Assembly: GCF_902459465.1 (NCBI RefSeq)
Contig: NC_047062.1
Span: forward strand, 23,312,001-23,376,000
Source of the DNA: Asterias rubens
Lineage: Eukaryota
Direction of reading: 5' to 3'
DNA: 64,000 nt
Positions 1 through 64,000 of this stretch are shown piece after piece. Position 1 is the first letter of the stretch; every line of letters begins with the position of its first letter. The notes beneath the pieces were generated by a model, which worked only from the letters and a program-made list of their open reading frames with translations, did no database searches and had not been told where the DNA came from. The translations under genes and the position numbers were made by a program.

Positions 1-2112
1 TCAGAAAGTTTGTTTTCATCACACCACCACTAATCAGCAAGCCCGCCCTCTTGAGGTTGAATTTAATAAGGCACCGGGAAATAAATCACCCACCCACACA
101 TCACACACATTCCCCCAACAGAACTATGGAAAAGGGGCTTACGTGACTTTCACCTCTGCGATGTCTGCTGAAGGTTTGCAAGAAATCAGATAAACAAGGT
201 CAAGAAGGAAGTGGTAATTTAATTTTTGGGAGAACAAAGCGTCGGGGAAGGTTCTCACAACCGTTTTCTCCTTGGTTGATAGTCATGATGTGCACGAACA
301 CATGAACAACGTAATGTTGGTAAGTTTGGGAGAGTGATCTCAACCAAAGTAATAAATACAGTTAGGTCATAAGTTCGTAAACCGTATACTATTACCTTAC
401 TAGAAAATTAAGGCCTACATCTTTCAAAAAACAAAACAAGGAAAGGAACAGCCGTGAAAACCCTCCTCCACAAAGCTCAGTCAACCCAGTCAACTCATGC
501 GCTCACATCTGCATTCCTGCAATCATGAAGGCTGCACTTTTCAAGGAAGAAGAAGAATGTCTGGGACTGGGAGGCAGCAGCTGAGCTGAGGGCAATATAT
601 CCTGGTGTCATGTGTTTTCAGTAGGATAACAGGAAAATTGTTCACAATCAAAAACAAAACAAATTTTTTTTAAATCATCTACCCAATTTTTTAACAATAA
701 CACTTACACTTCATGGTGTGTTGAAATTTTTAAAGTTTTGGTTTTAAAGTTGCAAGAGACAGTCCGCCATTAACAGTGCTTAAGCATGCACGACATTGGA
801 GCAACGTCATATGTTTTCACACCTTTCACTGGTTGGTATTTTATTGAATATTCAGAAGCTAGTATGGCGTGCAAAATAAATCAAAAATATAATTCAATTT
901 ACTACTTAACAAGTTTAACTACATTTTTGTCCTAAGGCATTATGGCTACTATATTAGAATCCAGAGATATCATCAAGGCATGAAAGTAAAACACCCCACC
1001 CCCCTTGAAGCACACACACTTCATAACAATCCGTTTTCCCCCATTTCAGACCAGTAATGTATGTTTGGTTTCAGGAGATAAGAAACCAATCTATGATATT
1101 TTCTCTTTAATGTAGACTTAATATTTATTACGCTTAATCAGTTTTATTACAGTATGCAGTAAATCAAAAACATTTTTTTTTTTCCTTTTTCACTTAAAAT
1201 ATTTTAATATTTTCCCCACATTTGCACACCATAGAATCCCAAATAGTAACCACCTCACGTGATCCATCTAGTGACTCACGCAGAATGAAACTCAATCTAG
1301 CAGATAGTAATTTTGTTTTGAACTTTTGAGGTTGAATGATGTTTCTTTGACTCATTTGAATGTTGGCATATTAGTACCAAAAATCAATCATTAGATTTAT
1401 AAATGTTTGAGCATAACCAACGACAGGAAACTTTATTCTCAGCATGATTAAGCCTGATGAAAATACAGTCCGTGAGTAAACTGCATAGCTTCTGTCACCG
1501 TTGCAGCTTGCACAATTTTGCGGTAAACGGGAATCAAAGTTGGGGACCGAAAACATATGAGGGTCGATAACGTATGACGCTACGATATTATATGATCATT
1601 GACTTGACATGCTTGAGGAGGAGGGTTTATCATCATCTAGGAGGAGAATAAATACTTGAATTGCGACTTATATACATGTAAAGTTGTAAACTGATTAATT
1701 TACTTGGGCAATCAGGTTGGCTCAGTGGTTTCTGTCCCTGCCTTTTACTTCAGTGGACCCCGGTAGGAGACCTACACCGGAGCCTAATTGCTTATTAATA
1801 AAAATAATAATAATTTAATTGATTAATTTAATGCCCGATTCCAGACAATGCTGTTCAAAGGCGCATGACAATGTACAATGTGGATTTGGTTTTCAGTCCC
1901 TACCTTCTCCATTGTCTTCTCTAATAAAAAATGTCAGTGTGATGTTTCCATCAGGTTGCTTTGCCGAATGTATTGAAATTCAGATTCAGATACTGGGCCT
2001 TTCAACCCCTTGCAAATGCATTGCTCAGCAGGAAGTAGAAAAATGTCGATCACAGACCAGTATTTTAACCATTTGTCTTTTCCTATTTTCTCTCAGAAAA
2101 ATTAGGCAGTTC

Positions 2113-5100
2113 ATGATGGCGGGAGAGGAAAAAGAAAGACCACCGGACACTGACACTAAGGGAGGAGAAATGAATGTGAAACTCATCCATGTTGGTGTGC
2201 AGACCACCAATGGATGCGATGACGTCGCCGCCAAGCCGGCACGTCGCTGCGGTTGCTTCTCCGTGTGTTTCCTCTCGGTGATCATCGCAATATTAGCCGT
2301 GGGGGCAGCAGTCCTCTTGAAGTATTACGAAATGCGCAATCTAAGTCAATCATTCCTGGTCGCCCAGCTTGGGGAGGAGGCGTACTCGATGTTCAAAGCG
2401 TACGATCGGGATGATGATGGATATCTCAGCTTGGCCGAGTTTGAGCCACTGCTGACCAAACTGGACACCCAACACAACGAGGTGAGGTTTTTCGGTCCGA
2501 CCTCCTTGTTCAAAGTGCGGCCGAGACTGGAATGGATTTGAGTTCCTTATACCAGAAAGCTTGCAAAGGAATGTTTAAGTGCCCAAAACTCTCCTTTACA
2601 AGTTATCTGAAGGAACTAAAATAGAATACTTCCTTATTTTTCCCTTGTCTAGAATTCGTTTTTATCAGAAGTAATATCTCTATAGTCATAACTTTCGGGT
2701 TGGGTTAATGAAACTTATTTTTGTAAACTTTGTCGGCAGGTTGTTGACTTCAGTCAGTTCATGGAAGACATCGACCCCACTCAAGAGGTGATCTCTGTTG
2801 AAGCTCACTTCCAGCCACTTCGTCAAGACACCATGACCAAAGACAGAGGGGGTCTGTTTGGTGTAAGAACATTTTCTGTCCTTATTTGACGAAGGAATCT
2901 TTAAAGACACTGGACACTATTTGTAATTGTCAAAGACTAGTCTTCACAGTTGGTGTATCTCAACGAATGCACAAAATAACAAACCTGTGAAAATTTTAGA
3001 TCAATTGGTCGTCGAAGTTGCAAGATAATAGTGAAAGAAAAAACACCCTTGTCACATGAAGTTGTGTGCTTTCATATGCTTGATTTTGAGACCTCAAATT
3101 CTAATTCTGAGGTCTCGAAATAAAATTCGTGGAAAATTACTTCTTTCTTGAAAACTACGTCACTTCAGTAGAGGGAGCCATTTATCACAATGTTGTATAC
3201 TATCAACCTCTCCCCATTACTTGTTAATAAGTAAGGTTTTATGCTAATAATTATTTTGAGTAATTACCAATACTGTCCACTGCCTTTAATTGAAACTGCT
3301 GAACCTAACCCCATAGCTAACCCTAATCCCAACCCCATTGTCATGACCAGGCCCCAATTTCATGCTTTAAAAGCTAAAAAATACGCTGAGCACAACCAAA
3401 TCATGCCTACTAGATTAAGGTGACCAAAACAAATACCATGTGACTGGTATTCTGCTCACAGCTCCAGTTGACATTTTTAGCCATGCAGTCTTGTGGATTT
3501 TACCCCCAAATATTTGGGGTTTATTTTAGGAGATTTATTGTAGACGCTAATTGTCTTTAGTCTTTCAAAATAATTATGTATTTATTTGTTTATAGAAGGA
3601 CCTCGGCAGCCTAGGAGGCCTTGATAACTGGAACAGCACCTACCAGGAGATCGCTGGTTTCGGTGTACCACAGTTCACCGCGTTCCTCCCCGACGGGGCA
3701 ATCCCTGTGGGCGAAGTCTATGAGCTCGTCAAGTCCAACCTGAACCAGTTCGCCAACACACTGTCCAGCAACCGTTACTTCCCACCCAAGGTGATGGGGA
3801 GGGAGTTGCTGCTACACAGGCTGCTGAGTATGTTCCATCCTCAGCCGTTCCTTCATACCCGGTTCGGTCCGCAGGGTGCGATGGCTGTCGTCAGAGCGGA
3901 GAGTCAGTTGTATGTCGATGTGGTTTTTAGGTGAGTTAGGCCCTAAATGTTTATTTTAAAATGAGTAACTAAAAGGTTTTTGGATAGTATGAAAATCTCT
4001 GTGGTTTTGTCCTGTGTAATGAAGGGTTACTTTCCACTTGTATGTTGATTTGGTTTTTGTGTGAGTAACGTTTATTTTGAAACGAATAACCAAGTAGTTT
4101 TTAGACAGTTATTGTCCTCTGTAATAAAGGGTTACTTTTCTCTTTACTGCATAATTGTTTTGGTAAAAGTTTTGTCAATTTTTATAAAAACAAGAAAGTG
4201 TTTCAAAAAAAATTCTGTCAATGACAAGCCATAGCTTTCAGTTTTTCACTTTGAATGTGTTCTGCCGGGATTACATTTCAGTTTGAACACAATCACTGAC
4301 CCTGCCAAATGTGCTGCTTTTTATTACCCTGAATCAATAACGACCACATTTGCCCACATTTGCGCTAGAAGCAACCTTGTATCCAGAGTTTATCAGTAAA
4401 AAGCTAGCTCTAGTTCAGTCGCACCTACTTCTTGCACCCGAGAGAGCTTGGCTTCCTCCATAATGTTGACATTTATCTTTGGTGTTATTGTGTTCACAGG
4501 TTATTTTTAAACATTGTTTATAAACATCTCTGCTTTATGCTGGTAGGTAATGTAAATCGAAACTGCTTCTGTCTGAGCATAGATGGACTAATCAAACAGT
4601 CTGGTGCCCCAAAGGCATGCATACTTGGTAGATTAATGGTATGCAAACAATTCACAACAGACATTGTTTTGTACTCTAAGAATGCATTGATTATTGATAT
4701 GAGATCAAGAATGTAAACTTGAGCTACATATATATGCACGTTATTGTTGCGGTAGCACGTTATTGTTGTGCAGCAAAACAGCCATTCTGCAAATCACAGC
4801 CTTACTTTGCTGAGCTTTTATCGTTTATTAATGAGACATAACAGAAGTTAAATAAAAGGCTGTCTTGTATTTTTCAGAAGCTTCAAAGAGTGACATCCAA
4901 GTGTAGAGCAGCTTAAGCACAAAATGTAGCGAAGCAAAACAAAATTGTGCTAATCAGAATAAGGTTACCAGCCAATATGCTATGTCACATGTACAATCTG
5001 TGACTGGTGTCCTGCTTATTTTTGCCTAGCAGAAAATGTCTTTAAAGCAATATTAAGCAACTAATTAAAATCGTATTATGTTATACTAATTTGATGCCTG

Positions 5101-8100
5101 CAGAAGATGCTTGGTGGCAGTCTTACATTCTGTCATTGCTCCAAAACTCGAAGTCCTCAAAAAATACGTTCATCCATCAGGCATTATATTATATTCAGGT
5201 TTGCTGCGACCCTCTCACATTCTTATGTAATTACTTGATGAAGCAAGTTGTATTACCTGACCATTTTTCTTAATTTCTTGACTCGTCAGGATTCATGCAG
5301 AGTTTCAACTGAACAAGCCTCCTGAAAACCCCTTCTGGTTTACTCCAGCTCAGTTCACTGGAAACCTAATCATCAGCCGGGACTCATCACACATAGAGCA
5401 CTTCCATCTCTATGTACCCTGTAACAGGAGTCTCAATGTGGGTAAGAACAATCTTCTTGAAGAAAAGGTCTTCAAAAGCCAAGCTTCTTAATGTACATGC
5501 AGGCCTGTATGCTTCGTTTGTGTTTTTGTTTTCGATGCATATTGACCCCTTGCACGCCTGCCACATGAGGCAAACTGTGCCACGCTCACCATTTTGGTGG
5601 TCAATAGGTTTACATGTAATCACTGATTCGCCTAAAATGCGCACTTCATTGAATAGTGCACAGAGTGACATTGCCCACCAGTATGGCACATCCAAGATTA
5701 TTCTGATGATGACGTCAGGTGAATTGGGTCAATAAATCAGCTTGTTTGCTAAGCATGTTGTATTGTAAGAATCTCAATTCTCAATTAGGATGCTCAGGTT
5801 GTATGCTTCGTTTTTGAAAGGGCAAGTGCACCAAGGCATTTTCTTCTTGGTTAAGGGTGCCCTATTAGGAGATTGTTAGTTTCTACTGGAGCAATACAAG
5901 GGCAATGCAAGGGGGCGTGTAGGCAATCGCCTTCTTTGTCTCCGTGAAGTATCAGGGCTGTATGTGCACAGCCGCAATCGTGGGTACACATTTCGTGTCC
6001 ATTTTGTGAACAACAGTTAGAAAACCACTGATGTAGCAGTACTCTCGATGTTATTTATTTATAAATTAACAATCGCAGTGTCAATGGTGAATAAACGGGT
6101 TTGAGTTTGTCGAATACAAGATTTGCAAAGAGTTACTCAACATTTATCCAAGGATAAAGCAATAAAGGTTAAGTGTCTTGCCTAAGGAAATAAGTAACTG
6201 GAACCTCATTTTATAGAGCTTATTTATGTTGCCTTCAGTTCATTTATGGTTTCCCCACCATGAAAAGTGTCAAAATCTATAATTTGTTTCCCCTTCTTTT
6301 ACATCCACTTACAAAAAAGACATGGAGTGGATGACCGGCCCTGTGGAGAACGAGAACATGGAGGTGGACATTGGTCACATGCCTCAGATGGAACTGACCG
6401 TCCCGTCCCCGTCCAGCCACATCGCCATGTATGGGGAGAACGGAGAGGTCCTACAGGAGGCCAAGCCACCAGTCCGAGACTTGGAGAATAACAAGATCAC
6501 ATGGAATAGTCAGATCTCCATGGAAGAAGCAGTCAGGATACTAGAGCTGCATTTTTATCCATTCAAATCGGTAAGTTGGGAATTGGTCGACTCTGTAGAT
6601 CAAATATATAGTCTAGGACAGATGTATATGTAGATACTGTATGTCATTCTAAAACTAAATTGTGTGAATTATTTAACAGTTTTATTTATGCTATGCCACT
6701 ATCCAATAACGAAGGAAATATGAATGTTTGTTTTTCTTCATTTAACGTGTTTAGAAAGGCACTGATTTTTGTGAGTAAACTCATGTTAGATGTTAGATGA
6801 AAAATATACAGTGTTACTTAGGTTTATCAAAATATTTCCAAGGTAGGATATCATTGTTTTGTGACAAACTGCACCCCTCCAAAATAAATTATTTTTGCCA
6901 TATTTTGATATCTTAGGTGCCTTATTTGCCCTTCACTGAAGCATTTCAGCGGGCAGCAGCAGAGGAGAAATTGGTGCATTCCATTTTACTCTGGGGATCA
7001 CTGGACGACCAATCCTGCTGAGGTGAGATTCTTAATTTGGAAACCCCCTCTTTTGGTATCTTCATTTGATGCATTGAATGTTCTTAATATAATGCCCAAT
7101 TACTTTTGATTGGTCTTATCAGAAAGTAGAGACTCAAAGCTTAGTTGATTGAAATGAAAACTAACTCTCAAGCATTTTTATCTCACCTGACGCATGGACA
7201 GGCCCCAATATCATGCCTCTGCTTACTGCAAGCAAAGAATCAGGGCTTATGGAAGCAGGGACATCCTTGCTTACGTCAAGCATATTTCACGGGTCAGCAG
7301 GGAATTTCTGCTTGTGCGTGTGCATACTCCCTGTTAGGCTTTCTTCACTTACACAGCTAGCACAGAAATTTGGCGCTTACACAGTAAGCAAAGAATGAAA
7401 ATCGTGAACGCAGAGCCATGGAATTGGGCCTATTTTAAAAGAGATTCGAAGCTTGGCCTATTGAAATGAAATCTCACACATGTCAGGTGTGTTAAGAAGC
7501 CTTCCAAGAGGCTGATTACCAAATTGCAGTCCTCATTTTCTGCCTCTTTATAAGCTGGTCAAAGCCATCTCAACTCAATGGAACTGAACCCGCTCATTGG
7601 TTTTAATGGATGCAGAGAGATTTTTGCAGAAACTGTACCAACATGTGAATAATTTGTTTCCTTAACTGTTTCAATTTGCTCGCCAGGTTCGGGGCGGACT
7701 CTTCGAGAGACGGCTCTCGAGAGTTCGCCCGTTACTCAGCTGCTGGACCAACACTTTGTCAGTAGCTGGTCCCTCATTGCTGATCTTAAGACCTTCAAGG
7801 AGGACACTGACCCTGAGGTCTCCAAACTTGCCACTCTCTGTTTAGATAAATACACGTAAGTTAGAATCCATATCCATAGTATACTAATGCAAGTAACAGG
7901 TCTGTTTGTGTAAGAAAAACTCCCAGGGGTTGATTTTACAAAGAGTTAGGACTAGTCCTGACTTATGACTTGTCCTAGCAGATATTTACAAACTTAAGGC
8001 TCTTCCTAAGTTAGGACGAGTAACTCGTCCTAATTCGAGATAAGACTAGCCTTAACTCTTTGGCAAATCCACCCCAGGTGTCGGTATAGATCGGGCTGCG

Positions 8101-9825
8101 AATCTTCGTACAGCCTTTTTTTTCGGTCCGGTGATCATACTAAGGAAATGAATAATATCAGAAATGTACAACTCATATACAAAAGTATATGTGTTATCAG
8201 GAAATAGCATTATTATCACTCTAGAAATACTATTGATTTTGGGATGCACTAAGGCAGCACCATAAGCCTTTTTGAGATATGGCGGACACAATGCTACAAC
8301 ACTATAAGGTTTGGGTAAATTTGTGCGCATACACCCAAACCAAATGGTACACTCACGTCCGCCATACCTCAGAAAGGCGTATACCTTTTAGACCATACAT
8401 TGTACCTATCACAAACTTTGTCTTGTCTGGTTATGCCCCGCCATTTTCAATTCTCCTCTGACCGGTCTTTGTTTGTTGTTAATTTGATTCTCTGTTGGAA
8501 TGGAAAGAAAATGAAAAACGAAAATGAACACGTATCAGCTAGATCCATTTTGTTTGGTTAGAAAGACTTAGAGACAGTGGACACTATTGGTAATTGTCAA
8601 AGACCAGTCTTCTCACTTTGTGTATCTCAACATATGCATGAAATAACAAACCTGTGAAAATTTGAGCTTGATTGGTCGTCAGAGTTGCGAGATAACTATG
8701 AAAGAAAAAAACACCCTTGTCACACGAAGTTGTGTGCTTTCAGATGCTTGAGACCTCAAATTCTAAACTGGAGGTCTCGAAATCAAATTCGTGGACAATT
8801 ACTTCTTTCTCGCAAACTACGTCACTTCAGAGGGAGCCGTTTCTCACATTGTTTTATACTATCATCCTCTCCCCATAACTCACTACCAAGTGGGGTTTTA
8901 TGCTGATAATTATTTTGAGTAATAGTGTCCACTGCCTTTAAAAAAAACTATTCTTCAAAGGCCAACAAACTACTTAGAATTCCATCAAACTAGGTATTTC
9001 TCTTTTAAAATTATGTCTATTAATTTGAAGCATATAACTTTCTTGTATCTATAAAAGTTGCTTTTTAAAATGTCCTCATTTACAAGTGGGGTTGTGACAC
9101 TGTTTATTTTTTTCCAGTTTTCCTGTGCAGATGATTATTTCATTACCCAATGGTACCGTAGTGCACAATGTCAATGCTAACGATCTACTTGACTTTAGTA
9201 ATGAGTCGCCAACAATATCACAGTAAGTTTGAATTTTTGTATTCATTACTACTCAACTTTCATGGGTTTTTTTTCCCAGTTGCTGGCGATACCTCTAAAA
9301 CATGACCACCTTTTGAATTATAATGTTCCCATGTTTGGTTTTATCATATACATCTTCATTTATATAGGATTAAAACAATCATACGGTTCCAAAAGTACTT
9401 TGCCTTTAAATGAATCCATCTGCAACCTTTTATCCTCCTTTATTTACCATTTGTGGTTAAATTGTTGACAAGTTGTCCTGGAAGAGTTTTGAGAATGATC
9501 CCAATAGACCTTTATCATGGTACAGCCGTCTTGAATTTCTCCCATTGATATCAGTATTACCAAACCGAGGCTAGCAGAAAAAATAGTCTGGTTCCTATTA
9601 GCATAATGATTACTAGCACTCATTATTGTTATTCGATACAAGGAACATGACCAAGATGGAGGCAGCATGATACAGGTCTATAGCCTCAAGGATGAAAACT
9701 GTTGATGGTTAAAGACATTTTCATATTGTTTGTCATTAATATCCAGGGTGTTTACTGACCCGCTTGTGACGGCATACATGAACTTTCTCCACGAAGGACT
9801 GAAAAAAGGAAAAAGTTTTCTCTAG
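2113..9825 (+). CDS. SELENON: Selenoprotein N; 9 coding exons: 2113-2481, 2740-2862, 3596-3930, 5290-5441, 6320-6570, 6917-7022, 7687-7855, 9118-9222, 9747-9825 (562 aa including one Sec)
   Basis: All introns are GT-AG and phase-consistent. The protein has an N-terminal TM anchor ([17 protein letters not shown]), an EF-hand ([14 protein letters not shown]) and motifs matching vertebrate SelN: [18 protein letters not shown]...[60 protein letters not shown]...AYM.FL.EGL. Stop is TAG at 9823-9825. Confidence 0.97.
2901..3289 (+). mobile_element. Non-autonomous TTAA DNA transposon (Kolobok-like family A)
   Basis: TTAA|AGACACTGGACAC...GTCCACTGCCT|TTAA with TIRs, TTAA TSD and purine-purine termini; 8 copies in the window. 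Confidence 0.85.
7019..7021 (+). other. SELENON: In-frame UGA selenocysteine codon of SELENON (SCUG motif)
   Basis: gac caa tcc tgc TGA g|gtgag gives DQSC-U-G. The frame continues in the next exon as GSGRTLRET, as in vertebrate SelN. Confidence 0.95.
7692..7730 (+). promoter_or_regulatory. Selenocysteine redefinition element (SRE) stem-loop
   Basis: GGGCGGACTCTTCGAGAG-ACGG-CTCTCGAGAGTTCGCCC forms a 17-bp stem (one G-U pair, one bulged U) with a 4-nt loop. It starts 6 nt after the UGA in the spliced mRNA, the known SEPN1 SRE spacing. Confidence 0.85.
7927..8074. mobile_element. Harbinger/PIF-like MITE family 1 (CAG TSD)
   Basis: CAG|GGGTTGATTTTACAAAGAGTT...AACTCTTTGGCAAATCCACCC|CAG. Confidence 0.8.
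8568..8941 (+). mobile_element. Kolobok-like MITE family A
   Basis: Same TIRs and internal sequence as 2901-3289. Confidence 0.85.
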
Positions 9826-10493
9826 GATGCAACTCATTGTCCAAGAATGTTTGATAAGTATGGTGCCATTTTTATTTTTTTACGAAGAAGAACAAACAAG
9901 TTTTTTTTATATAGACTGACTCTATTTTGATGCCAACTGTCATCGTTTAATATTTAACTTATTGAATACTTAACTCCTGAGGCAATCTAAATCTACATGT
10001 TGGAACCTTAATAAACCGACAAAAACTTAAAACTTTGGATCTAAAAAGATCAATGCCAACCGTGATACATTTTTTGTAATTTGTTTATATTAACGGATTT
10101 TGGAGCAGTAAGGCTGGATTGTGATGGCCAAGGAAACAAGTTTTCTTCTTAGTTTTTGCTTGTTTTCATTTCTGAAAGGCAATTATGTATCAGTTTTAAT
10201 CTTATTGCTATCCACAATGTTTTAACCCTACACTGATATTCAGTTCAAAGGCGTAACCAAACATTTTCACGTGGGAAGGGGGAGGGGGTGTAAGCTGGGG
10301 CAAATACATAATTTTGGTAGCTTTTTAATAAATTGATCCAATCATTAAAGTGCATGTTTTCATTCTCATATTTTTATTTTGGGGGATGGCAATTTTTCTT
10401 TGGGGAAAAAGGAAAACAATAACATTACAAGCACAAACTGTGGATTATACCAATAATTTACATGTAATCAGGCAATTTATTTTACCCAGTTAA

Positions 10494-10801
10494 CCCTTTA
10501 GTCCCTGCACCGCCCGAGTTTGCTGAAATCCAATTTCTCAAGATTCTTGCAGTAAATTACTGGAACCGTAGTTCAAATTTTAAAAGATAGCTTAATGTGT
10601 ATGCACAATTTGAACCTTGATATTTGTATAAAAGTACAAGTTCTCATGGGAACAATAAATGCCTCTCGTTAAACGGCTACGGTAATTTTTATGGCGAATA
10701 TTTTTGTGCACGGATAAAATGGACACAACAGCTTTTGAAGGCTTTTGTCTGGCTCAATGCTCATACTGATTAGGCGGCTGGGCGGTACAGTGGCTAAATG
10801 G
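10494..10801. mobile_element. piggyBac-like MITE in the SELENON 3'UTR
   Basis: TTAA|CCCTTTAGTCCCTGCACCGCCC...GGGCGGTACAGTGGCTAAATGG|TTAA: 22-bp imperfect TIRs, CC termini, TTAA TSD. Confidence 0.75.
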
Positions 10802-11083
10802 TTAAACTATTCCATACTTGCACTCTGAGCAGAATGAAACATGTCTTCTATTCTAAATTAAAGATTGACTCTATGTTCAGATTATTTTTTGAGATGCATT
10901 AATTTTCCAATACATGTAAAACGTCTCCCTGAAAGTGGGGAATCTTTAGCCATTTGCGTCATGCCTTGATGGTTAATTACAGTCATAAAAAAAAAAACGC
11001 TACCAGTCCAAGGCTGCGAGTCTCATCTTATCACAAAATGCTGCCATGCTGAGTGGGGTGATACACAATTATCTCGGCCATAG

Positions 11084-11457
11084 TTAAAGGGAAGGTACAC
11101 GTTTAGGAATTGTCAAAAACCAGTCTTCTGACTTGGTGTATCCCATCATAAGCATAAAATAACAAGTCTGTGAAAATTTGGGCTCAATCGGTCATCGAAG
11201 TTGCGAGAAAATGACGAAAGGAAAAAACACCCTTGTTGGACGATTGTGTGCTTTCAGATAGGAATAAAAGACTTCTAGCTAGAAGTCTTATATTATTTTA
11301 GTGAGAAATTACTTCTTCTCAAAAACTATGTTACTTTAGAGGGAGTTGTTTCCCACAATGTTTTATACTATCAACAGCTCTCCAATGCCCGTTACCAAGT
11401 CAGTTTTTAAGTTAATATTTGTTTTGAGTAACTACCAAACATGTACCTCCCCTTTAA
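11084..11457 (+). mobile_element. Kolobok-like MITE family A, subfamily B (in SELENON 3'UTR)
   Basis: TTAA|AGGGAAGGTACAC...GTACCTCCCCT|TTAA; internal homology to family A. Confidence 0.85.
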
Positions 11458-11722
11458 GTATGTATTAGCTTTACACGATTAAGGCCTTGCATAAGGCACT
11501 ATATGCTTTATTTTTATTTTGCTTTATATAATTATTTAAAATATTACTAATCCACTGATTACTACTCATTAATTTTATTTTCTAAACTTCTACATACTTT
11601 ATTTCAACACAATAATGGTATGAATTATTCAAACGTTTCAAGCAGAATTTGTTTGCACACAAAAATTATGCGTTGTGAGGCCTTGCCTTGCATGTTAATT
11701 TCACATAAGTGACACCGAATGT

Positions 11723-11799
11723 GGCGACTTGTATTAATGAAGACTTGGTCATAAACCACACTATGTGCTTGGCCTTGTTGGATGGGTTTACACTGTGCC
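11723..11799 (+). promoter_or_regulatory. Candidate SECIS element (form II) in the SELENON 3'UTR
   Basis: ATGA(11737)-N12-AAA(11753)-N-GGAT(11780-83) fits the AUGA_AA_GA pattern. Helix II is gacttggtcat/ttggccttgtt with 8 of 11 pairs. Apical ministem caca/tgtg; helix I ggc(g)ac..tgta/taca..gtgcc. I found no better candidate downstream of the stop. Confidence 0.75.
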
Positions 11800-11980
11800 G
11801 AAGGGTGTTTCTTTTGTGAAATTGGCAGACGGTATGATACATAAGTAGCTATGGCAAGACCTACCAATGGTGTGTCACAAAGTCATTCCTTTTTATTCCG
11901 ATCTGCACACCATATTCAACTGGTGAATATTTCATTAAATTTGGAACCGGGCTCGATTTCACAAAGCACTAAGATTCATC

Positions 11981-12357
11981 TTAAAGGGTTTTTTTTTTTT
12001 GTAGGACTAAAAACACAATGTCCACAGATTTGTATTAAACTTACACCGTTTGATGATAATGATAGTAGAAAACTTCCCTGAAAATATTACTTGCCTAGGT
12101 GCTGTAATTTTTGAGAAATGAGTAAAACAATGTCAAGAAAATAGTTTTTGACTCAGTGATCATGAGACAAAAATTATTTTAGCATGTAAAAGCGTATTTT
12201 CATGACATTGTTTTACTCATTTCTCAAAAACTACAGGACCTCAGCAAGTGATATTTTCAGGAAAGCTTCCTACTATCATTATCATCAAACGGTGTAAGTT
12301 TAATGTAAATCTGTGGACGTTGTGTTTTGTGTTACAAAAAGTACCCAAATCCTTTAA
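11981..12357. mobile_element. Palindromic TTAA MITE (about 150-bp arms) nested in a Harbinger-like element (about 11949-12467)
   Basis: Arms ...ttacaccgtttgatgataatgatag...gagtaaaacaatgtca and tgacattgttttactc...ctatcattatcatcaaacggtgtaa are reverse complements. Outer ends are gggctcgatttcacaaag and aatgtgaaatttgccc. Confidence 0.75.
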
Positions 12358-12789
12358 ATTTGAGTTTCCATTAATACCAAAGTGATTTGTATTGTGCATG
12401 AGTCCAAATTTGATTAGCATTTAAGATTGAATCACACTTAAGATCAATCTTAATGTGAAATTTGCCCATGTTTCTCCAATACATAAAAAAAATAATAATA
12501 AATAAAATAAAAGATGGTTTACGTTCAGTTATAAACTTTGTTTTATAATCCATTGTCTTCTGTTTTGTAAAAATCATGGGACAAACAAGTACACTGAAAT
12601 ACTCAGTATTTATTCGGACAGTTGATACAGACTTAGAGTTTATAAAAGTAGGACCTTCCACCTTGTTTTTTTTCTATCATTGCCAATCGTGTATGAGTGC
12701 TTTGAGATTTTGTTTTTGACGTTTTACTTGTATCCTAAACAGCAATTCATTGTGTGTTTTCTACATAAATGACATAATTATAAAAGAAT

Positions 12790-12795
12790 AATAAA
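12790..12795 (+). terminator. Probable distal polyadenylation signal of SELENON
   Basis: AATAAA downstream of the SECIS, followed by a T/GT-rich tract. An alternative AATAAA cluster lies at about 12497-12512. Confidence 0.4.
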
Positions 12796-13439
12796 GAAGG
12801 CACTTTCGTGTGACAACTAAATTTGTTTTAATTCTCAAAGTGCATGATGTGTAGGTGGCCAGACGTTGACCCAATTATGTAAGCAGACATTCGTAGTCTG
12901 CTGCGCACTCGGTGCAATTTCAAATCTGCAGTGCTTAGTAAAAATTAATTTTTTATTCAACAGAGATACAGCAACTTGGGTTGATATATTGTGTGTGCTG
13001 AGCTAAATATCCACCTTGCTTAGCAGCTCTATGGAGTTGCCAAAGCTGTAGTATAAAGGGCTGATCGTTGGAGACACTCGTTTTTTTAATGTTTTTTTTT
13101 ACCAGACTCCAAACATACCTTAGTAAGTTTCAATAACTGTTTTGGAAAAGAAAAAACATCTAACCAACCCGTGAAAATTAAACCAAGTTTGGTGTTCCCG
13201 TTTTTAGTAATTTATATAAATAGTCAGTGATTTTGTGCAAATTCGTGTATAAACTGAACATGCAAACTTATTGTGGTTGCCGCGTAATCAAAATAAGTAA
13301 AGGCGAGTTTTGGGTCTTCAAATGCTATTTTATCGACCTTTGCATAGGAGTGGTGACAGTGATTGTATGATGAGAGTTTAGTTAAACCCGGTGTATTTCA
13401 AGACAACTATTAACATTTATTATTACAGGGGCGTACATT

Positions 13440-15757
13440 TTATGGTTCATTCAGTGCAAGGCCACAGAATGTGAAACTTCCTTTCACATCGCCATAAAAA
13501 CCGAACCCAAAATAGTTAACAGAAATCGGTTGGTGGTCTTCGAAGCTTAAAAAGGCATCCGTGTCTGAACCTTTACCGATGGACACGATCAAGCTTTCCC
13601 GCCCGTGGGTGTAATTAGTTCCCGGAGCTGCGCTCACCCAAAAATCTTTGTATAAAGTACCCTCGTCCAACCAACCTAATGAGTTGTGAACCCACCGAAC
13701 GATCTCAGTTTGCTTGCCCCTTCGTATTGCAGATTTGGTGTCATACCATCCTCCTACTACTATCTCATACATTACCCCGTCCGTGTCCTGGTTCCGCTCC
13801 GAAAGTGAGATGTGTACGTCGTATTTGGCTCGGGCTGAGAATTTGAAACGAACCTCGCCATCTGCAGATTTGGGGAGCGCTGCAAACTTGTAGTTGTAAT
13901 GGTACCCAGTGGTGTTGAAACTCACACATGCTGCTGGAATTAATAAGAAGTATGTTTTACCAATTTCAAGATGAATCAAGCACACTAGACACGTGCCTAT
14001 CGTGGCCGCATTTTGGGTGTCAAGGTTGACTTGAACGCGTGCCTTTTCTTGTACGCCATTTGGGTGTCCGCCATTTTGAATATTTGCAATGGACGCAAAT
14101 GAATCGAATCCCATAATGGCGGAGATTGTTTACGCGCATTGTGCGGATATGCGTTCACATGTGTTGCACCCATGCGGGTCAATCCCAGTGATCCGAATTT
14201 GAGATCAGTGATTAATTCCTGGCTCTTTTCGAAACCACTACAGGACCATGATCCTTGCATACAAAAACATCGGAAGTGGGCCGAGAAATAACTTTCTATA
14301 AAGGTGGATAATGATATCAAGCTACAGGATTAAGTTCCTGGTTGCCTAGCCTTGATAAGGGCATCTCAAAGCGCGTACTATGTGTAGACTGACCTCATTG
14401 AGATCAGTGGTATTATATGCCCCTATTTACCGGTTTGTGATCTGTGATATCCCCTCAGCGTCACTGGACAAGATTTTACACGGGACACTAAATACAATTG
14501 TTGTCTTTTCACACGAGGTAGGTCTACAGTTCGTACAAATTTAAACAACCTTGCTACAATTTTAGCATTGGACCCTTGCTAAATTTATACTCTAGTGTGA
14601 AAGGGTTAGGCGTAGGGGTGGGGTGTAGAAATATTATTAATCTTACGGAGATGTTCTGCATCCGTGGCGTGGCAGTTCAACAGATGAGCCATCTCGTCCG
14701 CATCTTCGGTCATGACCAGCCTGTTGAAATATAACGGCCTGCTGTGACCGTTGTGCGGCCCAGCAGCGATCATATTGACACCCCCAAGTCGTATTTTTGT
14801 GCAGCTACACGGTTCGCTCTCCCTCAGGACAAATCTCATTCTTCCAGTCTGGTCTGGCTCGTTGCCTATTAAGCACACCTTGGCAACAACCTCACTACAC
14901 ATCCACAGCCCTGTGTGACAGAAACAGAGTGGCCCTTTCACGTTCTTTCCGAGTGGTGTCACTTTCACTCTTTTGAGATTGAAAGTTAATCTGTGTCACT
15001 ATTTTTGTAAGTGAACTTCTCTCCAAATTGAGTTGAAAGTGGGCCTACCCGTCTTTCACTCTGTGCGTCATATGGCTCTTTGCAAAAGTGTTATGGTGGA
15101 CAAAACTAGTGGTTTTCACTCTTTTTACAAGAGATTGACAGAGAAGTATTTAAATGTATACATTTGGTTTCTTATAGCCCCATAAGGGCCCAATTTCGCA
15201 GAAAATATTGCTTAAAAGTTTCGTGCTCAGCAAAAATAGTCAGGTCACCAGTCTCAAATAGTACATATGCCATAGTACTTTAGCTGGTAATCTTATTCTG
15301 GTAAGTATCACTTGGTATCGCTAAGGCTATTTTGCAGACCTAAAAAATTGTACATCTACTTTCTAGTGCTTCTCCCAAAGTCCCAAAATCGACTACATAT
15401 CCATATGCGGTATATAGAAAGAAGTCTTCCGAAATCCGAAAAAGAAATAAAAAGCAAGAAAAGTTCTCCAAAGAACATAATCTACCCAGCAAGTAGATAC
15501 ACATAATGGTGACCGCTACGCCAAACAGATATTGATATCAACCTTCCGTGCAATGCATCAAATCCATAGGTCAAGATTTCAATATTGGTTTTGATTTTAG
15601 TCTTAGAATGTGCATTGAATTCCTTTTTTAAACACGAAAATGTATCAAAATAACTAAAATTGAAAGAAACTGGAACTACAGAAAGTCACATACCAATTGC
15701 AGTGAAATAAAGCACGATAAACTGTCCATGGCGTGTGTTGTTCAAGCTATTCGTCAT
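13440..15757 (-). CDS. Uncharacterised secreted protein: signal peptide, Cys-containing N-domain and farnesoic-acid O-methyltransferase-like (Methyltransf_FA) domain. Exons 15757-15694, 14910-14647, 13933-13440 (273 aa; alternative upstream ATG at 15781)
   Basis: Both introns are phase 1 (TG|gtatgt...tctgtcacacag; C|gtaaga...ttccag). The joined N-terminus MTNSLNNTRHGQFIVLYFTAIGLWMCSEVVAKVC looks like a signal peptide. The last exon has FKFSARAKYDVHISLS, YEIVVGGWYDTKSAIRR, FWVS, VSIGKG, FLSFED..P..VNYFGF, typical of Methyltransf_FA. AATAAA lies on the minus strand at 13416-13421. Confidence 0.8.
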
Positions 15758-17445
15758 GGTTCCATTGCAATCTCTCAGCATTATTCCTCCGTTATAAATG
15801 CCGTTCACAATAAATCAGTCATTAGGCGCGAAAAAACTTCAAATTTTGAGGTGAATCTTCGCATTGCAGACTCACTTCCAAACAGTGGTGAAAAAACCCT
15901 CTGCTTTCACAAACCAAGATAACTGTGCTGGTTTATTATTATGCGTTGTATGATTCTGATTGGAAGTACCTAGGCCGTTTATCATAAGTTGCCAAAACCA
16001 CATCATTATTTTTTGGTATATAATGCGCATTTGAAATCGTCCAGGCGAACAGCTCACGCGTGTGAATTAATTTAGAAAGCAATACCAGGCGTTTTTTTTA
16101 TTATTAAGCCATGCGAAATCAATAATTCAGTATTTAGCAAAGCATAGGGCCTACGCCATGCTTGACGTCACCATTCTAACCCAAAATAAAGCCATCGGCG
16201 CAGCCATTTTGTAGGAGGATCGAGTGGCTGGTAGCCCCCCCCCCCTTACTGGTGGTGGCGTGACGTGCGCCGATGGCCTCATTTTGGGTTAGAATGGTGA
16301 CGTCATGCATGAAGGGAGCCGATTTGCCAAATATAATGTGAGTCTTTGACAGATTGGTCACTTTGGCGAACCAGCCACGGTATTTTGACCTGCCTTGATA
16401 ACAATCTGCGTTTCGTCGCAGGCAATCAGCATCGGCCTCGAAGGAAAATTGTATACGCATGATGTTTTAACGAAGTGCACGTTACAGCAACACGACGAGG
16501 AAGAGGAGATTAGGGCTCAATATATAGACCTGTCGATCAAGGTATATTACCATGGCCAATTGATTTTACCAATAGCTCTGTGTCCGTGTGACCGTTTGAC
16601 GATAGACCCTTTTTAATGCATCCAGGCCTACTTATAGTTCAGAGCAGCTTACTCGATTTTAATATAGGTCACTTTAAAAAATAGTGTTTATATTACTCGT
16701 ATATCTAAGAAGCGCATCAGATTGGGAGGAGGGGGGGGGTCAGTATGGGTCACGGAATGAAACGCATAGACAATAATATTTATCAATGCATGACATCCAC
16801 TTGCTGTTGGCAAATAATTTATTATACAAGCACTGTAGGCTACAGAGTAGATAAAAACACATGTGAAGAACGAACAATTTGGGTCGGAGTGCGTGACCAT
16901 ATATTCGAAATCGTAAGTTTGTTAGAGGAAAGTCTGTTCCATTTAGGCAGGGGGATTGGAAAATGGGTCTGATATGATGCCTGCCTCAAGCATACATTTT
17001 ATAATGAGAGTCAGACTAAGTTCATCGACGTTAAGAAATGATGAACACAAAATATTGGATAAGAATAATTCAATCATTTCCCAGATCAAGCCTTTTGTAT
17101 AGACGATTATAAAGGTCAACACACGGGGGAGTTATAAGCATCATCTTATAATGCGCGAATTTGGAAAATAGAGCAGATGGACCAATGAGAACCGATTGTG
17201 TTTAATCTTTTCAGATATAGATACTCATAACAAAACAGTAAGTTATTGAAAAAAAACAAATTGTATTTTTTTCTTCTTCTGGTAAGTGGATCAAAGCCAT
17301 TAACTTTTGGCCAATGGGATCGAGTGTATGGAGTCCACAATCCTCACATAAAGCAATCGGGGTGAACACTTGAGGGCGCTGTGTTTAAAAACATTAAACC
17401 ACTTTTGGGCAGCAGCCAACCGACCAAGACACACGGCACGAAATC

Positions 17446-20400
17446 ATGTTGTCACAATTCTTCATTATTTCTTCAAGAGGCGATGTTCTTATCAACAAGG
17501 ACTGTATCCTTTACTTGTCATCTAGACATAGTGCAGTGTATATCATATTTTAATTGAAGGGGGTACATATCAAAAGTTAGAACTGGTTCGGCTGTGACGT
17601 GATTTTGTTACATTAATTTTTTAATGTTGAGGCACACAACACACACGCAGCCTATGTGTTAGTTGCGATAATCGTAACCCTCCATCCTCCAGACGGTCGG
17701 AGACCGGAGGGTTACGACACAAGACTGATATTATCGGTGTAACTAGCAGTTTTGACCAGTTTTTGCCAGACTCGTGATCAGATTCGTCCTTTTTTTCCAC
17801 TTTCCAAAATCATGACAGACATTGATCTTTATTGTATGACAACGTCATCTGGAACCCTTAAAACAACATCATGAAAATATTTGGCAGAAAAAACGACAAA
17901 AACTTACCAAAAGACTGACCGAATATATCCATATTCCATAGCGGGGCCAACTAGTGATTTTGAACGTCGCACTTGCTTGGCAACAACCAATCAGCGTGAC
18001 CCAACCAAACACGCATCTGGACGAGCCATGGCTGTCGTATGCGTATCGGCCATTCCAGCTTGCAAACTCACCGCCTGTGTGTGTAAGCACCGATCCCCCG
18101 CACCGAGTGCGCAGCATGCAGGCATACATGTACATGTACATGTACTGTATGAACATCGTGCGTGCACAAACTATACAGCTCGTAAGTACCGTGTGCTGGT
18201 TGGGTCACGCTGATTTGTTGCCAAGCAAGTGCGACGTTCAAAATCACTAGTTGGCCCCGCTATGGATTATGGATATATTCGGTCAGTCTTTTGGTAAGTT
18301 TTTGTCGTTTTTTCTGCCAAATATTTTCATGATGTTGTTTTAAGGGTTCCAGATGACGTTGTCATACAATAAAGATCAACTCCATGTGTTGTTTAGAATG
18401 TCTGTCATGATTTTGGAAAGTGGAAAAAAAGGACGAATCTGATCACGAGTCTGGCAAAAACTGGTCAAAACTGCTAGTTACACCGATAATATCAGTCTTG
18501 TGTCGTAACCCTCCGGTCTCCGACCGTCGGGAGGATGGAGGGTTACGATTATCGCAACTACCTATGTGTAGTGAGTTCATGTTTTCAAATTGCCGGTCAA
18601 TAACCGCGACCCTGGAATTTAGGGCTGACAAATTTATACTGAACTGAAAAGGGAAAAGGCCCAAATGAATAGTTTTGAATAATTTTCCGTATCCTGCCAC
18701 CAATTGTTCACAAATGTTTACAAAAAGGGATTCTCATTTGTTTTTGAATGATTGAGTTGAGGTAAATTAGATTTGATATTATTTTGATACTGAATATGCT
18801 GAATGAAAAAGTGGTGACGTGATACAGAAACTTTTCCATAATTTCTGTAGCTTGTCACCACTTTTTCATTCAGTATCAAAATAATGAGTAGTCCTTTTCA
18901 GGGCTGTGTGCTTCGTTTTTGAAAGGGCAAGGGCACCAAGGCATTTTCTTCTTGGTGAAGGGCACCCTATGATGAAATTGCAAAATTGTACTTGAGCATT
19001 TCAAGGGCACCAAGGCAATGACCAGGGGACACGGAGGCAATCGCCTTCGTTGCCTCCATGAAGTATCAGGCCTGCCTTTTTTTGTGTAAAAATGTGTGCA
19101 AAATTGGTGGCAGGATACGGATATCTCTCCAGGCCTGACTATCGTGGGTGATGCCAGTGATTTAAACATCAAACCAGATTACCTTCTACTTTAATTGGTA
19201 CTTGGCATAGTCCTTCAGTCAGGATGTAAACGCCAAGGACAGCTGCTTATGTGCGGTGCCAAGTGTTGCAGGTGCATTTTATTGGAATGTACAAGGTGCA
19301 AGTAAAAAGTTGGGAGGTTGATATTTGCTCCAACCGTCCCCGATGGATGGAGCTCGAGGATCTGGCTGGGGAGGGCAATCCACCTTAAGACTGGTTGTGG
19401 GAAAAATGATATATTTGTAGAGCTTGATACGTGCTGGGATGACTTGGTATTTACATTTGTGGTAGGATTGAGTACTGCTTGGAACCATGGGTACGAGGTA
19501 TTGAGTTGGATTTATTGTTATAGCGGATCTTGTACATCAAGGAGAGACTAGCAGCCTGCCTGCGTTTTTCACTTACTGTGTAAAAATGGAATTACTTAAA
19601 AAATCTCAATGTTTAGTAAACATCTTATACTTAATTTGGTTGAGTATTGAAGCTTTTCTTAGTGCAAAAACTGAAACATTTTAATGGTATACACATTAAA
19701 TTTTCTTGAAAGTTCTTCTGCATATTTAGATTAAAAATATTTGTAAAATATATTCCGGTCCAGTTATTTGAGCCACAAGCACTGTGATCTTGTGAATTGC
19801 CCCCCTAAAGTTTGAGTCCTGACAAGTACGGACAGGTTAATCATACTTTTGTGAGGCAAACTTTAACAACCGACCAGATCATGGGAACGGTGCTCCAAGT
19901 GCAGCAGAGATCTTCCTGAACAGACTCAAACAGAGCAAAGGAGAAGAGCTAGACCCAGCCATGGTATGTAGGCCCTAGTCCACCTTGATGGGCTGTTATG
20001 GATTTCTTTTAAAGGGAAGGTACACGTTTGGTAATTACTCAAAACAAATATTAACTTAAAAACTGACTTGGTAACGAGCGTTGGAGAGCTTCTTCTTCTT
20101 CTTCCGTGAAAGTACAGTCCACCATCTGGTGTATTGCGTACTGTTGGTAGTATAAACATTGTGGGAAACGACTCCATCTGAAGTAACGTAGTTTTTGAGA
20201 AAGAGGTAATTTCTCACTAAAATAATAAAAAACTTCTAGCTAGAAGTCTTTTATTCCTATCTGAAAGCACACAAGTTCATCCAACAAGGGTGTTTTTTCT
20301 TTCATCATTTTCTGGCAATTTCAATGACCAATTGAGCCCAAATTTGCACAGGCTTGTTATTTTATGCTTTTGTTAGGATACACCAAGTGGGGACACTGGT

Positions 20401-23400
20401 CTTTGACAATTACCAAACGTGTACAGTGCCTTTAACATCGGTCTAAATATCCTAGACCAATATTAAGAAGAGAGCCATAACAGCCCGACAAGGTGGGCCA
20501 GTTAGGTAAAATTTCCTTTAGAAATTCGGCATTTTATCTACAGTTTTGACTTACAAATGTATCTTAATTTCAATTTTGTTTCACTAGGTACACCCCGACT
20601 GGATTTATAAAAAAAAAAAATATGTAAATATGTGACAGTTTATCTACAGAAGACCCACCCCTTTCTCTACTTTCTGATCAATCAGTATCATCCACTGTTA
20701 CTTTTGAAAGAAAGATAAACTATGCGAGCCTGCAATATGATATCATATGATATGTGGCAAGGCCTTGAACTGCTCCCAAAGGAGCACATCAATTTGCCTC
20801 TGGTAAGGGGCACTTCTGTATGGGGAAAATGTAAATTTGTATTGAAACCTTGCAAAAGGCACCACTGCAAAAGCACAGGGCACTGAAGGCAATTGCTGTG
20901 GGTGTCGTGGCTTAAAATCAAAGCCTGATGTGGTAATTGCATATATCAACAAAGTACCCAGACTTCCACAGCCATGTTTGTCATGCGGGTAAATCAAGGA
21001 GTTCTCTTTGTTTTCTCATTGTTTGGCCTTAATTTATTTCAGCAACATCCCTTATAGGTTTTGTCCACGGATGTCAGGATCCCTTTCCGTTACAAGTTAT
21101 CATTTGCAATGGGCGTAGGTACTACTCCTTGAACTATGATGTTCATTCTGCTATTTATCCAGGTTCGCGGAGACGATAGCTAATTGAATCTAGTCATAGT
21201 TCAAAGAGCACATGTAGTTAGGTAGGGCTACTTCCTCCATCTCCAACATGTGCAGTTTGAAAAATTCAGTAAACTCAATGGGAAATGTTACAAATAATTG
21301 AAGACTTCTCTATTTATTTTCAATAGGAATTGGATGGCAGATATTTTCTTCATGTAAAACGCAACAGCCTATACTTTGTCTGCACAAGCTGTAAAGAACT
21401 GCCGCCATTTGCAACTATTGAATTACTTTCCAGGTAAGTTTCGTTTGTCACAAGAAAAGAAAACTCAAAGTTGGGTAACAAAAACCAACCATTCAGGTTT
21501 GAGACTTTTGTGTTAGCATAGCTTTGACTCTCACCCCAGGAGTGCTTAGTTGTTTATCTCTCATCTCCCTAGGGAGTATGGGACCCTGAGCTGCCATGGC
21601 GCTTCAAGGCTTTTTTGATAAAACACAATATCAACCTCTACCCTCACAAGTATCTTGCTCAAGGACACAAATGTCAAGATCTGGACTCAAATCCACATCC
21701 CGATGACTTAACCACAAGAACTTGAATTTGATGCTCTAAAACCGCTAGGCCATAACACTCTATCTCTTGAAGTGCTTCTTGATGATCCTGGTTTTGATTT
21801 GTTGCTTTTATCCAGAGTGAGTGGTTTGGTGAAGGACTACTGCGGTGTGTTGACAGAGGAGGGAATCCGACTCAATCTTGCCCTGGTCTATGAACTGTTA
21901 GATGAAGTCATTGTAAGTCATATCCAGACCTGTGTCATGGTCTCAACTATCTTGTTAATATAACTATCTTCTTAAACAGCTCTATGAAATTGGGCCCGGT
22001 ATTTCTGCTGCTTCTAGCGTCTTAGAGAATCCAATTTGAAGATGTGAAAAAGTGTATTGATAAAGGTCTATATTTGCCTACAGGATTATGGCTATGTCCA
22101 GACGACGTCTACCAAGTCGCTCAAGCCATACATCCGCAGTGATACAGAGGCAGTGAAAACAGACCGCTTTGCTGATGTAGGATTCCTAACACTGGGACCC
22201 GGCCTGGTAAATATCCTTCAGACTAGCTTGATGCAGGTGTACCAGGGAAATCTGTCCCCATAGATTATGTCCACCATATGGGAAATTAACATGGGCTTGA
22301 GGGGGATGATTCAAAAGAGGGCGCTATTAGTAGAAGTTTGTACACAGTTTGTCGTACGGAGGGCAGAATCTCCTGTCACACAGGCTTGTGATTTTGTCAA
22401 GATTGTTTTTCCGGTTTTAGGATTTATTCGTAGATCATCCCTCTGCCTTAAGAAATTTCCTTCAAAGGTGTGACTCTATCCCTAAGATGAGAAACCCATT
22501 GGATCTTCTCTAGTTTGACATAAGTGGTGATGTAGAGGAAGGCACTAAATACCTACCCCTGTAGTGGTTCAGACATTCTCGAGTGGGCTCAGAACTTTTC
22601 AAGCACTTACATGTGGTTTGGCCCTACACTTGTGTATATACATAAGTAGAACTTTTCAGAACTGAGAGGTCTCCCGAACCTCCGATTATCTACTCCGCGG
22701 CAGTAGAATAAAGCAAGACAGTTCTCTAAGAACAAACTCTACCTGGCAAGTAGATACACACATGATGTTACCGCAAACCAAATATACATATATACATGTA
22801 AATACCATAGGCTCAGTGCTATGAGAAGTACTCAACAATCTGTGACTTTCAAGCTGCTGGACAAAAAGTGCATAGTGTAGGGCAAAACCAAATCATAGTA
22901 CTCTTTATTTCTCTCCAATAACATAAATGAAATGAGCTGTACGTTGAGTTCAAATGACAGCAGAGAGTTTGTAATTCCACACTGACCCTTTAGTCTGCAT
23001 GAATTCAGCTTGAACAACCTCTTCCTGCTGTCTTGACTGTTTTGTTCTGTGCTCTTTTTCTGAACTGTTTCCCTTTTTCTCCCCCTCTTTTTATTTGCAG
23101 TTTGGCACTGAATTCCGTTTTGCACCTAGCCACGCAGCAGACAAGCCAATCCCCATGAATCCATCCTCACAGGTACCTCGTAGTGAATAGAATAAAATAA
23201 AAATGATGTATAGAAAATCTTAGACACCAGTTTACAATTTGTTTACGCTTGCCCTAATTATTTTGTGCAGTAACTGTGCCATTGAACATAGGGTGAGCCT
23301 GTTAGCATTATTCACAACGGGACTATTGTGCGGTTCCTTGCAGGGGGGTAGTGGCTCAAGGAATGAAGTCTATGTTGATGTCATTGAGAGAATGACCGTT

Positions 23401-26400
23401 CTTCTGGCTGCAAATGTAAGTATTTTCACCTTTTACTAAATGCATAGTTGACTATGTTGAAGGAACCCTTTTTTCAAATGTTTTGAGACAAACATGTTGA
23501 GAGAGGACATATTAACAAAAAGTTCATAAAGTAACTGAAGAGGCAAATATTTCTTGTGTATGTGACAGGGTTCAGTGGTCAGGAGTGAAGTGAACGGAAG
23601 TCTACAAATGAAGAGTTTTGTGGTGGGCAACCCTGGTGAGTTATTACTTGATAAGATAAATATTTTTTACTCTTTATATATCAGTAAGTTTGTTGTAGTG
23701 TGTAGTGGCAGAATGGGACTGCATAAAAAGACTCAAGTCCTGGTGCCAAAGTCCTCAGTGTGTAGGTTCGAATCCAGGGCCCAATTTCATAGAGCTGCTA
23801 AGCACAAAAATTTGCTTAGCATGACATTTCTTCCTTGATAAAAACAGGTTTACGAACCAAATTTCCATGTGAATTTCAGGATAAGCAAACAAAAGCTGAA
23901 TACAAGAAGCAAGCACTATGCAACAAATGGAAATTTGGCTGGTAATCCTGTTTTTATCGGGGAAGAAATTTCATGCTTAGCAAATGTGTGTGCTTAGCAA
24001 CTCTATGAAATTGGGCCCTGGTTATGACACGTGTCTTTGACCTGTGTGCCTAACGTGCCTACTTGTTTACAGGTACTGCATACTCCTAAGGAGTTGAATT
24101 GTTTTGATGCAAACAGAATAACTACATGTTGGCCAGGTACTCGGCTTTAACCAGCTTTTTTTCCCAAGGGCTAAACATCATGCTTTAAAGACAGTGGACA
24201 CTATTGGTAATTGTCAAAGACTAGCCTTCACAGTTGGTGTATCTCAACATATGCATAAAATAACAAATCTGTGAAAATTTGAGCTCAGTCAGTCATCGAA
24301 CTTGTGAGATAAAAATGAAAGAAGAAAAAAACACCCTTGTCACACGAAGTTGTGTGCGTTTAGATGGTTGATTTCGAGACCTCAAGTTCTAAACCTGAGG
24401 TCTCGAAATCAAATTCGTGAAAAATTACTTCTTTTTCGAAAACTATGGCACTTCAGAGGGAGCCTTTTCTCACAATGTTTTATACCATCAACCTCTCCCC
24501 ATAACTCGTCCCCAAGAAGGGTTTTATGCTAATAAATATTTTGAGTAGTTACCAATAGTGTCCACTGCCTTTAATTTGAGGAATGTTTACCATTTCAGAG
24601 CTGAAACTTGGGTTGAGTGAAGATCTTATAATTGGTAAGACCAGCGAGGTAGGCTACGGCACAGCAGTGCGGTTAGACCAAGCACAGTTCCATCCGAGCA
24701 TAGACCTGTCTGACTTTGAACACAAGAGGGCAATGACCATCCATCCATCTGAAGGGGAGGTAAGTATTAGGACTATAAAATTCTTCCTACTTCTTGCCCT
24801 TAGAAAAATCAGGAAAATTGTGATTATATTAGTTGCTATAGACCCCTTGCATATGACTTCACCACTCTCGAAAAGTGCCATATCCCCGAGGCCAAAAGGA
24901 GGCAGATCATTGGACAATAGCTGTTCTATGTGCATAAAAACATGCATGTGACCTCAGCGTTCCTGTAGCATTTCACATTACGCAAGGGGGTCTATTTGGG
25001 ACCTCTTGGACTCGAATCCTACTGGGGGCACTGCGGATTGGGTTTTCAGTCCCTACCTGACTGCATGGGTTTTCCCTAGAATGATTCTCTGGGGTTTTCC
25101 TCCCACATCTAACACTGAAACTTCCCTCCTTACTGTAGCTTCTCTCCATTGGGTTCTTGGCTAGTGCAATGATTAAGTTTTTTTCCCCTGAGAATTATTG
25201 GCTTCACAACCAGTAATAAAAAATAAATGTGCATTACTTGAAATTGAGCTAATAAGATTTGTCTTCTAAATCAGTTCTGTCAGGTTGGTAATAATGATCC
25301 TACTGGTTTTTTTTACTTCATTCATATCTTCAGTGCACAATCATGAGATACAGTATCACAGGAGAGCTTCCAAGTCGTCTACCATTCCAAATATCTGCTA
25401 CTACTACAGAGTTAGAGGACAAGCAGTAAGTTGATTTTGTATACATCCTGTATCAAAGACTGCATTCTGTTCCTCGATTGTTTTTCACTAATTTTTTCCA
25501 GAACCAACACTATCTCAAAATGCACATGGTGCTACCGCAAACCTCACCTAATCTAATTGATAAGTTGATTATAATATTTCATTTTTAGATGTCTTGAGGT
25601 GTTTCTGGAGATCCAATGTGACCTTCCAGCATCTAGTCATGCCGTTGATGTAGAACTACACCTCCCAGTTCCCAAGGCGACCACAGAGTGAGTAGCTGAA
25701 GCAAGGACGATGAAATTAATTGAATACTTTTTACCATAGGTTGCAGCAGACATGCCTGCTAAGTTTTATTGTTTCTTTTAACTCTGGCCATGCAAACATT
25801 GGCTTAGTTTGTGACACCTTGGTTCTTTTTTGTTGTAATCTTGATTGTACTTTTGCGATTACATTTTCAAGTTAAGTGATTAGAATATTTATGTGACAAG
25901 GTCATTTCACCTTCCTTGCAGTTGAGAAATATGTAACTTAATTGAGTTTCTTTGTTCATTGTTGTACCCCATTTATACCCCCATTCTTTCATCCCATTGC
26001 CTCACCAAGTGTGATAGGGAGTCTCTGTGCAGTCGGACAGGCAGCTGAATACAAATCTGCAGAGAAACTATTCATATGGACAATCAAGAAGTTCCAAGGA
26101 GCTTCTCAGCTCAAGTCAAGAATCAGAGTGAGTCAATTTGGAAAGGCTATTGTGAAACTTGAGGGTTTGTTTTAAATTGAGTTGTTCAATGAGGGGAAAG
26201 GTTTTAGTCCGAGCCAGTAATCTCAAACCCCTTGCTTCTGATTGGTTAACAATCATGGGATATCCCATTTGGAAATCCGTAATTTGCACAGGGAGTCTCC
26301 CTTATCTATTAAACTGTTGATATATGATTCAAACTGCCTCTAGCTACCAGGCAACCTTGGTGGTCCAGTTGGTAAAACATCTTGTCTAGAATAGCAAATT

Positions 26401-26860
26401 TTATGTTGCAAAATCCTGGCTGGGTTAGTATAGACTTGGGAAAGTATGGAGTATACAGTGCTTTGCACACATTGGTGTAAGGGTAATAAAACCCCAAAAT
26501 ATTCACAGGTTTGTTATTTCATGTGCAATCACACATAACATGAACACTGTCTATTTTGTCAAATGTAGCCATGTGTACTACACACAGTTGACAGGGCAGC
26601 TTGATTTGAGACAAATAAAGAACTTTAACTCATTCATAGGTTGCCACTTTCTCTTTGAACAGATCCAACTTTCTCAGCTTCACCGTGCGACTGTCATGGA
26701 GCTTGGACCAGTCAGTCTACAATTTGAAATCAAGAACTTTGTCAGTTCACAGTTGCAAGTTAAATATCTCAAGTTGTTCGACCGTCAGCATTCGTATGTT
26801 CCGTATCGGTGGGTGCGCTATGTCACACTGAGTGATTCCTACACCATAAGACTAAGGTGA
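17446..26860 (+). CDS. AP4M1: AP-4 complex subunit mu-1; 13 exons: 17446-17503, 19878-19963, 21327-21433, 21816-21912, 22084-22206, 23101-23172, 23344-23415, 23569-23635, 24599-24759, 25334-25425, 25589-25687, 26010-26127, 26663-26860 (449 aa)
   Basis: Phase-consistent exon chain: MLSQFFIISSRGDVLINKD, ELLSRV...KDYCG.[56 protein letters not shown]...VSSQLQVKYLKL...PYRWVRYVTLSDSYTIRL. GYGTAVRLD and the FG...APS.AA.KP segment favour the AP-4 mu paralogue. Confidence 0.93.
17660..18560. mobile_element. Mutator-like/foldback non-autonomous element, 901 bp, TIRs about 350 bp, 9-bp TSD
   Basis: CCTATGTGT|TAGTTGCGATAATCG...CGATTATCGCAACTA|CCTATGTGT. Arms 17660-18007 and 18197-18560 are near-perfect inverted repeats. 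Confidence 0.9.
18899..19074 (+). mobile_element. MITE with CAGG/CCTG ends (family D; other copies about 5795-5960, 33900-34006, 40470-40565, 50320-50435, 63495-63572)
   Basis: Shared sequence gcttcgtttttgaaagggcaag...aagggcacc...ggaggcaatcgcc...gaagtatcaggcctg. Confidence 0.65.
19290..19565 (-). mobile_element. Degraded 3' end of a CR1/L2-group LINE
   Basis: The minus strand reads ...LMYKI...TQSYHKCKYQVIPARIKLYKYIIFPTT, a degenerate version of the LINE ORF2 C-terminal motif. Confidence 0.55.
20009..20435 (-). mobile_element. Kolobok-like MITE family A, subfamily B, with a short internal insertion
   Basis: Reverse-complement copy of the 11084 element with TTAA flanks. Confidence 0.85.
23778..24017. 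mobile_element. Harbinger/PIF-like MITE family 2, inserted just after the B-box of a tRNA-SINE
   Basis: GGCCCAATTTCATAGAG...CTCTATGAAATTGGGCC flanked by CAG/CTG. The host SINE (about 23690-24060) has GGTTCGAATCC immediately upstream. Confidence 0.8.
24185..24574 (+). mobile_element. Kolobok-like MITE family A
   Basis: TIRs and TTAA flanks; ends 24 nt before AP4M1 exon 9. Confidence 0.85.
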
Positions 26861-26893
26861 CAACAGTCATTTCCATTCCAGTGTTTATATCTC

Positions 26894-27281
26894 TTAAAGG
26901 CAGTGGGCACTATTGGTAATTACTCAAAATATTTATTAGCATAAAACCTTTCTTGGTGACGAGTAATTGGGAGAGGTTGATGGTATAAAACATTGTGAGA
27001 AACGGCTCCCTCTGAAGTGCCATAGTTTTTCGAGAAAGAAGTAATTTTCCACGAATTTGATTTGGAGACCTCAGGTTTAGAACTTGAAGTCTCGAAATCA
27101 ACCATCTAAACGAACACAACTTTGTGTGACAAGGGTGGTTTTTTCTGTCATTATTATCTCGCAAGTTCGATGACCGATTGAGCTCAAATTTTCACAGGTT
27201 TGTTATTTTATGCATTTGTTGAGATACACCGACTGTGAAAGCTAGTCTTTGACAATTACCAACAGTGTCCACTGCCTTTAA
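26894..27281 (-). mobile_element. Kolobok-like MITE family A
   Basis: Reverse copy with TTAA flanks, 33 nt after the AP4M1 stop. Confidence 0.85.
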
Positions 27282-27285
27282 AGAT

Positions 27286-27530
27286 GGGAGTGTGGTGGCC
27301 GAGCGATTAAGAGAGCAGATTTCAAGCTCTGGTATATCAGATCAGCAGAGTGTGGGTTCAAGTCTCAGTCGTGACACTTGTGTTCTTAAGAAGAACCATT
27401 GCTTCATCCTTTGGATGGGACGTAAATCTGTAGGTCCTGTGTGTTGTTATGCAAACTATCAACGCATGTAAAAGACCCCAGTACACACTCATCGCAAATA
27501 GAAGGTGGTTTGCACCCGTGTGTCTGGCAG
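27286..27530 (+). mobile_element. tRNA-derived SINE
   Basis: A-box-like gtggccgagcg, B-box-like gggttcaagtc, then gtgacacttgtg and a body shared with fragments near 21640-21760 (-), 23690 and 51765. Confidence 0.7.
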
Positions 27531-29296
27531 TGCGTTTATCTTTAATCATGACCTGCTTCTACCCAACAGAAAAGGTCAAAGTAAAGGTCATGTTCTGAAT
27601 CAACATTTTCCAATACTAATCATGGTTAGGTATTGCCCACTTTTCTAAATTTGAAACCATAAAAATTTTCCAGAAATTTTGACCGGAAATGTTGGCTAAA
27701 AAAAACCAAGTGGCCAAATGATAGTTTGATACATTAAATAGCGCCCCTCTCAAGTTATGTATTCTGCCTCCCCCTCATGTTAAAGAAAGTGTCTGGTTAC
27801 GATAACGACACTGTTTGCAGTTGATATTGAGGACCAATACTTCATGCAGGCTACAGATTCAATTACTTCTATGTGTTGGTGCTTCTTGAATCCCCCACAG
27901 CTACCTTTACAAACAAGGTACCTAACCCCTAGAAGAAGGCCTGTCAATTGTCCGACAGGGGATTTCTGAAAATAATTTATATTGTGCAATGTTATCAATT
28001 CAAGTTTTTGTATTTCTTTTTTTTATATTATTAATGAATAGACGATGTGACCTCCGACGTCACACAAAAACCATAACATAATTTGCGTGCATACCGTTGG
28101 GCAAAACCTTTGTGTTTTGGCAGCCAGCTAGAAAGTGTATGCAATCTTACCATGACTACGTGTCGTTTTGCCTGGCGAAACATGACGTATACAGTGTTTT
28201 TCCAATAGAGGGCGGTTTAAATGTAAACACAGGTCACATCGTCTATATGTATGTCTGGTGAGCTTTCCATATGATATTTCAGGAGATAGAAGATCAAGAC
28301 TTGTGGGGACCCCTTGCACAACGCGGAAGCACCTCCTAAGAATGTGCGTCTATCATTTCCATCATTTGTGCACAGTTTTAACTCTCAAATTAACTCCCAC
28401 AATAGCGGACAGGATGGGCACATGTTAGTGCGCTAAGGGTTGTGCAAGGGTTCTATACCAAGTATTTATTCACTGTGGTTTGTAGTTAAAATACAAACTC
28501 GATAGATTTGTTAAGAAGCAATGTTGCTTCAAACTCAATTAATGAGTAGGTTTACAGGAAAATTCAGCAAAATAATGACAACATTAAGTTTTCTTTTCAT
28601 AGACTGAAAAAAGCTTTACAATTATGTACATGTACTGCATTATTCATTGTTGATATGTTAACACCCATATAGGCCTAACTAGGAAACCATTGCTTTGGCT
28701 TGATTGTTTACAGTTTGTATGCTTATCCATAAGTCAATCAAACTTTATCACAGAAAGTTGACAAAAGATATTTCATTTGTTTTCACTTTCATTCAGCTTT
28801 AATAAATATTTTCTTTCATAAACTCTGCATAGTTTTAAAGTATAAACAAATGTATCTTAGATCTATACAACTACACAAGATGCAAACTTGGCAATCTTCA
28901 TACAAATCCATGTGGAGTGAACACCAACTGTCGACGGTCATATAATTCCATGTACTTTGGGCGATTAACTTTCGTTTTGTATGGCAAAAAATCTAACAAT
29001 GAAAAACTGTAGGCTGGGACTTGTATCATGTGACCTTCAATTAGAATTCCTCTTCTTTTCCTTGTGAGTAGGCCAACATATTTGTTGATTCCTTAATTGC
29101 TGTTAGCAAGAAAGTTTGTTACACAGACGTTATTTATCGCTGGTACAACCTAATGCCTACAGACATGTTTTATCGCTGGTTGAACCTATAGCCCACTAGA
29201 CAGTTCAAACACAAACAACCAAGACTTCCTGCATCCGGGAACTTCAGTTAAGTCAAACACTATTCGTTTAATCACACTCGTCTGTGTCCATGATAT

Positions 29297-31750
29297 TCAC
29301 TTGAGGTCACCTGGCCCTCTATAAGACACCTCAGTCAAGTCAATGGGGTCTACTACATGGAGCTCTTCATAGCGTCTCTGTATCAAGCGCAACTTGGCTC
29401 TGTTGTATCGACAATAACCACTGAAAAGGAAAATAATATAATAACAGTAAATAAGAAAGAAATACAGTCTTTCTTAGAAATGTTGAGTTTTTTCCTCTTC
29501 AAACTTCACATGTTGAATTTGTCAATACCTTTTCAATCTTGCGATGGAATAACTTGGTTTCTCAGCAGACCTTTCCTGCAGTGTGTGTGTGCTGATACAG
29601 CAGTATTGAGACTCATAGTTTTAGCAAAACTTTGGTGAAAGGGTGTTCAAGATTGCTGGAAATTTAAAAACTGGGGGTCCAAATCGTTCACTTATTAAAC
29701 CAAAATGGCAGATAAAACAAAGTGTCCAAATTCAAAACAGGGTATCCGAAGACCACCCAGACACCCCTCTGGCTAATACTATGCCGAGACTGAACAATCA
29801 CTTCTTTGATGCTCAAGGCTTTGATTGAGACAACAAGAAGCTCAGAAAAGTTCGCTGAACAGTTTGTTGTGACATTAAAAGGCTTTCTCATACTAGCAAA
29901 GATGACATCAAACTTACAAAGTAACTAGTGTCGTTAGTGTGAATGCTGCCACTCCAATATCTGCCGACCTCTTCACACGACCTGCGAGTATACAGAAAAA
30001 TTGAAACTGAATTATTAGATCGTTCTATATTTTTTTCCTAATTCTAAGGTTTATTTTGTTGACCAAAAAAAGAACAGGGCATGGAAACAAATAAGTTTTA
30101 AATGAGCAGAACAAACAGCAGAGTCATGGCTGACAAGTGATCCCAAACTAGGAACAGAATGTTAATAAGAGATACTATGGTGAAAGTTAAAGATTTCAAG
30201 GAAACAGTATCCGCAGGACTCGAAACGATGATCAACATGCAAGATTTCTACATAGCTCATTAAAATAACTCCTTTTTTCACAAGGTAGACATTTAAAAGT
30301 GTGAATTTACTAATACTAATTGTGGCTTCTTTATATAGCGCACATGTCCGTCACCCAGTGACGCTCCTGGCGCTGTAACATACAGTATTTCCTGCCAGAT
30401 GTGGGACTACGTTTGAATTATGAGACCTAGTTCTGATAGCACCATGTAATGCTTTACAAGGTGCTGTGGCGCAATTTGCTGCCGATCGGACCAGGAACAC
30501 TGGGGCGAAACCCTTCTCTTTTCGATAAGTGCACTGGGTTCTTTTACATGCATTACATATAAAACACATAAAAATGAAATTTCTCATACCGTATTTTGTT
30601 GTTGTCGAGTAGATTTACTTTCCTTTACTAGCACTTAAAACACAAATACAAATGGAAACTGATTCCCCAAGATGTTGAATGCCTAAGGGTACATCTTTAT
30701 TGAAAACTTGGAAATTCACTGTTGTACCCGCCCCCTCAAGCCAACCTTGTTGGTCTCTCATATGGCTCTCTTTTAAAATCTGTCTTATCATTATCATAGT
30801 CATCCTAATAGTCGATGTTAGAGCCATGTTACGATAACAGCACTACATTGACAAGGTGGGTTACACTACAAGGGTCCAGTTTTTAATTCATTAGTCCTAC
30901 AGTATATTATCCCCTTACTGGTGAGAAGAAAGTTTGTTAATCCCGCTCCAAAGCCGCCTAGGATGCCAAACATAAAAGCATTTCTTGAGCAGGGCACAGA
31001 CTTGAACATTGATGATACTCTGGAGAACGAGGTCTGTAATAGAACAAAATCATTTAGTTGGTCAGAAAGGAACAACTCTCTGCATCTTTAAAGTAAGGTT
31101 TAAAGGTGTCCAGTGTAAAAGATTATTCAATGTCAATTGAGTTAGTTCCAAAAGCACTACATTCACTTCCCTGTCCGTGATGTGTACTTTAAACGTTAAG
31201 CCAAGGAAGTCCACATTTTTGTTCTTTTTAATATGACACAGAATAAATCTTCCATCTTGACTCTTCGTTATGATTATCGCAATACTCCCTTACACAAAAT
31301 GAGGCTTTTCTCTCAGAAATATTTATGTATCGGTCATCACCTTCTGAATCTGACCTTTTCACTAAATGTTAACAAACAGACGAAATATCACATCTGAGTA
31401 AGTTAGAATGATACTATAGTAATTTATTTTATAACAAATGAAAAAGTGTTGGCAGGATACAGAAATGTCTCAAATATAATTATAATAATATTAATAACAT
31501 CCAATTTTACAATGACATGAAGTAGTAATTGCTTTCCAGTGTTAAAAACCAAAACTCCATCTAAAAACTTGTTCTTCATAATTCTGATAGTGAGTGAAAT
31601 TCAGACAATTTACAAAAATGTGGGGAAATAGTCTAAGTAAACAAATGGCAATGAAAATATCATATTCATCATATTAACATAAAACATTGTAAAACAAGTT
31701 GAGTTCAAAAATACAGATGTTCCAACCTTTTCGCTGTCATTTTCGTCCAT
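29297..31750 (-). CDS. COX20: Cytochrome c oxidase assembly factor COX20; exons 31750-31727, 31033-30919, 29981-29918, 29420-29297 (108 aa)
   Basis: MDENDSEK|TSFSRVSSMFKSVPCSRNAFMFGILGGFGAGLTNFLLT|SRVKRSADIGVAAFTLTTLVT|FGYCRYNRAKLR... has the PCxR, two-TM and YCRY motifs of COX20, and the phases agree. The 8-codon first exon is the least certain part. Confidence 0.9.
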
Positions 31751-32226
31751 TGTTCTGTTGATGTTCTTTGCATTTAACAATTTAATACTTCATGCATACA
31801 GGACAGGCCAACAACGATGTCACTGTCAGAGATTGTTGCTGATCATTTAATAATAAACAAGTCACACTTCAGCATTCTCCAGTAGTTAATAACAAAACAG
31901 TTATAAGCAAGATTTTTAAACAGTTATACACAAATTACACGAACTGCTCGATATAAATTCACGTTATGTAAACTCAATGAACACGTGGTTCATGGGTGCA
32001 CAAAATAAATTTAGTCTGGTCCCTAGTAAGTACAACGTGACAACATAATCCGATGCGCTTGGATGTGATTTCGAAGTGTTGAACTTTGACCTCACATGAT
32101 AAAAAACGTACGTGTGATATGTGCAACGGAGTGGAAAATTTGCCGGTACCATTGCATTCTTCTCAGATCATCAGGGAGGACTCTTGGAATCTTCAACTGC
32201 AGAATCTTCAGTATAAATAACGAAAC
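31751..32226. promoter_or_regulatory. Probable bidirectional promoter and 5'UTR region between COX20 and MDH1
   Basis: Divergent start codons are only 476 bp apart (MDH1 ATG tentative). Confidence 0.55.
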
Positions 32227-35200
32227 ATGGTTGGTATTTATACATTCATTTAATAAAAATAGAAAGTATGAACTCTTTGTTTTGTTTGTCTAAGTATCGC
32301 ACCGAGTTCAAGTGAAAGCTGAAAACAACAAACGAAAAACAAAGCAGCCGCCTCATCCCATGAACTACAAAAATAATGCCGATTTTCTTTTTATAGTTTG
32401 TCGTTAGTGTAGTCATGCAGTTGATTGAAGAGACAAGTCGACCTTTAAAGAATACATTTTGGTTGTTGGAATTGCTCTGGAAACATGATATTTATTTCAG
32501 CAATTGAAGTATAATATATAAATAAAAATAAGAAGTGAAAAAAAGGCCTCAAAAGTAAAAACTTCTTTACTTTAAAATGAAATAATTTTTTTTTAAATAA
32601 AATTCAGTTCAAAATTCCAGATTAAAAAAAAAACCTGCTGGCACCCTGACCTTGACCACACATAGCGACCCCTATGGTTGATTGTGTATATACAAACTAT
32701 TTGATACAGATGCAGTATTTATTTTTTTCAAAATAAGGAAAAGTTTCCCTATGGCGCCACCACTTTTTCATTCGAAATGAAATAATATTGTATCTAATTT
32801 ACCTCAATGAGATATCCCTTTTATTTAGTAAAAATGAGTGAAAAAGTGGTGGCGCCATACGGAAAGTTATCCCAAAATAATAATAGTTTGAATATTCTAA
32901 TTCATGTTCAACATTTCAACAGATCATATTCGTAGAAACAACCATCGCAATTTTGTTGTATATTTACAACAAAGCAATAGGATAATTTATGTAATTTGCT
33001 CCATGCTTTAATGCAGTTAAGGAGGTTGAGTTTGATTGCCAAAGTTCCATGTCGAGTACAATCAAAAGAAAATTAAACAAAAGTAAACTTGAAGAAAGTT
33101 TTGGAAATAAGAATAAAGTAAAGATGACGGACTAGTGAAATGGCAAGCTAACTGGCCCTGTTGGCTAGTCACAGGTAAAAACAAAAAAAATGTTATTGCC
33201 ATTTATTCTTGAGATGCAATTCTTGCCTAAGTTTACCTGCCCACTTACTTCCATTGCTCTTTTTGTCTTTTCCCTCAGGCTCTTCGTGTGTGTGTTACTG
33301 GTGCTGCTGGTCAGATCGCCTATTCCCTGCTGTACTCCATCGCCAAAGGGGATGTGTTCGGAGCTGACCAGGTACAGCATTTTAGGTCTAATATCGAAAT
33401 GCCTACATGAGGCTGACCACCTTGCTACTAATAAATGCATTTATAAGCCCTGGTCTGATAACTCACAGAAGCATTAAATGCAATTAATAATAATAAATAA
33501 TAATAATAATAATAAGACTTGTAATGCGCACATATCCACCCTGCTGGGTGTTCAAGGCGCAGTAAAACCAAAAACAAAACAAAAACAAAACACAACACAA
33601 AGAAAAACAGACACAACAAAATTAGTCATTGAAAACCTGTGACATAAGATAAGTTTTGAGAAGAGACTTGAATTTTGCAGTACAAAGACAAGATCGAAGA
33701 TTAAGTGGTAGAGAGTTCCAGATGCGTGGCACGGCTGAAGAAAAAGACCTGTCACCCCATGAGTGTCGAGACTTGGGTTCAATGAGGAGAAGCATAGAAC
33801 TTGATCGAAGATTCCTTGATGGAGTGTAAACTTGAAGCAGTTCAGAAATATAGTGGGGAGCCTTGCCATTAAGAGCTTTGTCTCAATGTCCCTGGTCATG
33901 GATGGTCTTGGTGCTCCATTACAAATCTATCTTTTCCTCATTGAAGTGCCCTTTTACAAAGGAGAAATTGCCTCAAGTGCCCTTTGAATAGTAAGGCATC
34001 AGGCCTGCATGTATATTAAGGCAACGCCTCTATGGGCCTTTTCACACCAGGGAACTTTTTTTCATAACCAACTGCAGTACATGCTACAGGACCCACTTTG
34101 GTAGCACATGAGTAGTTTTTCAAACGAGGTCTTACGTTTCTCAAGAAAATTATGTGAACATTCAAATGTGAGTGGTGGTCTCTTCTTGGAGACTGCCTGG
34201 AACTGGATGCCTGTACATTGCCTTGTGTGTTATGTACCTAAGACTGATACAGTACTTCTACTCTTGCTTTTGACACCTTTGTGATGATTTTTAATAGTGG
34301 AATCAGTAGCATAGTTGACCTTGGACTGAGGACTGCAAGGATAATTGAATGTATTTTTTTATTCCTTAGCAACTGGAGCTTTTGCTGTTGGATATCCCTC
34401 CAATGATGGCAGTGGTTGAGGGCGTGAAGATGGAGCTCAGTGATTGCTCACTTCCACTCCTCAAAGGTAAGACAAAGTGTTGAAATCAGCCGTTAAGATG
34501 TTCATAGTTTGATCTTATCTTGAAGTTCATGTAGGTGGAGTAAGCTGCCCTAAAAAAAACTCAAAACTTTGCATAGTCCTTGTGTAGAAACTCCACCCCT
34601 TACAAGTTATCACATATACTCTGTTGTACCTGGTCCCAATTTTATAGAGCTACTTTAGAACAAAAAGAAGCTAAGCATGTACATATTACGGTTGCAAGAA
34701 TACGGTTGTCGGCAAAAATACCACTTAGATGCACCATGTGTGACTGGTACCCTGCTCATAATATGCTTTGCAAAAAAAATTTCAGCAATATTTTCTGCTT
34801 TAATAAGCAGCTTTATGAAATTAGGCCCTGTAGAGTTTGTTGTTTTCATTTCCCATGGTTTGATGAATGTATAATAAACCAAACATGTTGCCTGTTTGAC
34901 AGATGTTGTAGCAACTGCTGACTACAAGGAAGCTTTCCTAAATGCAGATGTGGCCATCTTGGTCGGTGCCATGCCAAGGAGGGAAGGGATGGAACGCAAA
35001 GACCTCCTTAAGGCCAATGCTAAGATCTTTGAGGGTCAAGGCAAGGCTATAAACGACTATGCCAAGAAAACCATCAAGGTATTGCACTCGCCACAAGTTG
35101 TCAAATTTTACCTATTAACCCTAAATTGGCCCACTAAATTTAGTTTTTTCCCGGATGCTTGGTGTAAGAAATTTGGTAACCAGGTGACAAGATGGTAACA

Positions 35201-38200
35201 AGGTACTGGCAAGGAATTAATTTGTTTCTGTAAAAAAAAGTTGTAGTGCTGAAAAGAACCAGTATTTTAGGTTTGTCTCGTTGCCGATCCTTTATCAAAT
35301 TGACATTTTTAAAATTTTATTTTGTACACCTCATGTCTGCCATAATGATCAGTGCAAATAAATTCAAATGCCGCTTGTTCTGAAGTGCATGTTCTACAGT
35401 CTTATGCCATTCTTTAAAGATGGGTGACAAAATGTGGAAGTTTCCCATTAACATTCCTGTAAAACCAAAAGAATGACTCGTCATTTCTTCATTCAGGTCC
35501 TTGTTGTAGGCAACCCAGCCAACACTAACTGTCTGATCACCAAGACATGTGCACCATCAATCCCTGCCGCCAACTTCTCCTGCCTCACTCGCCTGGACCA
35601 AAACAGGGCTCAATATCAGGTAAGTTAGTTTACATGTTGCACAGGAGATGATGTTTAGTATGGTTTAGAGGGGTGTTTGTTTAACCCTTTAGACACTATG
35701 ACCCTTTTCGAAACCACAGCTTCAGTTTTGGATTCGACTTCAGGATCCAACCTCTCGTCTGAAGCCCTGAGCACGTACGCAAAGCACACGCAGTTGTCAA
35801 AACGACCGCCTATAATGGCAGGAAATGGGTTGTACCAAAATGCCCATAGAAAAGTTGGGAAGGAAGTGCATTTTGCTCTACTAGCAAGGATGATAGTGGA
35901 TGATATCCATACTTATACCCTTACAGACTGTTAAGTGGGTAACCCCGTTTCAGCCCCAGGAGTACTAGGCAACGTGCCCCTTTGGGCAGTTGGTTTGGTT
36001 TGATACAAAATCGGTTAGAAGTGTAGCCCTCACCATGATGTGGCTGTCTGGTCTTGTGATGTTAGATGATCTCTCAAAATAATTCTTTTTTTAAATGGCT
36101 GGAAGATTTGCGAAAGTAGTTTAGGGTATCATCGTAAGAACACGTGTGGGAAAAGTGGATGGAAAGAAAGATAACATCCTTTTATAAACCCTTACCCTCA
36201 CAAATCCTACAACATACCTCTTTGCCAAAATGAAGGATTCAGAAGGACTTGGGGCTTTTTGCTTAAATAACAAATTTCTTATCACTGAGTTGGGCATTCC
36301 AATCTTATCCAAGTCCAAAATTTTTAGTGTTGTGACACGGAAGAGGAGAATTTTTGAGGACTTGGGTCGCCTGTAGGCAAGTGGGCATAGGGAGTTAGGG
36401 TTGATCTGCAATTACCAAAACTTTGGCTTTTTGCTGTTGGTAACTTTGTTCAATCATCTGGATTACTCTTTAAATGCCCTTTTCTATTGAAGGACATTGA
36501 ACCAAAAACATTGCTTGTGTATTCGCCATGTCCATATGACAATTTAAACCTTTGTCGCTTTTTCCCCCTGAAGGTGGCCAACAGGGTTGGTGTTCCCTGT
36601 GACAAGGTGCGCAACGTCATCATCTGGGGTAACCACTCCGCTACGCAGTTCCCCGATGTCAGCCAAGCTGTAGTGGTCACCAACGAGCGAACACCAGTCT
36701 ATGCTGCCGTTAAGGACGATGCCTGGCTCAAGGGAGACTTCATCTCTGTAAGTTCTTATCTAAAAAGCACAGACTACTTATCTGTAAAATTATTATGTGT
36801 ACGCCCATTCTAAACAAATAAAATCAATTTAGTGGTACACATTATGTTGGAGAGTGAACCAATTTAGTTGTCACAGCAGAGGTGATAATGGAATATAAGT
36901 CTTCATTTCAACTATCATCCCTGCAACTTTAATGATGGACTTTTGGGATGCTAGGTGGCAGCAGACTTACCAAATCGATAGATGTTCGCAAATACTTAGT
37001 ATGTGCACATTAGGCGTGTTATGAGGTGCATGCTGGTCTAGCAAGCGTTCAAGTTTTTATCTCTAGGTAGCTAGACCAGCATGCACCTCATTCAACAGTT
37101 AGCGCTTGCGCAATGGGTATTTGCGAAAAGGTATGTTCGAAAGTCTCCCATTGAGTTGAAATGCCTTCTTTTTTAAAACCTTGCTACATTTTCTCCCCAA
37201 GTTGCTGACAAAATTTTTTTCATTGACCAACGCATTTCTATTTGTCTGCTGAGGACAGCGTGCTTAAAACTGTTGCTATCATTATGTTGTTCATTTATTT
37301 CAACAGACCATACAAACTCGTGGTGCTGCTGTGATTGCTGCTAGGAAGCTGTCCAGTGCAATGTCCGCAGCCAAGGCCATCGGAGATCACATGCGCGATT
37401 GGTGGTTCGGCACCCAGCCGGTGAGTTCAATGGGTTCAACCAGAGGAGTGGGTGGACACCCCATATTGAATTTGTACACCCTTCTTTATCTCTCGTTAAC
37501 TTGTCCAAGCAATGGACACCTTGCATTATGACATCACAAGCTCAAATGCAACCTCTTTCCCATTGATGTATGATCTTTTCATGCCTCCCCCAGCATAACT
37601 TTCTTTTTGATTATAATCCTCTGGGGTGGGTTTTTATGGTAGTTACCAATTTTTCCCCCGATTGAATTGGCCACTGTTTAATCACTGGCCACTGATCAAA
37701 ACAAATATTGGGTACAGCTTTGAAAACGCACTCCTGAATTATTGCTAAATAAGCAAATAAATGGCGGTGTTGAACAAGGCCTTTGATAATTGATAGTTGT
37801 TGGCTATTATGCAAGATTCAAGCTCATTGGCATAAAACCAACAGTTGATATGTATAATTTGTGACTACTGGGTTCACTTGCTATTGTTATGCACATATTT
37901 TTGCTTTGGTCCCATAAGATTAAGGCAATGACTCCCTTCTTTTTGGATAGAAATTTCAAGACATATGGAACAATAATAAGTCCAATATTTTTTATTTGTT
38001 TTTACATTGTAGGATTTGAAATTTGATTAGTCTGCATTGTGTTGAACTAATTAGCGTTTTGAGGTATGGTGGGCACTATAGGAGTGCATTGTTTGGTTTG
38101 GATGTATACAGACAAATTTAACCAAACCACGTAGTGTCATTGTAAACTGTGTCCACCATATCTTAAAATGGCCTATAACGTGGTATGAAAAAACATGTAT

Positions 38201-38451
38201 CGCCGTCCCTTTTATCATTGCACGATATTTGCCCATTACAGGATGAGTGGGTTTCAATGGGTGTATTCAGCGACGGCTCATACGGAATCCCAGAAGGTCT
38301 CATCTACAGCTACCCAGTCAAGATCAGCGGCAAAGAGTGGTCTATCGTCCAGGGTATGGAGATCAGCGACTTTGCCCGGGAGAAAATGGACGCCACGGCT
38401 AAGGAGCTGATGGAGGAGAAAGAGGCTGCATTGTCTTTCCTCGGCCAATGA
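32227..38451 (+). CDS. MDH1: Cytosolic malate dehydrogenase; exons 32227-32229 (ATG only, tentative), 33279-33371, 34370-34466, 34903-35078, 35497-35619, 36574-36747, 37307-37420, 38242-38451 (329 aa)
   Basis: [109 protein letters not shown]. The first exon is inferred from aaacATG|gttggt in phase 0. Confidence 0.96.
32741..32868. mobile_element. Palindromic MITE of about 128 bp (second copy 42209-42332; degraded copy about 18725-18870)
   Basis: TIR tttcc.tatggcgccaccactttttca / tgaaaaagtggtggcgccatacggaaa. Confidence 0.75.
33482..33890 (-). mobile_element. 3' end of an L2-type LINE (ORF2 C-terminus plus (TAT)n tail)
   Basis: The minus strand reads [28 protein letters not shown]...[17 protein letters not shown]...FKSLLKTYL, then gcgcattacaagtc(tat)n. 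Confidence 0.8.
34633..34827. mobile_element. Harbinger/PIF-like MITE family 2 (CTG TSD)
   Basis: CTG|GTCCCAATTTTATAGAGC...GCTTTATGAAATTAGGCC|CTG. Confidence 0.7.
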
Positions 38452-38472
38452 CTCCAACAATCACAACTGTGA
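38449..38472 (+). other. Putative stop-codon readthrough extension of MDH1 (X-L-Q-Q-S-Q-L-stop) ending in the PTS1-like tripeptide SQL
   Basis: TGA CTC CAA CAA TCA CAA CTG TGA. Confidence 0.6.
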
Positions 38473-41400
38473 AGAAAACACTGCGTACTACTTGTTTAAT
38501 TCCCTATCCCTTCCCCCTCCCCCCTTCTCAGATGATTTGGAAATTGCGGTCTGCCTCCACATAAGCTGGAAAGAGCTAGATATATTTTCATTCTTTGATT
38601 GCAGAAACAACTCTTTCCTTCTGAAATTAGAAAAAAGCATAAAGAGGATTTCTCACTCTCATTTGTGGGGGCATCCTGCACTTTGATTGTAAATTTGAGG
38701 ATAGATTACTTGTGTACTAAAGAAACATTTTGAATGATAAAATGATTGACAGTTTATAATCTAAAAGCATGATATTCTTCCTACTGTAGTCTGATTACCG
38801 ATTTAGCTCAAATATAGCTGAACATAAATTGGCAATAACCATGATATAAACAAAGATTTAGTGGAAGATAAAGATAGTATTTTTTAGAGATAGTACTTGT
38901 TGATTCTGCTTGAAGTGGTGTTAGGTCAACTCTTGAGAGAAAATGTTTATTGCTTTTCATGGCCAGGCATTCAATCCAATTCAAAGTAGCATTTAGTTTC
39001 ATGAAGAAGACACATTGTGTTTGATAATGCAGTTTAAAAAATCAGGGGTATGTTAAGAAGCAGCCTGTATACAGAACAACAAGAACTAACGACGAAAACC
39101 CAGCAAAACAAAGTTAACCAACCAAACTAAACTGACGCTGGGAATAACATAGTTCAGATACCTGCACAAAGAAAATCACTTCCCTCATAATCTGTGTGAT
39201 GAGTGTAAACTATTGACACAAAAAATAAACTTGATATTTCCGTTCCGATGAAGGTGCTGGTATGCTTGTCTTCATAATATCAATTGATGTGTATTTTAAT
39301 GTATATCAAATGACCTGGTTTATATTTTGCACAGAACCGGGAAATAATAGACCATGGAGAATGCTTGGTCCCATCAATAGCTGTGCACGTTCAGTGTATG
39401 CAAATATGAGGAAACTACAAATAAATATTTTGTATTTATCCACACCATGCAAAGCTTAAATCAATACTTATTTTGGCAAATTCAGTTCTCCCACCATGCA
39501 GACATGACCAACAAATGAGCTCTGCATTCTCTGTGTTTGATTTCTATGGTTCAAGACTTAATGTAATGCTAAAAGTATTATAATGTTCAAATCATCCTAA
39601 AGTTAAAAGTCAACCTCCCCCACCCCTCCCATGTGTTTTCTTACAGTTGTGAACACCATTTGCAGCTTCCTTCCCCACATATCAATGTTTTTTTCTTTTT
39701 CTCTTTTGGGTTATGTCAGTAATGGTGAACGTTTAACTCATCATAATGTCAAGAATGTGACATTTGAGACAACTCAAAAGAAGAAAAGAAAAAACTGATT
39801 TGTATTTTTTTTCTATTTCCTTTGTGGAAAAACTCATGAAAATGTCTCCGATCATCTGAGCAATAATATCCCTTATTAGCATAGGTCAGAAGTGACTTAA
39901 AATGATTTGGTTCCATGGTTGAGATATTAACATTCAAAGAATTATTTTAGTTTTGATTGATGACCATTTGATGTGTACTCTGCAAAGATTGATTTATTGA
40001 TTTGTTAGCTCAGTGACTAATTGATTGGCTGATTATACTCTATTGCTAGGTGGTAGATTTTCAAAGTACCTGTTCTCTGTTGTGTGCTCAAACTCAACAA
40101 GTCAGGCTATGTATGACTTCATCACTGCGGATGTACCTCATCCATGATCTCTTGACAGTGCATCAACTGGGCCATCATCATATTCTCTCTTTAATCATCG
40201 TCAAGCTCTTTCAACATTAAGGGAAAGAATTATTGCACACACAACTCTCCCTGATTCTGCAGGAAGTTCATTGAAAATAAACCAATCTGTCCATGTTCTG
40301 AGGAACAGATTTGACGATCTCCCTGATTATGGAAATTGTGTCCATTTTATGTTGAATGTAATTCTAAATATCTACCTGATTGTTGTAAAAAGTCTCCCAG
40401 ATTGCAAGATACTACGCTAGCTCTATGGTACTACTTGTAATGGCCTAACCCTCACCCATTCTTGTAAGGGCAATTCCTTTTGGTGAAGGGCACTCAACAA
40501 GGAAATTGACATTTGTACTGGAACATTTCATGGGGCACCAAGGGGGCATGGAGGCAGTTGGCAATGTAATTGTTCAATTTTCATACAATATAATTCAAGT
40601 ACATAATTACATTGAAACATTGAGTTTTATATTTAACTTTTATTTAGAAGTTTTATTTAATTTGTTAAGGTCCTTGTTGTCGTATCTCAAGGCATTGAAA
40701 AAAAACCGATGTAACAATTTAGAGAGCAAAACAAAAAATAGCACTTCCTTAAGAGATGTAATCAATATATTTGTGAATTAATTTGTTTATAAAACTTAAC
40801 TATGTCAATTGTGTGCAGTGAAAAGATGCTAATAAAAGTAATAAAATTACTTTAGAAGAATTTCATGTTTGTTGTGTCTTATTTATGTGTTTATGTAATT
40901 GGTTGTTCAAATTTTGAAATAATTCAAACAATATTTACAAGTCACTTGAAGTAGTGAAATGATGTGATCTGGGGAATTTGATAAATTCTACTCTTTTCTG
41001 CGAAAATATTGAACATTTCCACAGGGGAATGGTTTTGGGGATGGGGGATTCCCCATCCAGGTTTTTCTTGTTTAAAAAGTTTGTTTCTAGTTTGAAAAAC
41101 ACAATTTTTCATGTACCAGCGGTTTGATAATCTGACAGTACGATGGCATTGACTATTTCATTATGAACACAATTACCTTAAAAATGAAGCAATGTAGTGA
41201 TATATGAACATTCTCTTATTTTAAAACAATTAATTTAGTGAAACAAAAAGTACGATTAATTGTTATGGCCTTTTATTTTATGAGAAAAGGCCATGTTAAA
41301 TTAATCGTGTTCTATAGAAAAAATGCTTAATAATAACCGAATGCATTAGTAAAAATAAAATAATATATATTTGGGATTGAATATAATTATAACCGTACCA

Positions 41401-42037
41401 GTATATTTTGGTTTTCCAGCATTATTGTTGTCTTTTGGCAAAAGTGACGTAATCATAATTTTTGGACGAGCACAAGATGTATGGTACCTAGTATTCATTG
41501 GTGGTTTGAAACGACAGAATATTCAACGAAGTAATGGTACCATACTAAACAACATCAAAGGCGGGGGGTTGTCGAGTCGTGAACGTGTCAAAATATTGTT
41601 CCGAATCTACGCTGTTTACAACAAAAATAGTAAGTTAAATTTTAATTACTGTACTAATTCTAAGCCCTAACATTAAAACTGCTTAATTTCGCACTCAGTT
41701 GTTTCAGCGATTGAGCTACTAACTAATTTAACAATAAATGCATGCATGTAGCGCAAATGGGCAGTGTATGTAGTGAAAGTGTGATCACTCGCCGCACGTA
41801 CACCACTACAGTACAAATTACAATAAATATCCTTTAGAAAGTGTCCGTTTCCTGCCACCTCGTTTTCATTCTTTATGAACAAAATTGTTATCTTTTTGTT
41901 CAAATGATATTTTATATTGTAACATTTCTTTAGTTTTATTTGTAAAAACATGGGTTGGAAATAAGAAGTAGTGTCAGAATGTGGAAATCTTTTCCTTTTT
42001 TTAAATTTTTTTAAATTTTTTAAATGGTGACAGGATA

Positions 42038-42190
42038 TAGACCTTATGCACATGACGTCATTTCAGTATGGCGCCCCCGCATTGAGGTCAAAAGGAGGTT
42101 GTTCATTGGCCAATCTATGTGCGTTTCGATTATTTCGTCACCGTTTGACCTCAAAGATGGCGGCTGGATGACGTCAATGCATAAGGTCTA
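42038..42190. mobile_element. TA-flanked MITE (related copy 43584-43740; similar-style elements at about 16148-16314 and 28039-28245)
   Basis: TAGACCTTATGCA...TGCATAAGGTCTA TIRs. The 28039 element has TAGACGATGTGACCT/AGGTCACATCGTCTA; the 16148 element has about 40-bp TIRs tgacgtcaccattctaacccaaaa. Confidence 0.7.
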
Positions 42191-42590
42191 TTGGAAGTTT
42201 TTTCGAAAAAGTTTCCGTATGGCGCCACCACTTTTTCATTTCATATGAAATAATATAGTATCTAATTTACCTCAATGAGATATCCCTTTTTGTAACAAAG
42301 AGTGAAAAAGTGGTGGCGCCATACGGAAAGTTATCCGTTTTTCCTAATATGTATTCTGAATCTGTATTATATAGTCGTCAAAGCATTCTATTATAATGGA
42401 GACATCACACTGAGTTTAGACATTTGACTCTTTGAGGAAAACCCATCATTCAATGTTCATGCCATGCAGTCAGGTAGGGACTGAAAAAAACCAATCGACA
42501 TACAAAGTTCCGATCCAAGAATCAAACCAGGGTCTCAGAGGTGAAAGGCAGGGACAGACACCACTGAGCTGAGCAAACCATCAGAAGTCC

Positions 42591-42792
42591 TAATTGCAAA
42601 AACGTAACCCTCCTCCAGAGGGCGAAGCTGGAGGGTTACTAAGTATGGTTACGAGGTATTACGGGTGGTAAAAATTGAGCGAATCTGTTGACTAGCTGGC
42701 GAAATTGTACATGTTGGACCGAATTCCTGTTTTGCGGTCGAGCATACCTCGTCACCCTCCTGCTTCGATGTCGGGTTACGTTATCGCAACTA
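42591..42792. mobile_element. Short (202 bp) relative of the foldback element
   Basis: CAGAAGTCC|TAATTGCAAAAACGTAACCCTCC...GGGTTACGTTATCGCAACTA|TAGAAGTCC: same termini, 9-bp TSD with one mismatch. Confidence 0.75.
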
Positions 42793-45700
42793 TAGAAGTC
42801 CTAGCAAAATTCTAGTATATGAGAAAACACATCGGGTTTTCTGACAATAAATTCTCATTTTCGTGCATCAAAACAAAGCTAAAATTCCATGAAACTGTGC
42901 TCCTACACAGTAGGCCCCTACTTGTACTAACTGCAGACCACGCTGCCGATGTTCTTCACGTGCAGACAAGCGGCAACAATAATGTCATGTAGTATGGCCA
43001 ATTGCAATTTGGAGGGAATAACTTTGTTCCTGCATGCCCAGACACGTCAAGCCTTTGGTCAATGCGCTTGTAACTGGCTTTGTATGCTATTGTGTAGGCC
43101 CTTCTCAATATTTCACCAATAGAGGGCGTTTACTCTAGCAAATTTTCATTGCTCTGAAATGCCCTCCAGCATTAAATGTTTCTGACATTTATTTAATAGA
43201 ACAAAGACTACAAGTCTGTAAATTGGAGAACATAGTGGCCAGGTCTGTGTTTCGCTGCATTTTCCGCTACATTCGCGATCACAAAATTAGCTTCCACTAA
43301 ATTCGGGCGAGTGATAGCCCTGTTGGTACACGATTATTATCCCTGTCACTGGTTCATCATCACAGTGTCTCAGCCCTCCTATCAGGTTCCCGTTTCTAAT
43401 ACTTCCTGGTGAAGAGAATCATTTATGGTAAAAGTGCCTTACTCAAGGACATGAGCTGGGACATGACAAGACAATAAAAAATATGATAATTAGCCATGCT
43501 AATTGTACAATTGTGCAAACAAAAATGTGTGTTCATGCTTTACTGTACATTTTGCTCCCAAGAAATTCTAAATGTTACTTAGATAGACCTTATTGGCCAT
43601 CTTAGACGAAGAGCGGTGACGAAACAATTGAAACGCACAGATTTGTACGCGCGGCGCACAGTAATGGCCAGTGAACAACCTCCTTTTGACCTGTAGGTGA
43701 GGGCACCCTACTGAAATGACGACATTTGCATTAAGGTCTATTGTTGCATACCACACTAAATGAACTCCCATGTTGCAACCAACTCCTTCTAAATGGTACA
43801 TTTTCAAAAATACCCAACAATTATTTAAAGCCTCTCAGCCTTTTGAAAACCAATCAAACTTATTTTCGGACAATTAAAATTGTTGGCAGGCTGTTGGGAA
43901 TTTTGCTCAGTACCCTAGAAACCCCCCCCCCCCCCAAATTGGTTTTATTTTTTCCAAACCAATTTGCTGTCAGTTTCCATGAGGGAATTACCCACTTCCC
44001 AAGCCAAATTGGACCAATTTTAAAGCCTAATTTTATCCAGTCTCCTCAAAAGATGAAGCATAGAACTTAACTACTAGGTTCAGATAATTGTTATTTTAAC
44101 ACAAATGATCAATTGCATCATGACCCCAAAAAACATTATTAGGCCTTTTCATAGGATTTTAAAAACTGGTAATTATTCTGGTGCATAACTTTTGGTCTAA
44201 ATTTGAGTGTGGCGCACCAAGATAAACATCCAAAGAAGCTAAATGCTGCCCTCTAAAGTTGAGTTGAGATTAATGAAAGATCTAGCAGTACAGTTTTATG
44301 TAGGTTTGAATGTTGACATGCCAGGCAAGTGACTCATTGTTATAGCTGTGTAAGATATGTGATAAACCTGATAGGGTTGTTTAAATCATACACACTTTGA
44401 AGGGGTGATGATAATCTGACAGTTTTGTAAAAAGAAGAAGACAGAATTCCTTAATCCTCCAAAAGGTCAGAGAAGCTTCCATCAATGATGAAATAGTAAC
44501 ATGCCTCTGAGATAAAACAGGGTTCTGTATAACCATGCATTTAAGCTAGCGTATTGGGCCGATACAAGTGAATTGTGGGCTTATTACTGATACTAAAAAA
44601 AATGTTTTTATCTTAGATCAGTTTTGTTTTTTTAATCTCACAGATAACCAATTAATATGCCCCTGGTTTCACAGTAGGGCTTTTAAAACTAAACATAAAC
44701 ACCTATTGAACATTCCGAGGACCTTTTTCATATTCAGAATGCTGAGAAAAATTTCTCTTGAAAAACCCTCTGGAGAACCCTGCTCATAGAGAATCCTGAA
44801 AAAATACGGAAATAAGTGATTGGCATCAACATATATAAATAAACCCAATGATTGATCATCATAATCATTAGCCAGGAATTCCTCTGATGCATTAAGCTAA
44901 GAAATTTTTACCAAGGAAATTACACTCTCCTAGGCATACTACTAGACACATCTTCTCATTATCATGCCAGACATGTCTCCAAGGCAACTGCCAATAATAA
45001 ACCCTATGTCTGCAACTCTGCATATATGGAGGACTACTGTACATTTTCAAATCTCGCTTGTGCTGGATTTACACAAAACATTTTCAGAAGAAGCCCTTAA
45101 CTTTTGTAGTGACCGGCCAGAGGGACCAGCCAGCTTGTGTATTTTACTAGTCTTGTCAGTTTTTTCCCAAGTCCATGCTATGTTAAATATGTGAAGGGAT
45201 GATTTTTAACTTGGAACTAGCCAGCCAGAATACTCGGAGTGAAGTTTGATTAGGTTTGATCCGGGTGTTTAAGCTGGCATTTGGCCAGCAGTCAGCAGAC
45301 CAGTGTTAAGGAGAGCTCTGCTGGAATATAAACTGTGACTCCCTAACAATAAGTAATGATTCAAACATTTGAGTTGACGTGTTTTAAAAAAGGGCTGTGT
45401 CAAAACACACCCAGCTTTTTGTATCCAGAACACACTTTCAGACCTAAAAAGGGCTTTCTTTGTGGAAGAGCTTTAAAACTGTCTTATAGCTTGTTAACAA
45501 TGTTACGGTCAAATTTGAATTGTAAAAATTAAGCCATAATAATTTTTAACTGATTACCCCCCGAAAGAATTTGACTTGCTGTAAAGTTTCCAAAGCAACC
45601 AAGGTTGTGCTAGCCCGAGAATTTTCCCTGAAGTCAGTAATCAGTATTCTCATAAGACTTCTCTCATGTCTCCCATCAATTACAGCATGTGTCACATTTC

Positions 45701-46657
45701 ACACTGTTTGATAATACAGTCTGGACGTGCAGCCAAATTTGTACACATGTTTCCTTGATGGCAAGACTAATGATTCGTAGTCTGGAGCCCTACTGATGGA
45801 GCACACAATCACTGTCCCACATTGTAGATTCCTTTAAGCATTTTATAGTACATTCTACCATAGAGGTCCTTGCTCTATGATTCTACAGTCTTGGAATGTG
45901 AATTTGCGATTGTTTTTCGATCGTCTTTTTTATTGTTCATGAATTAAGATGAATACCAGTAGATTCAGAGGTAGCTTTTGGCTACTTGTAAGCTTGCTTC
46001 TTCTGCATGGATTGTAACTTGTAATGTAGAAGATAACGCAGCACTTTGATTGCGGAGACACTAGTATTACTAGTCCCATTGGGCTATAAAATCATGATAA
46101 AAGTTACTCCCAAAAGCCAAAATTGACTTTACACCAGGGCAATGTACACTCACTGTACTTTAGAGTTCTTGTGTACACATTTACTTACCCTGGAAACAGG
46201 TGTGATTACTGCCTTGTAATTGTTATGACGGTATGTATTGGGATTATGCAGAGTGATACTACAGTACACAGTACAGGCAGCATGTTCAGTGGAGAGACTA
46301 GTGCATGATCTCTTCTTACCGTGCTCATTTGGGCTTAATAATAATCCACTGCCAACTTCCTCCCACTGCATGCTTGCTGTTCAATGAACACTTTTGAGAG
46401 TGAGGAGAGACACTTGTGTGATGATGTGGCGCTGTCGGTGCTGATGTGTCCACGTGTAGTACGTGTGTGTTTTGCCTGCTCTGACACTCGCCTCGCTATA
46501 CAACAAGCTGTCAACCTAAGCTACACTGCATTGTGTTGAAACTGAGGAGCTTTTGTCTCTAGATGTGAAACAATTGAATGATTCTTATTGATTCATACAC
46601 GTTGCATTTATGCATTGTTTGTGAAGTGAACAGTATTAAAACTCTGCTGAATACAAA

Positions 46658-62939
<16,282 letters not shown>

Positions 62940-62986
62940 TAAGCTATCCAACCCTATGTTGGCAGTCTCCCTATTTTGTCAATATT

Positions 62987-63480
62987 TTAAAGGCACTGGG
63001 GTCGATTTCACAAAGAGTTAGGACTAGTCCTAACTTAGGACTAGTCCTAGGAGATATACAAATTGCATGGATAGTCCTAAGTTAGGACGAGTAACTGGTC
63101 CTAACTCAAGATAAGACTAGTCCTTACTCTTTGTGAAATCCACCCCTGGACATGTTTGGGTATTGTCAAAGACCAGTTTTCTCACTTGGTGTATCCCAAC
63201 AAATGCATAAAATAACAAACCTGTGAAAGTTTGGGCTCAATTTGTCTTCGATTTTGCAAGAGAATAATGACAGAAAAACCACCCTTGTTGCAAAAAATGT
63301 GTGGCATTTATTAGGCATCTGAGTGAGAAACTACCTCTTTTTTAAAAACTATGTTACTTCAGAGGAAACCGATGCTCACAATTTTTTTATAGTATTAACA
63401 GCTCTTCATTGCTCAGTACCAAGTCAGTTTTTATGCTAACAATTATTTTGAGGTATTACCAATATTGTCCAGTGCTTTGT
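62987..63480 (+). mobile_element. Diverged Kolobok-like MITE family A interrupted by a Harbinger-like MITE
   Basis: ttaaaggcactg[insert]gacatgtttggg...accaatattgtccagtgcttt. Confidence 0.8.
62999..63145. mobile_element. Harbinger/PIF-like MITE family 1 (CTG TSD)
   Basis: CTG|GGGTCGATTTCACAAAGAG...CTCTTTGTGAAATCCACCC|CTG. Confidence 0.85.
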
Positions 63481-64000
63481 ATTGGAATTTTGCAGAGGGC
63501 ACCACAGTAAAAGCAGAGAGCACCATGACAATTGCTATTGGTGCTGTGGGTTATTTCAAGGCCTAGTGTTAAGCCATGAAACAACACAAGTCGGTTAATG
63601 TAAAAGCCAAACATAATGAACAATCAAGTTGAGATCTTTCAGTAAAGCGAGAAGGCAGCTGCCATTTTTTAATTACAAACTATCTCATCCCCTTTTGAAC
63701 AATACAAAACACATGTTACCTGTCAGTGAGCAATTATGTTGTTTGTGTAACTTGTGTGTACCAAATGAAGGTAACGGCTTTTGTAAACATGAGCCTAGCT
63801 GAAGACAAGCAATGGATTATCCCCTTTTCCTTTCATTATGGTTTTTGTTTCAAACTAAATGGAACTCTCCAGTTGTTTTGGCCTTAGAGCCTGCACCATG
63901 TCCAAAATAAATCTACTAAATTGTATCTCAACCCCCAATACCCATATATTTGGATAAAATTACATGCCATAGTCCCTAAATTTGTGGCGTTGGGGTAAGG

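Follow-up and report, generated by a model that had tools for sequence, protein, structure and literature searches.

A predicted peroxisomal readthrough extension of malate dehydrogenase MDH1 in the sea star Asterias rubens and its counterparts in other echinoderms

The gene for cytosolic malate dehydrogenase (MDH1) of the sea star Asterias rubens has an in-frame extension of six codons behind its stop codon, and we rate it as likely (about 0.8) that these codons are a selected readthrough extension whose end, SQL, would act as a type-1 signal for targeting to peroxisomes (PTS1). From the sequence and its comparison with relatives we infer, for this animal, readthrough and its rate, the residue inserted at the UGA, PEX5 binding and import. 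The gene lies in a stretch of 64,000 nt of contig NC_047062.1 (positions 23,312,001 to 23,376,000, forward strand), called the window below, whose own coordinates are used throughout. A preliminary description of the window had read TGA CTC CAA CAA TCA CAA CTG TGA at 38449-38472, after the MDH1 open reading frame, and both the letters and the coordinates were exact. The alignment of post-stop sequences that it proposed bore the idea out for echinoderms at the level of sequence: in their orthologues UGA-C is followed, in frame, by a conserved extension that closes with a PTS1-like tripeptide.

Results

The MDH1 gene and its transcript

Seven coding exons on the forward strand (33279-38451) join to 328 residues without a stop. 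The first, 33279-33371, is supported by the identity of the joined protein with MDH1 of Asterias amurensis, and those at 34370-34466, 34903-35078 and 35497-35619 follow from exon joining. The exon at 36574-36747 is tied to the next by a junction (36747 to 37307) seen in RNA contigs and reads, the exon at 37307-37420 to the last by an RNA junction (37420 to 38242), and both introns, 36748-37306 and 37421-38241, have GT..AG ends. The coding part of the last exon (38242-38448) is covered by RNA contigs and encodes the Pfam domain Ldh_1_C; Ldh_1_N and Ldh_1_C are both present on MDH1 orthologues. The A. amurensis protein begins with MALRVCVT, and only the MDH1 ATG is expected in an exon upstream of 33279, outside the seven joined here. 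The joined protein is 99.7% identical to the NCBI entry "malate dehydrogenase, cytoplasmic-like [Asterias amurensis]". Against MDH1 of other animals its identity is ~85% for Patiria miniata and Acanthaster planci, 70-73% for the crinoid, the urchin, the brittle star, hemichordate and amphioxus, and 67-70% for vertebrates. Judged by the first and the last of these figures, the gene is the MDH1 orthologue, predicted to encode the cytosolic NAD-dependent malate dehydrogenase, and the preliminary description had named its host gene correctly.

Mature mRNA retains the extension, since RNA contigs cover the sequence from 38241 onward continuously. One of these, a 3447-nt contig from the window's own species, contains two upstream exons, continues through 38241-40400 with 1 mismatch and runs further; on such RNA the 3' UTR occupies 38473-40400 and beyond, and its length exceeds 2 kb. 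A close relative (organism B) has a transcript of the same structure, as its contig and its raw RNA reads both show, and none of the differences listed for B falls within 38449-38472. No splicing in or near the extension was seen in the RNA contigs of the two organisms or in the raw reads of B. Farther downstream in the MDH1 3' UTR, organism B lacks 91 nt at 38945-39037, with one G in their place (contig and raw reads), and has further small deletions of 2, 3 and 7 nt (39561-39606).

Three intronic or 3' UTR segments of the locus (36936-37203, 38008-38141 and 40152-40400) reached a summed contig depth of hundreds to thousands, and RNA runs from three species gave many matches to them that were partial and diverged; they are probably expressed interspersed repeats. 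As to the neighbourhood of the gene, COX20 lies upstream of MDH1 on the opposite strand, head-to-head with it, in Patiria, Acanthaster and Antedon (L085, L086 and L091), and an opposite-strand COX20 call covers the whole MDH1 locus in the hemichordate Glandiceps (L088). This suggests that the COX20-MDH1 neighbourhood is conserved ambulacrarian synteny. When the window was compared by tblastx with the upstream pieces from Patiria and Acanthaster, no match was found.

The stop codon and its context

The first stop, which we propose to be leaky, is the TGA at 38449-38451, directly preceded by GCA TTG TCT TTC CTC GGC CAA (ALSFLGQ). Its 3' context is CUC C (38452-38455), so that TGA CTC at 38449-38454 provides the C at +4 and the U at +5 of the core readthrough motif UGA-CU (PMC4207609, PMC4132726). 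The longer high-readthrough motif UGA CUA G, known from vertebrate MDH1, OPRL1, AQP4 and others, is not found in the window, where CUC C is without the A and G of CUA-G. The preliminary description had called this a variant context. CUC does stand in place of CUA, but in the definition given by Stiebler et al. (2014; PMC4207609) the core motif is UGA CU rather than CUA. In their experiments UGA followed by CU was sufficient for readthrough in Ustilago and in HeLa cells, and an A at +6 stimulated it further in HeLa cells. In mammalian reporters based on OPRL1 all four CUAG bases matter, and UGA-CUA alone gave ~1.5% readthrough and MDH1 ~3.5% (Loughran et al., PMC4132726). UGA-C had earlier been named as the leakiest stop context; CUC C is weaker than CUA-G in these mammalian assays. 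The Asterias CUC C has neither the critical A and G of CUA-G nor the stimulatory A at +6, and is therefore expected to be less leaky, with lower readthrough than in mammals.

A downstream stimulatory RNA structure was also considered and rejected: none was predicted in the 120-nt stretch from the stop codon, where the minimum free energy was no better than that of shuffled sequences (z = 0.16). About 30-60 nt past the second stop, at 38500-38530, lies a C-rich pyrimidine tract, ttccctatcccttccccctccccccttctc, and in Patiria a similar run of C lies equally far downstream; the tract may be a 3' UTR element of the type bound by poly(C)-binding proteins.

Could the UGA instead encode selenocysteine, the extension being part of the standard protein? 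We give this next to no credence: MDH1 is not a known selenoprotein, the orthologue of the hemichordate Glandiceps stops with TAA, and a UGA-C context fits near-cognate readthrough. An Rfam scan of 38200-41500 at E<=1 found no SECIS element and no family at gathering level, only sub-threshold miRNA and snoRNA noise, and the selenocysteine reading was rejected on the lack of a SECIS in that interval (the 3' UTR runs beyond 41500).

The putative targeting signal and its chance level

Behind the first stop, 38452-38469 on the forward strand reads CTC CAA CAA TCA CAA CTG, a putative readthrough extension L-Q-Q-S-Q-L, and the second in-frame stop, TGA at 38470-38472, places SQL (codons 38461-38469) at the C-terminus. 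LQQSQL fits the broad PTS1 consensus [ASCNPHTG][RKHQNSL][LMIVF], which Kamoshita et al. (PMC8919083) applied following Lametschwandtner 1998 and Neuberger 2003, and fails the canonical [SAC][KRH][LM]. SQL, with its Q at position -2, has been described as a weak PTS1 (PMC8919083), and no basic residue precedes it in the Asterias extension; a related contig discussed below (L002) has a K at -4. The tripeptide had been presented as a working PTS1, and the broad consensus accommodates it, but only as a putative weak signal outside the canonical pattern.

As background we used 7174 stop-to-next-stop open reading frames from both strands of the window. Their ends match the broad consensus in 5.0% of cases (6.5% behind TGA-C), [SACP][KRHQN]L in 0.4% and the canonical pattern in 0.28%. 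The caveat in the preliminary description that a PTS1-like tripeptide can arise by chance was therefore justified: at 5.0% a single SQL is not significant by itself, and any significance has to come from conservation across species. These rates are also an argument for reading the six codons as ordinary 3' UTR, with an accidental SQL and an extended protein that is irrelevant to the animal; that SQL is non-canonical, and that the extension is known from sequence and mRNA, speaks for this as well. What speaks against it is found in the relatives.

The sea star extension evolves like coding sequence

Orthologous last exons were collected by searching with the last exon alone (open reading frame-like calls on metagenome contigs) and by a second route via full-length named proteins. 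The metagenome scan with the last exon returned 80 loci, mostly bacterial or protist malate dehydrogenases with unrelated sequence downstream; about 10 were animal-like and are treated as side evidence. Several of the relatives are represented by contigs from metagenomes or transcriptomes, and the sea star lineages do not count as independent of one another.

Set beside the TGA CTC CAA CAA TCA CAA CTG TGA (LQQSQL) of Asterias, Patiria miniata has TGA CTG GCT CAA TCC CAA CTG TAA (LAQSQL) and a TARA contig (L001, exon 81% identical) has TGA CTG GCC CAG TCG CAG CTG TAA, again LAQSQL. In L002/L003 (exon 86% identical) the sequence is TGA CTG GCC AAG TCC CAA CTG TGA (LAKSQL), and in Acanthaster planci TGA CTG GCC CAG CCC AAA CTG TGA (LAQPKL). 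Five sea star lineages thus share UGA-CU, an extension of exactly six codons and the second stop behind it. At its unchanged position this second stop is TGA in some lineages and TAA in others; the alignment has no gap within the 24 bases and opens gaps immediately after the second stop. Synonymous turnover affects the serine (TCA, TCC, TCG), the glutamines (CAA, CAG) and the first leucine (CTC, CTG), so that SQL is kept in Patiria, L001 and L002 by synonymous codons, and in Acanthaster two positions of the tripeptide have changed, SQL to PKL, which is still PTS1-like. When all ten pairwise comparisons are added up, codon positions 1, 2 and 3 of the extension are identical in 44/60, 56/60 and 32/60 cases (0.73, 0.93 and 0.53), and the corresponding values for the 192 nt of coding sequence before the stop are about 0.85, 0.90 and 0.61. 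Taken together, the codon periodicity, the synonymous turnover, the fixed second stop and the placement of the gaps show, within the limits of sequence comparison, that the sea star extension is under purifying selection at the protein level and evolves like coding sequence.

An accidental SQL in ordinary 3' UTR is hard to reconcile with this pattern. Synonymous sites between these sea stars are ~40-45% diverged, and yet length, frame, second stop and the terminal S-Q-L have been kept across sea stars, with substitutions concentrated at third codon positions. The same data bear on a second alternative, in which the 24 bases are kept as RNA, for instance as a protein or miRNA site or as a termination context. 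Some similarity does extend a few bases past the second stop (AGAAAA or AGGAAA, then ...AAACACA, in three lineages), and a C-rich tract lies downstream in several species. Constraint on nucleotides, however, should not leave position 2 at 0.93 and position 3 at 0.53, and the synonymous serine, glutamine and stop changes are the opposite of what it predicts. There is in addition no predicted structure and no Rfam match, and in other classes unrelated nucleotides still encode a PTS1-like end. We therefore regard a non-coding element as highly improbable.

PTS1-like ends behind UGA-C in other echinoderms and in amphioxus

Outside the sea stars the extensions have other lengths and sequences and are not alignable by eye to the sea star one. 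The urchin Diadema setosum has TGA CAACCA (L087, 13767-13775) and an extension of 15 codons, QPGSGKSPNTAQSRL, that ends in AQSRL; an urchin-like transcript (L021) shares TGA CAACCA and encodes QPARGKSTSKTQANL, ending in ANL. Behind TGA CTC the brittle star Amphiura filiformis encodes LCQAGGQSRL, and behind TGA CAA the crinoid Antedon mediterranea encodes QFGPQQAKL. Two contigs (L004 and L090, 71-72% identical) have TGA CTG and LV(V/G)RCKL, a third (L093) has TGA CTC and LLAGEGTEVSKL, ending in VSKL, and the amphioxus Branchiostoma belcheri has TGA CTA and LHDTWKKHKL, each closed by a stop. The first stop is invariably UGA, and followed by C, in 12/12 ambulacrarian and amphioxus orthologues with an extension. 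All 12 extensions end within the broad consensus, 11/12 in [SACP][KRHQN]L and 6/12 in the canonical pattern, while the two other frames at the same loci, read as off-frame controls, gave the broad consensus in 3/24. The comparison shows that a PTS1-like end behind UGA-C has been kept, at the level of sequence, in amphioxus and in each of the four echinoderm classes that were sampled.

Seven extension types that differ in length and sequence can be told apart among these orthologues, and each matches at a background of 5% or less, which would give P < 1e-9 if they were independent. Urchin, brittle star, crinoid and amphioxus, different as they are, all end PTS1-like, and together with the sea star pattern this makes an accidental tripeptide in ordinary 3' UTR even less credible than a non-coding element. 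A further possibility is that the tail is translated and selected for a role that does not involve PEX5, such as stability control, or is just a short stretch that does no harm behind a leaky stop. Both SQL and PKL count as weak or fall outside the canonical pattern, echinoderm import is a prediction, and short tails after a leaky stop could be favoured to limit damage. A damage-limiting tail, however, needs no specific tripeptide, and yet 11/12 have the restricted [SACP][KRHQN]L end, with the prototypes SKL, SRL and AKL among them; experiments have placed vertebrate MDH1x, with CRL or SRL, in peroxisomes (PMC5133446), and the hemichordates, described next, have ANL on the main open reading frame. 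Such a role seems unlikely to us, and a selected PTS1 extension remains our preferred reading.

In the hemichordates Glandiceps talaboti (L088, stop at 7445) and Ptychodera flava (P0409) the normal reading frame itself ends in ...SSEANL and ...SADANL, respectively, with no UGA; the Glandiceps stop is TAA. Here a weak PTS1-like end, ANL, is fixed on the main protein itself, and the same need seems to be met in another way. The proposed extension of the alignment to hemichordates and amphioxus thus gave a divided result, with HKL behind UGA CUA in amphioxus but no UGA in hemichordates.

The stop context varies too. Only amphioxus (CUA C) and corals (CUA G) come near the full motif, the crinoid has UGA CAAUUU, and the urchin UGA CAACCA of Diadema and L021 is an exact match to CARYYA, a plant-virus motif that has been tested behind UGA (PMC4132726); UGA CUC of the window does not match it. 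Since the urchin sequence matches CARYYA, the type of leaky context also turns over between echinoderm classes.

MDH1 tails beyond the deuterostomes

Coral-type last exons, whose encoded C-termini are identical to proteins of Oculina patagonica (...ESCQSFLE) or Porites (...ESCDSFMQE), have TGA CTA G and then LASSRL or LVSSRL. Other marine eukaryote contigs carry the tails LFSSQL, QYLSNL, LAPNSNL, LSTHSPKL and LPNEAKL. At the bacterial malate dehydrogenase loci from the same scan, judged by eye, nothing similar was found downstream. In seven proteins called on marine contigs (P0014, P0017, P0021, P0038, P0044, P0047 and P0105) the MDH1 UGA had been rendered as W, apparently under an alternative genetic code, and hidden tails became visible in such calls (...FLE-W-LASSRL-W..., ...ICKQ-W-LPSRL and ...ACQN-W-HPTANL). 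Database gene calls with UGA as W are a convenient source for mining readthrough tails.

Discussion

In the mechanism that we propose, UGA stands in the weak termination context UGA CU, and a small fraction of ribosomes would decode it with a near-cognate tRNA. These ribosomes would add the residue inserted at the UGA and L-Q-Q-S-Q-L before stopping at the next UGA, and the new C-terminus, SQL, would act as a weak PTS1 read by PEX5. A minor pool of MDH1 would in this way enter peroxisomes, possibly with unextended dimer subunits carried along, and would regenerate NAD+ for beta-oxidation via a malate/oxaloacetate shuttle. As MDH1 is a dimer, such piggyback import is plausible to us. Stiebler et al. 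(PMC4207609) argue that readthrough of ~1% suffices, since peroxisomes occupy no more than 1-2% of cell volume.

The closest known system is vertebrate MDH1x (PMC4207609, PMC5133446), which is the product of the orthologous gene and shares UGA followed by C and U, an in-frame extension that is conserved as protein, a second stop behind which no residue follows the PTS1-type tripeptide, and a presumed role in a peroxisomal NAD+/NADH malate shuttle. The two differ in the tripeptide, CRL or SRL in vertebrates but SQL in Asterias and PKL in Acanthaster, and in the context, an invariant CUA G against CUC C or CUG G in sea stars. They also differ in length, with 19 codons in the human extension as opposed to six in the sea star. 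Among the sequence features that mark MDH1x, Asterias lacks two, the full CUA-G motif and a canonical tripeptide. Both readthrough and import have been measured for the human protein, whereas the echinoderm case is known from sequence: Hofhuis et al. (2016; PMC5133446) found human MDH1 readthrough of ~4%, with Trp and Arg at the UGA, showed that the downstream 50 nt are dispensable, and obtained peroxisomal import with CRL or SRL. In mammalian LDHBx and in Tpi1, Art1 and Rpe1 of Ustilago (PMC4359377; PMC4207609) the leakiness of UGA CU(A) likewise exposes a hidden PTS1 and leads to dual localisation, but these are different enzymes and evolutionarily independent events, and LDHBx is confined to mammals. 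Cnidarian MDH1 (Hydra in Stiebler et al. 2014, corals here) bears another kind of resemblance. The coral tail has six codons and an L-A...S-x-L layout like that of LAQSQL; unlike in the sea star, the signal is the canonical SRL and the context the full CUA-G.

How new the echinoderm sequences are has to be weighed against Stiebler et al. (2014; PMC4207609), who reported that the cryptic MDH1 PTS1 is conserved in animals down to Hydra. The echinoderm sequences add a new member to this known phenomenon, and their novelty is modest, less than the preliminary description implied. Table S2 of that study, which gives the last 12 residues only, covers human, mouse, chicken, Xenopus, C. elegans and Drosophila and contains no echinoderm, although its Figure 4C may show one. 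A full-text search of the literature found no paper on echinoderm MDH1 readthrough. The new points are the six-codon sea star tail with its coral look-alike, the weak SQL and PKL signals, the CUC, CUG and CARYYA contexts, and the hemichordate ANL.

Of the two histories that had been offered, deep ancestry with turnover and convergent invention, the former fits the comparison better, since the feature is present in corals, in amphioxus and in every one of the four echinoderm classes sampled. A more specific and much more speculative version, which we find rather doubtful, is that the six-codon tails of sea stars and corals are orthologous. The ancestral eumetazoan MDH1x would then have been a hexapeptide behind UGA-CU, rebuilt repeatedly in deuterostomes: into 15 codons behind CARYYA in urchins, 9-12 in crinoid and brittle star, a longer extension in vertebrates and a hard-wired ANL in hemichordates. 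If this were true, echinoderms would be a natural series for the co-evolution of stop context and signal strength, with weak SQL behind CUC or CUG set against strong SRL or AKL behind CAA or CUC, and with the change from SQL to PKL in Acanthaster as a further example.

Genome annotators can take the results as grounds for including a readthrough isoform in echinoderm MDH1 models. Sea star and urchin embryos can be injected and offer an easy system for studying readthrough of UGA-CUC and UGA-CUG outside mammals; the same system could tell whether weak signals of the SQL type suffice for dimeric cargo. No new mechanism is revealed. Altogether, the findings would extend MDH1x, a textbook case of functional readthrough, to echinoderms, in named species and four classes, and suggest that over hundreds of millions of years its targeting function has persisted through turnover of length, tripeptide and even the type of leaky context.
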